DNA of 64,000 nt, from the NCBI GenBank assembly GCA_958296135.2, contig CATQHZ020000001.1, forward strand, positions 3,424,001 to 3,488,000, in the 5' to 3' direction. Under the pieces are notes generated by a model. That model had not been told where the DNA came from, ran no database searches, and was given only the letters and a program-made list of their open reading frames with translations. The position numbers and the translations under genes are program-made. Source of the stretch: an uncultured Poribacteria bacterium (GTDB lineage Bacteria; Poribacteria; WGA-4E; WGA-3G). This document shows positions 1 through 64,000 of the stretch, piece after piece. Numbering within the stretch: the first letter of the stretch is position 1; the number at the start of each line of letters is the position of its first letter.

Positions 1-64
1 TCTCACACCGCGCTCACAAACCTCAATACGCACGCATTGGACGCGCGCTTGAGGCAAGGGCTAC

Positions 65-760
65 TCAGTCACTCAGGAGTGTGTTGATGTCTCTGCGAAG
101 ACGCAACAGCGCGGGTTTGCTCCGACTATCGTAGCGGCCGTGGATTTTGCCATCCGGCGTGACGAGGACAAACCGTGTGCTGTGTAATAGTTCGCTTCCG
201 TTGTGTCCCGCGGCTAAGCTGAACCCATCCTTGGCCAACTGATAGATGCGTTCCTTTTCGCCTGTCAGGAAATGCCAGCGTCTCTCATCCGCACCGTACT
301 GCGCCGCATAACGGGCGAGGACCTCGGGGGTATCGCGCTCCGCATCTACCGAAAACGAAACGAAGTAGACAGGCTCCGCCACAAAATCGGATTGCAAGCG
401 CGCCATTTCCAGCGTCATCGTCGGGCAAATTGTCGGGCAATGCGTGAAAATGAAATCCGCCACCCAGATTTTGCCACCGAGGTCTGCTAACCGCAGCGGC
501 TGTCCCTGCTGGTTCGTCAAGGCGAAGTCCGGGAGCCGCGCGGGTAACGGTTGATTTGCATCGCCGCCCGTTTTAGGCATTGATGCCGGGCGTTTGTCAA
601 ACATCGCCCATAAATTGATGCCCGCGATGCCGATGATGACAAGCCCTAATAGCCCCCACAGCAGCGTGCTTTTGTTAAGTTTGCGCCGGTCGCTTTCGTT
701 GGATAAACTCATCTGTTTCTGCCTACGCCTACGCGGCGCATTAATGGGACGTATTGACAA
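65..760 (-). CDS. SCO1/SenC copper chaperone for CuA assembly
   Basis: N-terminal TM helix, FIFTHCPTICP (CxxxC) and distal His (LLHSTRF); last gene of the oxidase operon. Confidence 0.93.
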   Translation of the reverse strand: MSIRPINAPRRRRQKQMSLSNESDRRKLNKSTLLWGLLGLVIIGIAGINLWAMFDKRPASMPKTGGDANQPLPARLPDFALTNQQGQPLRLADLGGKIWVADFIFTHCPTICPTMTLEMARLQSDFVAEPVYFVSFSVDAERDTPEVLARYAAQYGADERRWHFLTGEKERIYQLAKDGFSLAAGHNGSELLHSTRFVLVTPDGKIHGRYDSRSKPALLRLRRDINTLLSD

Positions 761-1073
761 CTTCCGCCGCGGGTTTTAGCCCCTCGTACCGCGAGGCCGC
801 CGTGAGGTCGGGCATCAGCATGAAGACGAGGAAAACGCAAATAAGAAACGGCGTTATCACGATGAGTGCCAACGTCTTCCGCTCAAACTTCAAGTGCATG
901 AAATAGTTAGCAACCAAAATCGCTTTGCCGCATGCCAATCCGATGAGCAAGATAGCCTTAAGCACTGTAGCATAGTCAGGTATTGCCACAGCCACTTCAA
1001 CGATGGTGAGCCCCAGAAGCCACCAGAAAATATTCAGGTATTTCGGATGCTCTTTGTGATGTGTTCCTGCCAT
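741..1073 (-). CDS. Cytochrome c oxidase subunit IV family protein
   Basis: Three TM helices, KAILVANYFMHLKFE motif, adjacent to subunit III. Confidence 0.88.
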   Translation of the reverse strand: MAGTHHKEHPKYLNIFWWLLGLTIVEVAVAIPDYATVLKAILLIGLACGKAILVANYFMHLKFERKTLALIVITPFLICVFLVFMLMPDLTAASRYEGLKPAAEVVNTSH

Positions 1074-1115
1074 TTTTAAGTACCTCCTAAAGAGTGCCGC
1101 GATCCAAGACCGCGC

Positions 1116-1766
1116 CTACAGTAGATAGATGAAGGTAAAAACCATAATCCAAATCAGGTCGACGAAGTGCCAATAGAGCCCGACGATTTCCACCTCATGG
1201 TTAAACTCGGCCGTATACCGACCGCGCAACCCGTGGATGAGGATAACGATGAGATAGATGACACCGCCTGTGACATGCAACCCGTGAAACCCCGTGATGG
1301 TATAGAAGGCAGGCCCGAAAAGCGTTGAACCGCTAATAGCCGCCCCCGACAACCCGTGATGCGGGATTTCGGTTAACGTCAACCCGTGCTTGATGAGCGC
1401 GCTCCATTCATACACCTGCAGGCCGAGGAAGATGACTCCACCCGCGATAGTCAGCCCGAGGAAGGTGCACATTCTTGAAACGTTGCCGTTCTGAATGGAC
1501 TCCAGAGCCTTGACCATGGTGACGCTACTGCAAATCAGCAGAAACGTCATAAACGCGGTCAGATTGATGCCGAGTATTTCGCTCGGCGGTACCCAGCCTA
1601 TCGCGCCGGCACCTACCCGGACGGCCGCGTATACCGCCAGCAATGCCCCGAACGACATGGTATCCCCAACGAGGAAAATCCACATGCCGAGCTTGCCGAG
1701 GCTATCCGGCGTAAGCGACGGCTCGTATATGTCTTCAGTATGTTCTAACGTGGTAGCGTGTTCCAC
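1116..1766 (-). CDS. ctaE: Heme-copper oxidase subunit III
   Basis: GMWIFL, TGFHGLHV and LYWHFVD motifs. Confidence 0.93.
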   Translation of the reverse strand: MEHATTLEHTEDIYEPSLTPDSLGKLGMWIFLVGDTMSFGALLAVYAAVRVGAGAIGWVPPSEILGINLTAFMTFLLICSSVTMVKALESIQNGNVSRMCTFLGLTIAGGVIFLGLQVYEWSALIKHGLTLTEIPHHGLSGAAISGSTLFGPAFYTITGFHGLHVTGGVIYLIVILIHGLRGRYTAEFNHEVEIVGLYWHFVDLIWIMVFTFIYLL

Positions 1767-1852
1767 TCGATTTAACTCCTTTCATTTGCATATTAACACA
1801 CATCGGATTTCAAATCCAACCTATTCGATCCAACGCAGAGCGACTACATTCT

Positions 1853-1990
1853 CCCCGGTAGGAGAGCCCTCCCGGTCTCGATGTCCTCCTCCCGGTCTTG
1901 ATGTCCCCCTATAGGAGAGACCTCCTCCCCAGTAGGAGAGACCTCCCGGTCTCGATACTCCCCGGTAGGAGAGCCCTCCCGGTCTCGATA
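1853..1990. repeat. Cluster of REP-like units GTAGGAGAG(A/C)CCTCCCGGTCTCGAT
   Basis: About four full or partial tandem copies; the same unit recurs near 8764, 30782, 43723 and 49355-49960. Confidence 0.9.
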
Positions 1991-2020
1991 CTGAATCCCT
2001 CTGCATCCAACGCGAGGCGG

Positions 2021-2254
2021 TTAAGACGAACCCATTCTATCCCGGTTTTTGCTTGCGCGCCGGTAATGATAGAAAACACTTCCGCCTATGAGCGCGACAA
2101 TGGTAAAGGGCATCGCCATCATGAAGAAGATGCTGGAATTAAAACCTCTTCCGATGGGTTCCTTCAAGTCTTTGCAAGCGGGACATGCCTCAACGCACGT
2201 CGGCGCAATCAGCACGACAAGCATCAGGACAGTTCCCCAAAAGATGAATCGCAT
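2021..2254 (-). CDS. Small membrane protein with CPAC motif (oxidase-associated)
   Basis: Signal-like N-terminus, ACPACK, C-terminal TM helix; lies within the oxidase operon. Confidence 0.7.
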   Translation of the reverse strand: MRFIFWGTVLMLVVLIAPTCVEACPACKDLKEPIGRGFNSSIFFMMAMPFTIVALIGGSVFYHYRRASKNRDRMGSS

Positions 2255-2299
2255 AAAGGTCTCCTATAAGGGCGGATGTCTCTATCCGCCCATCGCCCC

Positions 2300-2896
2300 C
2301 TAGGCGAGATATACCAAAACGTAAAGAATCGGCCAAAGCGCGACGACAAAAATCCAATAGATAGCGCAAGTCTCAACGCCGATGTGACGCGACGCGGCAA
2401 ACCTTCCTGACACCGCCATTCCAAGCACGATGAACAGCCAAATGACTGCGCCAATCACATGCACCGCGTGGCACCCGAGTAGCACATAAAAGATGCCGCC
2501 GTAGACACCTGACTGAAGTGTCATACCACTGCGTATCAATTGCGCCCATTCGCTTCCCTGGACACCGAGGAAGAGCACGCCTAACGCCCCAGTGAGCAGC
2601 AGCCAATTGCGGAGTTGCTTCACCCGGTCCTTCTGAATTGCGCGGAGTGCCTGAAACATCGTGTAGCCGCTCAGGAGCAACAGTGCGGTATTGATGCCGG
2701 TCACCGCGCGGGGCAGCTGGATGTCAATATGCGATGGCGGCGGCCAAGTGACGTTCCCCATCCGAAAGACGAGAAACGCGCCGATAAGCCCGGAAAACAG
2801 CATCATCTCCGCGCCGAGCAGGACTAAGATGCCTAGTCGGGCGTTGCTCATCGGACGAACATCCTGCGGCAGTCTGTCCGGTGTATCACGTAACAT
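2300..2896 (-). CDS. ctaE: Heme-copper oxidase subunit III, second copy
   Basis: LGAEMMLF, GCHAVHV, IYWIFV; five TM helices. Confidence 0.9.
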   Translation of the reverse strand: MLRDTPDRLPQDVRPMSNARLGILVLLGAEMMLFSGLIGAFLVFRMGNVTWPPPSHIDIQLPRAVTGINTALLLLSGYTMFQALRAIQKDRVKQLRNWLLLTGALGVLFLGVQGSEWAQLIRSGMTLQSGVYGGIFYVLLGCHAVHVIGAVIWLFIVLGMAVSGRFAASRHIGVETCAIYWIFVVALWPILYVLVYLA

Positions 2897-2907
2897 CAGG
2901 GCCCTCC

Positions 2908-3018
2908 TCAGCCGCCACGGATAATCGCCACCGTCGCGACGATAACCAGGACCACGAACACTAAAAACAGCGTGATGCCGAGGCGGCGATTTCGGGTGCG
3001 ATTGTCGGGTGTATTCAT
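2908..3018 (-). CDS. 36-aa single-TM small protein (not in ORF track)
   Basis: Translates MNTPDNRTRNRRLGITLFLVFVVLVIVATVAIIRGG*; ATG 1 nt after the ctaB stop; fills the gap before the next RBS. Confidence 0.7.
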   Translation of the reverse strand: MNTPDNRTRNRRLGITLFLVFVVLVIVATVAIIRGG

Positions 3019-3019
3019 G

Positions 3020-3982
3020 TTAAACCTTATCCAATGCCATCGTGATAAAAATTATCGGCAGATAAAGCAGCGATGCGTATAACAGATACCGTGCCGCTTG
3101 CACCGAACGCGCAACGCCTAAATAGATGCCGAACGCCAGAAACGCTAATCCCGACAGCAGTGCTATCAAAAAATAGATACCGCCGGCGATGCTGAGCAGC
3201 GCGGGGAGTAAGCCCATCGCAAGCAGCGCGACACAGTTAATCACAATCTGCCGCCGCGTGCTCGCGCCATCAGGGTGGATGACCGGCAGTAACCGAAGTC
3301 CGGCCTTTGCGTAGTCCTCGCGGTAGATATAGGCAATCGCCAGCGAGTGCGGGAGTTGCCACAAAAAGAGAATCGCGAACAGCACCCATGCCTCCGCCGT
3401 CACCGTCCCGCGGGCCGCCGCCCAACCGACGACAGGCGGCAATGCACCCGGCACCGCACCGATAAGCGTGCAGAGCGACGTTTTCCGTTTGAGCGGCGTG
3501 TAGAGAAACAGATAGCTCGCCACAATGAGCGAAATAACTAACCCGCTTAGCGGATTCACGATGAACGTCAGATAAAGCATCCCACCGCCGGTAAGCATCA
3601 CACCGAAAAGCAGTGCTACTAGCGGGAGCATCCTACCCCCTGGAAGCGGTCTGTCCTGTGTCCGCTTCATCTGCGCGTCAATATCGCGCTCAAGATATTG
3701 GTTCAACCCCAACACACCGGCGGCCGTCAAACCCGAGCCGATGAGGGTATGCAGGCAGCGCAGCCACTGAACAAGCTGTTGCGAACCGATATAGAAACCG
3801 GCCGCTGTCGTGATGAGTATCATCAAGACTAACCGCGGTTTGACGAGCGCAATGAAATCCGTTGCGCGGCCCAACGCGAGCGTGCTGCGCGCAGGAGGGC
3901 GCGTGGGTTCATCTACCTGATTTGCTAAATCCGCTGGTGTGGCGCGCATAATGGTTCTTCCGTTTTGCGGCTGTTTTCTCAA
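3020..3982 (-). CDS. ctaB: Protoheme IX farnesyltransferase (heme O synthase)
   Basis: LVKPR, NQYLERDIDAQMKRTQDRPLP, YTPLKR, WQLPH motifs; the true start may be slightly downstream. Confidence 0.95.
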   Translation of the reverse strand: MRKQPQNGRTIMRATPADLANQVDEPTRPPARSTLALGRATDFIALVKPRLVLMILITTAAGFYIGSQQLVQWLRCLHTLIGSGLTAAGVLGLNQYLERDIDAQMKRTQDRPLPGGRMLPLVALLFGVMLTGGGMLYLTFIVNPLSGLVISLIVASYLFLYTPLKRKTSLCTLIGAVPGALPPVVGWAAARGTVTAEAWVLFAILFLWQLPHSLAIAYIYREDYAKAGLRLLPVIHPDGASTRRQIVINCVALLAMGLLPALLSIAGGIYFLIALLSGLAFLAFGIYLGVARSVQAARYLLYASLLYLPIIFITMALDKV

Positions 3983-4941
3983 ACGAGCTCTCCGTGGGCC
4001 GGCGTAGCGGGGGCCTCAGTCGTTGGCACGGCTGTGTGCCAGTAAATCTTCAAGGTTAACACGAAACTGGTAACCAGCATCAGCGCGCCGACTGCCACAT
4101 GTCCGGTCGTCATCGTTACCGTGAGCCATGTGGACACCGTTGCGCCGAACGCGGTGAGTTTCACAAAAAACGCCCCGGTGCCGAGCATGAGCTGGACAGC
4201 CAAGAGTCCCACTAATACGGTAGGTTCGCTTTTGAGAGGCGTTGCAGCTTCTGCCTGCCATATCCGCCTCGCCAAAAGGAACGTATGGAGTGCCACCAAA
4301 AAGGCGAACAGGAGGTGCGCATCCAATCGATTCCCGGTGTGTCGCAAAATCGCGCCAAAAATCAGTTGGACATAAATCAGGCACGTCGTTATCAGGCTTA
4401 ACCGCCGTAACTTACGTCCCTCTCCAACAGACGCGCCCTGTTGCTCCCCGGTAGGCGCGCTTTCCAAGCGCGCTTCGCGGGATGTCCACCACGCAATTCC
4501 ACACAGCAAGGCGAAAAACGCCTGCGCGAGACAAGCATGCACTATCGCGAGGACAAGCGAGAGCTGCGTCACCCGAAGGCCGCCGAGGATTCCTTGCACA
4601 ATCACGCCGATTAAGGCGAGCAAACCGAGCCATCGGAGCCACGTGCGCGAGTCTTTCACCCATACCATAATGAAGAGCCCTACCGTCAACAGCCCAACGA
4701 GCGAGCCCATGAGTCGGTGACTATGCTCATAAAGCACGCCGCCCACCATCTCCGACAACGGATACAGGAACATGTTGTAGCCAAACGTCGTCGGCCAATC
4801 GGGGACAGCCAGGCCGGATTCGGTGCTAGTGACAATGCCGCCGATGACAATCAGCAGGAAGGTTGCGCCCACCGCGAGGCGTGCGAACCGATGCAGCCAC
4901 GGGCTATAAGGGTTTTCTGCTGTCTGCGCGTGCGTTTTCAT
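3979..4941 (-). CDS. ctaA: Heme A synthase (COX15/CtaA)
   Basis: SGLAVPDWP, EHSHR and further TM histidines. Confidence 0.92.
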   Translation of the reverse strand: MKTHAQTAENPYSPWLHRFARLAVGATFLLIVIGGIVTSTESGLAVPDWPTTFGYNMFLYPLSEMVGGVLYEHSHRLMGSLVGLLTVGLFIMVWVKDSRTWLRWLGLLALIGVIVQGILGGLRVTQLSLVLAIVHACLAQAFFALLCGIAWWTSREARLESAPTGEQQGASVGEGRKLRRLSLITTCLIYVQLIFGAILRHTGNRLDAHLLFAFLVALHTFLLARRIWQAEAATPLKSEPTVLVGLLAVQLMLGTGAFFVKLTAFGATVSTWLTVTMTTGHVAVGALMLVTSFVLTLKIYWHTAVPTTEAPATPAHGELV

Positions 4942-4993
4942 AGAGGTACTCTATAGTGCGGATGGATATAGAAAGCCACCCTTACAAAAACCT

Positions 4994-6820
4994 TTAATCT
5001 CCACCCGTCGCATGTGCATGCTCAGGTTGCGCTTGCGGAATCCAATCCGATTCTTCACCCGGCACACTGTATTCATACGGGCCACGGTAGACAGTCGGGA
5101 CCTGCCCAACAAAATTGCCGTGCGGCACCGGTGTCGGTGCTTCCCATTCCAGCGTGTTGACATGCCACGGATTCTTCTCTGCAACTTTGCCGCGCGACAT
5201 ACTCCAGAAGAAGTTGAACACCAAGATAAGCTGCGCCGCACCCAGCGTGAACGCGCTCATCGTGATAAAGATGTTCATCCCTTCAAATCCTTGCAGGAAT
5301 TCATACTGCATCGGGTTGGAGATACGCCGCATGTGCCCACCGACACCGAGAATGTGCATCGGGAAGAAAGTACAGTTGAACGCCACGAACGTCAACCAAA
5401 AATGGATTTTGTTCAACACGTCGTTCATGTAGCGGCCATACATTTTCGGGAACCAGAAGATAATTCCGCCGAAGATAGCGAACAAACTCCCGCCGAAGAC
5501 AACGTAGTGGATATGCGCGACGATGTAGTAGGTATCGTGGATGAAGATGTCCACCGGCGTGTTCGCCATATAGATACCGCTCAACCCGCCGATCACAAAC
5601 ATTGAGACAAAGGCGATGGCGTGAAGCATCGGGGACGTAAAACGGATCGAACCTTTGAACATCGTGCCGAGCCAGTTAAACGTCTTAATCGCCGACGGCA
5701 CCGCGATGAGCATCGTCGTCGTCATGAACGCCGAACCTAAAACCGGTTGCATCCCACTTTGGAACATGTGGTGTCCCCAGACAATCCACCCTAAAAACGC
5801 AATCGCAATCATCGCGTATACCATGGAGCGGTAACCGAAAATCGGCTTCCGTGAAAACACGGGAACCAATTCGGATGCGATGCCCATCCCCGGTAAAATG
5901 AGGATGTAGACTTCGGGATGTCCGAAGAACCAGAACAAATGCTGCCAGAGCAGCGGATCCCCCCCACCTTCAGCCGTCGCCGTGAAGAATGTCGTTCCGG
6001 CAAGCCTATCAAAGATGAGGAGTGCCAACGCAGAGGAAAGCACCGGAAATGCAAGCAGCAGTAGAATCGCGACGATGAACAGGGACCAGATGACCAGGGG
6101 CATCCGGAACAACGTCATCCCCGGGGCCCGCATGTTGATAATCGTCGTGATGTAGTTAATCGAACCGACTAACGATGAGAAGCCCTGAATGAGCAAGCTA
6201 ATTGCCCAGAGGTTTTGCCCCCATTCAACGCCTGTCCACTGCGGGTCCGACGAGAGCGGCGCGTAGCCTGTCCAGCCCGCTGCAGCGTGGCCACCGGGAA
6301 CGAAAAACCCAATTGCCATGATAATCGCTGCCAGCACGGCAAGCCAGAAGGATAGCATGTTCAGGATAGGAAACGCCATGTCCCGCGTGCCAATCATGAG
6401 CGGGATGAGGAAATTACCGAACGCGCCAACTAAAATCGGCACGACGACAAAGAATACCATGATAGTGGCGTGCATCGTAAACAGCATGTTGTAAAACGCC
6501 GGCTCGATGACACCGTTCGGCATGTTTGCCTCAAGCCATTCTTCCTCTTCGGACTCGTAGATGCGCTCCCACATTTTGTCGGCACCTGTGACGACTTCGC
6601 CGTCCTCAAGGTATTGTGGTGAGGCACCGATGATAGGTACCGGTCTTTCCGGATAAGCGAGCTGCCACCGAAACATCAGTGCAAGCCCGCCGCCGACGAA
6701 GAACATTATCAGCCCGTAAATGAGGAACTGCTTGCCGATAGTCTTGTGGTCCAACGAGAAGATATATTTGCGAATAAAACTTTCTTCGTGATGATGTGAC
6801 GCATGTTCGTTATCGTGCAT
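4994..6820 (-). CDS. ctaD: Cytochrome c oxidase subunit I, A1 type
   Basis: DHKTIG, WFFGHPEVY, WGHHM, AHIHY ligands; GHPEV is the A1 signature. Confidence 0.97.
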   Translation of the reverse strand: MHDNEHASHHHEESFIRKYIFSLDHKTIGKQFLIYGLIMFFVGGGLALMFRWQLAYPERPVPIIGASPQYLEDGEVVTGADKMWERIYESEEEEWLEANMPNGVIEPAFYNMLFTMHATIMVFFVVVPILVGAFGNFLIPLMIGTRDMAFPILNMLSFWLAVLAAIIMAIGFFVPGGHAAAGWTGYAPLSSDPQWTGVEWGQNLWAISLLIQGFSSLVGSINYITTIINMRAPGMTLFRMPLVIWSLFIVAILLLLAFPVLSSALALLIFDRLAGTTFFTATAEGGGDPLLWQHLFWFFGHPEVYILILPGMGIASELVPVFSRKPIFGYRSMVYAMIAIAFLGWIVWGHHMFQSGMQPVLGSAFMTTTMLIAVPSAIKTFNWLGTMFKGSIRFTSPMLHAIAFVSMFVIGGLSGIYMANTPVDIFIHDTYYIVAHIHYVVFGGSLFAIFGGIIFWFPKMYGRYMNDVLNKIHFWLTFVAFNCTFFPMHILGVGGHMRRISNPMQYEFLQGFEGMNIFITMSAFTLGAAQLILVFNFFWSMSRGKVAEKNPWHVNTLEWEAPTPVPHGNFVGQVPTVYRGPYEYSVPGEESDWIPQAQPEHAHATGGD

Positions 6821-6935
6821 CGTTATTTTTCTCCCTTCATCATAGTACCGGAGGGCGAGGGAATTTTCCTGCGTCTCTTGGCCCTCGCCGTGCCGCGACG
6901 TATCGAAAAATCGCCCCGGCCCAGTCGTCCGGCAC

Positions 6936-7601
6936 CTACTGAGGCCACCGTTCCTTCACCCAGGCATCGTAGTCTGCCTGCGAATGAACATTGAGGTACC
7001 CGAGCATCCCAGAGTGCCCGAAGCCGCACAGTTCTGCGCACGGAATTTCATACCGCCCCGCCTTTGTCGCCTCAAACCAGACATTGATAAACCGATTCGG
7101 CAGCGCGTCCTGTTTCAGCCGCAACTGCGGTACAAAAAAACTATGGATGACATCCACCGAGGTCAAGCGGATATGCACGACAGCGTTGACCGGCACATGC
7201 AATTGGTTTTCCAATTCCAAGTCATCGGCTGTCCCGAATTCATTGTCCGGGCCGGGATACGTCATATCCCAGTTGAACTGTTTGCCACTGACTTGGACGA
7301 GAACTTCTGGATTCTCGGGAAACTCGTTCGGTGATTTGATCTTGTTCCAGTGGGGATAACTGAGCATCGCGAGCCCAAACACAATCACCGTCGTCGCCGC
7401 TGTCCAGACGATTTCCAGCGTCGTGCTCCCCTCAATGTAACTTGCCTTTTGCCCTTCCCGATGCCGATATTTGATCAGGAAGGTGATAAGCGTTCCCATC
7501 ACGAGGATGAAGACAACGAGCGTAATATAATAAATGATATAGAAGAGGGTATCAACACTCTGCCCGAACGTTGATACGTTTTCTGGAAGCCATTGAAGCA
7601 T
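6936..7601 (-). CDS. ctaC: Cytochrome c oxidase subunit II (CuA, no fused cytochrome c)
   Basis: Two TM helices, DVIHSF, CAELCGFGHSGM. Confidence 0.96.
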   Translation of the reverse strand: MLQWLPENVSTFGQSVDTLFYIIYYITLVVFILVMGTLITFLIKYRHREGQKASYIEGSTTLEIVWTAATTVIVFGLAMLSYPHWNKIKSPNEFPENPEVLVQVSGKQFNWDMTYPGPDNEFGTADDLELENQLHVPVNAVVHIRLTSVDVIHSFFVPQLRLKQDALPNRFINVWFEATKAGRYEIPCAELCGFGHSGMLGYLNVHSQADYDAWVKERWPQ

Positions 7602-7738
7602 TCAGTCCTCCTTATTTTTTCTTCTGTATCGGCGTAAAGCGTTTGATACCACATCAAGTTGATTTGTCCCGCCTCTGTTTGGGATTAGGCGAGCCCAAAC
7701 TATAGCGGTTAATACACGCTTTGTGCCAATATCAAAAT

Positions 7739-8518
7739 TTAATCGACTTGTGAAGAAGCCGTCAACGTCGCGCCCCCGTATGTTAAAACACAAAAAAGTG
7801 ATGTGATCAGCACAGAAAGCGTCAACGAAGACTCATCGCCGACTGCGCTTCCAGTATCAAAATAGAGGCATTGCCGGAACGCGGCGAGCCCATACGTTAA
7901 CGGATTCAGTTTCATCGCCCAGGCTAGCCACCCCGGCACCCCGGCACTTGGGAAGAATGCGCCCGACAGCAGCCAAATCGGAATCAACAGTAGGTTCATG
8001 AGTGCATGAAACCCCTGCGTTGAGTCCATTCGCCACGCAATCAGCAGTCCGAGGTTTGTCAAACCAAACGCCAAGAGTGCCATCAAGCCCACGGTGAAGA
8101 GCACGGATGCAACGCCGAGTCGGATACCTACGAAGGGTGCCAGAGTTAGCAGCAGCACCCCTTGCAAGAGTGCCAACGTTGTTCCGCCTAAAGCTTGTCC
8201 AAGGACGATGTGCCAACGTGGCACCGGTGAAACGAGCACGCCTTGCAAGAAGCCTTCGCGCCGGTCGTTCACAACAGATATTGTCGCGAAAATCGCAGTA
8301 AAAAGCAACACTAAAACGACGATGCCGGGATAAAAGTATTCAACGTAGCCCGTATCCGAAGTCCCAGCAGGTTGAAACGAAGCACTCAGCCCACTCCCGA
8401 TGAGGAGCCAAAACACCAACGGTTGCGCGATAGCACTGAAGAGCCGGCTCCGCTGACGATAAAATCGAACGATTTCACGCCACCATATTGTAGATACGGG
8501 CAGCAAAACCTTCAGCAC
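7739..8518 (-). CDS. ABC-2 type transporter permease
   Basis: Six TM helices, DRREGFLQGVLVSPV, LSGAFFP, NPLTY. Confidence 0.92.
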   Translation of the reverse strand: MLKVLLPVSTIWWREIVRFYRQRSRLFSAIAQPLVFWLLIGSGLSASFQPAGTSDTGYVEYFYPGIVVLVLLFTAIFATISVVNDRREGFLQGVLVSPVPRWHIVLGQALGGTTLALLQGVLLLTLAPFVGIRLGVASVLFTVGLMALLAFGLTNLGLLIAWRMDSTQGFHALMNLLLIPIWLLSGAFFPSAGVPGWLAWAMKLNPLTYGLAAFRQCLYFDTGSAVGDESSLTLSVLITSLFCVLTYGGATLTASSQVD

Positions 8519-8530
8519 AACGTTGTTCCT

Positions 8531-9547
8531 CTACTCAAACCGATTTCCTGTCAATTTGATGAACACATCCTCAAGCGTCGGTTTCCCAAACCGCACCGCC
8601 TGAATCTCATCAGGAAACGCGGTAACCACATCCTTGACAAACTCGTGTCCCCGTTCACATTCAACGCGCAAGTCACTATCGGAATTGCTCAGACAGATGT
8701 CTATATCTGTCCACCGCTCAGCAATCGCATCGCGAAGCGTCTCCACACAGGAACCGCCCCTTATAGGAGAGCCCTCCCGGTCCCGATGCATCCCCTTTGT
8801 GCATTCTATCAGCACGACATCGCCGCCGATTTGCGCCTTCAGTGCCTCAGGCGTGCCGAGGGCGACAAGCCGCCCCGCATCCAGAATGCCAACGCGGGTG
8901 CATGCTTCCGCCTCATCCAAGAGATGCGTTGTCAACAGAACGAGAATGTCTTCTGTCTCCGCGAGGGTTTGCAGGTAAGCGCGCAATTGCCGCCGCGCTC
9001 CCACATCCAACCCACTGCTCGGTTCGTCAAGGAGCAGGACGCGCGGGGAATGCACCATCGCTTTTGCAATCTCAACACGCCGTTGCAAGCCGCCCGACAA
9101 CACCTCCACGCTTTCATCTGTCCTGTCCGCCACGCCGAAGCGTTCAAGGAGTTCAACAATCCGGGCGCGTAAACGTTTGCCAGTAAGCCCGTAGAGATGT
9201 CCCTGATGCAGCAAATTCTCGCGCACTGTGAGCTTGGAATCTAACCCTGGGTGTTGGAAAACAACGCCTAAGAGTTCCCGAATTGCTCTTGCCTCGGTAG
9301 CAGACAGATATAGAAATCTGTCCCTACGCTCTGCCGTTAACTCATGGCCGAGGATGCTCACGCGACCGGCCGTTGGCCGCAGCAGCGTTGACAGAATTCT
9401 AAACAGGGTAGTCTTTCCACAGCCATTCGGGCCGAGGATGCCGAAAACCTCGCCGCTTGCCACGGTAAAACTCACCTTGTCTAGCGCGCGCCGTGTACCA
9501 TAATCGTGCGACAGATTTTCGACATCAATGTTGCCAGCCATAAACAA
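8531..9547 (-). CDS. ABC transporter ATP-binding protein (DrrA-like) carrying REP-derived in-frame segments
   Basis: Walker A GPNGCGKTT, LSGG, LLLDEP, TTH, C-terminal PTLEDVF. Confidence 0.95.
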   Translation of the reverse strand: MFMAGNIDVENLSHDYGTRRALDKVSFTVASGEVFGILGPNGCGKTTLFRILSTLLRPTAGRVSILGHELTAERRDRFLYLSATEARAIRELLGVVFQHPGLDSKLTVRENLLHQGHLYGLTGKRLRARIVELLERFGVADRTDESVEVLSGGLQRRVEIAKAMVHSPRVLLLDEPSSGLDVGARRQLRAYLQTLAETEDILVLLTTHLLDEAEACTRVGILDAGRLVALGTPEALKAQIGGDVVLIECTKGMHRDREGSPIRGGSCVETLRDAIAERWTDIDICLSNSDSDLRVECERGHEFVKDVVTAFPDEIQAVRFGKPTLEDVFIKLTGNRFE

Positions 9548-9558
9548 CTCAAAACGGC

Positions 9559-9605
9559 CCCGGTAGGCGCGGTTTCCAACCGCGCGTGCTCGCGCGCCTA
9601 CCGGG
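9559..9605. repeat. Inverted REP-like doublet (GTAGGCGCGGTTTCCAACCGCGC family)
   Basis: CCCGGTAGGCGCG...CGCGCCTACCGGG; related copies near 4451, 10427, 17499, 52168 and 53577. Confidence 0.8.
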
Positions 9606-9608
9606 AAC

Positions 9609-10397
9609 TTACATCTTTTTCATCGACAACGTGAAATCCTGCGTGACGGTGCCGCCTGCCTCTACTGTAACAGTAGCCGGCGATTCGCTGTTCGTGCCAC
9701 ACGCTTCATGCCAATACCCAAGCTGATACGTGCCGGGAGGGACATCTTCCAGCGTGAATTTGCCCATCTCATCTGTCACGGCGAAATAGGGATGCGGCAC
9801 ATAGGCGAGCCATGCGGACATCCAACCGTGGATATCGCATTTCACCTGAACCGGCCCTTCCGCTTTCTTGACTCCGGCGAGCCGCAGCTTCTTCCGGTTC
9901 TTCGTCTGCTGTTTGTTCACCGGCTTGTTGACGCTGCTGAAGATATGCACGTTGTGATTGACCTTGTCGTTGTTCAGCATCGTCAGACGCACGCCGACAG
10001 GGACAATCTGGACGTGAGGGGTGAATTTACAGCCCTTCTGGTCGATCTCGGGTTTCACCGCTTTATCAAGCACTTTGCCTTGGGAAATGTCTACCAAGTA
10101 GACAATCGTATTTTTTAAAGCGTTGCCTTCACCAACGACAAGCGACTCATCGTGCTTCTCGGTCGCGGCGCAAACCGTCTCGTCTTTGGTGATTTCAAGG
10201 ATTTTCATTTCCGGCACGTCACCCTCAAACGTCACGGTGCCGCTAATCGTTCCGCCGTTGCTCACCGCCATCCCTTTATAGGATTCGGGGAACTGGAGCA
10301 TCTGCATCTCACCCGCCTCGTGATGGTCGGCGAAGATTGGAAGGACATAGCAACACGCCAGAAGCAGCGCGACGCATGCCAACATGTAGGTTTTCAT
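9609..10397 (-). CDS. Secreted cupredoxin-like / carboxypeptidase-regulatory-like domain protein
   Basis: Signal peptide; DQKGC, HNVH and CDIHGWM; VPPGTY...WHE tail; paralogue of 16645-17397. Confidence 0.8.
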   Translation of the reverse strand: MKTYMLACVALLLACCYVLPIFADHHEAGEMQMLQFPESYKGMAVSNGGTISGTVTFEGDVPEMKILEITKDETVCAATEKHDESLVVGEGNALKNTIVYLVDISQGKVLDKAVKPEIDQKGCKFTPHVQIVPVGVRLTMLNNDKVNHNVHIFSSVNKPVNKQQTKNRKKLRLAGVKKAEGPVQVKCDIHGWMSAWLAYVPHPYFAVTDEMGKFTLEDVPPGTYQLGYWHEACGTNSESPATVTVEAGGTVTQDFTLSMKKM

Positions 10398-10491
10398 TTT
10401 TTGTAGCCTCTCTTTAAAGTTATTGATAGGCGCGCGTTAGCAGCGCACCTTTCAGAATCGTTTGGGTAGATTCACATCCACCCGTTTTTAT

Positions 10492-12252
10492 TTATGAATT
10501 TCTCCGCCGCACGAACATTCGCAAACCGAACAACGCACCAACGGAGAGAAGTGCCACCAAAGGTGGATAGATAAACCGTCTGGAAGACGGGACAGGTTCT
10601 AGAACGAACGTATACCAACTAGAGATGACCCGGTTTGTGTCTACATCGCCATTCGCGCCATCCCACGCCGAGAAGGCGATAGGCACAAAAACACCCGGTT
10701 CAATCTGCAGGTCCTTCTTGTCGTCCGTTTTCAACGCACGTTTCACCCACAGATTGTATTGCCCATCCGTGTATGTCCCTTTCGCTTGGATGTTGCTTTG
10801 CACTGCCTGCACCTCAGCCTTATTAATGCCTTTGGCAGTCAGTTCCGTTACCTGCTCAGGCGCGGAAGCCTTCCAATGCCAGAGATAGACTGGAAGCCTT
10901 CCGCCCCAGAGGAAATACGGTTTCGGCGCAGTCGGGCCTTGAGGCACCTTGACTGGAAATTGGATGGCCAATGCATCCTCAAGGACTTTTTTGCCTGTTT
11001 CTTCGTCCTCTAACGCCGTGGTGTGCGTCCTGTCATCCCACGTGAAGAGGAACGCCACCTCGTTATCGTTATAAAACGATTTGACGTTAATCGAGTCAAG
11101 CGTCGGGTTGAACTGCCGCGGTTCAACGATAATCTGTCCGACGACCGGAAAGTAACTCGCTTTCAGCGTTTCCCATGCCGCATCGCCTAGCGCGGGCAAT
11201 TCGCCGCCGACATACTGCGCCCTCAGCACATTATTGCCAATCGCCGGTTCCGGACGCTTTTCAGGTGAGAGGGACTTGACGTAGTTCGCCAGATGCCAAC
11301 TCTTCTCATACACCACCCTCATCGCATTATCGAAGGTTTGCCGGTCTTCAGTGTTCAGGGTTTCGCCTTCAGTAATACTGAGTGCAATGTCAACGGCGGC
11401 ATCCATTTTTTCGTAAAATTTCCCGGATTCCTCTTCCTCCGCCTCTGTCATTTCGTCTTTGCTTTCCAATTCGGTAAGACGTTTGGATTCCTCGGATGCC
11501 AACCCGAAATGCAGGAAACTGTCGCCTTCAAACGCAGGCATCGGTGAACCTGCAATGCCACCGATAAACCGCTTGAAGATGTCTTCAGTATCGCCGCCGC
11601 CCCTGAAATTCCAACCTTGCGCGAGATTCGCGGGCCAGGTCCGGAAACCCCACTCGTCGGTGAGGGTTGGCGCGGAGGTGCCGTCGCCGCGGCCGACATT
11701 GCCGTGACATTCAACGCAGCCGAGTTCCGTATAGAGAGCCTTGCCCGTCTCAACGCTCTGTTCAGAATATGCAATTTTACCGGAGAGGTCGATTTGCCGC
11801 GGGGCCTCGTTCTCTTTGAATCCCTCGTGAAAGGTTTTGATGTAGGCCACAACCTCCCACCGTTCGTTAGCACTCAGGGCAGTCTCCCAGCCCGGCATTG
11901 AGGAGCCGGGCATCCCCTCCGTGAGAATGTCAAATAAATCCTGGTCTGTCGGGAGTTGTCCCGCTTCCGTTGAGCGGATTTTATACAAACCGCGCGTGAA
12001 ATCACGCGGTCTCGGGAGCAGATTTTCCGCAGCCGAGCCATCACCGCGGCCCTCAATGCCGTGGCAGTGCGCACAGCTCTTCTCGTAAACCCGCTTGCCT
12101 TCTTCGGAAGCCTCCGGTGCTTTCTGCGCGCGCGCTACCGAAAGCATCGATGCCAGCAACGCGCAACATCCGAGAAGCATCGCCCAGGCGGCGCGCCCGC
12201 CCGGGCGCGACTGCCCAGTCAGGAAAGTGATTTTTTTGTATCGGCGTGTCAT
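10492..12252 (-). CDS. Diheme cytochrome c fused to an EbdC/DOMON-like heme-binding domain, C-terminal TM anchor
   Basis: CAHCH and CVECH; FTWDD, DALAIQFP, AFSAWDG typical of the ethylbenzene-dehydrogenase gamma-like domain. Confidence 0.82.
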   Translation of the reverse strand: MTRRYKKITFLTGQSRPGGRAAWAMLLGCCALLASMLSVARAQKAPEASEEGKRVYEKSCAHCHGIEGRGDGSAAENLLPRPRDFTRGLYKIRSTEAGQLPTDQDLFDILTEGMPGSSMPGWETALSANERWEVVAYIKTFHEGFKENEAPRQIDLSGKIAYSEQSVETGKALYTELGCVECHGNVGRGDGTSAPTLTDEWGFRTWPANLAQGWNFRGGGDTEDIFKRFIGGIAGSPMPAFEGDSFLHFGLASEESKRLTELESKDEMTEAEEEESGKFYEKMDAAVDIALSITEGETLNTEDRQTFDNAMRVVYEKSWHLANYVKSLSPEKRPEPAIGNNVLRAQYVGGELPALGDAAWETLKASYFPVVGQIIVEPRQFNPTLDSINVKSFYNDNEVAFLFTWDDRTHTTALEDEETGKKVLEDALAIQFPVKVPQGPTAPKPYFLWGGRLPVYLWHWKASAPEQVTELTAKGINKAEVQAVQSNIQAKGTYTDGQYNLWVKRALKTDDKKDLQIEPGVFVPIAFSAWDGANGDVDTNRVISSWYTFVLEPVPSSRRFIYPPLVALLSVGALFGLRMFVRRRNS

Positions 12253-12254
12253 TC

Positions 12255-13031
12255 TTAGTGCCCCTCCCCAAACGTTCGCGGCTGATAGCCGGTATAGTCA
12301 GAAAGGAACAGGATTACGTCCCAAATCTCGTCTTTTGTGAGCATGTTTTCCCAAATCGGCATTGCCGAATCCCACGGCGTGCCAGCCGCCGGTAACCCCG
12401 GGCCGCCCTTGCTAATCCGCCAAAAGAGGAAAGACTCTTGGAAGTTGGGGATGATGCCCGGGTCTTGGAAATTCGCCGGGAGCGGTTGCAGGGGCGATGC
12501 GAAATGCCCCTGTCCATCCAGATCATCGCCGTGGCAGTAGAAGCAGTTCTGATAGTAAACACGTCTGCCGTTCTCTACATGCGCCTTGAACGCCTCGGGC
12601 TCGTCTTTTTCGTAGTGCCGGAAGGGGTTCTCCACCTCCTGCATCTTCCCGATAACCTCATCTTTGTAGGTGAGCTCAAGCGGCGGCGATGGGTGCGCGT
12701 CGCGCGGATTTCCCGGCGGATTCGCCCGTTGCGCGAAAATCGAATAGGTATACGCCAGCAAAACCAGCGGCACCAACACGGCGACAACACGGCGGCGGAC
12801 GCGCCGGTTATCGTCAACGAGCGTTTCGCGAAGAGGACGGAGGAACTCCCGAAATCGTGAATCCTCAACGGAGATATGCACCAAGATGGCGATAAGAATC
12901 AGCCCCATATACATCGCAACCACGCTACCCGGTATCGGCACCGAGATGACGCTACCGACGATGAACCGCAGGAACACCCAGCAGCCAACGAAGATGATGA
13001 GACATGTTGTGAATAGTGAAAGCCTCTTCAT
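12255..13031 (-). CDS. Membrane-anchored monoheme cytochrome c
   Basis: Three N-terminal TM helices, CFYCH, SAMP distal Met. Confidence 0.88.
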   Translation of the reverse strand: MKRLSLFTTCLIIFVGCWVFLRFIVGSVISVPIPGSVVAMYMGLILIAILVHISVEDSRFREFLRPLRETLVDDNRRVRRRVVAVLVPLVLLAYTYSIFAQRANPPGNPRDAHPSPPLELTYKDEVIGKMQEVENPFRHYEKDEPEAFKAHVENGRRVYYQNCFYCHGDDLDGQGHFASPLQPLPANFQDPGIIPNFQESFLFWRISKGGPGLPAAGTPWDSAMPIWENMLTKDEIWDVILFLSDYTGYQPRTFGEGH

Positions 13032-13042
13032 GGTTTACCTCC

Positions 13043-14554
13043 TTATTCCGCAGAAGTTTCTGTTGCATCCGCGGGGGTTGCTTCCGCCGTCGCTGCTGCC
13101 CCAGTCAACGTGCTTAAGAACGCCAGCAAATTGCTCAGATCCGATACTGATAACAGCAACGGGAAATTTTCAGGCATCGGCGACGTAACAAGCAACTTCT
13201 TGCCAAACGCGCGCGTGAAGACAGAATCCTCAATGTCAAACGTATCGATTACCTCCTCACTACCATCCACGTTCAAAACGAGCTCGTCATCGTCTAGCGT
13301 CCCCGATACTACAGAACCGACAATCTCATCGCCGTCAAAATTAACAATCGTCAGCAGGGTTTTTACATCGGTTTTAGAAAGCGTTTGAGTCCCATCGCCC
13401 ACCTTGAGCGTGACGCTATCCTCGGTCTCCTCAACAATTTCGCCGCTCACCGATGCATCCGCATCCGCAGGCGTTAGCGTTAAAGTAAAATAGCCGTTCG
13501 CTTTCAGATTGGCGAGCTCTTCAATCGGTTCCTCATCCAATTCTGTCAATAGAATGGTGTGCTCTTCCTCTTCCCCGCTGGCCTTTTTGGTGCGGACGAC
13601 AATCTGCTCTGTATCCTGCGAGACAAGCGTTCCCTGAAAAGTCGCACCGTTCGCTTTGACGGTCACCGCGCCGTAGCCGCTTACAATTTGCGCACCCGGC
13701 TTCAGGATCGACTCCTCAAGATACCGCATATCGTTAAAGGCAGCAATTTCGGATAAATCCGGCGCTGTGACGACTTCAAAGTCTTGACTCCCCTCGCCGG
13801 CAGCAGGACTTTCAATCCCTTTGACCGCGTGACACGAGATACACGCCGCTGACACGAAAACCTTCTTCCCAAGCGCAGGATCGCCGGTAAGCAGCGGCGG
13901 TAGTGCAGCCGCTACTGTCCCCGGATCTGCCCTATCAATCGGCTCATCATACGGTGTGGGATCGATTTCACCACCTTGGCTCTGCAAATAGGCGATAACC
14001 GCCTCAATTTCTAATTTCGACAGAGCAATCGGTGCCTTCCATATCTCCGGCATAATCTTGCCGTAGCCAGGCACCAGATAGTTCGCCGGTTCATACAAGG
14101 ATTCAATCAGATACGTTTTCGCATCCAGACCGGGCTGGCGGTTCGCCGCGTTCGCGCCGATATCTGTCAAATCGGGACATCGACCCTTCGGTGCCGAGGG
14201 GTCGACGGTGTGACACGCGCTACACTGGCCCTTTCCATTAAAAATGGCTGCGCCCTGCTCAGCTACACTCTCCGGATCGCTCCAGTCAAGCGATGTCAAA
14301 TTAATCGCCGTCGACGATTCCGGCACGAGCCCCGCGACAAACGCGTAGAACCAGATCACGGCGAGTGAGAACGTCAGCAGTTTCATGACACTGCTCCACA
14401 CGATGATGTTCACCACTACCGAGATGATGAACCAGACCGACCAGGGGAGCAGGTTCTCTGAGGCGATCGGAAATGCGGATACCCCAGCGATATAGGCGAT
14501 GAAACTCACCACCATTAAGATTAAACTCGCAACTTTTACCACCGTCTTGGACAT
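13043..14554 (-). CDS. Membrane-anchored diheme cytochrome c with acidic inserted domain
   Basis: N-terminal TM helices, CSACH and CISCH, YLIESL/YLEESI repeats; start overlaps the upstream stop (TAATG). Confidence 0.85.
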   Translation of the reverse strand: MSKTVVKVASLILMVVSFIAYIAGVSAFPIASENLLPWSVWFIISVVVNIIVWSSVMKLLTFSLAVIWFYAFVAGLVPESSTAINLTSLDWSDPESVAEQGAAIFNGKGQCSACHTVDPSAPKGRCPDLTDIGANAANRQPGLDAKTYLIESLYEPANYLVPGYGKIMPEIWKAPIALSKLEIEAVIAYLQSQGGEIDPTPYDEPIDRADPGTVAAALPPLLTGDPALGKKVFVSAACISCHAVKGIESPAAGEGSQDFEVVTAPDLSEIAAFNDMRYLEESILKPGAQIVSGYGAVTVKANGATFQGTLVSQDTEQIVVRTKKASGEEEEHTILLTELDEEPIEELANLKANGYFTLTLTPADADASVSGEIVEETEDSVTLKVGDGTQTLSKTDVKTLLTIVNFDGDEIVGSVVSGTLDDDELVLNVDGSEEVIDTFDIEDSVFTRAFGKKLLVTSPMPENFPLLLSVSDLSNLLAFLSTLTGAAATAEATPADATETSAE

Positions 14555-16479
14555 TAATCAGCTTCCTCCATTTCTGTGGGCACCGCCTGCTGCTTCTTCT
14601 TTTCGCCCCATAAGCCGAGCCAGAAAATGAACCCGACGAGCGCGAAGAAGATTACCATGATGATAGCAACAATGTTCACTGCCTCACTGAGAAGCGGCGT
14701 GAATGCGTCCGGCGATGTATCCTGCATGACACCGAAGATGTGCCACGCCTCGCGAAGTCCGGAGCGCGCATAGCCCATCAAACCCATCAGCGACGTAAAG
14801 GTGATTGCCAAGAGAATGAGGACATACTGCGACCGGTCGGTCATTTCACCCCACTTGATAGTGCCAGACATCGTCGCCTTCCGATACATGAAAATGTCGA
14901 TTATCGTCACGGCTACCATCACGACGAGCGCAATCAGCACCTGATAAGGTGTTAGCACGTTCACGCGCAAGTCTGTCGGCACGGTAAACCCAACGATACC
15001 GATAACGACGATAGAGACAGCCGAGAAGAAGAAAATGGAAGATATCGCGATGTTACCCACCTTTTTCCAACTCGCTGTCGGTGACTTACCCGAACGCCTA
15101 TAAAAGAGGAAACTCAAGAATGTCGTCAGGATGATGATGTTCACCGCCGTATTTTTCGCTGTCATCAAGCCAAACAGCCCAAGGTGGGGGTGATTTGCGC
15201 CGCCCATCGCGCTCAACTCACTGGAGGTAGAAATTTTGGATAGCGTGCGCGGTGTCATCCAGATGGCCACACAGATAACGATAATGGCAATCATGTAAGG
15301 CCGATAACGTGCGTATATCTGCGCGCCATCGATGCGGCCCATCCCAGACCAGAGGTAGTAATTCGCGCCGATGAACAGCACACCAATCATCACCGCCTGA
15401 ATGATAAACAGCCATGAGAAGAGACTGCCCATCATGTTGATGCCCATCGTGTTGTTGAACATGTAAATTTCGCGGCCTAGCCAATAACCCGCGAAGGGCA
15501 GCGGAATGAGTCCGCACAGCGCGATGAAGTTCCCAGTGTAACCCATCCAATCGTAGTGTGCCCTGTCCTCCTTGGTTTTCGCGACGAGGAAGCGGAACGC
15601 AGCGTAAGCCGCCACAATGGAACCGCCGAAGGCGATATTGCCGATGAGACGGTGAATGTTGACCGGCATCCACGTGAAGTTATTGACGGCTTCCCAGACG
15701 GTGGCCAAAAATTCGCCGGTAGTCTCATTATGGAGCGGAATCACGGTTGCATCCGTTATTCCCTCCATTGCCTCGGTTTGCGTCATGCCTGGGTTCTGTG
15801 CCAGTTTGCTTTCCAGCCACGATTGCCGCGTCGTGTCAGACAATTTGCCGTATTGTGTACCCGGGCTCGTCTGATAGGTGAGCCACGAGTTTGAGACGAA
15901 CATAATCGCCGTGCCGAACACGTTCAGCAGGACACCGAGGAACAGATGCCAGCCTTTATGCCGCCCCTGCATTTTGTCCCATCCGTAGGAGTAGAGGTAA
16001 AGTGTAAACGTCTCGCCGAAAAATAGGACGACGTAAAAAATCATCGTCGGCCCGAATATGCCGCTCAGTTTGCTCATCACCTTCGGATAGCACCATATCA
16101 AGATGAAGACAAGCACGCCGCCGAGCAGTGCTGTCGTTGAAAACGCGCCCATACAGAGTTTGATGAACTCTTGCGCCATCCGGTCATAGCGTGCGTCCTT
16201 TGTCTTCCATCCGATGAACTCAATGATAACGGCGAACATCGGAACGCCGAGGATGAAGGAGCCGAACAATAGGTGGAGCTGTGCGGCAATCCACGCGGCG
16301 TTCCGACTGCCAATCTTCGGGAAGGGACGATATTCCGCCTCGCTCATATCCTGCGCAACTGCTGGCGCGAGCGTCTGAAGCAGGATTAACAGGATTAACG
16401 GGACTAGCAGGAGCAGCGGCTTTTTAAAACGGCACGCTACTCCGCGGATATCCAACCGTGTTTGCTGATGCTGTCTCAA
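14554..16479 (-). CDS. Cytochrome bd-like oxidase subunit (CydA-related, Nitrospira-type)
   Basis: QLHLLFG, FFGETF, NIHRLIG and GYARSGLREAW echo CydA motifs; many TM helices; start reassigned to TTG at 16479 behind AAGGAG because the ORF-track extension is REP DNA. Confidence 0.8.
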   Translation of the reverse strand: MRQHQQTRLDIRGVACRFKKPLLLLVPLILLILLQTLAPAVAQDMSEAEYRPFPKIGSRNAAWIAAQLHLLFGSFILGVPMFAVIIEFIGWKTKDARYDRMAQEFIKLCMGAFSTTALLGGVLVFILIWCYPKVMSKLSGIFGPTMIFYVVLFFGETFTLYLYSYGWDKMQGRHKGWHLFLGVLLNVFGTAIMFVSNSWLTYQTSPGTQYGKLSDTTRQSWLESKLAQNPGMTQTEAMEGITDATVIPLHNETTGEFLATVWEAVNNFTWMPVNIHRLIGNIAFGGSIVAAYAAFRFLVAKTKEDRAHYDWMGYTGNFIALCGLIPLPFAGYWLGREIYMFNNTMGINMMGSLFSWLFIIQAVMIGVLFIGANYYLWSGMGRIDGAQIYARYRPYMIAIIVICVAIWMTPRTLSKISTSSELSAMGGANHPHLGLFGLMTAKNTAVNIIILTTFLSFLFYRRSGKSPTASWKKVGNIAISSIFFFSAVSIVVIGIVGFTVPTDLRVNVLTPYQVLIALVVMVAVTIIDIFMYRKATMSGTIKWGEMTDRSQYVLILLAITFTSLMGLMGYARSGLREAWHIFGVMQDTSPDAFTPLLSEAVNIVAIIMVIFFALVGFIFWLGLWGEKKKQQAVPTEMEEAD

Positions 16480-16644
16480 CGTGTTCTCCTTCAACCAAAT
16501 GAACCTTCGTCTTAACCGTAGGGCGAGGGCCCAGCGAGTGCGAATCGCCGAGGGTTCCCCTCGCCAGGCGAAAAAACGCCTACGGCCGATGGACGAGGGA
16601 ATGCGTGTCCCTCGCCATGCCACGTCGTATCGTAGACGACAACA

Positions 16645-17397
16645 CTATTTTTTCGCGCGCTTTTTAAAATCAGCACTCGTAAAGTTTACATTCATATCGC
16701 CGCTCGCTGGCACCTCAACGGTTTTGTTCGCCGAACCGAGCTCTTCGTGCCACGCAATCACCCGCACTTTACCGGCCGGCACATCGGCGATGGTGTAGCT
16801 GCCTTTATCCGACGATGCCTCATACGCGTCGGCACTCAGCCATGCACCTTTGTCGTCCTTATCACCGGTTACAGCAAAAAAGTTGCTGTCAACCGCGACG
16901 ATGTAGCCAGTCATCCACGCGTGGATATCACACGTGAATTTGATCTGTTCCGCCTTCCCAATTTTGTGGGGGATGACTTTTCCGGGCTGCGGAATCTGAT
17001 AGTTTATTGCGTCGTTCTTTTTCGCATGGGAATGGACGTTGTGTGCAACCGGGTCGCTGGAGGTAATATCCACGGTAGAACCGGCAACAATTGCAAGCAC
17101 ATGCGGGTAATAACGGCAGCCCTTCTGGTCCATCACAGGGTTTTTCTCTGGAACGGTGGCTTTGGCTCCGCGCACGCGCGCGTAAATCACAACGTTCTTG
17201 ATACCCTTGCCTTTTGAGACAACGAGTGCCTCCGATTTCGTGCCTTTGACAGCGTCAATGCAGTGCCGGTCTTTCGTGGCCTCCAGCATCGGCCGCGCCG
17301 GCGCATCGCCATCATACATAACGGTACCGGTGATGTTGCCAGCAAACGCGGTGCTGGCAATTATGCAAAAGGCAAGCAGTGCCATTAGGATTTTCAT
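16645..17397 (-). CDS. Secreted cupredoxin-like / carboxypeptidase-regulatory-like domain protein
   Basis: Signal peptide MKILMALL, DQKGC, HNVH, CDIHAWM, WHE; GAGGAG RBS before ATG 17397. Confidence 0.8.
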   Translation of the reverse strand: MKILMALLAFCIIASTAFAGNITGTVMYDGDAPARPMLEATKDRHCIDAVKGTKSEALVVSKGKGIKNVVIYARVRGAKATVPEKNPVMDQKGCRYYPHVLAIVAGSTVDITSSDPVAHNVHSHAKKNDAINYQIPQPGKVIPHKIGKAEQIKFTCDIHAWMTGYIVAVDSNFFAVTGDKDDKGAWLSADAYEASSDKGSYTIADVPAGKVRVIAWHEELGSANKTVEVPASGDMNVNFTSADFKKRAKK

Positions 17398-17417
17398 GAT
17401 TTTTTCTCCTCTCGTCA

Positions 17418-17461
17418 TTGAATTATGATTGAGTTATGATTAAGTTATGATTGAGTTATGT
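17418..17461. repeat. Four tandem 11-bp repeats TT(G/A)A(G/A)TTATGA
   Basis: ttgaattatga ttgagttatga ttaagttatga ttgagttatgt. Confidence 0.85.
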
Positions 17462-17623
17462 GTGTCAATTGTAGGACTCACGCAAATCCGCCATTTCGGG
17501 TAGGCGCGCTTTGGCAGCGCGCAGTCACCCTAAAGAGCGCGGTTGAAAACCGAGCCTACCGGGGGCGTTCTGCGTAAGTCCTGAATCGTTAAGCGGGTGT
17601 CGTTAATCCACCTGCACATCAAT

Positions 17624-17652
17624 ATATTAACACGCCAGCGGCGAAAAATCAA
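17624..17652 (-). promoter_or_regulatory. Putative internal sigma70 promoter for the bd-like module
   Basis: TTGATT-N17-TAATAT on the minus strand. Confidence 0.45.
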
Positions 17653-17703
17653 GGAATTTAACACCACAGTCGCGAAAAAGCGTCTGTCCTCAGAAAATCG
17701 GAT

Positions 17704-18060
17704 TTATGGGCGAAACGTATCCTTAATATAGGCGAGAATCGCCCGTTGCTCCTCATCATTAAGGTAATAGTGGAACGCCGGCATATCGTTTTTCCCAGCG
17801 TTGATGCTGCCAAGCAACTGTTCGTCGTTGTGCATCTGCCACAAGGTATCGTCTGTCAGATCGGCAGGGTCCAGCCGTTTGAAGCGGCCGATTCTGCCGT
17901 TGCCTTCGCCGTTGTTTCCGTGACAACCGGCACAGTAGCGCGCGTATTTGTATTCCACCTGCGATAGATACCTCACGCTCGGGTCTATCCGTTTGCCCAA
18001 CCAGATGAGTCCATTGAGCCAGACGATAATCATGACGATAACAACGGCAAGGTGCTTCAT
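17704..18060 (-). CDS. Small monoheme cytochrome c
   Basis: N-terminal TM helix, CAGCH, DMPAF. Confidence 0.88.
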   Translation of the reverse strand: MKHLAVVIVMIIVWLNGLIWLGKRIDPSVRYLSQVEYKYARYCAGCHGNNGEGNGRIGRFKRLDPADLTDDTLWQMHNDEQLLGSINAGKNDMPAFHYYLNDEEQRAILAYIKDTFRP

Positions 18061-18075
18061 GATTCAAACGCCAGT

Positions 18076-21000
18076 TTAGCGTCCCAACGAAATCAGATAA
18101 TCCCGAACGAGTCGAATCTGTTTTTCAGCGTCATCCCCGGCGTATCCGTCCACCGGTATATGTTGCCCTCCGACGAGGGGCCACGCCTGCGGCATCGCCG
18201 TGCCAGGCTGGAAGGACTGCGGGGCCTTCAGCCACTCGATGAGCCAATCCGTTTTGAGCCGCTCTTTCGCCAAAGAGAGGTCTGGCCGTCCCGCTTTGTC
18301 ACTGCCTTCCGGGATTCTTTCGCCTTGTGAAGGGTGACAGGAAATACATTGCAGCACGTCAAAGAGCTGCTTGCCGACGCGCAATTCGGCGCGCGTTACG
18401 GTTAGCGGCTCAAGCGTCTCATACGGGAACGGTTCATCGTCCAGGACAGAGAAGTATTTAACCAGTGTCGCCGCCTCATCATCGGACAGCCCGAACGTCG
18501 GCATCCGCACCTTAAGTCCATAACGAATATCGGTGGGGTGCTTGAGGAATTCAAACAACCACGCCGGATAAACCTTCGCGCCTTCAGCTTGCAACGTCGG
18601 CGGTGCGAACTGCTTCGCATTGATGGCATCTAACCCTTCGTGCGCGATGACGACATCAATATAACTGCCGCCCTCACCTTCGATCTCGTGGCATCCCGTG
18701 CAGTTATATTTCTTCGCCAACCGCCGGCCCGCATCGATCTGGTTTAACTTATCAGTCCGATTATGGATATAACTTAGAGGATACTGTTGCGATTGGAAAC
18801 TCTTCAGTAGCACAGCGAGTGCCTTTGCATCCTCGTCGTCTAACTGAAAAACCGGCATGCGGGAAGCAATCCGGCGTGTCTGGTAACGGCGCGGGTCTGT
18901 GACTTTGCCGAGCGTCCATCCTGTCCAACTATGTTCAACGTCAACGGTATCGCCGAAGTCAAATTCTTCTACTGTCTTGCCGCCGAATTCGCCTAGGTCT
19001 GCGCCGACTTTTGACTCGTTCTCAAACCCCGGAATGGCGTGGCACCCGAAGCATCCGTAGCTCCTGACGAGTGCTTCGCCTTCGGCTACGTCTACTTCAC
19101 CGACTGACTCCGAAACGGCAGAAGGCGTTGCTTCTTGCAGGTTCATCAAGTAGGCGACGACGTTGTCTAATTCGGTCTCGCTCAAGCGCAAACTCGGCAT
19201 AGACGTATCGGCATCGTAAGCTCTCGGGTCGCGAATCCACTGCCGGAGGTAGTTGGCCGTAACCTTTGTGCCGACGCTATCTAGCGCGGGTGCGAAATCG
19301 CTACCGAGCTCACCGACAGCATGACAGGTGAGACAGCCTACCGTTTTGACTGTTTCTTCACCCGCTGCAATTGCGCGTTGGGACTCGCTCACAGCGGAGG
19401 CTGATGCGTCAAGTGTGTCATCCCGCATTTGTGCGAGGTAGGCGGCGATGGATTTCACCTCGTCAACGATGCGGAGGACATAGTCGTTGGAGTAAGGATA
19501 CTCCGTGCCATCGTCTGTCTTCACAACAATGCCGTTGGCAGTTTTGGTGACAACCCCCGTGCGTTTGCCCCCATTCTTAAGGTAAACGACTTGGCTCATG
19601 CCATCAGCAGGGAAAAAGTTGGGCATCGTGGCGTTCGGAAGATACGCCTCCGGCTTCTTAATCCAATTTTCAAGCCACGCGGTATCTTGCACCTTACTTC
19701 CCACTTTGGCAAGCGAGGGGCCGACTTTGTCAATGTTCTCAAGCGCGCTATACCCCTCTACGGCGTGGCAGCCGTGACATCCCAGGTCTTCAAAGAGAGC
19801 CAAACCTTTCGTGAGATTCGGCGCGTAGTCCTGCCGTTCGCCTGTCTGCGGATTCGTGTCATCTAACATCATCACGCCGTCGTGGCAGCGGCGGCAGTTA
19901 GACTCCATGTAGCCCTTGGTTTCTTCGGAAGTTCTCCCGGTGTGTTCGTCCATTCCGAGAACAGGAGTGAGCCAGTATTCGGAGTGCGTCAAGGCGTGCG
20001 CCGCTTTCGCCGTGAGGGCCTGTCCCTGTCCCCCATGGCACGGCGTGCATCCGAATCGGTCAACCGGATGCTTCGCGAGGAGAACATCGCGATGCGGATG
20101 TGTCTGAAGCACCGAACGATAGCCGGTCTCGTAGGCAATCTCAACTTCGCCAAAAATATCCACATCGTTGAAGGTGATGATGCCGTTTGGTGCTAACGTG
20201 TACTCATCCGGTTCCGCGTCAAACCCATCAATGATAACACTTTCACTGCCAACCTTGACGTTCGCGTGCTTGAGTTGATAGGTTACCTTGTTTTCGCCAT
20301 CGCCTTCTACTTCAAACGTTTCTTGCGCGGACTTATCGTAGCCGGTTCTGTCTGCGGAGAAGTGGCAGGTTGCGCACCGGTCGGCGGTGTGATCGAACTC
20401 CTCAAGATAGTATTGCGTGATGGTTCGAGTTTCGTGGAACGGGTTTTCCAACAGGCTGCCGAGGAAGGTTCGCTTGATGCCGCTCAGTGAATCTAATTTT
20501 TCCTGAACACGAGCAACATTTTCCTGCTGCGCCTTGGCGGCTTTCAGCGTATCCAATTCCGCCTGCACCGCGACGATTCCCTCAGCGACTTCCGTATTGG
20601 CTGGGCTATATTTCTGAGCAATCAGGTAGGTGCTGAGCGCGGTTTCCCAATCCCCGTGAGTCTGATAGAACTGTGCCAACGCCTTGTTTGCATCGGCGAA
20701 GTTCGCTTCTGCAGCCAAGACTGCCTCGGTAAGTTCTCCTTCAATTCGGGATTCCATCTCCGCCAATTTCGTCTGCCATTTCTGCACGGTTGCGTCGCGT
20801 TCGCCTGCGCCGTGTGCTTTTGCCTCGTGGAGGCTATGCTGATATTTGTAGTTCACCGCGTCGGATTTGCTCTGCTCAAACTTCCGTTCCTGCAGTGCTT
20901 CGTCTAGCGCGACTTGCGCGCTCACCACCTCATTTTTTAAGCTGCGCAGCCGGCTCGGGTCAGCCGCTTGGCGCGGCGGAAGTTCCGACAGTGCCAATGT

Positions 21001-21216
21001 GGCCTGTTCCAATTCTGCACGCGTTTTGTCGTATTCGTATTGATAAAATTGCTGCTGGATCTGCTTCCAGGGGCGGCGGGTGATCATCTCGCTCCAGAAC
21101 CCCCATAAGGTTACCAGCCCTAATAGGCCTGACAGTATAAAGAACAAAGCAGAATACGATTTGCTTTCAGCAGGGCTCTCTTTTTTGTTCCTCACGAAAT
21201 TTTTAAACCTCCACAT
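18076..21216 (-). CDS. Octaheme cytochrome c subunit of the Rieske/cytochrome b complex
   Basis: Eight CxxCH (CATCH, CTPCH, CRRCH, CHGCH, CLTCH, CFGCH, CTGCH, CISCH), N-terminal TM plus coiled coil; start uncertain (ATG 21216 or GTG 21195). Confidence 0.88.
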   Translation of the reverse strand: MWRFKNFVRNKKESPAESKSYSALFFILSGLLGLVTLWGFWSEMITRRPWKQIQQQFYQYEYDKTRAELEQATLALSELPPRQAADPSRLRSLKNEVVSAQVALDEALQERKFEQSKSDAVNYKYQHSLHEAKAHGAGERDATVQKWQTKLAEMESRIEGELTEAVLAAEANFADANKALAQFYQTHGDWETALSTYLIAQKYSPANTEVAEGIVAVQAELDTLKAAKAQQENVARVQEKLDSLSGIKRTFLGSLLENPFHETRTITQYYLEEFDHTADRCATCHFSADRTGYDKSAQETFEVEGDGENKVTYQLKHANVKVGSESVIIDGFDAEPDEYTLAPNGIITFNDVDIFGEVEIAYETGYRSVLQTHPHRDVLLAKHPVDRFGCTPCHGGQGQALTAKAAHALTHSEYWLTPVLGMDEHTGRTSEETKGYMESNCRRCHDGVMMLDDTNPQTGERQDYAPNLTKGLALFEDLGCHGCHAVEGYSALENIDKVGPSLAKVGSKVQDTAWLENWIKKPEAYLPNATMPNFFPADGMSQVVYLKNGGKRTGVVTKTANGIVVKTDDGTEYPYSNDYVLRIVDEVKSIAAYLAQMRDDTLDASASAVSESQRAIAAGEETVKTVGCLTCHAVGELGSDFAPALDSVGTKVTANYLRQWIRDPRAYDADTSMPSLRLSETELDNVVAYLMNLQEATPSAVSESVGEVDVAEGEALVRSYGCFGCHAIPGFENESKVGADLGEFGGKTVEEFDFGDTVDVEHSWTGWTLGKVTDPRRYQTRRIASRMPVFQLDDEDAKALAVLLKSFQSQQYPLSYIHNRTDKLNQIDAGRRLAKKYNCTGCHEIEGEGGSYIDVVIAHEGLDAINAKQFAPPTLQAEGAKVYPAWLFEFLKHPTDIRYGLKVRMPTFGLSDDEAATLVKYFSVLDDEPFPYETLEPLTVTRAELRVGKQLFDVLQCISCHPSQGERIPEGSDKAGRPDLSLAKERLKTDWLIEWLKAPQSFQPGTAMPQAWPLVGGQHIPVDGYAGDDAEKQIRLVRDYLISLGR

Positions 21217-21298
21217 GTTTCGTCTCGGCTCGTCCTCTCGGCGGTTGCCGGCACCAGGCGCGCCTGGCACTCCGACACCCCGCCTCACAACCGTGGGT

Positions 21299-22165
21299 TC
21301 AAATGTTGAACCACGGCGATACCCAGACGTATTTGATCTTCAAGCCCAAGCGCAGTGCCATTTTAATCGGCAGTGCCAGCATGCTCAAGAACAGAAAGGA
21401 GACGATGACGTATCGGACGAGCCCCAGTTCCTGCAAGAAACGACTCGTCCCACGTTTCCAAAAATAGAAAATCGGTCCCAGCGCGAAATAACCCGCTACA
21501 ACAGCAAATCCAAAGAAGTTCGCTGTCGCAGCCTCGCGAATCCCGAAGAGATAGGACAAGTTCACGTTAGTCAACGGTACAACGAGGTGCGGGTCCCATT
21601 TCTCCCAGGGCGCGAAGAGGTTCCAGCCGGGGCCTCGCAGGAACGTTCCGACTATCATCAGGACAATCCAGAGAATGATGAATCCGAAACAGAACACCGC
21701 GAGCGCGAACGGACGCTCCTTCAGTGTGTAATACCCTTTCCCCTTTGGATTGATGTCAATGTAGGGAATAGCGATGAGTCCCGCGATAATGAACCCCGGC
21801 AAGACGACACCGGCTATCCACGGGTCAAAGTATACCAGCATCTCCTGCAGCGCGAGGAAATACCAGGGTGCTTTGGAGGGGTTCGGCGTTTTCGTCGGAT
21901 CGCTCGGTTCCTCAAGCGGCGCGTCAATCGTGATCGACCAGATGCCCAGCACCAGCATCACGATGATCGCGCAGACAAACTCGTTCCGGCACAGATAGGG
22001 CCAGACGTAAACCTTGTCATTTAGTGCGGCATCCGATGGCACACCTGTCTTGTCAGTCTGGCGTGCCTGCTTGTAGGAAAGCCACATAAAATATGGGATC
22101 AAAAAGAGCATGGCCAGGATAGGGACATTATCAGGTTTCGTCACAAGTGCTATAAAATGCTCCAT
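21299..22165 (-). CDS. Cytochrome b C-terminal part (subunit IV / PetD-like)
   Basis: APLEEPSDPTKTPNPSKAPWYF (PEWY-loop equivalent), IPYID; follows the b6-like gene. Confidence 0.88.
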   Translation of the reverse strand: MEHFIALVTKPDNVPILAMLFLIPYFMWLSYKQARQTDKTGVPSDAALNDKVYVWPYLCRNEFVCAIIVMLVLGIWSITIDAPLEEPSDPTKTPNPSKAPWYFLALQEMLVYFDPWIAGVVLPGFIIAGLIAIPYIDINPKGKGYYTLKERPFALAVFCFGFIILWIVLMIVGTFLRGPGWNLFAPWEKWDPHLVVPLTNVNLSYLFGIREAATANFFGFAVVAGYFALGPIFYFWKRGTSRFLQELGLVRYVIVSFLFLSMLALPIKMALRLGLKIKYVWVSPWFNI

Positions 22166-22214
22166 ATTTTCTCCTTATCGGGATTCGGAACCCGGCAGAC
22201 CGGCACGTCGCGGA

Positions 22215-22985
22215 TTACAGGGGCCCAGAGATACCTCCATCTTTGCGGACCCGCCAGAAGTGCAATGCCATCAGAACACTCGCCAACAGCGGCACAGCGA
22301 CGCAGTGCAAAATATAGAACCTTAACAGCGTAGACGGGCCGACAATTGTGCCGGCTAGCAGCGCGAATCGGACATCGTTGGCTTGTGTCACCACATCCGG
22401 CGCGAACGGCCCCTCATGTCCTAGCCCAGGCGTCGCGCGCGCCATGTTGGTGCCTACCGTCACCGCCCAAAAGGCGAGCTGATCCCAGGGAAGCAGGTAG
22501 CCGGTGAAACTCAGGAAAAAGGTGACGAGCAGCAAAATGACACCGACTGCCCAATTGAACTCTCGCGGTTTCTTGTAGGAACCGGTGAGGAACACCCTGA
22601 ACATGTGGAGCATCACGGAGATAACCATCCCGTGTGCTGCCCAGCGGTGCATGTTGCGCAGGAGCATCCCGAACGGAATGTCAAATTCAAGATACTGCAC
22701 ATCGCGGAAGGCGTATTCGGCCGTCGGGCGGTAGTAGAACATCAGCAGCACACCGGTAACGGCTGTCACGAGGAACATGAGGAAGGTAATCCCGCCCATG
22801 CACCACGTAAAGCGGAAGTTCAGCGCGTGCCGAGAGACCCGAGGCGGATGCAGATGCAGCCAGACGTTCTGGAGCACCTGTAATGTGTAGCGTCGCCCGG
22901 TATTTTCATAGCCGTGGCGAAATATCGAACGCCAAATATCGGATTTCGTAATCTTTTCTTTTAGTCCTTTACGTTCTTCGTTCAT
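22215..22985 (-). CDS. petB: Cytochrome b6-like N-terminal part
   Basis: WCMGG, RNMHRWAAH, LHMFRV, TGYLLPWDQ, LHC/LHF, GISGPL end. Confidence 0.92.
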   Translation of the reverse strand: MNEERKGLKEKITKSDIWRSIFRHGYENTGRRYTLQVLQNVWLHLHPPRVSRHALNFRFTWCMGGITFLMFLVTAVTGVLLMFYYRPTAEYAFRDVQYLEFDIPFGMLLRNMHRWAAHGMVISVMLHMFRVFLTGSYKKPREFNWAVGVILLLVTFFLSFTGYLLPWDQLAFWAVTVGTNMARATPGLGHEGPFAPDVVTQANDVRFALLAGTIVGPSTLLRFYILHCVAVPLLASVLMALHFWRVRKDGGISGPL

Positions 22986-23063
22986 ACTTCTTCCGTCCGA
23001 CCGAGGCCAGACACGGTTCGTCTCCTTTCTGCGGGAGCGGCGTTCACGACAGCCGCCCTCACG

Positions 23064-23606
23064 CTAGACTTTCAGGAAGGAGCCCGGGTCGCCCCACTGC
23101 CCCTTTTCGCCTAAAAACTTCACAGACTTGTCGATTTCCAGCTGCCCATCTTCCGCCAGCGTAATTTTGACGCGTTCCAGCGGCCGCGGCGCGGGCCCTT
23201 CATAGTTAACGCCATCCCGGTCGAAACCGCTACCATGACACGGACACTTGAATTTGTTTTCCGAACCGAGCCAGCGCGGCGTGCAGCCCAAGTGCGTGCA
23301 AATCGTTAGCAGCGCGTAGAATTCGCCGTCTTCTCTGCGGACAATCCAGACACCGAACGGCTCTTTTTTGAACTTCTCGCTCACGCTACCCGGTGGGTAC
23401 TCCGCGGGGAAACCAGCCGTGAAAACGGAGGACGGTTCAAACAGCACGCGGGGATACAGATACCGAACCAACCCCGGCCCGAAAGCCAGCCCCAGTGCCG
23501 CCGTGAAATTTCCCCAACCGAGAAACTTGAAAAATTTACGTCGTGATACCACTTCTGCTTTTGCCCCCAATCGTCGCGATTGCACGCTTAAAAAACGCAC
23601 CGACAC
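23064..23606 (-). CDS. Rieske iron-sulfur subunit of the bc complex
   Basis: Tat motif SRRKFFK, CTHLGC, CPCHGS, GPAPRPL. Confidence 0.94.
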   Translation of the reverse strand: MSVRFLSVQSRRLGAKAEVVSRRKFFKFLGWGNFTAALGLAFGPGLVRYLYPRVLFEPSSVFTAGFPAEYPPGSVSEKFKKEPFGVWIVRREDGEFYALLTICTHLGCTPRWLGSENKFKCPCHGSGFDRDGVNYEGPAPRPLERVKITLAEDGQLEIDKSVKFLGEKGQWGDPGSFLKV

Positions 23607-23750
23607 GCGAAAAAGTTAAAATATGAGGATGTTATTGATAGTATAGCCGAATTCCAAATTAATGTCATCAAAAAATTGCAATGTTAGCTCTGGTTCGATT
23701 ATGAAGATGCAAAGCGCGCGTGAAAATCTACCCACCTTGCAACGCTAATT

Positions 23751-23779
23751 ATTATACCATATTTTTTGCCTTTTGTCAA
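23751..23779 (-). promoter_or_regulatory. Consensus sigma70 promoter heading the respiratory cluster
   Basis: TTGACA-N17-TATAAT with extended TG on the minus strand. Confidence 0.8.
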
Positions 23780-23829
23780 CTATTTTTGAGATTTTTTTCG
23801 TAGCCCCCAAAATTCCGAGAAATCTCGGT

Positions 23830-25541
23830 TTACGCGCCCGCAATTTGATGGATGCTATAGGGCAGTTGACAGAACGTGATGCCCATCGGAGTCAAGTCCT
23901 TCTGACTGAGGAACTTGTGTGCCGCATAGACGAACGCCTTCTTCCCCGCCGCCTTGCACTGCGTAGCAATCTGCACTGCACGCGTCCCGTCTAACGCCGA
24001 AGCATCGCTCTCCAAAAATTCAAGCCTCGGTTCGTAGATGAGATAGAAACGGAGCGTCTCGGTTTCCCCGAAAAAATAGTCGGCTCGTCGCGCGATAACG
24101 TCAAGCGCGCTGCCTGTCGCAACGTAAGCGATATAATTCGCCAAAGTCTCGTAAGAGGGCATCGTCTCGCCGGAGAGCATGCCTTCCTCGTCAATGGGTT
24201 CGCCCAGTTCACAATAGGTGAAAGAGCCGCCGAGGCCTTGCCGCAGTGCCTCGTTCTTGGCGGTATCCACACCGTTGATGACGCGCCGAACGCGCTCAGC
24301 GGTGATACTATCGGCGTAATCTTCGCACTCAATGAGGATGAACTTGCGGTTGCCGCCATCTTCTCTGTTGCGCGCGAGCACGGCGTGCGCCGTGGTGCCG
24401 CTGCCAGCGAAGGAGTCAAGTATGATATCATCTTGCTCTGTGACAAGCCCAACCAGGTCCTTGAGCAACTGAACAGGCTTCGGATAGTCAAAGGCTCTAC
24501 CGCCGAACACCTGCTTCAATTCAGCAGTTCCGTTTCCGCTGCTATATTCGGGTTTGTAAAGCAGTGACTTCGGCTTTTTCGTTGGCAATTCCCCTAGCGC
24601 GGGCCTCTGCTTCTTCCGCAGTCGGATCCCAGAGGGTGTCCTCTCAACAATGAGGTTGTGGGACTCGTTAAGGACTTTCTGCTTGCTCCACCGCCAATGC
24701 ACTTCTGCGCCAGCGGTAATCGGTAATACCTTTTCATAATTCTGGGTTTCGGGGCCTTCAACTACCGACAATTCATTCTTCTTGCTAACAAAGATCGGAT
24801 AGAACAAATTAGGTCTCTCGCTCCTTGGGGCACTTGCACCCGTGGCTTTCAGTTCGGCACCTTTTTTGTAGTACCCATAATCGTCTTGCAGCCATGACGC
24901 GAGTTCCTCCTCTTCCATGTCAAACTCGCTGATTTGAGCAAGAGCCCGATTTTTCGCCCAAGCGAGAGTGTACTCATGTGTCCCTGCGAATCCGAATTCG
25001 TTGTTGTTACCCTTGAGATTCATAACGGTCGGCAAGCAAGCGATAAAATGCACTTCACCGAAAATCTCATTCATAACTTGGCGTAAATGATGCACCTCAT
25101 TGTCATCAATAGAAATGAAAATCACGCCATCGTCGGAAAGCAGCTCGTGCAACAGATGGAGCCGCGGCCACATCATGCACAGCCACTTATCGTGACGCTC
25201 TAAATCCTCGACATCAATCGGCGAGTTTCCCGCCAGCCACCGTCGCATGAGTGGGCTGTTGACGTTATCGTTGTAAACCCAGTTTTCGTTGCCGGTGTTA
25301 TAGGGCGGATCGATGTAGACGCACTTGATTTTCCCCGCGTATTTCGGGAGGAGTGCCTTGAGCGCATGCAGGTTATCGCCGTGAATGATGAGGTTCTCAT
25401 CCAACGAGGGCTGGTTTACCCCCCCCCTTCAAAATTTACATTTTTTAAGGATTTGGCTGCATCTACTTCCAGCGTGCGAAACGGCACGGTAAGGTGATAG
25501 GAATAGATGAATTGTTTGCCTCTGAAATCGAGTGTGGGCAT
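23830..25541 (-). CDS. mod: Type III R-M Mod-family adenine methyltransferase, frameshifted at a G9 tract
   Basis: AAGGAG RBS plus ATG 25541 gives MPTLDFRGKQFIYSYHLTVPF...EGGG*; the body (IHGDNL, IDPPYNTG, YPKP, DSFAGSGTT) continues in another frame after the tract. Confidence 0.85.
25419..25427 (-). repeat. Homopolymeric G9 tract in the 5' end of mod
   Basis: Nine consecutive C on the plus strand; G7 or G10 would restore the frame. Confidence 0.9.
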
Positions 25542-25640
25542 GCGACTCCTTATGAAAATGATGGCATTGCGGTAATTTTAGCATTATCTCCGGGATTTGG
25601 CAAGCAAAATTTCCGAGATTCTCTCATCACAGCCTGTCTC

Positions 25641-26726
25641 CTAGGATTCAACGTAGCGAGTCATAGGGCCCCGGCTTTCAATCTCCGGCTGTCCTTGCCG
25701 TGCATAGAACGAAGAAAATCGGGCAACGATATCTTTTACGAAAGGAGGCGAGATTTGAATGCAGGGTTTTCCAAATCTCTTGGAAAATTCGTCCTTGCTC
25801 AGAGCTTGCAGTTTCCTGAAGTTGAGAAACCCACCATCAAAAAAACTAGTTTTTGGTAGCCAATGATAGTAAGTTGTGTAATTGTTACCAAAAACAGTCC
25901 GAAGTTTGTCTCTCTTCTTGCCTTTGTTCCTAATTTCATTCAACGCAGTGCTTACAATGTCATTTTCTCTTTCGATCTCAACGAGGAGAATACGATCCGT
26001 CTTGAAGTCACCGTTTTTTCTAAGCACAAGGTCGCAAGCTGGACTCAGAACGGTGAACCACTTATCATCAGCTGTCACAATGCTTCCTGTCGTAATCCTA
26101 TCCAATATCGGAGGAAATAGGTATACCTCTTCGGGAAACACTTGTTCAGGAAAGGAGCGTTCTCCCTCTTCCTCAAGAAGCTGTAGCAAATGGTTCAACG
26201 TGTATCGCAGGAGAGCTTTTTCGGTTCGTTCCGAATTTTCTTTTTCGTAGGATATCCACGTTTCCCGTTGCGGCAGGAGATTTTTGAGAAAGACTTCACT
26301 CAGCGTCTTCTCAATAATGCCTCGCCCTCCCATAATCCGAGTGAGGCCTGTGTTAAATATCTCCTGAAACAACAGAAGATCCGACTCGTACGTTCTATCG
26401 CCCCGGCTATACATCTTGATCACTGACGAATGATCTGCCACCAAATCAACAGAATAGCCAGTCACAAAGATAATGGGGATTCTGGTAAACGGATCGCCTA
26501 GTTGGCGAACGATCTCATTTCCGGCATCCTCATCATTTCCTAGCCTCAAATCGATAATTGCCCTATCATAAGAGCCGTCGATTTTTTTCAACGCGCACGA
26601 AGCACTTTCAGCTATCTCATATTCGACATTCAGAGGGTACTTGGCATTGAAGATTTTAACAGAGTCTTTAAATGCCTCTTGTTGCTTTTCGTCGTCTTCA
26701 ACGAGCAGAATTTTCATTGTATTCAT
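25641..26726 (-). CDS. Receiver-domain protein with uncharacterised C-terminal domain
   Basis: ILLVEDD, AIIDLRL, IFVTG receiver motifs; C-terminal VLSPACDL and FYARQG; ATGA overlap with the kinase gene. Confidence 0.85.
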   Translation of the reverse strand: MNTMKILLVEDDEKQQEAFKDSVKIFNAKYPLNVEYEIAESASCALKKIDGSYDRAIIDLRLGNDEDAGNEIVRQLGDPFTRIPIIFVTGYSVDLVADHSSVIKMYSRGDRTYESDLLLFQEIFNTGLTRIMGGRGIIEKTLSEVFLKNLLPQRETWISYEKENSERTEKALLRYTLNHLLQLLEEEGERSFPEQVFPEEVYLFPPILDRITTGSIVTADDKWFTVLSPACDLVLRKNGDFKTDRILLVEIERENDIVSTALNEIRNKGKKRDKLRTVFGNNYTTYYHWLPKTSFFDGGFLNFRKLQALSKDEFSKRFGKPCIQISPPFVKDIVARFSSFYARQGQPEIESRGPMTRYVES

Positions 26727-28894
26727 TTCTCTTCCTCCATTTTCGGGTGGAGTCTGAAATGCGCACCCTTTTCAGATTCCAAGACTTTCAGTTTAAGCCC
26801 GTTTCGTTCCGCGGCTTCACCAGCTATCGCCAATCCCAAACCCGTTCCGTCTGGTTTAGTAGAAAAATGGGGCTCAAAGATTACTTCACTTTCAATGTGA
26901 TTTGGTTCAATTCCTGGGCCGGTGTCGCGATAGTCAATATGAATCAAGGAATCTCCTACCGTCAAGAGTTCAATGCGGATTTTCCTCTTGGGCACATTTT
27001 TCTCACGCATCCAATAAAGGCTATTATCAACAAGATTCGTGAAAATCGCATAGATATCCTGATGCCACGCGGAAAATCTAAAACCGCAAGGATCTATAAC
27101 CTCAGCAGATACATTGTGAGTCTCCATTTCGTTTTCAAAAACGGAAAGCGTGCCCTCTATCGTTTTCTTCAAATCCAACAGCTTCTTGGTGGTGCGTTTT
27201 TTCGCGGCTAGCGGGTCAAGTCTGCGGAAGAGCTCTACGAAGAGCACCGCATTCTGCCATAAGCCATCGGTAATTGAAAGAATTTCTCCAAGATTCGCCG
27301 GATCCTCGGTTTCCAAGAATATTTCAGACCAGTACTTAAGGTTCGGTATCTGGTTGCGGAAGTATCCAAGTGGGTGCCTGCCTTCATGAAGAATAACATT
27401 GATGATTTTCCCGAGGGTGGCCTGCCCTTGATAAATAGCAACAGCTTTGCGGATTTCATCAGCAGCCTTGTTTTTATCTTCCTCGTCTTGATCGATAATG
27501 TCAATAATTTTGTCAGCGGTTATTTTGTCGACCGAGCCCTTGGCGAGCTGCATACGGACGCTCCGTTTCATCTCTTCAAACGAAAAAAGCTGTTGCAGAT
27601 CTCGCTCCACTTTGATAGCAGGACGGCTCAAGCCGGCCTTTTTTCTATAATCAAAACGCCGCCATTCAAGTTCTGTTATGACTTCTGTTGTGACTTCTTT
27701 CAGCCGATCGTAAGCCGGATTTTCCTTGAGTCCGTCCCGAGCACTCTTCTCGATTAAACCAGATTGATTTTCCGGCTCAATACCCACAAACCCAATCACT
27801 TGGTTGCTGCTGATGCGCTGTGTAGGATTATTGACACGTCGGCTATCCAATTTCATCCAATCAAAGCCAGCATCCCCTAGCGGTCTAATACGGAATCCGT
27901 TCCGATAAACACCGACACCGTTGTAGGCATTCAGAGACTGCCTGGCCTGGAGTTTTCCGACATAGTTACCGGATTCATCCTTGAGACCCCGCCGGATTAG
28001 GGACTCAATGGCCTCCTTTTCACGATCGTAGACTCGGATATCAATGTCAAGTTCACCACAGCCTGTTGGGGCCGTAGTGAACTTAATCTTTTCTTCCGGT
28101 ATGTTGCGAGCTTTCTGTGAGGAATAAGTCAGCGTGCCTTTACCGTCAGCATTGATGTGCCCGGAGATTTTGTAGTCAAAGAAATCGAAAAGCGGATAGG
28201 GCTCAATAGTTTCCTCAATGTTCTTCGCATCCGGAAAGCCATCAACCGTTAAATTGATACGGAATTCGTCACCGCCGTGTCTATTGCTGAGAGAAGAAAT
28301 CGCCGGTGACTTCAGTTTCTTCAATTCTAACTGAAGTTTTTTGAAGCGTTCCTGATTCCATTCAGCAAGAAGTTCACTACCTCCGTGTATCGTGAGCCGC
28401 GTTCCCTGCATTTCAGAGACATTCTCTGTTTCAACGAGAATTTCCACATCATCCAGATACTGCGCAGACTCAAAACTACTCCACTCAAGATAGAGCGTTG
28501 TTTTCTCTCCTTCAGGAGTGACTGTTTCAAGAAGCAAATCTGTGCCGAGAACAGATGCGGCATAGCGACCTACACCTTTACTTCCCTGCAATTTTCTTCC
28601 CAGAGGACTTCTAACCCTTTCACGCTTGTCTAAGGTCGATGGCACCATCCATTTGTTGATGACATCGTCCCTAGACATGCCATGTCCGTGATCGGAAATG
28701 ACGACAGTATAACCACTACCATCGGCAGAGGCTTTGAATGCTATGTCGACATCAGGAGAATCGGCATCATAAGCATTTTTCACCAACTCAACAACAGCCG
28801 CATAATTGTCTTGAATCAGATCGCGGCCGATAGTGAAAATGTGCCGTCCTGCAGGCCGAATGGTATAGGTTGTGTCAGGCTTCATGATTACCAA
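26723..28894 (-). CDS. MORC-like GHKL ATPase fused to a cytoplasmic histidine kinase
   Basis: N-terminal ELVKNAYDAD, DHGHGM, GSKGVGR; C-terminal LHEGRHPL, NLVDNS, DTGPGI, FSTK, GTGLGL; no TM helix. Confidence 0.88.
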   Translation of the reverse strand: MVIMKPDTTYTIRPAGRHIFTIGRDLIQDNYAAVVELVKNAYDADSPDVDIAFKASADGSGYTVVISDHGHGMSRDDVINKWMVPSTLDKRERVRSPLGRKLQGSKGVGRYAASVLGTDLLLETVTPEGEKTTLYLEWSSFESAQYLDDVEILVETENVSEMQGTRLTIHGGSELLAEWNQERFKKLQLELKKLKSPAISSLSNRHGGDEFRINLTVDGFPDAKNIEETIEPYPLFDFFDYKISGHINADGKGTLTYSSQKARNIPEEKIKFTTAPTGCGELDIDIRVYDREKEAIESLIRRGLKDESGNYVGKLQARQSLNAYNGVGVYRNGFRIRPLGDAGFDWMKLDSRRVNNPTQRISSNQVIGFVGIEPENQSGLIEKSARDGLKENPAYDRLKEVTTEVITELEWRRFDYRKKAGLSRPAIKVERDLQQLFSFEEMKRSVRMQLAKGSVDKITADKIIDIIDQDEEDKNKAADEIRKAVAIYQGQATLGKIINVILHEGRHPLGYFRNQIPNLKYWSEIFLETEDPANLGEILSITDGLWQNAVLFVELFRRLDPLAAKKRTTKKLLDLKKTIEGTLSVFENEMETHNVSAEVIDPCGFRFSAWHQDIYAIFTNLVDNSLYWMREKNVPKRKIRIELLTVGDSLIHIDYRDTGPGIEPNHIESEVIFEPHFSTKPDGTGLGLAIAGEAAERNGLKLKVLESEKGAHFRLHPKMEEEK

Positions 28895-30147
28895 TTCTCC
28901 CGCAATTTTTCCGCGATTTTTTGGGCAAGAATCACGGGAACTGCATTCCCAATTTGACGGTAAGCCGGTGTCCGATAAGGTTTGCCACTCTCGCTCTCGA
29001 AGTAATAGTCATCAGGAAATGTCTGCAGCCTCGCCGCTTCCCTCGGAGTGAGAGAACGATTCTGCTTAATATCCGGATGAATATAATAGTGGCCATCCAT
29101 CGCAATATGGGCGACGACGGTATGCGAGAACGGCAAATCTCCAGCGACAACCTTGAATCGGTTCACGAACGTTTCTCGGTTACGATGCGTTTTCAGTTCG
29201 TCAGGAAGATCGGTATATTTAAGGCGAACCTGTCCATCTTCCCAAAGGGTTACCGCTCTTCTATAAATCTCAAGATCGCGTTCGTTGTTGTAACGCGCCT
29301 GATGCAATGTCACCGGAAGTCCATCGTTTCGTATCCCTGCACCATATAACCATGCACTCTCACATGAATTCAGATCGCAAGGTCCTGCATCCCCTTCGCC
29401 GGCTTTGATAGGCGGCAAGTCCGAGAGAATGTCTTTCACGAAAATCTCTGGCGGACACATCTGTGGCTCTGGGTAGAAGCCACTTGATGTTCCTTTCTTG
29501 CCTACAAGAATAACTCTTTTTCGGCTTTGAGGCACCCCATAATCGTTCGCGGATAGCACCTTGCATTCGGTTTCATAACCTGCATCGCGGAATACAGATT
29601 GCATGCGGGATAAATAGGAATTCCCCTCTTCATCCTTGGCAGAACAAAGGCCCGGCACATTCTCAAACACGAAATACGCAGGCTCGTATCTTTTCAAGAA
29701 CTCAGCATAGAAAAGATATAGAGTATTCCGCTTATCTCCTTTCATCCGGTTCTGAGAACGCGCGCGGCCGATAACCGAATAGGTTTGACAAGGCGGCCCT
29801 CCAATAATCAGATCGAGTCTTTCGCCACCGAGTCGTTTATCAATTTGACAGAAAATATCCGTGAGGGTCGCCTCAGCAATTTCGTCGTTGATAACCGATT
29901 GGATGAGCTCTTCCGGAACCCGACTGTATAATTCAGAGCGACTCATCCGGTCTTCCAGATAAGCGGCATAGTGCTCTTCTTGACCTTCTCTCCTCAGCCA
30001 ATGATATGCCATCCGGGTACGGAGCGTAAAGCAAGCAGCCGCATCCATCTCCACATGCGCGATAGGGTGAAATCCGGCACGAATGAATCCTTCAGAAAGC
30101 CCGCCAGCACCGGCGAAAAGATCCAGAAAACTCAGTTCGCTGCTCAT
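28888..30147 (-). CDS. DNA (cytosine-5) methyltransferase
   Basis: DLFAGAGG, GGPPCQ, FENV, QSRKR, REAARLQTFPD, QIGNAV. Confidence 0.96.
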   Translation of the reverse strand: MSSELSFLDLFAGAGGLSEGFIRAGFHPIAHVEMDAAACFTLRTRMAYHWLRREGQEEHYAAYLEDRMSRSELYSRVPEELIQSVINDEIAEATLTDIFCQIDKRLGGERLDLIIGGPPCQTYSVIGRARSQNRMKGDKRNTLYLFYAEFLKRYEPAYFVFENVPGLCSAKDEEGNSYLSRMQSVFRDAGYETECKVLSANDYGVPQSRKRVILVGKKGTSSGFYPEPQMCPPEIFVKDILSDLPPIKAGEGDAGPCDLNSCESAWLYGAGIRNDGLPVTLHQARYNNERDLEIYRRAVTLWEDGQVRLKYTDLPDELKTHRNRETFVNRFKVVAGDLPFSHTVVAHIAMDGHYYIHPDIKQNRSLTPREAARLQTFPDDYYFESESGKPYRTPAYRQIGNAVPVILAQKIAEKLRENW

Positions 30148-30304
30148 AACAATTTACTCCAATTCGATGCATTTAGCACAATCTCGTTCAAACGCCGCCA
30201 AAATCAACCTGAATGAAGTCGTCTACGGCCATTCAGTTTTAAGTGGCTGTCCCGCGATAGCGAGGGCAGACGCTATATCCAATCCTCCGCGGTTTCAGAA
30301 CAAA

Positions 30305-30524
30305 GAAACTCGCCAGAATTGCAGTGTCGATTTTCAAGGAAACCTCAACCCTGCAAGTTGACTGCCGCTGTCTTTGGGTTACGTGCTTGGCCGCTCACAA
30401 GTCCGTGCGTACCTCCTTACCAAATCCGATGCGATGTGTGAATCCAAGTGCCTCGGTAATCCGAGTGCCGCCTAACACATGCCGACGGTGCCACGAACCC
30501 GTGCACCTCACACAACGCATTTAC
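30305..30524 (-). ncRNA. Candidate structured RNA, copy 1 of a tandem pair
   Basis: Shares ordered sequence blocks and covarying stems with 30534-30753; family not recognised. Confidence 0.55.
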
Positions 30525-30533
30525 CTCATGGAT

Positions 30534-30753
30534 GAACTCTCTGAAGTTGCAACGTCAAGTCTCCACTCTCGTGCGTTGCAAGTTGACTGCCTCCGTCACT
30601 GAGCTACGTGTTTGGATGCACGCACAAACAGCGCGTCATCCCTTACCTAAAACGATGCGGTGTGTGATTTCATGCACCTTGATAGCCCGAGTGTAACCTA
30701 GCGTAGGTTTCCGACGTTTCCACGAACCGGCGCGATTCACACAACGCATTTAC
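30534..30753 (-). ncRNA. Candidate structured RNA, copy 2 of a tandem pair
   Basis: Conserved blocks GCAAGTTGACTGCC, CCTTACC, CGATGCG-TGTGTGA, CCACGAACC, TCACACAACGCATTTAC (plus-strand reading). Confidence 0.55.
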
Positions 30754-30896
30754 TAACGACAAGAACGATTCAGTTCTCCCCGGGAGGAGAGCCCCCCGGG
30801 TCTTGATGGGTACGGTATCGGGATACGGATGTCCCGCCCACCGGTGAAAATGGCGTTCGCACTAAAACTGAATGTCTCTGACCTAACGACACACTA

Positions 30897-30996
30897 ATTA
30901 TACCACAAAATTAAGCGCAAGTCTAAAAAAACGTTTTAGCACAAATGCTATCGACAACGTCTTACATAGAATACCACAAAAAACAAAAATTTGCAA
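30897..30996 (-). promoter_or_regulatory. Two tandem sigma70-like promoters facing the RNA pair and the C5 MTase
   Basis: TAGACT-N17-TATAAT (30925-30897) and TTGCAA-N17-TATTCT (30996-30968), both with TGTGG before the -10. Confidence 0.6.
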
Positions 30997-31100
30997 ACAA
31001 AATTCGGAAAGCCTTCAAAGTCGGTTCACCAATCGGCTTGGACTCAAATGTTCATTAAGGCGAGGGACAGCTCCTCGCCCTACAGTGATATGAACATCAC

Positions 31101-33587
31101 TTAATGAATAATCTTAACACTCAACAGCGGACTATCCTGCTCAAACAACTTACCGTTAATCGTCGCAGTGCCACGGAAAGTAAACGTGTAGGTACCCGGC
31201 TCTAAAGAACCAAGTGCCTGCAACGGTACCTTGACTTCGGTTTCGTTCGCCGGGAGCGTCGCGACGGAAGTGGTGATACCTTCCGGTAAATCCATCGGCG
31301 TAAGCGTGACAGCATCCGTAAAACCGCCTTGCCGCACTACCGTCAACGTCAACATCGCCTCCTTTGACAGCACAGTGTCGCTCGTATCCTCTGGCGCATT
31401 AGCAATCGCCACGGTGTCGTTTTTAACGCTGAGGCCGGAGGGTTCTCCTGCAATCGCTGTCTTTTTGGGAAAAACGATGCTAAAACGCAACGGCTCTACC
31501 GTCACGATGAAAGGTGCCTCGACGATAGTCAGCGGGATACCCGGCGTGGATTGCTTCACCGGCACGCTGTTGATAGTCGCCGTTCCTGTAACCGAAATAG
31601 AGCTAGTGCCGGGCGTTGGCACAACAGAGAACTGCTCTCTTCGCTCAAAACTCCCGGCTTTAATGGTGAGCATCGCTTCGGTTGCGCCTTCCGCGAGCGT
31701 CACAGGCGCAGCGGTAACACGGTTCGGCAGCCCAACTACGGATAATGCAATCGGACCGGCAAAGCCGCCCCTGCGGTTCGCACTTACGTGAATGTCAACG
31801 GATTTGTTGTGGACAACGCTTAAGCCTATCTCGGCCAACGTCAACGTGAATTGCGGCGCGCCCATCACCGTGAGCAGAATCGGATCCGGCGCAGCGGTAC
31901 GTTCTATCTGTTGATTACCAACAGCACAGACTCCGACAATCGAGAGCGGCATGAGCCCAAGCGGCGCATCCCACGGCGCAGTTACCGTGAGCAACACCCG
32001 ATTTTGACCGGGCTCAACAATGGTGTGACTCAGGGCAAACGTTTTCGGGAGCGCAGGACAGGTTAAACGAATCGGGCCATCAAAACCGTCAAACCGGGTT
32101 ACGTCAACTTGCATCGTGACACTACTGCCACGACTGACGCGCGGATTATCAAACGCTGATACACGGTTCCGGGCATCTAGCCCGACGACGTTGAGCGCAA
32201 AGTCCGGCTCTAACGGACGGATGCTGAAGCGGTACGGATACGCCTCGCCACCCTGATTGTTGAGCTCTCGGATAGAGACAGAATAGGTGCCAGCCTCTTC
32301 AAACAGCCACTCAATGCGGGCATCGGACACCCCACTCGCATCATCGTCGTTTACCATCAAGACTTGTTCTTTTGCATCGCCCCAGGTTTCCATATTCTCA
32401 GCGTCTGACACCATGTTCTCGGCATCGTAGAGGGTGAGGAGCGCATCAAGTCGCGACGACAACTTCAGTGCATCAACCTCAAAAACGAGGCGTTGCGCGG
32501 CTCCAACCTCAAACGAAAACCTGTCTACATCTCCCGCTTTCTCAATCTTGCCGTTGAGCGTCATCGGTATCGTCACAGGATTCGCTTCTCCGCGCATGTT
32601 ATTAGGCTCAGTTTCTGACATCTCGGCTAAATTTCCGATGGCAAACGGATGGACATTCGTCGCCAAGCCGGAGGGAGTTCTCACGCGCAGTGCCCGCTCA
32701 CCTGGCGGTGTTTCCGCACCGATGGATATTTGGATAGACACCACCGTTTCAAGATTCGCGCCGCTGACAGCAATCGTATTCTCTGAGCCGCGCCGCCCAC
32801 CAAGCGGGAAAATTGTCTCCAGATACGGCAATTCACCGATGCTCAACCGATAGCCGTAACCCTCGCCGCCTTTGTAACGGATATCGCGGATGTAGAGGGT
32901 ATAGTTTCCAGCGGCCGCCGCGGTGTAGTCCAACAGAGAGTCAAATCCGCTGCCCATCCCACTATTGGCAACCTCCGTGCCCTCAGCGTTTTTCAGGACG
33001 AGGTACGAGTCAAGCAACGAGCCCATCCGCGCCGCTGTCACGTCACAGATAAGCCGAGCATCCTTTTCAAGGTTAAAGTTAAAAATATCTTCATCGTCAA
33101 TCGAGGCGATATCGCCGTTGACGGTGACCGGCAATTCAAGCCAATGATAGGCATCGGGCGCATCTACCGTTTCATCTTCAATTATTTCTGCAAGGTTACC
33201 AACCACAAAACTTTGCGCGTTGGAAACACCGTAGGGGGTAACGATGCGGATTTGCTGAACACCTAGCGGCGCACTCGGCGCGATTGTCAGGGCAGCTGTC
33301 AAACTCGCGTCGTTGGGGATATGCCCAGTGACACCCGCGCCATCAAAGAAGACTGCAGCTTCCGCCGTCCTCTCTTTAATCTCGGCTGTGATACCGCTCC
33401 CACCGAACCACAACGCTGTCGCCGCACCGATGTTTTTCCCTTTCAAGGTAACGTCAACGGTAGTCCCTTGTTGTCCACCTTGTGGGAAAACGGCGGTGAA
33501 TTCAGGCTGCACCTGCGCCCGCGCAAAACTGATAGTTAGAAAAAAAATAAGGAGGAGAATAGAGAACTGTTTTGTGAAATCGTGCAT
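31101..33587 (-). CDS. Secreted PPC-domain protein (planctomycete-type)
   Basis: Signal peptide, FPQGGQQG, EDETV/ETEPNN, DVDRFSF repeats; typical neighbour of DUF1501. Confidence 0.85.
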   Translation of the reverse strand: MHDFTKQFSILLLIFFLTISFARAQVQPEFTAVFPQGGQQGTTVDVTLKGKNIGAATALWFGGSGITAEIKERTAEAAVFFDGAGVTGHIPNDASLTAALTIAPSAPLGVQQIRIVTPYGVSNAQSFVVGNLAEIIEDETVDAPDAYHWLELPVTVNGDIASIDDEDIFNFNLEKDARLICDVTAARMGSLLDSYLVLKNAEGTEVANSGMGSGFDSLLDYTAAAAGNYTLYIRDIRYKGGEGYGYRLSIGELPYLETIFPLGGRRGSENTIAVSGANLETVVSIQISIGAETPPGERALRVRTPSGLATNVHPFAIGNLAEMSETEPNNMRGEANPVTIPMTLNGKIEKAGDVDRFSFEVGAAQRLVFEVDALKLSSRLDALLTLYDAENMVSDAENMETWGDAKEQVLMVNDDDASGVSDARIEWLFEEAGTYSVSIRELNNQGGEAYPYRFSIRPLEPDFALNVVGLDARNRVSAFDNPRVSRGSSVTMQVDVTRFDGFDGPIRLTCPALPKTFALSHTIVEPGQNRVLLTVTAPWDAPLGLMPLSIVGVCAVGNQQIERTAAPDPILLTVMGAPQFTLTLAEIGLSVVHNKSVDIHVSANRRGGFAGPIALSVVGLPNRVTAAPVTLAEGATEAMLTIKAGSFERREQFSVVPTPGTSSISVTGTATINSVPVKQSTPGIPLTIVEAPFIVTVEPLRFSIVFPKKTAIAGEPSGLSVKNDTVAIANAPEDTSDTVLSKEAMLTLTVVRQGGFTDAVTLTPMDLPEGITTSVATLPANETEVKVPLQALGSLEPGTYTFTFRGTATINGKLFEQDSPLLSVKIIH

Positions 33588-33776
33588 TTCTGCTTTCCTC
33601 GTGTTGTCGCTGTAATCTGAGAATTGATTTCTGAATCATCGTAGCTCAGGCTCGCCTGAACCCGAACTGTTTGAGACCTGGTAATCGCAAACGACAGAAT
33701 CGAAGAACGAAACAACTCTATAACCAAGGCAGGGCGAGGGACAGGTCTCCCTCGCCCTACGGAATGCACCGAAGCC

Positions 33777-35222
33777 CTAGAAAATCCCGGCAATCGGTTC
33801 GCCTTTCACCAATTCGCGCGGCTGCTCCAAGTGGTTCAACACGATAGTGTGCGGGTCGATGCCGAGCGTATGGTAGACCGTGGCGAGAATGTCGCGCGGA
33901 TGCACCGGATTCTCAAGCGGCGTTGAGCCCGTCGCATCGGACTTCCCATAAACCTGTCCACCTTTCACACCCGCGCCTGCAATCAGACCGGTGTAGCAAT
34001 ACGGCCAATGATCTCTGCCATCAGGCGCGTTGCTATTCCCAGAAGTGCTGATGCCCATCCGCGGGGAACGGCCGAACTCGCCGATAGCCAAAACCAACGT
34101 ATCGTCTAACATGCCGCGCTGGTGCAGGTCCTCGAGCAGCGAGGAGACCGCGCTATCCAGCTTCGGGCAGTGCAGATTCTTCAGCGGACCGAAGTTCGTC
34201 GCATGCGTATCCCAGGCTGTCGTGTTCGGATCGCCGTTAGCAACGGAGGGCCAGTTCACCTGCACGAAGCGAGTACCTGCCTCCACCAACCGCCGCGCGA
34301 GGAGCGCGCTCTGTCCAAACGTATGCCGGCCATACTTATCGCGCACCTCATCAGGTTCCTGCGCCAAGTCAAACGCATTACGCGCCCGCTGCGACAAGAT
34401 GAGATTGTAAGCCTTCTCATAATACTCGTTCAAGGCATAGGAATCCGCAACCTTGTCGATTTCAGGCATGCCGGCGTTAAGCGTCTCCAGCAGAGATTTC
34501 CGCCGTTTCAACCGCACAGGCGGCACCTCGGGACGCAGCGTCAGATCGTCCAGGTTAATGTCCTCATTCGGATCTTGGAAGAGGAAGTAAGGATCGTAGG
34601 CTCTACCGAGGAACCCCGCGTTCCCACCCTTGCCGATGATGTTGCTCTCCTGCATCGGACGTGGAAGCTGCACGGCTGCCAGCATCGGTTCATCCGGCGG
34701 ACGGTAGTTCGCGATGTGCGCCGCCGCATTCGGATGGTCTGCAGGAGAAGGCGGATCCAACTGTCCCGAAGGCGCAACTTTATCCGGCGTTTCGCCTGTC
34801 ACCATTTGATACATCGCCGCCGTGTGGTTGAAAAGCCCCGCCGGTGTGTAACTCACCGACCGGATGAGGCACGCCTTATCCATCTGCTGTGCCAAGCGCG
34901 GCATCGTCTCGGATAACTGAATGCCGTCCACGTTCGTCGGAATCGGATTGAATTCGCCCCGGATGTTTGAGGGCGCGTCCGGCTTCGGATCCCAGATATC
35001 AAGATGGCTGGGGCCCCCTTGCAAAAAGAGGAGAATGACAGAATTGGCTTTCCCCCACCCGTTGAGAGGCTTGGAGGGCTCAACTGCCGTATTCGCTCTG
35101 GCTTGGAGTGACAGGACTTGCGGCAGACTGATGCCGAGCATCGCTGCGCCCCCGACGCGTAGAAATTCGCGTCGCGAAAATCCGTCACACAATCTTCCTG
35201 GCATTTGTGGTAACGATAACAT
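33777..35222 (-). CDS. DUF1501 family protein
   Basis: SRREFLR, LQGGPSHLDIWDPKP, ARRLVEAG, WDTH, GEFGRSP, GRDHW. Confidence 0.93.
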   Translation of the reverse strand: MLSLPQMPGRLCDGFSRREFLRVGGAAMLGISLPQVLSLQARANTAVEPSKPLNGWGKANSVILLFLQGGPSHLDIWDPKPDAPSNIRGEFNPIPTNVDGIQLSETMPRLAQQMDKACLIRSVSYTPAGLFNHTAAMYQMVTGETPDKVAPSGQLDPPSPADHPNAAAHIANYRPPDEPMLAAVQLPRPMQESNIIGKGGNAGFLGRAYDPYFLFQDPNEDINLDDLTLRPEVPPVRLKRRKSLLETLNAGMPEIDKVADSYALNEYYEKAYNLILSQRARNAFDLAQEPDEVRDKYGRHTFGQSALLARRLVEAGTRFVQVNWPSVANGDPNTTAWDTHATNFGPLKNLHCPKLDSAVSSLLEDLHQRGMLDDTLVLAIGEFGRSPRMGISTSGNSNAPDGRDHWPYCYTGLIAGAGVKGGQVYGKSDATGSTPLENPVHPRDILATVYHTLGIDPHTIVLNHLEQPRELVKGEPIAGIF

Positions 35223-35321
35223 GATGTTGTTGCCTCCATAATGGCGGGAGCGTTTGTAAGGGCGGATGTCTATAGTTTCCGCCCGTTACAGACAGCGCAG
35301 ATTGCGCTCCCCGCCGCGACA

Positions 35322-37796
35322 TTAACGATTAAACAGGAACGCCGGACTGTTAATCAGTGCCCACAACAGATCTTGCGCTCCCTCTTCCTTAGACTCGGCG
35401 TTTGCGAGATGCTCAATCGCTACCGCGTATTCGGCCTTCTGCGGTAACCGAGAAAGCGTGGCAAGATACAACTCCTCAACGAGGGTTTTGTCGTCACTCT
35501 CTGCTTTCACGAGTCTCGCGATGCGTCCCTCCGGATCGATTAGCGCGTCTGCAACCGTCGGGCCGTTAATCAAGTTCATAGCGTGCGCGAGGCTGACCTC
35601 GGTGGTGCGTTCGCATTCACACGAAGTCTCGCGTTCCGGACGCCCGAAGAGTTTCAAGAAACCGTCGTCCTTCACCTTGCTATCAGGCAATTGGACAGCT
35701 CTGAAGTCTTTCGGCACCGCTTCAAACCTTGGACGGCTCCCTGTTGCCACGCCGATGGAATCAAGCAACTGTTCCGCTGTCAAACGCCGCGCAACCGCGT
35801 GGGAGAAGTTAATCTTATCCGCTTTGTTCCACTTATTCGTCTTGATACTCTGCTGATAGGTTCGGGAGCGCGCGATCGTCCGCATGATATGCTTCAAATC
35901 GAAGCCGCTCTCTACAAAATCCTTTGTCAACGCATCAAGCAGTTCCGGATTCGTCGGCGGGTTACTTGTGCGAATGTCGTCCACAGGCTCAATGATCCCG
36001 CGTCCCATGAAGTAACTCCACAGACGATTCACGCCTGCGCGAGCGAACATCGGATTGTCAGCGGCGGTAAGCCACTCCGCGAGAGCCTGCCGCTTATCGG
36101 CCGTGTCTGCATCCACTTCACCAAACGGGACAGCAGGTTCAATCACTGCCAACGTTCGGGGATGTTTCACAGGCGTTTCGGTATAATTGGCGTAGACTAC
36201 CTCATCACCGGGCAGATGCCCCTGCTTGACTTTGACATCCGCAAAGAACGCGCCGAACTCATAATACTGGTTCTGCGTCCACTTTTCAAACGGATGGTCA
36301 TGGCATTTATTACAGGAGAAGCGCACACCCAAAAAGAGCTGCGTCGTGTTTTCCACGGCATCGGTATACTCACGTGACACGCGGAAATAACTGGCCGCCG
36401 GATTGCTATAGGCACTGCCACTAGACGTAATCAGGGCGCGGACGAACTGATCATACGGCTGATTCTGCGCGATGGACTCATGAATCCACTGCTGGAAAAG
36501 CCACACGCCGCGCTCGCCGAGGAACTTCCGGTTTGATTGCAACAAGTCTGCCCATTTATGTGTCCAATGATCGACAAACTCCGGTGTCTCCACGAGTGCA
36601 TCGATTAACTGCTCGCGCTTCGCCTTTGAAGCGGTTTTATCTGCCAAGAAGCTCCGAACCTGCTCAGGCATGGGCGGCAGTCCCGTCAAATCGAGATAAA
36701 TGCGCCGCACAAACTCCTCATCGGTGCAGAGAGCCGATGGCAGAATCTTCATCCGCTTCAACTTGTTATGCACATGCGTATCAATGTAGGTGTACGTCGG
36801 TGTTTTTACCCATTTATAGCCGGTTCTGTCACCCATAACGATGATGCCGTTGGTGCTGTACGCGCCTTCATACCGTGTCAATATGGCGGTTTCACCGCGT
36901 CGTTCAGCGGTGACAACCCCGTCATCCGTGACTTTCGCGACATCATTAGCACTGCTGGTGAACTTAGCCTCGCGGGTGACATCGCGCGTGGTACCATCGG
37001 GATAGTGCGCAATAACGATGAGTTGTTGCTTCGTGCCGGGCATCGACAACTCTGCAGAATTCGGCAGCACCTCTAACCGTTCCACGCGCTGCGTGGTTTT
37101 CACGTCAGAGACAACACCTTCCGCTATCCACTGCCGAATCAGCTCGTAGTCACGCGAACCAGGAACAATCACCTGCCCGCCTTTGTGCGGCACTTCGGAT
37201 GTCGGCTTCAGCAGCATCAGGCTCTGTTCGGGGAACGCGCGATTGAAACGCCGCCCCGATATATCCTCAATGAGGAGCTCGTAGTCAAAATCCGGGTCAT
37301 AGCCGCGCAGGGAGAGTTTAAACCCGTTTTTGCCCTTCGCCGCGCCGTGGCACGTGCCGTTGTTACACCCGGCGTGACTCAGAAGCGGCATGACCTCCCG
37401 CACGAAACTCACCGGCGGTGCCTCCAGGCTCGTGACGTTCACCGGTAAATCGGTGCTGAGCCCTTTGACAGTAACGGCGATGTTCGTCGTGCCGACAGAC
37501 ACCGGGTAGATATAGCCATCTTCCTGCACCTGCACGCCAGCAGAAGAAGGAGTTAGGACCGCCCAGTGCGTTACGTCGATCCAACGTCCATCCGTTGTCC
37601 GGCCTGACACGAGCACACGGCGGCCATCGCGCGCATGCTGCAGCGTCAATGCCTCAGGATGCACCTTCAACGCCGTAATTTTGGGGATTTCAACACTCGC
37701 AGCCTTCTCCATTTCGCTCCAACTCGTCAGTTGGAACGCGAAGCATAAGGAGAATGCGATGAGGAGTGTCGCGACAAACTTAAACCTAGGTTTCAT
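35322..37796 (-). CDS. DUF1549/DUF1553 protein with Ig-like domains
   Basis: CNNGTCHG, FVRRIYLDLTG, CNKCHDHPFEKW, NPELLDAL, RRLTAEQLLD, FLFNR; GGAGG RBS before ATG 37796. Confidence 0.92.
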   Translation of the reverse strand: MKPRFKFVATLLIAFSLCFAFQLTSWSEMEKAASVEIPKITALKVHPEALTLQHARDGRRVLVSGRTTDGRWIDVTHWAVLTPSSAGVQVQEDGYIYPVSVGTTNIAVTVKGLSTDLPVNVTSLEAPPVSFVREVMPLLSHAGCNNGTCHGAAKGKNGFKLSLRGYDPDFDYELLIEDISGRRFNRAFPEQSLMLLKPTSEVPHKGGQVIVPGSRDYELIRQWIAEGVVSDVKTTQRVERLEVLPNSAELSMPGTKQQLIVIAHYPDGTTRDVTREAKFTSSANDVAKVTDDGVVTAERRGETAILTRYEGAYSTNGIIVMGDRTGYKWVKTPTYTYIDTHVHNKLKRMKILPSALCTDEEFVRRIYLDLTGLPPMPEQVRSFLADKTASKAKREQLIDALVETPEFVDHWTHKWADLLQSNRKFLGERGVWLFQQWIHESIAQNQPYDQFVRALITSSGSAYSNPAASYFRVSREYTDAVENTTQLFLGVRFSCNKCHDHPFEKWTQNQYYEFGAFFADVKVKQGHLPGDEVVYANYTETPVKHPRTLAVIEPAVPFGEVDADTADKRQALAEWLTAADNPMFARAGVNRLWSYFMGRGIIEPVDDIRTSNPPTNPELLDALTKDFVESGFDLKHIMRTIARSRTYQQSIKTNKWNKADKINFSHAVARRLTAEQLLDSIGVATGSRPRFEAVPKDFRAVQLPDSKVKDDGFLKLFGRPERETSCECERTTEVSLAHAMNLINGPTVADALIDPEGRIARLVKAESDDKTLVEELYLATLSRLPQKAEYAVAIEHLANAESKEEGAQDLLWALINSPAFLFNR

Positions 37797-37864
37797 GATA
37801 TCCTCCAAATAGGTGAGGCGGAACATGCCAGCGCGCATTGCGCTCCTACACGTCCCAGTCTCCC

Positions 37865-38689
37865 CTACTTCTGGTTTTTCAAATTCCCCCAGACTATTGG
37901 CAACTTGCCACCGGGGGATACGTCAGCGAATTCAGATTCGCTCGCTAGCCAATTGATAACGTTTTCGGTAAGTTGCTCCAGTTGTTCGATGTCCTCGTTG
38001 TTCTTATGATAGTTCGGGAGCCGCCAATTCATATTGAACACTTTTCCATCGCCGGCCTCCCAATAGCCAAAGGCGGCAATCCTATCGCCCCAGTCGTTCG
38101 CGGGCGGGCCCCACGCATTGGCAAGGGTAATGAAATCCTTCCAAATCTTATCGTAGTAGTCGCCGCTCTTCGGAAAGCCGGTGGAATTAACCTGAATCCT
38201 ATCGTCAACCTGCGGTGCCTTCCCATCAATATTCTCAAGGCCTTCCACTAATCCGAGTTCAAGTGTCTCTTTCAGGACGGTAATACCGACGTTAATCCCA
38301 TCTGCTGCGGTAGGACCGAATGCACGCGCCTCCGCTTTTTCGAGCCCCATCGGCGTTGCGTAACGAATCGCCCATCCTGTCAAGAGAACAGCACCGCCGC
38401 TTTCGGCGTAGTCCACGAACGCATCGATTTCCGCGGCGGACAATTCGCCCGGGTCGCTGTCGCCTTCGTGCCACCAGACGACACCGTATTGTTTAAACGT
38501 GTTGCTCTTCAGGGCATTCTTCGCCAGCTGCGTCGTTTGGAACGCCTTTTCGGCAAATTCCAACGCCGGCGACGTAAACGGCCCTTTCTCGCCAAGGTAA
38601 ACAAAGCCGACTTCTACTGCCGCATCATTGACATTTATGATACCAAAAAGCAGCAAAAAAGTCAAGCAAAATATAAATGTTCGTTGCAT
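37865..38689 (-). CDS. Secreted hypothetical protein with C-terminal VSPGGKLPIVWGNLK tail
   Basis: Signal peptide, YAESGGAVLL glutamine-amidotransferase-like segment; GAGGAG RBS before ATG 38689. Confidence 0.75.
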   Translation of the reverse strand: MQRTFIFCLTFLLLFGIINVNDAAVEVGFVYLGEKGPFTSPALEFAEKAFQTTQLAKNALKSNTFKQYGVVWWHEGDSDPGELSAAEIDAFVDYAESGGAVLLTGWAIRYATPMGLEKAEARAFGPTAADGINVGITVLKETLELGLVEGLENIDGKAPQVDDRIQVNSTGFPKSGDYYDKIWKDFITLANAWGPPANDWGDRIAAFGYWEAGDGKVFNMNWRLPNYHKNNEDIEQLEQLTENVINWLASESEFADVSPGGKLPIVWGNLKNQK

Positions 38690-38734
38690 TTTTTCTCCTC
38701 CATCGCTGCCCAAGACGCAAACCTTCCCTTTATC

Positions 38735-38909
38735 GTAGCGCGGGGGCCGTTACGGTCACGCCTACAGTAAAAGTGCGTGTGTCGCCCCGCGTAAACACGG
38801 TCACGTCTACAGCAAACGTGCGTGTGTCGCCCCGCGTAAACACGCTACCTTACTTTAACTTTGTCATCTCTGCAGCGAGGCTGCAGAGATGTCCACTGTC
38901 CCCCGCGAT
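38735..38909. repeat. REP-like unit with nested insert (2 x 45-bp tandem repeat and a perfect hairpin)
   Basis: GTAGCGCGGGGGCC [insert] TGTCCCCCGCGAT; 45-bp copies start at 38752 and 38797. Confidence 0.8.
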
Positions 38910-38944
38910 GCATCGCAACCCGCACGGTGAGCGACAGCCCTTCC

Positions 38945-39727
38945 CTACGGTGAATAATCCATGTCGCGCAGCCGTTCCCTCCCCATCTTCACAAAATTCG
39001 GCTCAATCTCAAAAGCGACGAAATTGCGACGGTGCCGCTTGCAGACGACAGGACACGTGCCTACGCCGGCAAACGGGTCCAACACCAAATCTCCCTGTGA
39101 TGAACTCGCTAACACCATCCGCTCAATTAACTTCTCAGGCTTCTGAATCGTATTGAGCACTTCTCGGCACGCCAACTCCTTCGATTTGTAAGTCAACTGC
39201 TTGATATCGCCCCAGACATCGCCCGGATTCTTCCCGTTGGCATTGAATTTGGTTTTCCCAAACGTGCCATCTGCGACAGAAGGAACCCGTTCGCACCGGA
39301 GCCGATGTGTTAATTCTACTAGCTGCGCCACCCTGATTTCATCAAGGTTATAGCATCGCGGGCGTTTGCCCTTGATGAAATAGCAGATGATGTCGTAGTT
39401 GTTCGTGTAGTTAATCCTGCCTTGCGCCAGCCGACTGGGTTGATACCAGATGATCTTCGCGCGCAGCGTTAAGAACTGCCGATAATCAATGAAGTCAACG
39501 CAGTCCGGTTTCCCGAAGAGATAGAGCGCACCGCCCTCTTTCAACTTCGGCGTGAAACGTTCAATGAGCCCGAGGTTGAACTCCTGAATTGAGGCGATTT
39601 TGTCCCACGAATGCTGCGTTACGCCGTAAGGACCGTCGCACACAATCAGAGATACCGATGCATCTTCCACCGATTCAAGGAGCTCAAACGCATCGCCGCA
39701 ATGGATAGTGTTGAGTTCAAGTGTCAT
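38945..39727 (-). CDS. Orphan beta-class N4/N6 DNA methyltransferase
   Basis: IHCGDA, VCDGPYG, NPGDVW, QKPEKL, DPFAGVG. Confidence 0.88.
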   Translation of the reverse strand: MTLELNTIHCGDAFELLESVEDASVSLIVCDGPYGVTQHSWDKIASIQEFNLGLIERFTPKLKEGGALYLFGKPDCVDFIDYRQFLTLRAKIIWYQPSRLAQGRINYTNNYDIICYFIKGKRPRCYNLDEIRVAQLVELTHRLRCERVPSVADGTFGKTKFNANGKNPGDVWGDIKQLTYKSKELACREVLNTIQKPEKLIERMVLASSSQGDLVLDPFAGVGTCPVVCKRHRRNFVAFEIEPNFVKMGRERLRDMDYSP

Positions 39728-39795
39728 TGCTTGGCTAAGGAACGCGAGGGACAGGAACGCGAGGGACAGGCCTTCACGCTACGGATACGACGCAC

Positions 39796-41268
39796 CTACA
39801 TCGGGCCGACTCGCCGCGGTCCCCTATCCATGGCGAACATGGAGGCATCGAAACTGCGCTTCAACAACTCCAACCTGAGAGCCTGATTGTCCGGCGTATG
39901 CCAGAGGTTATCAAACTCACCCGGGTCTGCCGCCAAATCGTAGAGTTCCCCCTCTTCGTGCCCGTGATACACAACTAATTTGTAACGCTCATCGCGATAC
40001 ATCGTTGCGAAAGAGTGGTCTGGCAAGTTAACCGCGTCGTAGTATTCGCACCGGACGAAATCGCGGTGATGGTTTGCTTCGGCGGTGCCGGTGAGGATAG
40101 GCATGAGCGTTCTGCCTTGCATCCAGTCTGGCACCCGTAAACCCGCCGCTTCCAACAACGTCGGTGCTTTGTCAGTTAGTTCAACGAGCGCGTCGCTTTT
40201 CAGGCCGCTAGCGATTTGCCCCGGCCATGAGAAGATAAGCGGCACCCGCACGAGTCCCTCATAAAACCGGCACCCCTTTTGGATAAGCCCATGGTCGCCG
40301 AGGGTTTCACCGTGGTCGCTGGTGAAAATGATGAGCGTGTTGTCGCGCTGCCCTGTCTCCTCTAGCACCTCAAGCATCCGTCCGACTTGCTCATCAATGA
40401 GTTGGATCATCGCGTAATAGGCGGCTTTAAGGGTTTGTGCATCGCGACGCGGTTCTGGATTTGCCACATCATCGGGACGCGTTCCGGCGCGCGAAAGCGG
40501 CGCGTGCGGCAAGATCGGACTCCGAATGTCCAAATCGTCGGGGGGCCTGCCCTTGGATTGGAAATCGACATTTTGCAGCCGCCGCTGCTGCGCCAAATCG
40601 CTTTCCCGGAAGAGCGGCTGCGGCATCTCCGCCGGTTCAAACCGTTCGCGATGCGTCTGCGGCGGATTGAACGGCGGATGCGGATCGTAGATGTTAACAC
40701 TCGCCAGCCACGGCCCATCACGCTCCTCACGAATAAACTCAATCGTCTTCTCGGCGCACCACGTCGTCTGATGCAACTCGGCAGGCACGCCTCTTGCATC
40801 CTGCGTCAGTTCACCGAGGATATAACCCTTGGAACGCACCCAGTCTGCATAATCGTGTCCGACTTCCCAGTCATCGCGAGGCGCGTGGCTGTACTGCCAA
40901 TAGCGGTAACCGTCGTTCACCCTCGGTTCAACCCGCCGATACGCACTCGCGAGATGGAGTTTCCCGATGAGCCCGCAGTGGTATCCTGCCTCCATCAGCA
41001 TCCGCGTGACGAGCGGATATGTATCCGGAAAGACACTGTTACCGTTGCCATTTGCATGGACAGCACTCGGATACATGCCAGTGAGGAAACTGGCGCGACT
41101 CGGCGTGCAGATCGGGCTCTGGCAGTAGGCATGCGTAAAGGCGACCCCTTCTGCGACGAGGCTATCGATATTCGGCGTTGCGACGTGCGGATTGCCGAGC
41201 GCGCCGATGGTATCGTAACGCTGCTGATCTGTGCAAATCCAGAGGATGTTTGGCGTGTTGGTAGCCAT
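39796..41268 (-). CDS. Sulfatase
   Basis: PNILWICTDQQR, CTPSRAS (FGly motif), GKLH, SDHG. Confidence 0.95.
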   Translation of the reverse strand: MATNTPNILWICTDQQRYDTIGALGNPHVATPNIDSLVAEGVAFTHAYCQSPICTPSRASFLTGMYPSAVHANGNGNSVFPDTYPLVTRMLMEAGYHCGLIGKLHLASAYRRVEPRVNDGYRYWQYSHAPRDDWEVGHDYADWVRSKGYILGELTQDARGVPAELHQTTWCAEKTIEFIREERDGPWLASVNIYDPHPPFNPPQTHRERFEPAEMPQPLFRESDLAQQRRLQNVDFQSKGRPPDDLDIRSPILPHAPLSRAGTRPDDVANPEPRRDAQTLKAAYYAMIQLIDEQVGRMLEVLEETGQRDNTLIIFTSDHGETLGDHGLIQKGCRFYEGLVRVPLIFSWPGQIASGLKSDALVELTDKAPTLLEAAGLRVPDWMQGRTLMPILTGTAEANHHRDFVRCEYYDAVNLPDHSFATMYRDERYKLVVYHGHEEGELYDLAADPGEFDNLWHTPDNQALRLELLKRSFDASMFAMDRGPRRVGPM

Positions 41269-41286
41269 GATTCAGCCCCTTCGTTT

Positions 41287-41982
41287 CTATTCAAAAAACA
41301 GTGAGACCTCGCTGGAGAATCCCTCAACGACATCCTCGCCGGTGAGCGTATCGTCACGCTGGAGCAAAGTGATGTCTGTCTCTGAACGATACACCGTTAC
41401 CGTTTTCGCGGTAGGTTCAATAACCCAGACGAGGCGTGTGCCGGCTGCCAAGTAGTTGAACGCCTTTTCAACGATACGAGACAGCACATCTGATGGCGAA
41501 ACTACCTCTACCGCCAAGTCCGGCGGAATCGGTAACCCTTTCTTTTTGTCTCCCGTCAAGCGTTCCGTGGCAACAAATGCGACATCCGGCTTCGCGACCC
41601 GTTCACCGACTTGGAAGGTCGTATCCGCTGTATACACCTTGCCTAACCGATTTTCGCGAACGTGCAACCCTAACGGTAAAATGACGTTGACGCTAATTTC
41701 TCCGTGTTCCCTTGATGTACCGGGCATCAGCACTAATTCTCCTTTAACGTATTCATACCCCTCTACGTCGTTTTCAAGGAATTCCTCCAGCGTCATTTTG
41801 ATCTGCTCAGGCGGAACCCCTTCGTGCGCGAAGTGAGGCGGGATTGGATGCTTCGGTACCAATTTCCCCTCAACGTATTCATACCCCTCCACGTCGTTCT
41901 CAAGGAATTCCTCCAGCGTCATCGTGACATTTTCAGGCAGGGGTATTCCTTCCTCCGCGAGGCGGTGAATGTCAGTGTTCAT
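41287..41982 (-). CDS. Uma2 family PD-(D/E)XK nuclease-like protein with duplicated N-terminus
   Basis: KPDVAF, PDLAVEVVSPSD, VWVIEP; MTLEEFLENDVEGYEYV occurs twice. Confidence 0.9.
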   Translation of the reverse strand: MNTDIHRLAEEGIPLPENVTMTLEEFLENDVEGYEYVEGKLVPKHPIPPHFAHEGVPPEQIKMTLEEFLENDVEGYEYVKGELVLMPGTSREHGEISVNVILPLGLHVRENRLGKVYTADTTFQVGERVAKPDVAFVATERLTGDKKKGLPIPPDLAVEVVSPSDVLSRIVEKAFNYLAAGTRLVWVIEPTAKTVTVYRSETDITLLQRDDTLTGEDVVEGFSSEVSLFFE

Positions 41983-42048
41983 TTCTCATACCTCTCTATA
42001 AACCTGTCGTGCCTAACGGCACTATTATTCGGATATGGAACGCCTCAT

Positions 42049-43608
42049 TTACTTAGCGGTTGCGCTGAACCCTGTCGCCTTAACCACATCCGCCAAATCC
42101 GTGGCGGTGACAGCGTTCTTGCGCACCTTAATGACGGCCCGGTCTGGCAACGAAACTTCAACGCTGATAACGTCTTGGAGGTGTGTCAGTGCATCCTGCA
42201 CTTTCGCTACACACGCCCCTCACGTCATGCCGCTCACCGTTAAAACGACATCTTCGCTAGCGGAACCCTCTATCGGCACAGACATAAACGCCGCGATTAA
42301 TTTTGCAGCGCCCGGGTCGAAAATACGCACCTTGCCATCAAAACCGCCCGCGGCGAGTTGTGTGCCTGCCGGATGGAACGCCACGGCGAAAACGCCGACA
42401 GCATCACCGCGCATCGACGCGACGCGCGTGCCATCTGCCACGTTATAGACGCGCACTTCGCCCCCAGCATTGCCGGTAGCAAACAAACTCCCGTCTGCAG
42501 AAAACGCGACAGCCTCAATTGAACCAGATTGCGCCTCATAAGCCTTGATGAGGTTAAAGTCGGTGTTACCAACGTCCCGCCGGATTTCCCGGAAGATTTT
42601 GTAACGTCGTGGAATTCTGTCCTCGCCGCCGCTCAACACTTCGTCCGCCGAAGGATGCCGCGCGAGGGTATTTAGCTCGCCGTAACCCTTATTGCTGGAG
42701 TTGATGTCGTCAACGAAAGAACCGGTGTCTACCTCAACCAATTTGAGCGCGGTATCGCGCCCGCAACTCACAAAATGCGTGCCATCTGTCGAAAAAATTG
42801 TGCCGAAAACCCAGTCGCTGTGGTTATCAAATTTAACCAGCTCCTTCTCATCTGCAACAGAGAGCACGCGCACCGTCTTGTCGGAACACCCGAACGCGAC
42901 GCGACTCGCATCTGGTGAAAACGAAAGCCCATAAACTGTATCATAACTCGCACGAATCGACTTGACAAGCGTGTTCGTCGCCGTATCCCACAACTGCACC
43001 TCGCCGAATTGGGCCGGGGAGCCGCCGGCAACGCCCAAAAGGTTACCATCAACAGCATACGTGAGAGACTGAATGCGGCGCGCCTTGCCGACTAACCGCG
43101 CCTTCAATTCAAAATGCGTCGTGTCATACAACAGCACCTCGCGGACACCCGACACTGCCAACGTGCCGCCATCGGGCGAATACGCCAGCGCGGAAACGAC
43201 AGGCGGCACCGTGTAAACCGGATAATCTCCCTCGCCTAAATCGTCAACTTCCATCGGGGTATCGTCTTGCGCACCTGCCAGAATCCACTGCCGGAAGAGT
43301 GCCACTTCTTCCGCAGACAGCGGTTCTTGATTCTGTGGCATCGCAGGCTCATCGCCGGAAATCAGCTTGATGATGAGACTTACATCTGGCTTGCCGGGTA
43401 TGATTGCCTCGCCTGCCATGCCGCCGCGCGTGAGCTCGGCGTAGGTTGTCACAATCAAACCGCCGTTCGGATCGCCGGGATGGTGGCACCCTTGGCAACT
43501 CCGCTTGAGAATCGGGACAATCTGTGCGTGATAACTTACGTCTGCCCTAACTGACATCGCGATGAGACAGACGCAGCACACTAAAATCCCTACGCGCCAT
43601 ACCTTCAT
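42049..43608 (-). CDS. Planctomycete cytochrome c + WD40 + HMA-domain protein, probable selenoprotein (UGA at 42220-42222)
   Basis: Signal peptide, CQGCH, WD40 repeats; the frame continues past TGA as VSGMT-U-GACVAKVQDAL...ATGFSATAK* completing an HMA domain. Confidence 0.85.
42181..42214 (-). promoter_or_regulatory. Bacterial SECIS-like hairpin
   Basis: GUGUGU-AGCGAA-AGUGCA-GGA-UGCACU-G-ACACAC begins 5 nt after the UGA. Confidence 0.75.
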
Positions 43609-43657
43609 ATTGCGTTCTTTCCTCCACTTGGATTAGATAGCATTTTCCATTACATTA

Positions 43658-43687
43658 ATTATACCACAATTTGATACATAATTGCAA
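43658..43687 (-). promoter_or_regulatory. Sigma70-like promoter of the WD40/HMA gene
   Basis: TTGCAA-N18-TATAAT with TGTGG extension. Confidence 0.6.
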
Positions 43688-43704
43688 CAACTTTTTTCCC
43701 AACG

Positions 43705-44432
43705 GGGAAAACCTGTCCCTCGGTAGGAGAGACCTCCCGCGTCTCGATGTTCGGCACTTGTCCCCCGCGATCCCTCTCGATTGACCGCAGCATGGCGCAG
43801 CACAGGACCGCGCCCTACGGACTAAGGGCCCCTTCTACCGTAGCGCGGGGGCCTGTCCCCCGCGATCGTTCGATCCACACAAAAAACGCCCGAAGCCCCA
43901 GGACTTCGGCCATCTTCTCTGCAGATCGATGCATGGCGCGGCACAGGACCGCGCCCTACGGACTAAGGCCCCCTTCTACCGTAGCGCGGGGGCCTGTCCC
44001 CCGCGATCGTCCGAACCACACGAACCCCCCTCTCACCGTAGCGCGAGGGCCTGTCCCTCGCGATCTACCGACCTACACAAAAAACGCCCGAAGCCCCAGG
44101 ACTTCGGGCCTCTTCTCTGCAGATCGATGCATGGCGCGGCACAGGACCGCGCCCTACGGACTAAGGGCCCCTTTTAACCGAAGGGCCCTTTTCACCGTAG
44201 CGCGAGGGCCTGTCCCTCGCGATCGTTCGACCACACCAAAAACACCCGAAGCCCCGGGACTTCTCTGTAGGTCGATGCATGGCGCGGCACAGGACCGCGC
44301 CCTACGGTAGAAGGGGCCTTTTCACCGTCGCGCGAATGTCTATCCCTCGCGATCGCCCAACCCAAACGAAAACAGCCGCAGCCCCAAGGGACCACGGCCG
44401 TTTTCTACATGGCGAGGCACAGCCCCGCCCTA
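43705..44432. repeat. BIME-like mosaic of REP-like palindromes
   Basis: Alternating GCATGGCGCGGCACAGGACCGCGCCCTAC and GTAGCGCG(A/G)GGGCCTGTCCC(T/C)CGCGAT units with conserved linkers. Confidence 0.92.
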
Positions 44433-44435
44433 CAT

Positions 44436-47400
44436 CTATTTCGCCTGCTGCTTCACAGCACCGAACGTCGTCAGCATCCGATTGGCCGCAGAGACAGGCC
44501 CCCGCAACATCCGCGTCGCCAACGTCGCCGGCCGCCCATCAAACGCGACCTCCTCGATCTGATAGTAGTACTCAACACCCGGCTTCGCAGACGTATCCGT
44601 AAACGTATACGTCTGACGCTCACCCGTCGTGCCAGCACCCGCAATCAGCGCAGCATTCAGCAGCGTGAAACCACTGTCACGTTTTTCGCTGCGGCGCAAG
44701 TTGAAGCCAGCGTTGTCAACTTCAGACTCCGTCGTCCAGGTCACGACAACCGCACCGGCCTCCGTGCGAGACACGGTGAAACTTGACAACTCCACCGGCA
44801 AGGCACCGCCTTTCCGATACCCCGGCGTGCCGATATCCTCGGCATGCCCATAGTGGAGGGCTTCCACGGCGAGTCGCTTGAGGTTCGATGCCAGCGCCCA
44901 ACTCGCACGCTGCTTCCCTTTCAGTGCAACGCCGTTGTCGTAACGCCGAATCAGCGAGCTCCGAACACCTGCCTCGGCACTCACCGGCAACGCCCACGCC
45001 GGCGCATCCTTCGTCCGACGATTGCCATCGGTGTTGCCCACTTCGTCTATGAGGTTACCGTTGCTATCGGTAAGTTTCAGGTAGAAGCCTTCCGCGCTCA
45101 GGAACGTATCCCGCGCAGTCTTGATACGCAGATTCCTCGCATGCAATGCCAACAGGTTGTAAACCCGCTCCGCAGGAAATACCGTGCTTGACGATGCACG
45201 CGCAGGCCCCGCAACAATCAGCAGCGTCTGATTCGGTTGAATCACCTTCTCTTGCAACGTCAACGCCACAATCGGCCGCCCTACCAAGTCTTCCGAATCC
45301 ACATTCTGGAACTCCAGTTCCCACCGGTTCAGATTGAGTGCCTCGGTTTTGGATTTATTATACAGCTCTATCCACTGTGGCAGTGTGCCGCCACCCGAAT
45401 CAAACATCACTTCGCTGATGGTGATACTACCCTTCGGCGTAGCTGCTGCCGTTTTCACGGCACCATTCGGATACCCCGGTGTGCCTGCGGTGGCAGCAGA
45501 ATTCGCCACCTTCCTGTCATAGCCGATACCGGTGAACGCCGCTTCTGCCCAGGCATCTTTGTGGTAACCCACAATATCTGCCTTCGCGCGCTGCCACACC
45601 TTACCGGAGCCGAGGGCCCCTTCGGTATCACCACCGGGAGCTTCACGCACTTGCAACGGCCAGACGTATGTATCATAGTCACCCGTCTGCTCGCGAACGA
45701 ACGCATCCGTGTCACTGCCACCGCCACCGGCGACATCGACAAATGCCTCGTTCATACCGAGTTTCTCCTTCGCGTTCCGCAGAATCAACAGGAACTTCCC
45801 ATCGTCCGGCAACGCGAGCCCCGAGGCAACGAGATACTGATGCGGCGAACCTTTCTGCTCTACATCGGCCGTAGCGATATCATCGCCACCGGCGAGAGAC
45901 GTTTTCTCCGGCGAGGTACTCACCAGCAGCAACAGCCCATTCGCAGGCACGCTCACATCCGCGAAAACGTGGAGCGATGTATCTTCCTTTTGCCCATCGG
46001 CCACAACCGAGAGCTGATAGTCTTTCAAGGAGACAGCCGCGCCCGTGACATTCCGCAATTCCAGCCAGTCGTTTGCAGCACCGCTGCCATTGCCGAACTC
46101 GTTAAAAACAATCGGACTGCGAGGCACAGCAGACGCAGCAGCCTTCGGCGAAGTCTCCTCGGGGAAAAACGGCACAACCGGTATAACCGGTGTCTCCCGG
46201 ACGAGCTGCGGAATCTCACGTCCAGACGTATCTCGCAACGGCACCAGATCTGCAGGCGGCACCGAGGCCGGCGCAGCACCAGACGCAACAGCAGGAGCCG
46301 CTGTCCCAGACTGCTGCCCAGTCGGCGCACCTCGCGGCCCAGACAGCAATATCGTCCCTGCCGGCACCTGTGTCTGGACAGAGGGGACAGCCACCGACTC
46401 TACCACCGGATCCGTGGCTGCCACCGTATACGCGAAGGTGACTTTCGTCGAATTCGTGTCTTCCGCCGCCATCCAAACAGCATGCCGCGCATTGGCTAAC
46501 ACCTGTTCACCCAGATACAACACCACATACGGCGGGTTCGCCCCTTCATACCGCAGATGCTCCTGGGTATACGTCACCACCACTTCAATATTATCTCCGA
46601 GGGTATGGGCACCCGCGGGGGGCGCAACAATCTCCGGCGGTTCAACCACGCGCAACGGGGCAACCGGCACCGTTTGGACTACCGGCGGAACATCCGGGTC
46701 TAACGCCGGCACCGAGGCCGGCGCAGTGCCAGAACCCACCGCAGGCGCATCTGTCCCAGACTGCTGCCCATCAGCCGCACCTACCCCAAACAGCAATATT
46801 GTCCCTGCCGGCACCAGTATCTTGAAAGAGGGCACAGACACCGACTCTGCCACCGGATCCGTGGCTGCCAACGTATACGCGAAGGTCACCCGGGTCGAAG
46901 CCGCGTCTTCCGCCGCTGTCCAGACAGCATGCCGCGCATTTGCCGGCACCTGTTCGCCCAAATACAACACCACATACGGCGGGTTCGCCCCTTCATACCG
47001 CAGATGCTCCCAGACATACGTCCCCGCCACTTCAATATTATCTCCGACGGTATAGACACCGGCGGCGGGCGCAACAATCTCCGGCGTACCCACCACGCTA
47101 TCCACCGGCACCGTTAACGTATTCGATACCTTACTAAGGTTGCCCGCGATGTCCATTGTGGCACCGGCGGGAACCTGAATCGTCACATCGCCCTGAAACT
47201 CGCGGGCGGGCGTTATCCGCGCTTTGTAAACCAAGAATGATGCTGAATTCTTCGCATCACCGGGCGCATGCCCATCGGGAGGCGTCGTGTCACCATAATT
47301 CTGTGGTGCACGATGGTCGAGCCCGATGTAAACCGGGGTATCAATCGTCCAATCCAGCGAATTCCCAGCTGCATCGGTGATGACGATGTCTTCCGCGCCA

Positions 47401-48479
47401 AACGTCGTACCGATTTCCTCGGCGTTGGCACTCTTCGCTTTGTAATGGTTCGTAAAGCGGAATTCAACTTCAAACGCACCGCCCTGCGACACCGATTCCG
47501 TGACCCCTGCCATAAAATCTGTCACAGAGCCGGCACTGGGATCCAGGTTGACTATTGCGTTGCGTCGATCCTCGGTGTGCGTCCCCCCATTCTTTATCAA
47601 GCCAGGAATCCACACTGTCGCCGGGAAAGCATCCACAATGTGCTTGCCGACCCCGTAGGCGTATGCCTTAGCCCTGGTAACAGTATAGCCAGAATCAGCT
47701 TGTACCGGAGGACCGTACTCATAAGACACACCCCTCCAATCGGTGAGCGTAGGATCGTTAATCAGAAACGCCCGAAGCGGCGCTGAAACAAATTGACCAA
47801 AGTTATAATAAGTCCCTGTAGGAAACAAAAGGTCGGTGGAAGTAGTATAGTCTCTTATGTGCTTCGCACCTGATGGCAGAAGAGTGTTATGATCGGGATC
47901 AGCATGGGTATTATGCCACAGATTCTTGCCCACGAATTCGAGGTTATCGAGCTTGAGATCTTCCGCTCTCACGGTGTATCGAAAGGTGAGCGTTCTATCT
48001 CCGTCAGTCCTATCCGCATCGGTGAGTGTAAAATCCCAATCATTTGACACGAAATCGGGATGGCTACTGCTTTTGAAATTGGGCGGCCTCAGCGTCACAC
48101 CCTCATCGGCTGTGACAGGTTCCGCAAACGTCATCTGAATTTCAATGGTGTCGCCTACACCGTAATAGCCGACTTCCGGGCTGTTGGCCAAAGTCACCGC
48201 GTTCGGCCCGGTGGGAAGGGACCAGCCATGCGGGTGCACCAATGCGCATGCTGCCGTGTACGCGGCACCGTAGATGTTGTGATGTTCGAGACACTCTTGG
48301 CGCACCTTGTGATAGCGGGACTTGCCGGTATGGGGCGCGGTGCTAGAGTACTTCACCGGGAAAGTGTTTGCAGGTGCCAGTGCCGGCTGGGCACCTTGTG
48401 CGTCTATCGGTGTTCCGAGCATCGAAACTATCCCGATGCCAAACAGCAAACCTAAGAAAAAAATGGAATACTTTTTCAT
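44436..48479 (-). CDS. Large secreted protein with Ig-like and lamin-tail domains
   Basis: Signal peptide, IVFNEF..DWLEL and ITISEVM..QWIELYN (LTD), GTPGY, LPVELSSF, tail VSAANRMLTTFGAVK. Confidence 0.88.
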   Translation of the reverse strand: MKKYSIFFLGLLFGIGIVSMLGTPIDAQGAQPALAPANTFPVKYSSTAPHTGKSRYHKVRQECLEHHNIYGAAYTAACALVHPHGWSLPTGPNAVTLANSPEVGYYGVGDTIEIQMTFAEPVTADEGVTLRPPNFKSSSHPDFVSNDWDFTLTDADRTDGDRTLTFRYTVRAEDLKLDNLEFVGKNLWHNTHADPDHNTLLPSGAKHIRDYTTSTDLLFPTGTYYNFGQFVSAPLRAFLINDPTLTDWRGVSYEYGPPVQADSGYTVTRAKAYAYGVGKHIVDAFPATVWIPGLIKNGGTHTEDRRNAIVNLDPSAGSVTDFMAGVTESVSQGGAFEVEFRFTNHYKAKSANAEEIGTTFGAEDIVITDAAGNSLDWTIDTPVYIGLDHRAPQNYGDTTPPDGHAPGDAKNSASFLVYKARITPAREFQGDVTIQVPAGATMDIAGNLSKVSNTLTVPVDSVVGTPEIVAPAAGVYTVGDNIEVAGTYVWEHLRYEGANPPYVVLYLGEQVPANARHAVWTAAEDAASTRVTFAYTLAATDPVAESVSVPSFKILVPAGTILLFGVGAADGQQSGTDAPAVGSGTAPASVPALDPDVPPVVQTVPVAPLRVVEPPEIVAPPAGAHTLGDNIEVVVTYTQEHLRYEGANPPYVVLYLGEQVLANARHAVWMAAEDTNSTKVTFAYTVAATDPVVESVAVPSVQTQVPAGTILLSGPRGAPTGQQSGTAAPAVASGAAPASVPPADLVPLRDTSGREIPQLVRETPVIPVVPFFPEETSPKAAASAVPRSPIVFNEFGNGSGAANDWLELRNVTGAAVSLKDYQLSVVADGQKEDTSLHVFADVSVPANGLLLLVSTSPEKTSLAGGDDIATADVEQKGSPHQYLVASGLALPDDGKFLLILRNAKEKLGMNEAFVDVAGGGGSDTDAFVREQTGDYDTYVWPLQVREAPGGDTEGALGSGKVWQRAKADIVGYHKDAWAEAAFTGIGYDRKVANSAATAGTPGYPNGAVKTAAATPKGSITISEVMFDSGGGTLPQWIELYNKSKTEALNLNRWELEFQNVDSEDLVGRPIVALTLQEKVIQPNQTLLIVAGPARASSSTVFPAERVYNLLALHARNLRIKTARDTFLSAEGFYLKLTDSNGNLIDEVGNTDGNRRTKDAPAWALPVSAEAGVRSSLIRRYDNGVALKGKQRASWALASNLKRLAVEALHYGHAEDIGTPGYRKGGALPVELSSFTVSRTEAGAVVVTWTTESEVDNAGFNLRRSEKRDSGFTLLNAALIAGAGTTGERQTYTFTDTSAKPGVEYYYQIEEVAFDGRPATLATRMLRGPVSAANRMLTTFGAVKQQAK
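46250..47087. repeat. Intragenic duplication of a ~149-codon module
   Basis: PEIVAP..GDNIEV..EHLRYEGANPPYVVLYLGEQV.ANARHAVW occurs twice, about 447-450 bp apart, near-identical in DNA. Confidence 0.9.
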
Positions 48480-48640
48480 AGGAAATTTCTCCTCTTAGAA
48501 AAATGAATTGAATAAAGGGTTTCAGCCGCCCTGATTGCGGCGGCAATGTTGTGAAAAGTTCACAAACGAAATCGGGAGAGCCGCCTCCGTCGCCGCCGGC
48601 ACTGAGGGCAGAACAAGAGCACCGTGGTACCCACCCCACG

Positions 48641-49101
48641 GTGCTCCCGTCCTGGCTCTGCATTCCAACGTGGGAGAGAGAATTTCCCAGTACAACGCTT
48701 GTGAGCCCTGAAAAGCCAACGGTGAGTCAGGGTCGGTAGCGTGCGACGCGAAGAGCCCCTTGGAGGGGTTCCCAGGATGGGACTCCAAGCGGCATTGTGA
48801 GTCGCGCGCGCGAACCGGGTAGCGCGCGGCAAACGCGCGCTGGGGATCGTGTTGGCATTCAGAGCGGGGATATCCCCCCGGAGCCCCTTCCTGCCGAGAG
48901 CGGCAAGAGTTAACAGGCGTAAAGTAATGGGGGGGGGTGATCCGGTCTAGGGCATCATCAACGGGAGGCGCAAACGTGGATACGGCGCGCAGCCGCGGTG
49001 GCTGCTGCGTCGCTTTCCCAGAGATCTGCAGACGAATCGGATAAGCCGCGCGGAATTGAGTGTTCACGTTCGTGCTCCTTTTTCGTAGCGTCGAATTTCA
49101 T
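48641..49101 (+). ncRNA. ORF-less group II intron-like RNA (IIC-like, degenerate D5/D6)
   Basis: GTGCT start, D1-closing pairs GCTCTG/CAGAGC and CCAAC/GTTGG, D3-like GCGT-AAAGTA...GGAGGCGC, D5-like AAGC...AC bulge at 49043-49077. Confidence 0.5.
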
Positions 49102-49124
49102 GCCCCAAATCGATGATATAATAT

Positions 49125-49278
49125 AATATACCACATTTTTGCACGTTTGTCAACTTAAAAATGTGATTTTAACGCGCAATAATGAGCATATCTATATAAT
49201 ATACCATATTTTCGCGTTTTTGTCAACTTAAAATTGCGAATTCCTTTAAATTCTATCATTTTTTAACATTTTTGTCAA
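49125..49278 (-). promoter_or_regulatory. Three tandem sigma70 promoters
   Basis: TTGACA-N17-TATATT (twice) and TTGACA-N17-TAGAAT. Confidence 0.7.
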
Positions 49279-49317
49279 GAATTTTTTTTGCGACTTAAAA
49301 CGGCCCTGCAAGAAAGG

Positions 49318-50335
49318 CCCCTTTTCACCGTAGCGCGAAGGAAAACCTGTCCCCGGTAGGAGAGACCTCCCGGTCTCGATGTTCGGGACCTGTCCCTCGC
49401 GATCCGCCTTGATAGACCGATGCATGGCGCGGCACAGGACCGCGCCCTACGGAGCTAAGGCACCTCTTCACCGTAGCGCGAGGGAAAACCTGTCCCCGGT
49501 AGGAGAGACCTCCCGGTCTCGATGTTCGGGACTGTCCCTCGCGAGCCGCCTTGATAGACCGATGCATGGCGCGGCACAGGACCGCGCCCTACGGACTAAG
49601 GCACCTCTTCACCGTAGCGCGAGGGAAAACCTGTCCCCGGTAGGAGAGACCTCCCGGTCTCGATGTTCGGGACTGTCCCTCGCGATCCTCCTTGATTGAC
49701 CGATGCATGGCGCAGCACAGGACCGCGCCCTACGGACTAAGGGGGCCTTTTCACCGTAGGCCCCTTTTCACCGTAGCGCGAGGGACAGGCCCTCGCGATC
49801 GTTCACGCACCAAGAAAGCCCCCTTTTCACCGATGCATGGCGCAGCACAGGACCGCGCCCTACGGACTAAGGGCCTTTTTACCGTCGCGCCAAAGAGGCC
49901 CCTTTCACCGTAGCGCGAGGGAAAACCTGTCCCCGGTAGGAGAGACCTCCCGGTCTCGATGTTCGGGACCTGTCCCTCGCAATCCTCCTTGATAGACCGA
50001 TGCATGGCGCGGCACAGCACCGCGCCCTACGGACTAAGCACCTTTTCACCTACGGGCCCTTTTAACCGTAGCGCGAGGGCCGTTACGCCGAAACTTTGTC
50101 ATCTCTGCAGCCTCGCTGCAGAGATGTCCACTGTCCCTCGCGATCGTTCACGCAACAAGAAAGCCCCCTTTTCACCGATGCATGGCGCGGCACAGGACCG
50201 CGCCCTACGGACTAAGCACCTTTTCACCGATGCACGGCGAGGCACAAGACCGCGCCCTACGGACGAAGGCACCTTTTTACCGCAGCGCGAAAGAGGCCCT
50301 TTAACCATCACGCGAGAACCTGTCCCACGCAAACG
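49318..50335. repeat. BIME-like mosaic of REP-like palindromes
   Basis: About 120-bp composite units combining three REP families; same units as 43705-44432. Confidence 0.92.
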
Positions 50336-50447
50336 CTCAGACAAAACACGCCAGACTTGCAGAAATCGCGAATTTCTGTTAGACTTTGTCATCAACAGCG
50401 ATGCTTCAATACCTCAAATTTTGTGATTTTTATCAACTCGGAGGAGA

Positions 50448-52127
50448 ATGATGCCCGACAAAATGACAGGCGCGCGGTTTATTGCAGAAACCGTCCACGG
50501 TTACGGAATCACCCACGTCTTTTTTATGCCCTACATCGGTCCCAGAGCGTTGATGGAAATGGAACACCTGGGGATAAAACGCGTGCAGACGCACGGCGAG
50601 AAGGCGGCCGCTTATATGGCAGATGCCTACGCTCGCGTGAAACGCGCGCCCAGCCTCTGCATGGCGCAATCCGTCGGCGCGCTCAATCTCGCCGCCGGAC
50701 TGCAAGACGCGTATCTCGCCTGCTCCCCAGTCATCGCGTTGACTGGACGAGAAAACCAACTGAATCAGCAACGGCACGCCTACCAAGAAGTAGACCACGG
50801 CAATCCGTTCTCGGCAGTGACAAAATACAGCGCGTTCGTCGCCGCACCGGAACAACTCCCCTTCTATTTGCGGCAAGCCTTTCGGGTAGCTACATCTGGC
50901 ACGCCAGGCCCCGTCCATCTCGACCTGGAAGGAATTGCCGGCTCCGCTGTTATCGACAGGGAAGGTGAACTAGCGGTTATCATCGAAGATGGGTTCGCGC
51001 AGCTGCCGCCTTTCCGTCCGGAAGCAGAGACAGAAAAAATAGCGGCGGCACTACAACTGCTCGCCGATGCGGAACGCCCTATTATTGTGGCAGGCGGCGG
51101 CGTTACTGCCTCCGACGCGCGCGCCGAATTGATAACTCTCGCCGAGAAACTCTCTATTCCCGTCGCAACCTCTTTGAATGCAAAGGCGATGTTTCCGAGC
51201 GAGCACCGGCTTGCAGTCGGAGTACCCGGCTCATACTCGCGCGCATGTGCCAATCAAGCCGTTTGCGAGGCAGACCTGGTTTTCTTCATCGGCAGCCACA
51301 CCGGTGGACAGGTGACGAACGGCTACCAAATCCCGCCACAAGGCACACCGATTATCCAACTGGACATCAACCCAGATGAACTGGGACGGAATTATCCGAT
51401 CCGGTTGGGGATGCAAGGCGATGTTAAAAATACACTGCGCCGCATGATTGATGCCGCCGAGACAGCGCAACAGCGCACCGAATGGGTTCAACGCGTGCAA
51501 AAATTAGTGGAGAATTGGAAAGCAAGCGTCAGTGAAAAAGTCAACTCGGAGCAACTGCCGATGCTCCCCGAACGACTCTGTCGCGAGCTGACCGGTTATC
51601 TCCCTTCAGACGCGATTCTCGTCTCCGACACCGGACATTCAGGCATCTGGACAGGGACAATGATAGATCTGAAGCATCCGGAACAGACTTTCATCCGTTG
51701 CGCCGGTTCGCTTGGATGGGGACTCCCTGCGGCATTCGGCGCGAAGTGCGCGGCCCCCGAACGTCCAGTGCTGTGCTTTACCGGTGATGGCGGCATCTGG
51801 TATCACCTGACCGAATTGGATACCGCCACGAAATGCGGGATTAACGCTGTCATCGTGGTGAACAATAACCACTCGCTGAATCAAGAGCAGGGCGGCGTTG
51901 AGTCCGTTTACGGCGGACGCACCCCCGGCTCCGATGAACTCTGGCTCTTCCCTGATGCCGATTTTGCAAAAATGGCTGAATCTATGGGCTGTTTCGGGAT
52001 AACCGTCAACCAACCGAGAGAACTCGCGGGGGCACTAGACGCGGCGTTCGCCTCGGGGAAACCGGCGGTTGTCGATGTCAAAACGCACGTGGAAGGTATC
52101 GCACCACGGGCGTGGATGCCTGCCTAA
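50448..52127 (+). CDS. Thiamine pyrophosphate-dependent enzyme (acetolactate synthase-like family)
   Basis: HGEKAAAYMADAYAR, PGPVHL, GDGG...NN TPP motif. Confidence 0.92.
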   Translation: MMPDKMTGARFIAETVHGYGITHVFFMPYIGPRALMEMEHLGIKRVQTHGEKAAAYMADAYARVKRAPSLCMAQSVGALNLAAGLQDAYLACSPVIALTGRENQLNQQRHAYQEVDHGNPFSAVTKYSAFVAAPEQLPFYLRQAFRVATSGTPGPVHLDLEGIAGSAVIDREGELAVIIEDGFAQLPPFRPEAETEKIAAALQLLADAERPIIVAGGGVTASDARAELITLAEKLSIPVATSLNAKAMFPSEHRLAVGVPGSYSRACANQAVCEADLVFFIGSHTGGQVTNGYQIPPQGTPIIQLDINPDELGRNYPIRLGMQGDVKNTLRRMIDAAETAQQRTEWVQRVQKLVENWKASVSEKVNSEQLPMLPERLCRELTGYLPSDAILVSDTGHSGIWTGTMIDLKHPEQTFIRCAGSLGWGLPAAFGAKCAAPERPVLCFTGDGGIWYHLTELDTATKCGINAVIVVNNNHSLNQEQGGVESVYGGRTPGSDELWLFPDADFAKMAESMGCFGITVNQPRELAGALDAAFASGKPAVVDVKTHVEGIAPRAWMPA

Positions 52128-52267
52128 ATTTTACCTCTGTCAGTTGGACCGGAGCAGACTGAACCACGTAAGCGCGGTTGGAAACCGCGAAAGGTGGCGT
52201 GTCGGCTTGCTTCCAACGCGCGCCGACCGGAACGGATAGATTGGCGTAACGCCTATGGCCTTAAGAA

Positions 52268-53407
52268 TCATTGGCAGGTTTCAGCAACCAACGTATCTAA
52301 ATTCACAAATTTGACATGGGTGCCGTTGTAATCCCTTGTGAAAGCATGCTCTATATCGTGCGCGACAACAAAATTCTTGCCTTCCGGATACTGCCTGCGG
52401 AAAGCGAGTAACGGACGAGGTGAAAATCCTGAAGCAGACCACTTGCACTCAATAGCGATCGGTATGTCCCGCACACGTCCAAGCACAAAATCCACTTCAT
52501 GGCCCCTTTTGTCGCGCCAATACTGAATCTCGCGAGACTGTCTGTGCGCCATAATCTCGTTGAGAACAAAATGTTCCCAGAGCAAACCCAGGTCTTCCTG
52601 GCGCAGTTGGGACCACCCTTGATGATAGCAGACGAACCCGGTATCAAATCCGTAGACTTTCGGAGCAGCAACAATCTCTGTTGAACGACGCGAATTGAAG
52701 GGGCGGATAATATGCACGACGAAGGTTGCCTCCAAAATGGAGAGATAGTTTGATATCGTGACACGACTGACCTCGCACGGACGTGCAAAACGGGTAGCCT
52801 CGAAAATACCACCGCTCTGTGCCATCAGCAACTCCGTGAATTTCTGAAACGAGTAACGGCGTTCAAGCCGAAAAAGTTCTTGGATGTCTTTTGCCCAGTA
52901 CGCATCCATCCACTCTTGGAACTCGCGTTCAGGAGGCGTTGTCTCAAGAAAAAACGGAGGCAGCCCGCCATGCAACAGACGATGGGGAAGGTCTACGCGA
53001 TTGAAATCACCGAGGTCTGCCTTTATCATCGGGGTTAGCCACAACTCAGTTTTGCGGCCGGCTAGTGTATCCCGAAATTTCGCGCTCGCCCCGAGCGTTG
53101 ACGAACCCGTCGCGATAACCTCAACATGTAAATAGTGATCTGCAGCAATTTTTAATAATTCCGACGGATTCGGTAGGCGATGAATTTCATCAAGAATAAT
53201 CCGCCCGGCCCCAACACTATCAAGAAATCCTTGCGGCTCTTCCATCAACCGTCTGACACGCGGCAGTTCACAATCGAAATATTCACTATCAGGCAGTGTC
53301 TGGCACAAGCACGTTTTCCCAACACGCCGCACGCCGGACAGCCAGATGACCGGACGGCGTTCCCAGGCAGTTTTGATGCGATTGAGCCAAAATTGTCTAT
53401 TTACCAT
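52268..53407 (-). CDS. AAA_14 ATPase with DUF4143 domain
   Basis: GVRRVGKT, ILDEIH, ATGSS, LAGR, PKVYGFDTG, YWRD..EVDF..IECK. Confidence 0.9.
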   Translation of the reverse strand: MVNRQFWLNRIKTAWERRPVIWLSGVRRVGKTCLCQTLPDSEYFDCELPRVRRLMEEPQGFLDSVGAGRIILDEIHRLPNPSELLKIAADHYLHVEVIATGSSTLGASAKFRDTLAGRKTELWLTPMIKADLGDFNRVDLPHRLLHGGLPPFFLETTPPEREFQEWMDAYWAKDIQELFRLERRYSFQKFTELLMAQSGGIFEATRFARPCEVSRVTISNYLSILEATFVVHIIRPFNSRRSTEIVAAPKVYGFDTGFVCYHQGWSQLRQEDLGLLWEHFVLNEIMAHRQSREIQYWRDKRGHEVDFVLGRVRDIPIAIECKWSASGFSPRPLLAFRRQYPEGKNFVVAHDIEHAFTRDYNGTHVKFVNLDTLVAETCQ

Positions 53408-53427
53408 ACATTTATGTTCCTCAGCGC

Positions 53428-53495
53428 GCTACTATATGTCGGCCTGTTTGCATATAGTAGCACTATATGCAAAGCTGCTTGCATATAGTAGCACT
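53428..53495. promoter_or_regulatory. Repeated/inverted CATATAGT motif array (possible operator)
   Basis: Perfect palindrome TTTGCATATAGT-AGC-ACTATATGCAAA plus two further copies upstream of the AAA gene. Confidence 0.5.
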
Positions 53496-53590
53496 TTTTC
53501 ATACCTGAGCCGTACGCGAAAGGTGATTTCTAACATTGAATCAAGGCGAGTGCCTTGGGTATCTGCCTAATGTGCCCGTAGGCGCGGTTT

Positions 53591-54556
53591 TTAACCGCGC
53601 CTTTTCTCGTGCGTCATCTGTGCTTGCGCGATATCGCGGTAGTGGCCCGCCACCGCTTGATTTGGCTCAAGCCGCAACGCCTCATCGTAGTCACGCAGTG
53701 CCGCTTCATATCGCTGCAACACGAAGTTTGCATGCGCGCGGCCGATATAAGCATCCACAGCATCAGGTTTTCGCGACAGTGCCGCGTCGTAATCACGAAT
53801 CGCCGCAGCATAGTCGTGCAGCTGGAAGTGCGTCACGGCACGGTTGAAATAGCCTTCTCCCCGGTCCGGTCTCAAACGGATGGCTTCATCATAATTCTGA
53901 ATCGCCGCGGCGTAGTTGCCGAGCACATAATGGACGCTACCACGGTTGCAATAAGCCTCGGCATCATCGGGTTTCAGCCGGAGGACTGTAGTGTAGGCAG
54001 CAATCGCGTTTTCTCCTCGCCCGGCCTCAGACATGACACTACCGATGTAGAAAAAAGCATCAATAGCAATCTCTTCCTCGGTCCACCTTGGGAACGGCTC
54101 AAGGGCATCGCTTTTTGCGAGGAATGCCTCAATCTTTGCATCTTCCTCCTGAAGTTCAGCCCAGAGTTCTTCTCGTTTCGGAAAATGCTCTTTCTCGTGA
54201 CTTATCATGAAAGTGCCAACACACGCCATCAGGGCGGCTAAAGGATGCTCTTCATCCTGGCCGAGGCTCCAGATGAAATCCTCCATCATAGCGGAGAGCC
54301 GTTTGTATTCGTCACCTGTCACTACAGCGCTGCGCAGGTTTGGGTTCCGATTGACAAGCTGGGTTAATAATTCCTGCACTTCTATCAGCCAGGGCACGGC
54401 ACTTGCCGGAAAGGGATACACCGCAGTGTCTTGATTTTTTGCAGGGCGGTTAACTGGTTGCTGTGGGGCAAAGAGCACCTGTTGGTTCACACCGACAGAA
54501 ACAGAGAGAGCGGGTAGCGATAATACATTCTGTGTCGTTCGTATCGGACTTAACAT
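53591..54556 (-). CDS. TPR protein with HigA-like N-terminal segment
   Basis: DEYKRL..DEEHPLAALM..VG..HEKEHFP followed by about four TPRs (AYCNRG, YFNRA, AYIGRA). Confidence 0.8.
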   Translation of the reverse strand: MLSPIRTTQNVLSLPALSVSVGVNQQVLFAPQQPVNRPAKNQDTAVYPFPASAVPWLIEVQELLTQLVNRNPNLRSAVVTGDEYKRLSAMMEDFIWSLGQDEEHPLAALMACVGTFMISHEKEHFPKREELWAELQEEDAKIEAFLAKSDALEPFPRWTEEEIAIDAFFYIGSVMSEAGRGENAIAAYTTVLRLKPDDAEAYCNRGSVHYVLGNYAAAIQNYDEAIRLRPDRGEGYFNRAVTHFQLHDYAAAIRDYDAALSRKPDAVDAYIGRAHANFVLQRYEAALRDYDEALRLEPNQAVAGHYRDIAQAQMTHEKRRG

Positions 54557-54562
54557 AGGTTC

Positions 54563-54904
54563 TTACCTCTTTTTCAGCCACGCATCATACTCGGCATGCG
54601 TGAACACTTCATGAACGGTAACCCACTGCGGTTTATATTGCATAATTGCAATCAAGCGCGCTTTGTTACCCCCAATGTTGAAAACGGTAAAGATGATTTC
54701 TTTTTTCACTCGAGGGCCTCGCTGCTCCGGATGAGCGGAGACTTCCTTTTTTACCAGATCTGCGTGCGGAAACACCTCACGAACTTCATTGATTGAACCG
54801 AACCGGCCTCTCTCAATCCATTTACGCCAGTGGTTGAATCCCGATTTGCTGTTTGGATGTCTCTGGACAAAATCGTCCAACTTCTGCGGAGAAACAATCT
54901 GCAT
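54563..54904 (-). CDS. higB: HigB-family toxin
   Basis: MQIVS..L..F, FPHAD.V, VFNIGGNKARLI, FTHAEYD; start placed at ATG 54904. Confidence 0.85.
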   Translation of the reverse strand: MQIVSPQKLDDFVQRHPNSKSGFNHWRKWIERGRFGSINEVREVFPHADLVKKEVSAHPEQRGPRVKKEIIFTVFNIGGNKARLIAIMQYKPQWVTVHEVFTHAEYDAWLKKR

Positions 54905-55084
54905 CAGAAAACCATTTGTATTGTGTTGCAGGCGAGGGTTCCGCGCAGCTGCTTCGCACGTCCCAACACCAGGCGAAGCATCAACACTGAAACTACAGCC
55001 ACCACCGCCCCGGCATCTCCCCAATAAATTTTATCGCCAGATAAGACAGACAAATTTAGAAAATGCACCTGCTAACTGAGTCGT

Positions 55085-55462
55085 TCAACCATCGTATTCC
55101 ACCACAACATCGTCCCCATCGATTTTCACGGGATACGTAGCAACCCGCAGCGTTGCGTCTACGCGGCACTGGCCGGTTGCAATATCAAACGTCCACTGAT
55201 GCCACGGGCAGCGCAAAACCTCGCCCAAGCCGTCAACGGAGAGCCTCGCGCCTTCCGTTGATGGCGGCGCATCGGCGGCGAACCTGCCGCTGAGTTCACC
55301 GGTGCAGAGCGGGCCCCGCTTATGCGGACAGATGTTCCGCACGGCATAAAAGGTGCCAGCGACGTTGAACACTCCAACACCCGCCTTGCCCCGGAACGGA
55401 ACGATAATCTTCCGTTCCCCCGGCGGAATCTCCGATACCTTTCCCACGACAACCCGAGCCAT
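55085..55462 (-). CDS. Rieske [2Fe-2S] ferredoxin
   Basis: NICPHKRGPL and CPWHQWTFD; start at ATG 55462 after AGGAGA. Confidence 0.9.
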   Translation of the reverse strand: MARVVVGKVSEIPPGERKIIVPFRGKAGVGVFNVAGTFYAVRNICPHKRGPLCTGELSGRFAADAPPSTEGARLSVDGLGEVLRCPWHQWTFDIATGQCRVDATLRVATYPVKIDGDDVVVEYDG

Positions 55463-55587
55463 GATTCTTTCTCCTATTTTCCCGACCGGACTGCAGCGGA
55501 AACTACGCGCACATTTCACCCAACTGTAAGGGCAGATTTCTACGGTTTCCGCCCGCCGGTCAGCATCATCCGATGATTTTCTTGCGC

Positions 55588-56745
55588 CTACGGCATGCGC
55601 AGGATATCCAACGCATTTTGTGCGAAAATGCGATGGTGCAAATCATCGGAAAGCTTTGGAAAGACAGTCACCGGGTCATTCCAATCAAAATGCGGAAAGT
55701 CCGAACAGAATATCAGCGTCTCGTCGGCATGGAGCATGTCCAACATCTGATACATCTGCTCCGGTCTCTCAGGCTCGTGCATCGGCTGCGAACCGATGCG
55801 GATGTGCTCGCGAAAGTATTCACTCGGCAGCCGCTTCACCCAAGGTGTCTGGTCGCGCAGGGCCTTCCAATCCGTATCAAGGTGCCACATCACCGAGACT
55901 GCCCACAACTGTTGCGCCTCAATAAGGGCAAATTTCAGGTTCGGGAACTTCTCGAACACACCTTCACAGATGAGCGACGTGGCATGCGTGCTGGCAACGT
56001 AAGGACGGCTCATCCGTGTTTCCATGTAGTAGGTAGGGTGCCCGACAGGTGTCGGTGTCGTCCGGGTTGCACCGCCGCCACCGCCGATGTGCGAGACAAC
56101 CGGTAAACCATGTTCTTCACACGCCGCCCAGATGGGATGATAAAAGCGGTTGCCAAACGGCCGACTCGTCCCCATCGGTACCATCACGGCGACGGTGTCC
56201 TTCCGGGCTGCCAGTCTGTTAATCTCTTCAACGGCCTGCGGCGGATCTGAAGGCGATACGAGGATGGCGTTGAAGACGCGCGCGTCCCGCTCAAGCCAAT
56301 GTGCAATCGTCCAATCGTTAAAGGCGCGGCAGAGCGCGGCCGCCCAATCCGGGTCTGGGAGGCCGGAATAGCCGTAGAACGGCGGCGGCCCGGTGAGCAG
56401 CGCGACATCAACATGCCACCTGTCCAAATGTTCCGTTTGGAGGAATTCAAGCGTGAAGTTGAAATCCCTCGGGTCGCCGCCGGTATCCTTATCTTCCGGA
56501 CGTTCCTCCATCTTAAGGCGGCCCTTCAGATCGACGCGGTTGCTCCGAATCGGGATATTCGGATACCCACCGAGATGCAAGCCCTGGTCCAACAGGTGTT
56601 CCTGATAGAACTTCGATAGATAGGGCAACAGCTGGGTGGGATTCCGAAAATTGTGATGCACATCGCAATCGACGATGGCCATGCCGTTTTTCGGTTTGGC
56701 TGTCCAGCCGGGTGCCGTAACCGGTGTTGCGCCAAGTTGACTCAT
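55588..56745 (-). CDS. Amidohydrolase family protein (amidohydro_2)
   Basis: DCDVH, RAFNDW, FEKFPNLK, SDFPHFD. Confidence 0.92.
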   Translation of the reverse strand: MSQLGATPVTAPGWTAKPKNGMAIVDCDVHHNFRNPTQLLPYLSKFYQEHLLDQGLHLGGYPNIPIRSNRVDLKGRLKMEERPEDKDTGGDPRDFNFTLEFLQTEHLDRWHVDVALLTGPPPFYGYSGLPDPDWAAALCRAFNDWTIAHWLERDARVFNAILVSPSDPPQAVEEINRLAARKDTVAVMVPMGTSRPFGNRFYHPIWAACEEHGLPVVSHIGGGGGATRTTPTPVGHPTYYMETRMSRPYVASTHATSLICEGVFEKFPNLKFALIEAQQLWAVSVMWHLDTDWKALRDQTPWVKRLPSEYFREHIRIGSQPMHEPERPEQMYQMLDMLHADETLIFCSDFPHFDWNDPVTVFPKLSDDLHHRIFAQNALDILRMP

Positions 56746-56781
56746 TACGAACGCCTCCTTGTGTCTAAAAATTCAACGTTT

Positions 56782-57597
56782 CTAGGGCCGAAGGGCCACC
56801 TCCGGAACGGTATCATGGGCCCAACCAGTACAGTCGGCATGGACGTACGTGACATCGTTAATCACAATCCGGCGATTGTCAGGAAACTTCTTCACCAAAT
56901 CGTGCCCCCGGAGATGTTGTCCATCGTAGCGTCTGAAAAAAACGGTGCGGCCGCCGCTCTCAATGAAAACTTCCGCGAGTTCTCCGCCGTCTGGTTTAGA
57001 AATATCGGCATCCAAAACGCGGAGACACGTGAAGGTCTGCTCACCTATTGTTACGTCGTAGGTGCCTGCACCGAGTCCCTGCTTGTCAGTGAGCTTGTAG
57101 GAACCATCGGTTTGAAGTTGGTATCGCTCCTCGTCAACGATACGCCGTTGTGTCGGCCCGCCCCACTGCTCTTCAAATCCCTCGTCGCCGAGGGTATAGG
57201 AAACCCTGCTTCCCTCGTCTGTCCAAGCGACAGAAAGCCACCGAGTGTGCTCTGCCTCTAGCACGGCATACATCCACTCCGGGCCTGCCGGCCAGTCATT
57301 CTGCGTCCATTCCTTCACGCGGAGTTCTACACACGCAATGTCCTGAACCATTGCAGGCGCAATAGAAACCAGTTCTGTCACGGCAGCGAGTTTCAACGTT
57401 TCGGCATCATAAGTCGCCCAAAGATAGTGTTCGCCGAGCCGAGGAATAGCGAACCACCATTGGAGCTCAGGGCAATCAACCGCGGAGATTTTCTCTGAAC
57501 TCTCGACAATCGTGACATCAGGACGCGTCGGCGGAAACGGATGAACTGGGATGTCATCATAGAGCGTCGGTTTCGTCCCCATATTAAGCCCCCTCAT
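56782..57597 (-). CDS. Hypothetical protein
   Basis: Long co-oriented ORF with normal composition; no motif recognised. Confidence 0.7.
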   Translation of the reverse strand: MRGLNMGTKPTLYDDIPVHPFPPTRPDVTIVESSEKISAVDCPELQWWFAIPRLGEHYLWATYDAETLKLAAVTELVSIAPAMVQDIACVELRVKEWTQNDWPAGPEWMYAVLEAEHTRWLSVAWTDEGSRVSYTLGDEGFEEQWGGPTQRRIVDEERYQLQTDGSYKLTDKQGLGAGTYDVTIGEQTFTCLRVLDADISKPDGGELAEVFIESGGRTVFFRRYDGQHLRGHDLVKKFPDNRRIVINDVTYVHADCTGWAHDTVPEVALRP

Positions 57598-57614
57598 TCG
57601 CGAACGCCGCAGGC

Positions 57615-58235
57615 TTATTTGCGATACGCATGCCGCTTACTCCTGACGCTGAGCCGCTCAAACGCTGCCGCCGGAAGATATGTCCCCAAAACCTCTTGGA
57701 TTTTCGCTTCCGAGAGGTTCTGCACAGTGATTAAAAGGCACTTTGAACGTGAAGCCGCCCAAGCCCTCTCAAAATCCTTGTAACTCATTCGACGCTTAGA
57801 CAGGTTCGTCGGATGTTGGAGGTACACCTCGTTCGCCCTGTCATCGTATTGGACAACCGGCAGCAACTCCTGACTCTGTCGACTTTGGAGTAGCACGATG
57901 GGTGCCCATCCCTTGGCGATAAATGCCTTCAGGACTTCCAACGAACCGTTGGAGATAATCGCCATGTTATCCACTTGGCTGCGCAGCGTCGCGAAAACAT
58001 CGTCAAGGCCGCCGTTCCCAGGGCGCGGCGGTGTCTTAAAGACATTGCGGAGATAGGGCATCTTCCGCAAATCTACCATCCCGGACGCAGGCAAATTCGC
58101 CTGCTGATTCTGCAGGGATTGCGTCCGGCTAGCCGTCGGGGTTTCTGGGACAGGCGGGAACTTTCCGGTCTGGGGGGGCGGCCCGCAACTGAGCACCCAA
58201 AACCCTAACGCAAAAATCAAAAAAACATTCTTCAT
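57615..58235 (-). CDS. Lipoprotein, possibly peptidase C39-like fold
   Basis: Lipobox VLSC; LKAFIAKGWAPIV, YDD..VYLQHP, FERAW; AAGGAG RBS before ATG 58235. Confidence 0.65.
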   Translation of the reverse strand: MKNVFLIFALGFWVLSCGPPPQTGKFPPVPETPTASRTQSLQNQQANLPASGMVDLRKMPYLRNVFKTPPRPGNGGLDDVFATLRSQVDNMAIISNGSLEVLKAFIAKGWAPIVLLQSRQSQELLPVVQYDDRANEVYLQHPTNLSKRRMSYKDFERAWAASRSKCLLITVQNLSEAKIQEVLGTYLPAAAFERLSVRSKRHAYRK

Positions 58236-58252
58236 TTGTTTCACTCCTTCGT

Positions 58253-59278
58253 TTAATCGATGCGAACTTTGACTTCTCGTTTCTCCTGCCACGATGCAAC
58301 GATAGCTTCCGTGATCCGCAGGGCCTGTAGCCCATCGCGCCCACTCGGTTCAGGCGGACAATCAGCGAGCAAATCGTCAACCAACGCGGTCATCCGTAAC
58401 GCGAATGTCCCATTAAACGCGAGTTGTTCGTCCCGAAAAATGGAGGGCCGGTATTCTTCAACTACCTGATTATCGCGCCGCATCAAGGTAGCGCGGGTGA
58501 GGACGTTGTCAACAACAATCTCGCCCCTGGAGCCGCAGATTTCCAGCCGTTCGATCGGATGGATAAAATCGCTATCCCAACTGGCGAGCAGCGTCGCAAC
58601 TACCTCAGTCTCGTAGCGGAAAGAGATGGCCATGCTCGTATAACAAGCCTCCTCCCCATTGCGGGCCTCATGTTTTCTCGGTTTGGCCATCTCAGCACAC
58701 ACCGCGACAATTTCACCGCCGAACCATCGAAGGAGATCGATGGCGTGCGTCTCCAATTCGTAAAGCAGGTAGTATTCGCCCTTCCACGTAGATGCAGGGC
58801 CGCCCTGCGACAACTTCATATCCAAATAGTAGGTTTGGCCAATCTCGCCTGCATCAAACCACTTCCTGGCTTGGACGTACCCGGGCGCGAAGCGGCGATT
58901 GTAGTCAATTGCAAGGTGCACGCCGACTTCTTCCGCCTTCGCGACCATTTTCTCTGCTTCCTCGATGCGAAGTGCAAGCGGTTTCTCGGAAATGACGTGT
59001 TTCCCCGCTTCAAGGCACTCCATCACCGGTTCAAAATGCAGATGATCTGCCGTAACAACGTCCACCAAGTCGCATTCTTCGCACGCCAGCATCTCTCGGA
59101 TTGAGGGGTACCACTTCGGCACCCCGAGCTCTTCGGCGCGGGCCTTCGCCTTCGCGGCATCGATATCGCAGACTGCCACCAATTCCGCGCCCGGGTGTTG
59201 GAGGTAACCCTGTTGGTGCCGATAGCCGATGCCACCGCACCCGACTGCTGCAACTTTCAGTTTTCCGTCCTTCATGAT
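58253..59278 (-). CDS. Gfo/Idh/MocA oxidoreductase
   Basis: VGCGGIG, GKHVISEKPLA, YNRRF, HAIDL. Confidence 0.93.
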   Translation of the reverse strand: MMKDGKLKVAAVGCGGIGYRHQQGYLQHPGAELVAVCDIDAAKAKARAEELGVPKWYPSIREMLACEECDLVDVVTADHLHFEPVMECLEAGKHVISEKPLALRIEEAEKMVAKAEEVGVHLAIDYNRRFAPGYVQARKWFDAGEIGQTYYLDMKLSQGGPASTWKGEYYLLYELETHAIDLLRWFGGEIVAVCAEMAKPRKHEARNGEEACYTSMAISFRYETEVVATLLASWDSDFIHPIERLEICGSRGEIVVDNVLTRATLMRRDNQVVEEYRPSIFRDEQLAFNGTFALRMTALVDDLLADCPPEPSGRDGLQALRITEAIVASWQEKREVKVRID

Positions 59279-59387
59279 GTTTGCTCCTTTGAACAGTTTG
59301 GGTAAGGTTATCGTCGCGCACATCTCAATGTATATAATAAATCATACACCCAAAAATAGCAAGAAATAACTTTTTGATAAAAAAGAC

Positions 59388-59417
59388 TTGACATTATTAA
59401 AACGCATCGCGTATAAT
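59388..59417 (+). promoter_or_regulatory. Sigma70 promoter for the cysC operon
   Basis: TTGACA-N18-TATAAT. Confidence 0.7.
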
Positions 59418-59488
59418 AGATAGAGTAGAATACTTTTTATTGAGGCACCTTATCAAGGCCTCAAAATTTTTGATGTGAGGAAAATCGA

Positions 59489-60106
59489 TTGGCTCAACAG
59501 AAAGCAACCAACATTACGTGGCACCAAGCGACTGTCACGGCGCAAGAGAGAGAACAATTGCTCAACCAGAAAGGCTGTGTCATCTGGTTTACCGGGCTCT
59601 CCGGCTCCGGAAAATCGACGCTGGCGAACGCCGTAGCGCAACTCTTGCACCAGCGACAGCATCACACCTACGTCCTCGATGGCGACAATGTGCGCCACGG
59701 ACTCAACAAGAACCTGGGCTTCTCCCCGGAAGACAGGGCGGAAAACATCCGCCGCATCGGCGAAGTCGCAAAATTGTTCGCAGATGCAGGCACCATCGCT
59801 ATGACAGCGTTCATCTCGCCCTACCGCGCAGACCGGGAGCAGGCGCGCGCCCTCCTCGCCGACAACAGATTCGTCGAAGTCTTTGTAGAGTGTCCGCTTG
59901 ATGTCTGCGAAGAACGCGACACGAAGGGATTATACAAAAAGGCGCGGGCCGGCGAAATCAAGGAATTTACGGGCATCAGCGCGCCCTACGAACCGCCGCT
60001 CAAATCCGAAGTGACACTCAACACAGCGGAACTGTCCCTCGAAGAATGCGCGCAAGCAGTCATCGCGTTCCTTGAGGAAACAGACTTAGTCCCGGCAGGA
60101 CGTTAA
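59489..60106 (+). CDS. cysC: Adenylyl-sulfate kinase
   Basis: WFTGLSGSGKST, LDGDNVRHGL, FISPY, FTGISAPYE. Confidence 0.96.
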   Translation: MAQQKATNITWHQATVTAQEREQLLNQKGCVIWFTGLSGSGKSTLANAVAQLLHQRQHHTYVLDGDNVRHGLNKNLGFSPEDRAENIRRIGEVAKLFADAGTIAMTAFISPYRADREQARALLADNRFVEVFVECPLDVCEERDTKGLYKKARAGEIKEFTGISAPYEPPLKSEVTLNTAELSLEECAQAVIAFLEETDLVPAGR

Positions 60107-60131
60107 TGTCTTGCAAACCTGAGGAATAATC

Positions 60132-61085
60132 ATGAAACTGATTCAATTTCACCTGCCGCAGGTGGGCAAACGGCTCGGGATTGTCACCCGCGAAAACGAC
60201 GTGATTGATGTCACCAGCAAGGAATCGCCGGGCGTGTTAGAAGTGCTTGAACTCGCTTATTACGAAGGAATAAGCCTCGGCGTGCTGCTCGCTGATATCC
60301 AAGAGCAGGTGGCACCCCCCGCGCCGATACAGATTCCGCCACCTCGGGAGGAAGAACGCGACACAGCGAAGAAGGATGGACTCACCCTCCAGGATTTGGA
60401 TGTCGCACCCGATGAGAACGTTCCGCATCTCTTGGCCCCAATTGACGCACCCGAAGTGTGGGGATGCGGCGTTACCTACAAACGAAGCGCGGACATGCGC
60501 GATGATGACAGCGAACAGGATATCTACAGCCGCATCTATCACGCCGACCGGCCCGAGATATTTTTCAAGGCGACACCGACGCGATGTGTCGGCCCTAACG
60601 GCTTCATCGGCATCCGCAGCGATTCTACGCTCACTGCAACGGAACCTGAACTCGCCTATGTTTTAGGCAACGACGGTGAGATAGTCGGCTATACCCTTTG
60701 CAACGATGTCTCCGCATGGGATATTGAACGCGACAATCCACTCTACCTGCCGCAGTCTAAAATCTTTTACGGCTGTTGCGCCCTCGGACCGATGTTCGTC
60801 ACAACCTCCGAAGTCGATAATCCTTACGACTTGGACATGCGCTGCACTGTCCTTCGTGGCGAAGATGTTATCTACGCGGGAAGTGTCAATACCTCCCAAA
60901 TTAATTGGAAGTTTGAACAGCTGACCGGGTTTCTGATGCGGGATAACCCTATCCCGTTCGGCACTGTTGTGTCCACTGGCACCGGCATCATCGTTCCAAA
61001 CGAATTGCCGCTCGCCGCTGGCGATGTCGTTGAAATCGAGATTGACGGGTTCGGCACACTGTCAAATCCGGTTAAACAACTTTAG
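60132..61085 (+). CDS. Fumarylacetoacetate hydrolase family (2-keto-3-deoxypentonate dehydratase-like)
   Basis: EVWGCGVTY, RPEIFFKAT, EPEL, NDVS, NPLYLPQSK, TGTG. Confidence 0.9.
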   Translation: MKLIQFHLPQVGKRLGIVTRENDVIDVTSKESPGVLEVLELAYYEGISLGVLLADIQEQVAPPAPIQIPPPREEERDTAKKDGLTLQDLDVAPDENVPHLLAPIDAPEVWGCGVTYKRSADMRDDDSEQDIYSRIYHADRPEIFFKATPTRCVGPNGFIGIRSDSTLTATEPELAYVLGNDGEIVGYTLCNDVSAWDIERDNPLYLPQSKIFYGCCALGPMFVTTSEVDNPYDLDMRCTVLRGEDVIYAGSVNTSQINWKFEQLTGFLMRDNPIPFGTVVSTGTGIIVPNELPLAAGDVVEIEIDGFGTLSNPVKQL

Positions 61086-61096
61086 GAGGTAGCCCG

Positions 61097-62191
61097 ATGT
61101 CGCTGATTGGGATGCACAAAACCGAATTGGATACACCCGCGCTGCTGGTAGATTTGGACAAAATGGAATCCAATATCCAGACGATGGCGGATTATTTCAA
61201 GACAGTCAATACAGAACTCCGGCCGCACGTCAAAACGCATAAAACGCCGCTCCTCTCGCATAAACAGATTGCCGCCGGTGCTATCGGCGTTACCTGCGCG
61301 AAACTGGGCGAAGCGGAAGCTGTCATTCACGCAGGCATCCGAGACGTGCTGGTGGCCAACCAGATCATCGGCACGCAGAAGATAGCGCGCCTCGTCAATC
61401 TTGCCAAGCAATCTGACATCATGGTGGCCGTGGATAACGCACAGAATGTGACAGACATTTCAGCGGCGGCGCGGGCGAAAGGCGTAACCGTCCGAATGCT
61501 GATAGAGGTGAACACCGGTATGAACCGCTGCGGCGTTGAACCCGGGCAACCGACGTTGGAGTTGGCGCGCCATATCCTCCGCGCCTCACACTTGAAGTTC
61601 GAGGGGTTAATGGGCTACGAAGGACATACCGTCGCCAAGCCGAACTACGCCGAACGCGATGCAGCGGCACGCCACTCTGTCCAACTATTGGTAGATGCGA
61701 AGCACTACCTTGAAAAGCAAAGCATCGCCGTACCAATCATGAGCGGCGGCGGCACCGGCACATTTAACATCACCGGGAGCATTCCTGAGATGACAGAGGT
61801 GCAAGCCGGTTCCTACATCTTCATGGATGCAACCTATCGCAACGTTGAAGGTGTCGGTGAACACTTTCAATGCGCCTTGACTGTCTTGGCAACCGTCGTC
61901 AGTCGTCCCGCGCCAGACCGGGTTATCGTGGACACCGGCATGAAGGTGCTTGCTAAAGAGTTCGGTATGCCTCAGCCTGTCGGGATGAATGGGCTTGAAA
62001 TGGTAGGGCTTTCCGAAGAACACGGAAAGATGAACGCCGACGCAAGCGTATCCCTCACACCAGGGGATAAACTCGAAATTTTACCCACGCACTGCTGCAC
62101 CACGGTGAACCTCCACGACAGATACTGCGGCATCCGCGATGGAATTGTCGAGTCCGTGTGGGACATCACGGCGCGCGGCAAAGCACAATAA
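61097..62191 (+). CDS. DSD1/D-threonine aldolase family PLP enzyme
   Basis: [33 protein letters not shown]. Confidence 0.92.
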
Positions 62192-62204
62192 TAAGGAGAT
62201 TTGC

Positions 62205-62519
62205 ATGATAACGACAACCACACACAACATTGAAGGACGGCAGATTACGGAATACCTCGGCATCGTGACCGGGGAAGCCATCATGGGCGCGAACGTTTTT
62301 CGCGATTTCCTCGCCGGAATTACCGACTTAGTCGGCGGCCGGTCTGGAACCTACGAGAGCAAACTCGCCGATGGACGTGAAACGGCCCTTCGCGAGATGC
62401 AACAATTCGCGCAGCAACGCGGCGCACACGCTGTTGTCGGCGTTGACATTGACTACGAAGTCATCGGTGACAGCATGTTGATGGTGAGCGCAAGCGGCAC
62501 CGCCGTTAAAGTTCAGTAA
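62205..62519 (+). CDS. ybjQ: UPF0145/YbjQ family protein
   Basis: [32 protein letters not shown]; AAGGAG RBS before ATG 62205. Confidence 0.92.
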
Positions 62520-62619
62520 GCGAGAAGTGACTGCAGATTCTCGCGCACGGGAGGATGTCTATATCCTCCCGCCGCCACAGAAAATGACAGCCCCCGCACC
62601 ATCTACGAGGAAACGCAGC

Positions 62620-63786
62620 ATGAAAAAATGGAAAATCTTTTGTCTCACATGCCTTCTCGCCTCCGTTATCCTAACGGTTTGGCGCGCAGAAGGCTACATC
62701 AAACGACGTTATACCGTCGAACAAATCGTTGAAGAATGCTCCAACATCGTCTTCTGCACCGTGACAGAGATGAACGCCAAACGGCTAACGGTGAAACTCA
62801 AGGTGGAAAAGAACCTCAAAGGCCAGAGCGAATTTGAGGTAATCCAACTTCGGCTTGACGTTGGGCAAGCGAACTACCCCCAAAAAGTGCTGAAGTTGCT
62901 CACGCATGACACACCCGTGCTCGTCTTTTACGCGAAAGAGGGAGCGCGACTCGACAGTTTGGTGCATGCAAACGGCACCTGGTTCCAAGTGAAAGGGCAA
63001 GACCGGCGGGATAAAAGCAAAGTATGGTGGGGACTGACGCACATCGAAAAATATCTGAACGAGAGCCAGTCTTCCAAACGAACGTCAACCCCGAAGTTTC
63101 AGGAAGAATTGAAAGCGATGTTGCGCGAGCAGCCAGCAGCGCTAACAACAAAATTTCCCAACTCGGGCGCGACGCGACTCCTCTTGCTCAGGGCGAACAC
63201 GCACCGTGTTGAACACCAAGCGATTTCGCGCCTTGCGCGCGAACGACATCTCGCCTACGATGATACCGGCGACCGGAGTTTGCCGGGGCTCAGCAGCGCG
63301 AACATCTTGTGGCTCGGCTTCCGAGCACTCTCTGCAGACAAATATCGCCTCCATGCCCGCCAAGAAAAGCGCATCAGAGACTTCGTCAGAAACGGCGGCG
63401 TTGTCATCGTCTCCGGACAAGACAGCGATGAAAATCGGCCCTGTGAGACTGGCTGGCTGCCAGAGCCGCTCCGCGGCGTAGAAAGCCCAGCACGGAACGC
63501 TTTCAAACCGACAGCAGAAGCAGGACACCTCTTCAAGCAACCGAACCGCATCCGTTCCGGGAAAATCGCAATAGACGATGGATGGAACAGGTGGAACAAA
63601 AAATATAAGGTGCTCGCAACAACCGATAACGGGAAGGAAATCGTCGTGGCAACGCTGAAACATGGAAAAGGCATGTATCTCATCACGAGTCTTCACAACC
63701 GAACGGAATCCAACGTCTCTCGCAACAGGGCGATGCTGGAGAACCTGTTGCATTTCGCCCTTGAATTTCTGGCGGAGTCCCAATAG
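62620..63786 (+). CDS. Secreted hypothetical protein
   Basis: Signal peptide MKKWKIFCL; C-terminal FVRNGG / GKGMYL glutamine-amidotransferase-like segment. Confidence 0.72.
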   Translation: MKKWKIFCLTCLLASVILTVWRAEGYIKRRYTVEQIVEECSNIVFCTVTEMNAKRLTVKLKVEKNLKGQSEFEVIQLRLDVGQANYPQKVLKLLTHDTPVLVFYAKEGARLDSLVHANGTWFQVKGQDRRDKSKVWWGLTHIEKYLNESQSSKRTSTPKFQEELKAMLREQPAALTTKFPNSGATRLLLLRANTHRVEHQAISRLARERHLAYDDTGDRSLPGLSSANILWLGFRALSADKYRLHARQEKRIRDFVRNGGVVIVSGQDSDENRPCETGWLPEPLRGVESPARNAFKPTAEAGHLFKQPNRIRSGKIAIDDGWNRWNKKYKVLATTDNGKEIVVATLKHGKGMYLITSLHNRTESNVSRNRAMLENLLHFALEFLAESQ

Positions 63787-63802
63787 GCAGAGGAGATGCA
63801 CC

Positions 63803-64000
63803 ATGAGAAAAATCATTCCAATGCTTTCACTGATGAGCCTCCTCGCTTTGACAAACTTCGCAAGGCCCGCCGAAGCTGTGATTCCCCAGTTGCTCGGACC
63901 GCTGTCAGCTCTCCTCGGCCTGATTCCGCAGATTCTCGCGTTTGTCGGCATTGCGGTTATCACCGCACTCGTGTTTGCGCGAGAGACAGTGAAGATGCTC
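63803..64000 (+). CDS. Partial membrane/secreted protein running off the window
   Basis: GAGGAG RBS; MRKIIPMLSLMSLLALTNFARPAEAVIPQLLGPL... open to the end. Confidence 0.75.
   Translation, partial: MRKIIPMLSLMSLLALTNFARPAEAVIPQLLGPLSALLGLIPQILAFVGIAVITALVFARETVKML

Follow-up and report, generated by a model that had tools for sequence, protein, structure and literature searches.

A candidate structured leader RNA ahead of many unrelated defence operons in a Poribacteria lineage

Positions 30300-30753 of the window (the whole 64,000-nucleotide stretch that was analysed, from an uncultured Poribacteria bacterium) hold a tandem pair of structured elements on the minus strand, which confirms the observation of the first-pass annotation; its interpretation is supported in part, namely in that the two are structured-RNA candidates of this strand and lie outside Rfam. 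The reading that we prefer, with about equal weight for and against it, is that they belong to a lineage-restricted structured 5' leader RNA, which acts in cis, is common to many unrelated defence cassettes and is possibly a riboswitch-like or protein-bound regulatory leader. The sharing of such a leader by dozens of unrelated anti-phage operons, within a few Poribacteria-like genomes of sponge symbionts, suggests one common control or docking element for an exchangeable set of defences. The unit is composed of a predicted sigma-70-type promoter and a leader of 170-220 nt, and there are about 15 units in the genome of the window, 12 and 21 in two congeners.

It was proposed earlier that the pair consists of two diverged tandem copies, and this proved correct: copy A (~30530-30753) and copy B (30300-30529), both on the minus strand, have the same base at 151 of 225 aligned positions (67%) with 11 gap columns, and nhmmer with a profile of the pair finds the two at E 1.5e-71 and 2.5e-69. 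The parts of the locus are given below with the scores of two covariance models, R1 for module 3 and R2 for module 1 of the leader.

30968..30996, minus strand, distal sigma-70-like promoter, read by eye (8/12 matches, under the threshold of the scan)
30897..30925, minus strand, proximal sigma-70-like promoter: TAGACT, 17 nt, TG, TATAAT (promoter scan, 10/12 matches)
30754..30882, minus strand, insert of 129 nt between promoter and copy A, a short repeat with the direct repeat GTCGTTAG on both flanks
30530..30753, minus strand, leader copy A (R1 78.9 bits; R2 E 4e-7; nhmmer and pairwise alignment)
30739-30749 with 30655-30665, minus strand, long closing stem of copy A (RNAalifold)
30684-30728, minus strand, module 1 of copy A
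30619-30635, minus strand, module-2 hairpin of copy A
30529-30617, minus strand, module 3 of copy A
30300..30529, minus strand, leader copy B, with the same parts as A (R1 75.8 bits; R2 E 2.2e-9)
inside 30450-30507, minus strand, module 1 of copy B
30301-30392, minus strand, module 3 of copy B
30148..30299, minus strand, remaining 5' UTR up to the start codon, with a REP-like palindrome and a hairpin
28888..30147, minus strand, gene 1, C5 cytosine DNA methyltransferase, DrmMII-like (Pfam DNA_methylase 1.7e-58; PADLOC DrmMII 7.9e-164)
26723..28894, minus strand, gene 2, GHKL ATPase N-domain (BbrUII/HgiDII-like) fused to a histidine-kinase core (Pfam HATPase_c_3 and HATPase_c; NCBIfam matches partial)
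25641..26726, minus strand, gene 3, weak N-terminal receiver-domain match (Pfam Response_reg 6.4e-5, under the curated cut-off)

Both promoters that had been described as aimed into the pair were found again, the proximal one by the scan and the distal one by eye. The proximal promoter is kept in the orthologue of the congener G001, where it stands directly ahead of copy A; the 129-nt insert is missing at that locus in the alignment and lies outside the leader proper. About 25 partial relatives of this insert were seen elsewhere in the own genome. The distal promoter (-35 TTGCAA at 30996-30991, 17-nt spacer, TG-extended -10 TATTCT at 30973-30968) has the layout T-rich/TTGCAA/TGTGGTATnCT of the promoters at other copies. 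Since the promoter type is the general consensus of the genome, with 215 matches and tRNA genes among them, any specific control must act downstream of initiation. An upstream DNA motif, GTTGATGnCGTAT, precedes some promoters, yet it was discarded as non-specific in its own genome. The intrinsic-terminator scan of 30000-31150 returned no terminator-like site, which favours a 5' UTR over a free small RNA. The start codon follows module 3 by about 14-155 nt across the copies. A search for an expression platform gave no terminator/antiterminator pair, and the real Shine-Dalgarno (SD) sequence lies, like the start codon, outside module 3.

The leader contains two modules, which are separable and each of which also occurs alone. 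The 5' module (module 1) is a helix, GGUUCGUG/CACUCGGACC, that closes an internal loop and a variable hairpin. The 3' module (module 3) is made of three stacked helices, P1 (AACUC/GAGUU), P2 (GGAG/CUCC) and P3 (UUGCAG/CUGCAA), where P3 encloses a variable P4 loop and is set off from P2 by a bulge of 9 nt, GCAGUCAAC, that hardly varies. Several of these elements had already been proposed from the window copies: the pairing of GGUUCG with CGGAUU or CGGGCU turned out to be the family-wide module-1 helix (94.6% of cells paired in 23 copies, the outer pairs varying between GC, GU, AU and UA), the proposed 3' hairpin UUGCAG/CUGCAA with its variable loop corresponds to P3 of module 3, where 97.6% of cells are paired over the 35 copies, and the long stem AUGCG-UGUGU/ACACA-CGCAU was recovered when RNAalifold was run on seven members of the subfamily, 2 of its 10 pairs having changed on both sides. 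The middle hairpin was confirmed in part only: the family consensus is of the GACGCG...CGCGUC type, in alignment columns 141-157, and differs from the suggested CUUG/CAAG pairing; in copy B this module 2 is degenerate relative to its orthologue.

Judged by comparison of the copies, wobble-compatible and compensatory changes support the predicted RNA structure on the sense strand. The bias of G-U pairs to the minus strand, also noted earlier, holds in the family: module 3 has 54 G-U to 18 A-C cells and module 1 has 61 to 7, although 23 of the 61 stem from one invariant U-G pair; such an excess points to the sense strand. In module 3, 94.8% of 560 cells are paired, compared with 26-46% when the partners are slid, and one-sided changes are mainly wobble (CG:23/UG:11; AU:25/GU:8), whereas both-side covariation, seen at 5 of 16 pairs and equalled in 30 of 500 shuffles, is sparse because the stems are so conserved. 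For module 1 none of 500 shuffles reached the paired cells (90.1% against 85.3 +/- 1.0), the covariation score (0.272 against 0.179) or the number of cells with both-side change (17 against 7.4). Kinship among the copies, some being orthologues and others local duplicates, makes the shuffle tests overstate the support. In sequences from three to four related genomes 90-95% of cells keep the stems, which for module 1 is above shuffled and slid controls, and alignment A3 was made to the model's own structure. Folding energies of the single window copies were no better than those of shuffles (z = 0.17 and -0.82), thus the structural support comes from comparing copies and not from energy; hairpins form in the P4 loops of most copies, with energies not below shuffles (mean z -0.45). 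The spacing of the P3 arms ranges from about 9 to 30 nt, which fits an RNA hairpin and not a fixed DNA operator.

Iterated nhmmer search of the own genome gave 8 full and about 5 partial copies, while R1 found 11, 9 and 15 and R2 found 11, 11 and 17 copies in the own genome (G000), G001 and G002, respectively. One diverged copy (E 2.1e-7) is present in the sister genus g3, in genome G004; R1 did not detect module 3 there and the minimum-energy fold is without the module-3 architecture as hand-drawn, therefore only module 1 and the core GUAGUCAAC are claimed for it. The 35 other genomes of the family gave no convincing copy. In named genome records 22 stretches carry the core pattern, and 11 of these lie within two records titled Candidatus Poribacteria; the other 11 are singletons from unrelated taxa, at about the estimated chance expectation. 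The module-3 pattern had no match in the metagenome scan or in viral contigs. For module 1, the viral contigs gave 5 weak matches at chance level and the metagenomes at least 120 stretches, 80 of which were scored with R2 (maximum 36.5 bits) and judged to be chance; five of them, the three best included, read as GC-rich sequence. The family had been called unrecognised, and indeed Rfam 15 has no match at gathering score in the 64-kb window; at E<=10 the region 30100-31150 gave two chance-level matches only (18.6 and 18.5 bits, where the thresholds are 60 and 100), and no recurrent match came up at six other leader loci. Among the papers listed in literature searches none was relevant to a shared defence leader or to a Poribacteria RNA. 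Near G000:C1:255067, the 5' end of another mRNA carries a 15-nt antisense match to the module-3 core (14/15), of a kind expected about 0.4 times by chance.

All 35 module-3 copies lie upstream of an open reading frame and point into it, four of them through a second leader copy, and the proteins encoded downstream belong to more than 20 unrelated families. The first-pass annotation had taken the pair as possibly a part of the methylase-kinase system; this linkage was dropped, since in three genomes the element stands ahead of more than 20 operons that are unrelated to one another. PADLOC models at E<=1e-5 matched 22 of 27 first downstream genes; in a control drawn from 20 random regions they matched 12 of 40 long ORFs (Fisher p = 4.9e-5), and the enrichment is weakened by the genome being itself unusually rich in defence genes. 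Most genes behind the leaders belong to defence systems of unrelated kinds: Tiamat, Dsr1, CBASS, PbeAC, GmrSD, HerA, Csx1, RM, FRG-TPR and Druantia; the PADLOC matches include TmtA, Dsr1, PbeA/PbeC, GmrSD/HEC-06, HerA, CARF-HEPN and NsnB/AriA-like proteins, furthermore HKD-Snf2, MTase_I+S, PDC-S15 and a set of SspD, HNH, two CBASS cyclases and a phospholipase, and the G004 copy precedes DruF/DruC/DruL/DruE. Some leaders precede genes that do not look like defence: LRR with sulfatases, a ParA-like gene, an SNase beside GH95, and a TPR protein followed by NADH dehydrogenase genes. Adjacency to tRNA genes was considered as a general feature and rejected, as the sole cases were the PLD-SNF2 locus and one other copy, which has a tRNA gene at less than 2 kb.

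The leaders are more conserved than the third codon positions of the genes in 6 of 8 orthologue comparisons. Identities in five of the comparisons were 91.5 vs 62.8, 89.7 vs 59.4, 94.9 vs 73.6, 88.1 vs 66.5 and 78.7 vs 48.9; at the window locus copy A has 90 and copy B 84 against 76.6 at third codon positions, and the remaining 5' UTR of that locus has 135 of 149 bases identical to G001 (91%). Two comparisons gave no excess of the leader over synonymous sites (74.3 vs 73.0; 81.1 vs 88.9). Often their conservation exceeds even that of codon positions one and two in the genes that follow. At three syntenic loci the flanks and the leader subtype are kept and different cassettes follow: ParB-like genes at L011 are replaced by HATPase_c_3, PbeA and PbeC at L048 (with 2 and 3 leader copies, respectively), the HerA operon at L009 by ParA-like genes at L066, with the breakpoint inside the module-3 loop, and L012 and L054 have an N-terminal domain in common and then different sequence. 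Such a pattern would equally be predicted for a recombination substrate, that is, if promoters and about 200 bp of DNA formed the head of a cassette and served as a homology tract ('socket') for cassette exchange by homologous recombination, the RNA folds being incidental or secondary; the finding that copies resemble their neighbours at the same locus more than copies elsewhere also agrees with this. Recombination alone, however, leaves unexplained the excess of G-U over A-C cells, the compensatory changes in module 1 and the long stem, the stems kept around loops of very different length, and the invariance of unpaired nucleotides between variable flanks, and neither a recombinase nor a second conserved border was noticed in passing. 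We consider this DNA-level role unlikely; it is the main rival of the leader reading.

Free small RNAs that start at promoters of their own, end before the genes and work in trans, be it as regulators, guides or antitoxins, would account for the strong promoters directly upstream, for the tandem copies without intervening gene at the window, the 3056 locus and L060, and for variable P4 loops that could hold specificity; AbiF/RCd22 offers the precedent of a tandem-motif antitoxin RNA ahead of a defence gene (PMC12373285). There is, however, no terminator-like site between element and gene, all 35 copies adjoin the downstream gene in the same orientation, and the core motifs have no viral or metagenomic match beyond chance, so that we rate this reading as very improbable. 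In particular a guide or a specific RNA antitoxin, as the earlier note had envisaged, is unlikely with more than 20 unrelated operons headed and no intrinsic terminator before the genes; a partner specific to one protein is implausible since the downstream proteins are mutually unrelated. Module 3 also contains GGAGG (or a one-base variant), an 8-nt spacer and UUG in 35/35 copies, and the SD-like GGAG pairs with CUCC in P2, as if this were the ribosome-binding site of a short upstream ORF (leader peptide) whose translation would control the operon. From the UUG, however, the frame runs for 1 to 87 codons, with the stop as second codon in four copies, neither a conserved peptide nor a conserved stop position exists across the 35 copies, and loop indels break the frame; this reading was rejected and its probability is marginal. 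It is just as hard to credit that the copies are a non-functional dispersed repeat or decayed coding sequence with a chance promoter. Other short dispersed repeats do exist in the genome and several copies are truncated or lack a module, but conservation above synonymous sites, structure-compatible substitutions and strict orientation to genes speak against a repeat, and no shared reading frame is left as a trace of coding sequence.

In the preferred reading of a cis-acting leader RNA, the leader with its own strong housekeeping-type promoter(s) would be the conserved 'head' of unrelated defence operons. It may act in cis after transcription start, on elongation, RNA stability or processing, and a shared trans factor, protein or small ligand, may recognise its invariant unpaired nucleotides, by which many defence cassettes could answer one signal; the tandem pair in the window would be two such checkpoints in series. 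A more far-reaching version, which we regard as unlikely, is a sensor RNA that responds to infection, its invariant unpaired nucleotides being read by a ligand or protein, and that provides both common post-initiation control of an exchangeable arsenal and a homologous socket for new cassettes. As the leader stays while the genes behind it are exchanged, it can be taken as a fixed boundary on the upstream side of defence hot spots. It would thus mark these spots and single out uncharacterised genes downstream as candidates for new defence systems, among them the C5-methylase/GHKL-kinase/receiver operon of the window, the 549-aa and 530-aa proteins and the ParB-like trio. To our knowledge, the known regulators of defence systems are proteins encoded beside single systems. 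If true, a leader common to Tiamat, Dsr1, CBASS, Pbe, RM, GmrSD, HerA, CARF-HEPN, Druantia and unknown operons would give a handle on coordinated immunity, and it bears on the upkeep and renewal of the very large defence repertoires of sponge symbionts.

Comparison with known systems places the leader apart from several of them. The sole array-like repeat that came up, with a unit of 37 nt and a spacing of 72-75, lies elsewhere than in the window and shows no sequence relation to the leader, and a CRISPR leader or repeat was rejected; neither the window operon nor the other annotated downstream genes have the RVT domain of a retron or DRT with its ncRNA. The Poribacteria-1 RNA motif, an Rfam family, is a multi-copy structured RNA candidate of the same candidate phylum, but Rfam gave no match at the window or at six other leader loci, and full-text literature search for the motif name found nothing. 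Integron platforms combine a Pc promoter and attI with cassettes that carry attC, many of them defence genes. They resemble the present units in the constant promoter-bearing head and the exchangeable cassettes, and head-cassette arrays at one locus occur here as well (L048); in contrast, the units are dispersed round the chromosome, each cassette with its own head, and among the annotated genes no attC-like 3' site or integrase was noticed. Processive antitermination RNAs (phage HK022 put, Bacillus EAR) are structured, act in cis, lie right after a strong promoter and need no expression platform of their own, and such an RNA could aid the full transcription of long foreign operons; the likeness is in concept only, and no Rfam family matched the leader.

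The abiF RNA motif/RCd22 of Clostridioides difficile is reported as a type III-like antitoxin RNA that binds and neutralises one cognate protein family, with two tandem structured motifs directly ahead of an anti-phage gene as in the window (PMC12373285). The difference lies in the more than 20 unrelated protein families behind the same RNA here, which has no Rfam match; likewise, a type III toxin-antitoxin system has one cognate toxin family, and the families found downstream here are many and unrelated. Riboswitch and T-box-type leaders have a similar layout: a promoter of constitutive type followed by a long 5' UTR with structure, invariant internal-loop nucleotides with variable stems and loops, occasional tandem copies, and many copies per genome ahead of functionally related operons. 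Unlike them, the present leader has no detected terminator/antiterminator or SD-sequestering platform, is built of two modules that also occur singly, and among the genomes searched is confined to one genus and one sister-genus copy; its putative regulon is formed by immune genes and not by a metabolic pathway.

On the minus strand of the window, positions 30300-30753 hold one element twice, head-to-tail. Upstream of it lie the two promoters that the first-pass annotation had described, of which one was found by the promoter scan and the other read by eye. The order of the features is as follows.

Features around the tandem pair
30968-30996, minus: distal promoter, read by eye
30897-30925, minus: proximal promoter, found by promoter scan
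30754-30882, minus: 129-nt short repeat, an insertion that separates copy A from the proximal promoter
~30530-30753, minus: leader copy A
30300-30529, minus: leader copy B
25641-30147, minus: three-gene operon downstream of the pair

Alignment of the two copies gave 151 identities over 225 bases (67%) and 11 gap columns, and a profile of the pair recovered both from the genome with E values of 1.5e-71 and 2.5e-69. The family had not been recognised in the first-pass annotation, and Rfam agreed: the entire window gave no match at the gathering score, and the pair region only two chance-level matches at E<=10. The folding energy of single copies was not better than that of shuffled sequence (z = 0.17 and -0.82), therefore structural support has to rest on comparison between copies. 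The 129-nt repeat, which has the inverted sequences ATTCAGTT/AACTGAAT at its ends and is flanked by the direct repeat GTCGTTAG (8 nt), is missing from the orthologous locus of the congener G001, and about 25 partial relatives are scattered through G000, the genome holding the window. The middle hairpin of copy B is degenerate relative to the G001 orthologue. The locus is bordered by REP-like GC-rich palindromes (GTAGGGCGAGG...CCCTCGCC type; 31055-31085 and 30240-30275), which occur at many further sites and make up the bulk of the repeated 20-mers in the genome.

The products of the operon are a DrmMII-like C5 methylase, a fusion of a BbrUII/HgiDII-like GHKL N-domain with a histidine-kinase core, and a protein with a weak receiver-domain match; all three genes are present in G001. 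PADLOC matched no complete known system to it, and we regard it as a candidate uncharacterised defence system. Directly past the operon (23830-25404, minus) stands a type III-like N6/N4 DNA methyltransferase (PADLOC MTase_III, 5.6e-147). According to the window annotation DUF1501/PSCyt2/PSD1 genes adjoin, and such genes are in keeping with a host from the PVC group.

The window element is a member of a family and not merely a local pair, since iterated nhmmer of the entire G000 genome found eight full-length and about five partial copies, all on contig C1, of which the window occupies positions 3424001-3488000. Their alignment revealed a modular build, in which one sigma-70-type promoter or, in many cases, a tandem pair is followed (5' to 3') by module 1, the middle hairpin and module 3. 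The promoter is of the genome's general type: the pattern TTGACA-N17-TGTGGTATAAT occurs 215 times, and tRNA genes are among those preceded by it. Module 1 reads GGUUCGUG-AACG-hairpin-CACUCGGACC, and the middle hairpin is typically GACGCG...CGCGUC, then AAnAC. For module 3 RNAalifold (11 copies) gave three stacked helices, P1 (AACUC/GAGUU), P2 (GGAG/CUCC) and P3 (UUGCAG/CUGCAA). P2 and P3 are separated on the 5' side by a 9-nt bulge that hardly varies, GCAGUCAAC, and P3 encloses a loop of ~9-30 nt. In the subfamily of the window copies an additional long stem (AUGCG-UGUGU with ACACA-CGCAU) closes the 5' half; this stem, noticed already in the first-pass annotation, was recovered by RNAalifold from seven members, with changes on both sides in 2 of 10 pairs. 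In the leader of a 1081-aa TmtA in G001 and G002 (extracted loci L063:876-997 and L049) two module-1 copies stand in tandem, and the second has GGUUCA...UGAACC instead of GGUUCG...CGGACC, a compensatory change in a duplicated module.

The pairing was examined module by module, on sequences from three to four related genomes with local duplicates included. The 35 copies of module 3 were aligned to its covariance model R1 and thus fitted to the model's own structure; in this alignment 94.8% of 560 cells are standard pairs, against 26-46% with the 3' partners slid by 1-3 columns. Both sides have changed in 5 of 16 pairs, and one-side changes are numerous, most of them giving wobble pairs (CG:23/UG:11 in one pair, AU:25/GU:8 in its neighbour); conservation of these stems is too high for much covariation. 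For module 1 (23 copies, MAFFT alignment, structure supplied by hand) 90.1% of paired cells were found versus 85.3 +/- 1.0 in shuffles, 17 cells with both-side change versus 7.4, and a covariation score of 0.272 versus 0.179, values which none of 500 shuffles reached; slid partners gave 15-58%. Without selection, transitions within a pair yield G-U or A-C equally often. The counts were 54 G-U to 18 A-C in module 3 and 61 to 7 in module 1 (38 to 7 minus one invariant U-G pair), and this excess speaks for pairing on the sense (minus) strand, in line with the first reading. Furthermore, the P3 arms stay paired around loops of widely differing length, a behaviour that an RNA hairpin readily allows and that sits uneasily with a dimeric DNA operator. 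Within the P3 loop of most copies a helix P4 is possible (GUCGG/UCGGC, ACCGG/UCGGU, GUUGA/UCGAC, GCUG/CGGC), its energies not being better than in shuffles (mean z -0.45).

Leader identity between species compared with third codon positions of the genes behind
Window vs G001, copy A: leader 90%, third position 76.6%
Window vs G001, copy B: leader 84%, third position 76.6%
Window vs G001, rest of 5' UTR: 91%, third position 76.6%
TmtA, G000 vs G001: leader 91.5%, third position 62.8%
TmtA, G000 vs G002: leader 89.7%, third position 59.4%
PLD-SNF2: leader 94.9%, third position 73.6%
FRG: leader 88.1%, third position 66.5%
MTase_I: leader 78.7%, third position 48.9%
NsnB: leader 74.3%, third position 73.0%
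Second TmtA type (partial): leader 81.1%, third position 88.9%

At most loci the leader is more strongly constrained than synonymous sites, and often more than the encoded protein as well. Between copy A and its G001 orthologue, module 3 has only two differing positions.

All 35 module-3 copies lie upstream of an ORF and are directed into it, four of them via a second leader copy, and the true start codons, all of them preceded by an SD of their own, come 14-155 nt 3' of module 3. The genes are strikingly diverse, and the majority belong to defence by Pfam and PADLOC.

Genes behind leaders
G000: window DrmMII-like C5 methylase operon
G000: HerA + 530-aa partner
G000: three FRG-TPR(-Mrr_N) proteins (PDC-S15)
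G000: HSDR_N protein
G000: ParB_N + ParB-HTH + MBL-fold trio
G000: HSDR_N_2 coiled-coil protein
G000: TmtA (Tiamat)
G000: NsnB/AriA-like ATPase
G000: CARF-HEPN Csx1
G000: type I-like methylase + DUF4145 + S subunit
G000: CBASS 4TM effector fragment
Congeners: PbeA+PbeC
Congeners: HATPase_c_3 + partner
Congeners: two more TmtA types
Congeners: HKD-Snf2
Congeners: GmrSD/HEC-06
Congeners: HSDR_N_2-tubulin + helicase
Congeners: SspD+HNH+cyclase+phospholipase+cyclase
Congeners: nSTAND1 + HEPN
Congeners: MTase_I+S
Congeners: Dsr1 (E 2.5e-209)
Congeners: Sel1-trypsin protein
Congeners: Gp49/HI1420 pair
Congeners: SNase
G004 (sister genus), L256:1272-11699: Druantia-like operon with DruF, DruC-like, DruL and DruE (E = 0), behind a diverged leader that retains module 1 and the core GUAGUCAAC

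PADLOC matched 22 of 27 first downstream genes at E<=1e-5, versus 12 of 40 control ORFs (the two longest per region in 20 G000 regions of 6 kb picked at random, L218-L237); the Fisher test gave p = 4.9e-5, a value which overstates the enrichment because orthologous loci were counted separately. The control rate shows the genome to be very defence-rich, therefore the enrichment is real yet less extreme than at first sight. Matches in the random regions include several type IIG/III RM enzymes, mad3, MzaA and HmaB, and the defence repertoire of G000 is unusually dense. There are exceptions: leaders also head LRR+sulfatases, ParA-like proteins, a TPR protein with NADH dehydrogenase genes after it, and proteins without known family. 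In both congeners tRNA-Thr and tRNA-Phe genes (L051:7127-7277 and L062:4233-4383) stand ~220 nt upstream of the PLD-SNF2 leader, possibly marking an island integration site.

R1 matched 11, 9 and 15 times in G000 and the two other genomes of its genus, G001 and G002, and the module-1 model R2 11, 11 and 17 times; with modules lying together counted once this corresponds to ~15, ~12 and ~21 leader units. Under stricter filters R1 matched none of 58 further genomes from this family and order, and with default filters across 39 genomes of the family convincing matches were limited to these three, one borderline match (E 0.0245) being elsewhere. In sister genus g3, represented by one genome (G004), R2 gave one match, with E 2.1e-7. 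When named genome records were scanned for exact occurrences of the module-3 core, 22 stretches turned up: 11 belong to two records with the title 'MAG: Candidatus Poribacteria bacterium', and the other 11 are single occurrences in unrelated taxa, roughly as many as chance is estimated to give. The host is accordingly most probably a sponge symbiont of Poribacteria type. Metagenome and viral scans gave nothing above chance among the matches listed. More diverged forms may occur beyond the genomes searched.

The cassettes can differ while the leader stays. At locus 3056 G000 and G002 have both flanks in common (90% and 79% identity) and an identical leader subtype; G000 carries two leaders and the ParB-like trio, and G002 three leaders, ahead of HATPase_c_3 + partner and PbeA+PbeC. 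At the HerA locus both flanks and the leader are common to G000 and G001, the genes are different, and the breakpoint falls within the module-3 loop. Between two species (L012:7125-9491 and L054:1531-4347) the leader and an N-terminal HSDR_N_2 are retained before divergence into a coiled coil (L012) or Tubulin_2 (L054), which suggests, from the sequences compared, domain swapping behind a constant N-terminus. With different cassettes behind a common leader at three loci, the leader forms the unchanging upstream edge of defence hot spots.

The leader is conserved, structure-compatible and sense-oriented, and stands behind a promoter of general type. That it acts in cis as a regulatory leader common to defence cassettes has, in our judgement, about an even chance of being right. 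A role mainly as a DNA-level recombination 'socket', to be considered beside the cassette turnover and the loop breakpoint, is a less probable though serious reading, and the two are mutually compatible. Free sRNAs seem unlikely, next to the orientation of every module-3 copy into an ORF. A non-functional repeat, set beside the constraint at most loci, is highly improbable. Equally little credit can be given to a uORF device; ORFs that begin at the conserved UUG range from 1 to 87 codons and have no conserved peptide, and on this the idea fails.

As to the regulatory reading, initiation looks constitutive, therefore any specific control should come after it, through the leader. No terminator is present and module 3 does not overlap the true ribosome-binding sites, thus the classic riboswitch platforms are missing. 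The leader might control elongation in an antitermination-like manner, or RNA stability or processing, or a common protein or ligand could bind those unpaired nucleotides that do not vary (GCAGUCAAC of module 3, UGAACG/ACU of module 1); serial copies, as in the window, would then make a tighter checkpoint. Outside the window (G000:C1:255053-255114, minus) an mRNA that starts from a strong promoter is, at its 5' end, antisense to 14 of 15 bases of the module-3 core (UUGCAAGUUGACUACC). Chance alone would give about 0.4 matches of this kind; the mRNA may be a trans partner, or the match coincidental.

Among the papers listed by full-text literature searches, none was relevant to a common defence leader or to an RNA motif of Poribacteria. 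PMC5099237 and PMC5649159 deal with defence enrichment in sponge symbionts. A CRISPR-like array of G000 outside the window (C1:3642843-3645210; spacing 72-75 nt) has a 37-nt repeat (GTTTCAATCTCGTYATCGAGAGGCTTTTCAGTTCAGG) unrelated to the leader in sequence, and kinship with it was rejected. The closest likeness in working is to the riboswitch/T-box-type leaders, to which the element is not assignable since it lacks their platforms. The tandem abiF motifs of RCd22 (PMC12373285) resemble it in position only, and the likeness to the integron platform is limited to a constant head ahead of swappable cassettes.

Follow-up and report, generated by a model that had tools for sequence, protein, structure and literature searches.

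The gene at 42049..43608 on the minus strand of the window, a 64,000-nucleotide stretch of the genome of an uncultured Poribacteria bacterium, is very probably a single, intact gene whose product is an exported selenoprotein of 519 residues; its UGA at codon 463 would be recoded to selenocysteine (Sec) by the SelB/SECIS pathway. This reading of the sequence is based on the anatomy of the gene, the pairing of TGA with Cys codons among its orthologues, purifying selection beyond the UGA, selection on an RNA hairpin and the presence of the Sec machinery. The product would start with a signal peptide, followed by a monohaem c-type cytochrome domain (CQGCH, Met90) and a WD40 propeller, and end in a heavy-metal-associated (HMA) domain, whose metal site would be Sec463-x-x-Cys466.

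The gene extends from an ATG at 43608 to a TAA at 42051..42049. Gene callers stop at 42220 and give a protein of 462 aa: the first frame reaches ...VVLTVSGMT and meets a TGA at 42222..42220, beyond which the same frame reads GACVAKVQDALTHLQDVISVEVSLPDRAVIKVRKNAVTATDLADVVKATGFSATAK. An earlier note on this DNA had described a frame that stops at VVLTVSGMT and goes on, and this anatomy is correct, the complete product having 519 residues with U at position 463. The junction across the UGA in the read-through product would be ...VSGMTUGACVAK, and the peptide VQDALTHLQDVISVEVSLPDR is among those unique to that product. Upstream, on the same strand, a Shine-Dalgarno-like GGAGGA (43620..43625) was read from the sequence 11 nt ahead of the ATG. 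Some 50 nt ahead of the start codon, a consensus scan found a promoter-like site (TTGCAA, 18 nt, TG-TATAAT; 43658..43687; 10/12 matches), which is a pattern match only and no evidence of function. Residues 1-22 (MKVWRVGILVCCVCLIAMSVRA followed by DV; 43543..43608) are predicted as a signal peptide and the product would, from these sequence features, be exported; residues 1-21 have pLDDT <50 in the AF2 model. The 120 best database homologues listed are all 439-494 aa long, with a query coverage of 85-89%, which indicates that the database entries are truncated near the same point. Among the public runs listed, no RNA run contains the sequence.

A planctomycete-type cytochrome c domain (PSCyt1) occupies residues 38-91 (43336..43497; Pfam PF07635, 35.8 bits, cut-off 22). 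It includes the CxxCH-type motif C38-Q-G-C41-H42 (43497..43483), the predicted site of haem attachment, and a likely axial ligand, Met90 (43341..43339). C38, C41, H42, M90 and P91 are invariant in 31/31 aligned orthologues, the domain weakly resembles FoxE and cytochrome c6 in sequence, and the genome carries cytochrome c assembly genes. The AF2 model is poor over this domain, with pLDDT <50 at residues 38-53 and 87-94. The WD40 beta-propeller follows at residues ~137-445 (42274..43200; Pfam PF00400, E = 3.6e-29, 100.4 bits vs a cut-off of 27), with modelled strands from 140 to 442 and pLDDT mostly >80. Its best Foldseek matches, among them 7bie and 5yzv, are WD40 propellers with seven blades (TM-score 0.92 to 7bie, normalised to target length), and on this basis the propeller would be seven-bladed too. 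Searched against the PDB with Foldseek, the whole model retrieved generic WD40 propellers only, which do not indicate a function.

The HMA domain is found at residues 455-514 (42067..42246; Pfam PF00403, 38.8 bits vs 24.8, computed with C in place of U). This placement bears out the proposal that the TGA takes the place of the first Cys in GMTCxxC, the HMA motif. The metal-site loop is G-M-T-U463-G-A-C466, and U463 and C466 are invariant. In the AF2 model the elements E451-459, H464-475, E480-486, E490-496, H502-511 and E515-518 (block mean pLDDT 86-94) make up a beta-alpha-beta-beta-alpha-beta fold, in which the metal loop joins strand 1 to helix 1. Among solved structures, its nearest relatives are metal-binding domains from Cu-ATPases and CopZ. 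The best NCBIfam match of the C-terminal domain is NF041115, 'UxxU_metal_bind', and membership was rejected since the score (domain 46.7 bits, whole protein 40.9) is below the 95-bit cut-off and the motif is UxxC, not UxxU. MerP (TIGR02052; 29.7 vs 92.55 bits) and CopZ (NF033794 and NF033795; 45.6 vs 95 and 44.2 vs 91 bits) were rejected as well. Residues 440-519 used alone as query gave 109 candidates and none at E <= 0.001, a search of an 80-residue piece against 5.8 billion sequences being uninformative. Among the best 150 of 240,482 matches in a 50%-identity library, the G-[ML]-x-C-x-x-C motif occurs in 0/150. Twelve proteins of the cytochrome-WD40 type inspected among these 150 have no HMA segment there; eleven end shortly past the propeller, and the twelfth, P0138 (1246 aa), extends further without the motif. 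A short cytochrome c-WD40 protein is widespread, and the HMA(Sec) unit looks as if it had been added to it within a particular lineage.

Orthologues were searched in 121 genomes of the phylum, and the gene was found at E <= 1e-60 in 92. In 83 of these there is exactly one in-frame TGA and the alignment continues through residue 517-519; in five, all of genus g9, there is no stop and the alignment continues through residue 517-518; in the remaining four the protein ends at residue 450-455, without the HMA domain. The DNA at the TGA column (42220..42222 in the window) was read in 41 + 42 = 83 genomes. It is TGA at the first-Cys column in 83/83, with a continuous frame and zero frameshifts, and the 5/5 orthologues of genus g9 have GMTCGACV or GMSCGACV, with TGT or TGC as the codon, in one uninterrupted ORF. 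The TGA/Cys pairing that the earlier note had proposed as a check is thus found at exactly the same column. The TGA-bearing genomes are close kin, 81 belonging to one family and 2 to another, and represent few independent events; likewise, the five Cys forms, all from one genus, represent one evolutionary event. Decay of the downstream frame, raised in the same note, is not seen: dN/dS is 0.06-0.19 for codons 464-519 and 0.04-0.08 for codons 22-462 (pairs with unsaturated dS), and on these values purifying selection acts on the 56 codons past the TGA. Although invariant, C466 and V467 are written with 2 and 4 different codons, respectively. As an ordinary stop, TGA ends 314/1455 stop-to-stop frames of at least 400 codons.

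Downstream of the UGA, GUGCAGGAUGCAC (42201..42189) begins 18 nt 3' of it and folds as a small hairpin, A-GUGC-AGGAU-GCAC-U (42188..42202, minus strand; codons K469-L474), the candidate SECIS apical hairpin. A hairpin directly 3' of the TGA had been noticed from the letters alone, and it is present at 42202..42188 and conserved in orthologues; its apex may resemble that of the E. coli fdhF SECIS, as the earlier note proposed. At 5-6 bp the hairpin is short, and its folding energy is unexceptional, with z-scores of -1.3 (86 nt) and -1.7 (25 nt) and 13/200 shuffles folding equally well; it is because of the comparative data, not the folding energy, that it is taken as beyond chance. All 41/41 Sec forms of the first set keep GTGCAGGN(T/C)GCAC, and RNAalifold recovers the hairpin among orthologues. 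The 42 further genomes have 3 hairpin variants, all with the stem (one via a U-G wobble) and the loop GG retained, and 83/83 orthologues retain GUGC, the loop GG and G-C-R-C. Across the whole gene in 41 orthologues, 165 columns hold an invariant degenerate amino acid, and only V470 (GTG), Q471 (CAG) and A473 (GCA) are written with a single codon; all three fall inside the hairpin. The hairpin is under RNA-level selection at synonymous sites. Covariation was not found in the apical stem, which never varies among the orthologues. Among the Cys forms the hairpin is lost in 2/5 (GTA, -1.1 kcal/mol), and the other 3/5 retain the stem but have a loop AGAAC without GG. With a related stem in these 3/5, a strict association of the hairpin with TGA does not hold cleanly. 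A possible lower stem, in which GGGG.GUGUGU pairs with ACACAC CUCC (42177..42219, minus strand), appears in the fold of the window itself; it was dropped as part of the SECIS, being 78.8% paired in orthologues with covariation no better than in shuffles, and is weak and possibly not functional. A permissive Rfam search of 42000-42400 gave no match at E <= 10.

The same genome carries the whole Sec machinery, as the earlier note had asked to be verified. There is a selA (517.9 bits), a selB in a 653-aa frame (wing domain 58.6 bits) with tRNA-SeC(tca), the selC product, adjoining it, and a selD that itself has one in-frame TGA, read as KCAGUASKL. SelA was found in 10/10 distant genomes tested, five Cys-form genomes among them, which indicates that Cys is a substitution there and not a result of machinery loss. 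In addition, the hairpin 13-mer occurs 6 times in the genome, and 4 of the 6 lie 18 nt past an in-frame TGA (21 nt from the T of TGA) in a G-M-T-U-x-x-C motif. These four belong to the cytochrome/WD40/HMA gene and to three domains of a secreted four-HMA protein encoded outside the window (G000:C1, locus L057, 2544..3665); the fourth, Cys-containing domain of that protein is outside the 13-mer matches. Its three G-M-T-U-x-x-C domains share the 13-nt hairpin at equal distance from the UGA and are 44-53% identical to the U463 HMA domain, although the protein has neither cytochrome nor propeller.

In the proposed mechanism, SelB carrying Sec-tRNA(Sec) would bind the hairpin, with its stem GUGC/GCAC and loop AGGAU with invariant GG, which is encoded in the codons of HMA helix 1 (K-V-Q-D-A-L) beginning 18 nt past the UGA, and would bring Sec to the ribosome at the UGA. 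The system would resemble that of E. coli fdhF, as both have an in-frame UGA followed by a small hairpin within the coding sequence with G in its loop, and selA, selB, selC and selD are present; the binding of SelB to the hairpin is predicted. Recoding of this kind is described in general terms in PMC9312934.

An extension of the selenoprotein reading, raised in the earlier note and considered unlikely here, is that the UGA serves both as Sec codon and as working terminator, giving a 519-residue form with the Sec-HMA domain and a 462-residue cytochrome-propeller form in a ratio set by selenium supply. SelB-dependent decoding competes with release factor 2. Natural orthologues without HMA end just past the propeller (4/92 genomes and eleven of the library relatives inspected), so a product without HMA is a viable form of the protein. 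However, the 462-residue product would retain HMA strand 1 (residues 451-462) as a loose tail that the natural short forms do not have, and the selection evident in the strictly conserved UGA and hairpin is for the long form alone.

It is highly improbable that the UGA is read through without Sec, for instance by near-cognate insertion of Trp or Cys stimulated by the hairpin. The sequence data show translation beyond the UGA and selection on the hairpin, which would fit any inserted residue. However, the TGA-free orthologues have Cys in this column, which falls within a metal-binding CxxC site, a classic Sec/Cys pairing; the Sec machinery is complete and SelD itself uses UGA. Furthermore, the position of the hairpin and its G-rich loop are as expected of a bacterial SECIS, an element described in general terms in PMC9312934.

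Scarcely credible is a true stop at the TGA, with the downstream HMA frame as a separate small gene or the remnant of a gene fusion. Every database entry listed ends the protein at 462 residues, and a 50-aa ORF does start with a GTG at 42201 (42049..42201), but this ORF would contain neither the metal-binding motif nor strand 1 of the fold. The six codons ahead of it (464-469, from the TGA to the GTG at 42201) are conserved as protein with synonymous variation, in line with the low dN/dS of the whole segment, and the frame is continuous in 83/83 genomes and uninterrupted in the five Cys orthologues.

The chance that a sequencing or assembly error, or a recent pseudogene of a single genome, accounts for the stop is practically negligible, even with the stop itself and, in contigs of two runs, an insertion of 1 nt at another place in the gene (behind 42884), since the same TGA occurs in 83 independent genome assemblies and contigs of four runs have no letters but TGA at the codon, where the earlier note had asked about TGC or TGT; these runs come from one sample, possibly the source, and are not independent support. 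The insertion indicates that the assemblies of the sample are not all identical.

Relative to known systems, the protein combines familiar parts in a different setting. In selenoprotein P-type ATPases the Sec sits in the N-terminal HMA domain. These ATPases share with the present protein the UxxC motif and UGA/SECIS decoding of the bacterial type, and Cu-ATPase metal-binding domains are the nearest solved relatives of the present HMA domain; however, their host is a membrane pump at the cytoplasmic face, whereas here the C-terminal domain of an exported cytochrome c/WD40 protein without an ATPase carries the site. Sec at the UxxC/UxxU site of HMA-type proteins is catalogued for P-type ATPases, which carry the UxxC motif, for MerP and for UxxU proteins in PMC2398784 and PMC13188914; the former lists two Sec forms of MerP among GOS sequences, and the latter lists the UxxU metal-binding (seleno)protein as of the 'putative mercuric reductase' type. 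NF041115 has a comparable HMA-like fold with selenium at the metal site, but is a 74-position UxxU profile, while the present protein has UxxC on a 519-residue multidomain protein. HMA domains of the MerP, CopZ and ATP7B type (PF00403; PDB 1osd, 1afi, 1cpz, 2qif, 7xuk) have the same fold and GMTCxxC loop, and MerP is also periplasmic, but in the present protein Sec replaces the first Cys. The earlier note had held the fusion to be undescribed. This stands for the cytochrome c/WD40/HMA architecture, which was not found in the catalogues searched, and does not stand for Sec in HMA-type sites, already catalogued in the papers above, nor for the domain, for which the NF041115 model exists. The architecture is not named in the main texts of PMC13188914, PMC12013277 and PMC13326102, whose supplementary tables, or BSepDB, may list it, nor in the literature searched on selenoproteins with HMA domains and on Poribacteria.

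The gene also has conserved company. Downstream on the minus strand are genes for an 838-aa DUF1549/DUF1553 (PSCyt2-PSD1) protein (35322..37838, Pfam), a conserved neighbour, and for a 481-aa DUF1501 protein (33777..35222, Pfam and neighbourhood comparison), the conserved partner of the former. Across the phylum the selenoprotein gene accompanies a PSCyt2-PSD1 gene and a DUF1501 gene; a DUF1549/DUF1553 homologue immediately follows the orthologue in L064-L067 and is close by in L062/L063. In the neighbourhoods compared, neither a mer nor a cop operon was found near the gene. DUF1549/DUF1553 and DUF1501 families are hugely expanded in planctomycete-like bacteria. No function is known for these families or for PSCyt1, nor is a link to selenium reported. 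The planctomycete families PSCyt1, DUF1549/DUF1553 and DUF1501 (PF07635, PF07583, PF07587, PF07394) are similar to the present case in the PSCyt1 domain, which scores above its cut-off, and in the shared gene company; their description differs in that it has no WD40 propeller and HMA on PSCyt1. A redox role for domains of this type is suggested in PMC2754498.

From this gene order, the selenoprotein may work with the neighbouring DUF1549/DUF1553 and DUF1501 proteins. The Sec-Cys pair may bind a soft metal, for which Cu(I) is the likeliest candidate given the resemblance to Cu-ATPase and CopZ domains, or cycle as a selenenylsulfide, and the haem may exchange electrons with the Sec-Cys site in the periplasm. 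A broader and quite doubtful proposal is that the HMA(Sec) unit is a self-contained, movable Sec cassette used at least twice in Poribacteria, in the four-HMA protein and in the cytochrome-propeller protein. With the SECIS in the codons of its own first helix, the domain would stay decodable after being copied or joined to any exported protein. On the cytochrome-propeller protein it would form a periplasmic haem-to-selenolate metal redox enzyme (e.g. for Cu(II)/Cu(I), another soft metal or a metalloid) serving DUF1549/DUF1553-DUF1501 systems, with selenium supply switching between the long form and a short, ancestral-like one.

For at least 83 species-level genomes the public protein sets lack the metal-binding domain, as the database entries listed stop at the UGA, and surveys of selenium or metal use in bacteria of the sponge-symbiont type therefore undercount. 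The hairpin data provide a clean natural case in which a protein helix and an RNA signal both constrain one coding sequence. The protein would be an exported, haem-containing multidomain addition to the short list of selenoproteins in which selenium apparently serves to bind a metal instead of acting as a catalytic redox residue. For the DUF1549/DUF1553 and DUF1501 families, a haem and a Sec-Cys metal site in a conserved partner offer a lead, which points to periplasmic metal or redox chemistry.

The gene lies on the minus strand. Its ORF starts with an ATG at 43608, preceded by GGAGGA 11 nt upstream and by a promoter-like site (a pattern match at 43687-43658), and reads to VVLTVSGMT before an in-frame TGA at codon 463 (42222..42220). 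When this TGA is read as Sec (U), a TAA terminator (42051..42049) is reached 56 codons further on and the full product has 519 residues. The N-terminus resembles a cleavable signal peptide. Pfam domains were detected for PSCyt1 at residues 38-91 (35.8 bits, cut-off 22), a WD40 propeller at residues ~137-445 and HMA at residues 455-514 (38.8 bits, cut-off 24.8). The TGA occupies the position of the first Cys in the HMA motif G-M-T-C-x-x-C. From the ORF, the Pfam domains and this coincidence, the anatomy described in the earlier note, with the frame running on through the HMA domain, is therefore accurate, and the string GUGCAGGAUGCAC, which it had reported, was found at 42201..42189. The gap between the promoter region and a 1347-aa LTD-domain gene (44436..48479) is filled by five copies of a ~128-nt repeat (43775-44389, 60-100% alike) together with inverted copies; translated copies contain a recurring '...ARGPVPRDR...'.

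The best 120 database homologues listed have 439-494 aa, cover 85-89% of the query and are all cut at about the same place; the close ones carry the name 'Candidatus Poribacteria'. A six-frame search of 121 genomes of the phylum (E <= 1e-60) matched the gene in 92 and gave no match in 29, one of the latter being a 95% complete genome from the window's own family. In 83 genomes (81 of that family, including the genome under study, and two of another family) the alignment extends to residue 517-519 with one in-frame TGA, and in five, all of one genus and ~60% identical, it extends to residue 517-518 with no stop. The orthologues of the remaining four end at residue 450-455, just past the propeller, and have no HMA domain. 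At the DNA level, each of the 83 genes with a TGA was read (in batches of 41 and 42), and every one has it at the first-Cys column. In the five genes without a stop, the site is GMTCGACV or GMSCGACV, with TGT or TGC at this column. TGA and Cys are thus paired among the homologues at exactly this column (83 TGA, 5 TGT/TGC). SelA was found in all ten distant genomes tested, among them the five with Cys forms, and the Cys is therefore a substitution within a Sec-capable lineage.

The frame past the UGA bears the marks of translation. It is not decaying: dN/dS for codons 464-519 is 0.06-0.19, next to 0.04-0.08 for codons 22-462 (pairs with unsaturated dS in both cases), and it is intact in 83 of 83 TGA-bearing genes, none of which has a frameshift between the parts before and after the UGA. 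C466 and V467 are invariant residues, yet two and four codons, respectively, are used for them. In the propeller-coding part, contigs from two of four runs of the same sample have an extra A behind position 42884, which would shift the reading frame. Since the version analyzed here keeps the frame common to all orthologues, the extra A is put down to a minor variant or to an error in the reads or their assembly.

A short hairpin (42202..42188) follows the UGA. The sequence GTGCAGGN(T/C)GCAC is kept in 41 of 41 Sec-bearing sequences, and RNAalifold recovers the conserved stretch as a hairpin. Its stem never varies, so covariation is uninformative, and its folding energy alone is unremarkable (z-scores -1.3 and -1.7). 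The whole gene has 165 columns in which the amino acid is invariant and its codon degenerate; at just three of them do all 41 sequences share the same codon: V470 GTG, Q471 CAG and A473 GCA. These map to both hairpin arms and the first loop G, and other Val, Ala and Gln codons of the same gene vary freely. Among the further 42 genomes the 13-mer is identical in 39. The three variants (GCG for GCA; CGG for CAG, accompanied in the following codon by GTT for GAT, where the loop is variable; and CTG for CAG) each retain the stem, with a U-G wobble in one case, as well as the loop GG. Among the five Cys forms, two carry GTA and form no hairpin (-1.1 kcal/mol), and three retain a related stem with the loop AGAAC instead of AGGAU. 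This fits decay after a Sec-to-Cys change, although the Cys forms count as one event because all belong to one genus. A longer lower stem in the fold of the studied sequence finds no support among the relatives, in which it is 78.8% paired, no better than shuffles. Rfam has no matching family for the hairpin region. The assembly graph breaks at 42173-42204, in four of four runs, into a 32-nt piece of ~4x the depth of its flanks, comprising the hairpin and its 3' flank. The identical 32-mer is present in at least one related genome (locus L009), so co-occurring relatives sharing it are a likely cause of the break.

The same genome (5.19 Mb, four contigs) contains selA (517.9 bits), selB (wing domain detected, within a 653-aa frame), selD and a tRNA-SeC(tca) immediately beside the selB 3' end, and the organism is therefore able to insert Sec. 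The selD gene (C1:2864299-2865270) has one in-frame TGA, reading KCAGUASKL, and its predicted product is itself a selenoprotein; the tRNA-SeC lies beside selB at C1:2394171-2394450. Elsewhere TGA is a normal stop: of 1455 stop-to-stop frames with 400 or more codons, 314 end in TGA. A sponge-metagenome paper notes that most symbiont bins contain both SelA and SelB (PMC5649159). Six copies of the 13-mer are present in the genome, and four of them sit 18 nt past a TGA that is in frame within G-M-T-U-x-x-C, one in the gene under study and three in an ORF ~340 kb away (contig C1, ~3124043-3125165, plus strand; locus L057 2544..3665). Its predicted product has a putative signal peptide followed by a tandem array of four HMA domains. 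Three of these are UxxC, each with the GUGCAGGNUGCAC hairpin 18 nt past its TGA, and are 44-53% identical to the studied HMA domain; the fourth is CxxC and is not among the six 13-mer matches. The Cys domain reads KVEAAL and the Sec domains KVQDAL or AVQGAL. The ORF thus provides what we consider independent support, within the genome, for the SECIS reading. Two ORFs that are IS200/IS605-like (TnpB-type), as judged by sequence alone, flank it.

Taken across the genomes compared, these data show UGA 463 to be a conserved, translated and Cys-paired codon with a selected RNA hairpin after it, the full Sec machinery being encoded in the genome under study, and they bear out the earlier note's claim of a hidden selenoprotein read through into a U-x-x-C HMA domain. 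Decoding of the UGA is ordinary: SelB with Sec-tRNA(Sec) would bind the hairpin and insert Sec, following its established mechanism. A stop at the UGA would instead yield a protein of 462 residues, similar to the short forms that occur naturally.

The HMA domain seems to be the younger part of the protein. The motif G-[ML]-x-C-x-x-C is absent from the best 150 matches in a 50%-identity library. The twelve cytochrome-WD40-type relatives inspected among them have no HMA segment after the propeller; 11 end soon past it and P0138 (1246 aa) continues without the motif. The domain therefore seems to have been added, within this phylum, to a short protein that is older and widespread. On the gene's own strand there follow downstream, in this order, genes for Uma2, a sulfatase, a DNA methylase, a 282-aa protein, DUF1549/DUF1553 (PSCyt2-PSD1; 37838..35322) and DUF1501 (35222..33777). 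The last two immediately follow the orthologue in four more distantly related genomes, whose orthologues include Cys-form and HMA-less ones. The Uma2 gene (41287-41982, minus strand) was found only in this genus among the genomes compared, and its N-terminus is duplicated internally ('MTLEEFLENDVEGYEYV.G.LV' twice). There are two DNA methylase genes in the window (38945-39727 and 28888-30147), of N6/N4 and C-5 type; the former is inserted between the sulfatase and 282-aa genes of the conserved cluster.

Neither the haem motif C38-Q-G-C41-H42 nor Met90-Pro91 varies in any of the 31 aligned orthologues, cytochrome c assembly genes were found in the genome, and the cytochrome part is weakly similar to FoxE and cytochrome c6 (E = 0.006-0.2). 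In the AlphaFold2 model (mean pLDDT 80, pTM 0.72) the propeller is predicted with confidence, as is the beta-alpha-beta-beta-alpha-beta fold of the HMA domain (block mean pLDDT 86-94); the haem site is modelled poorly, which is to be expected when the cofactor is missing. All Foldseek matches were generic WD40 propellers with seven blades. The HMA domain comes nearest to the metal-binding domains of Cu-ATPases and CopZ, with MerP at a greater distance. Among NCBIfam models the highest score (46.7 bits, below the cut-off of 95) was that of NF041115, which describes a UxxU metal-binding selenoprotein; the CopZ and MerP models also scored below their cut-offs. Sec in HMA-type metal sites is already catalogued: a 2026 review lists the P-type ATPase and the UxxU protein of NF041115 along with several other families related to metals (PMC13188914), and in its main text WD40, propeller, planctomycete, Poribacteria and PF00403 were not found. 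Nor did the main texts of the papers on deep-Sep and BSepDB contain related terms, and searches joining selenoproteins with HMA terms or Poribacteria returned no relevant literature.

By similarity, the exported protein probably has a single haem c group, and its Sec463-x-x-Cys466 loop may bind a soft metal, Cu(I) being the best guess. Alternatively, the haem could serve as electron partner to a loop that cycles as a selenenylsulfide. The selenoprotein may act together with the DUF1549/DUF1553 and DUF1501 products. On the genomic evidence we conclude that this is a real, conserved selenoprotein gene shortened by annotation, and that its predicted product is a selenoprotein of UxxC type whose HMA metal site belongs, unusually, to an exported cytochrome-propeller protein. 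Annotation ends the gene at the UGA, and the HMA metal site is thus left out of the annotated protein.
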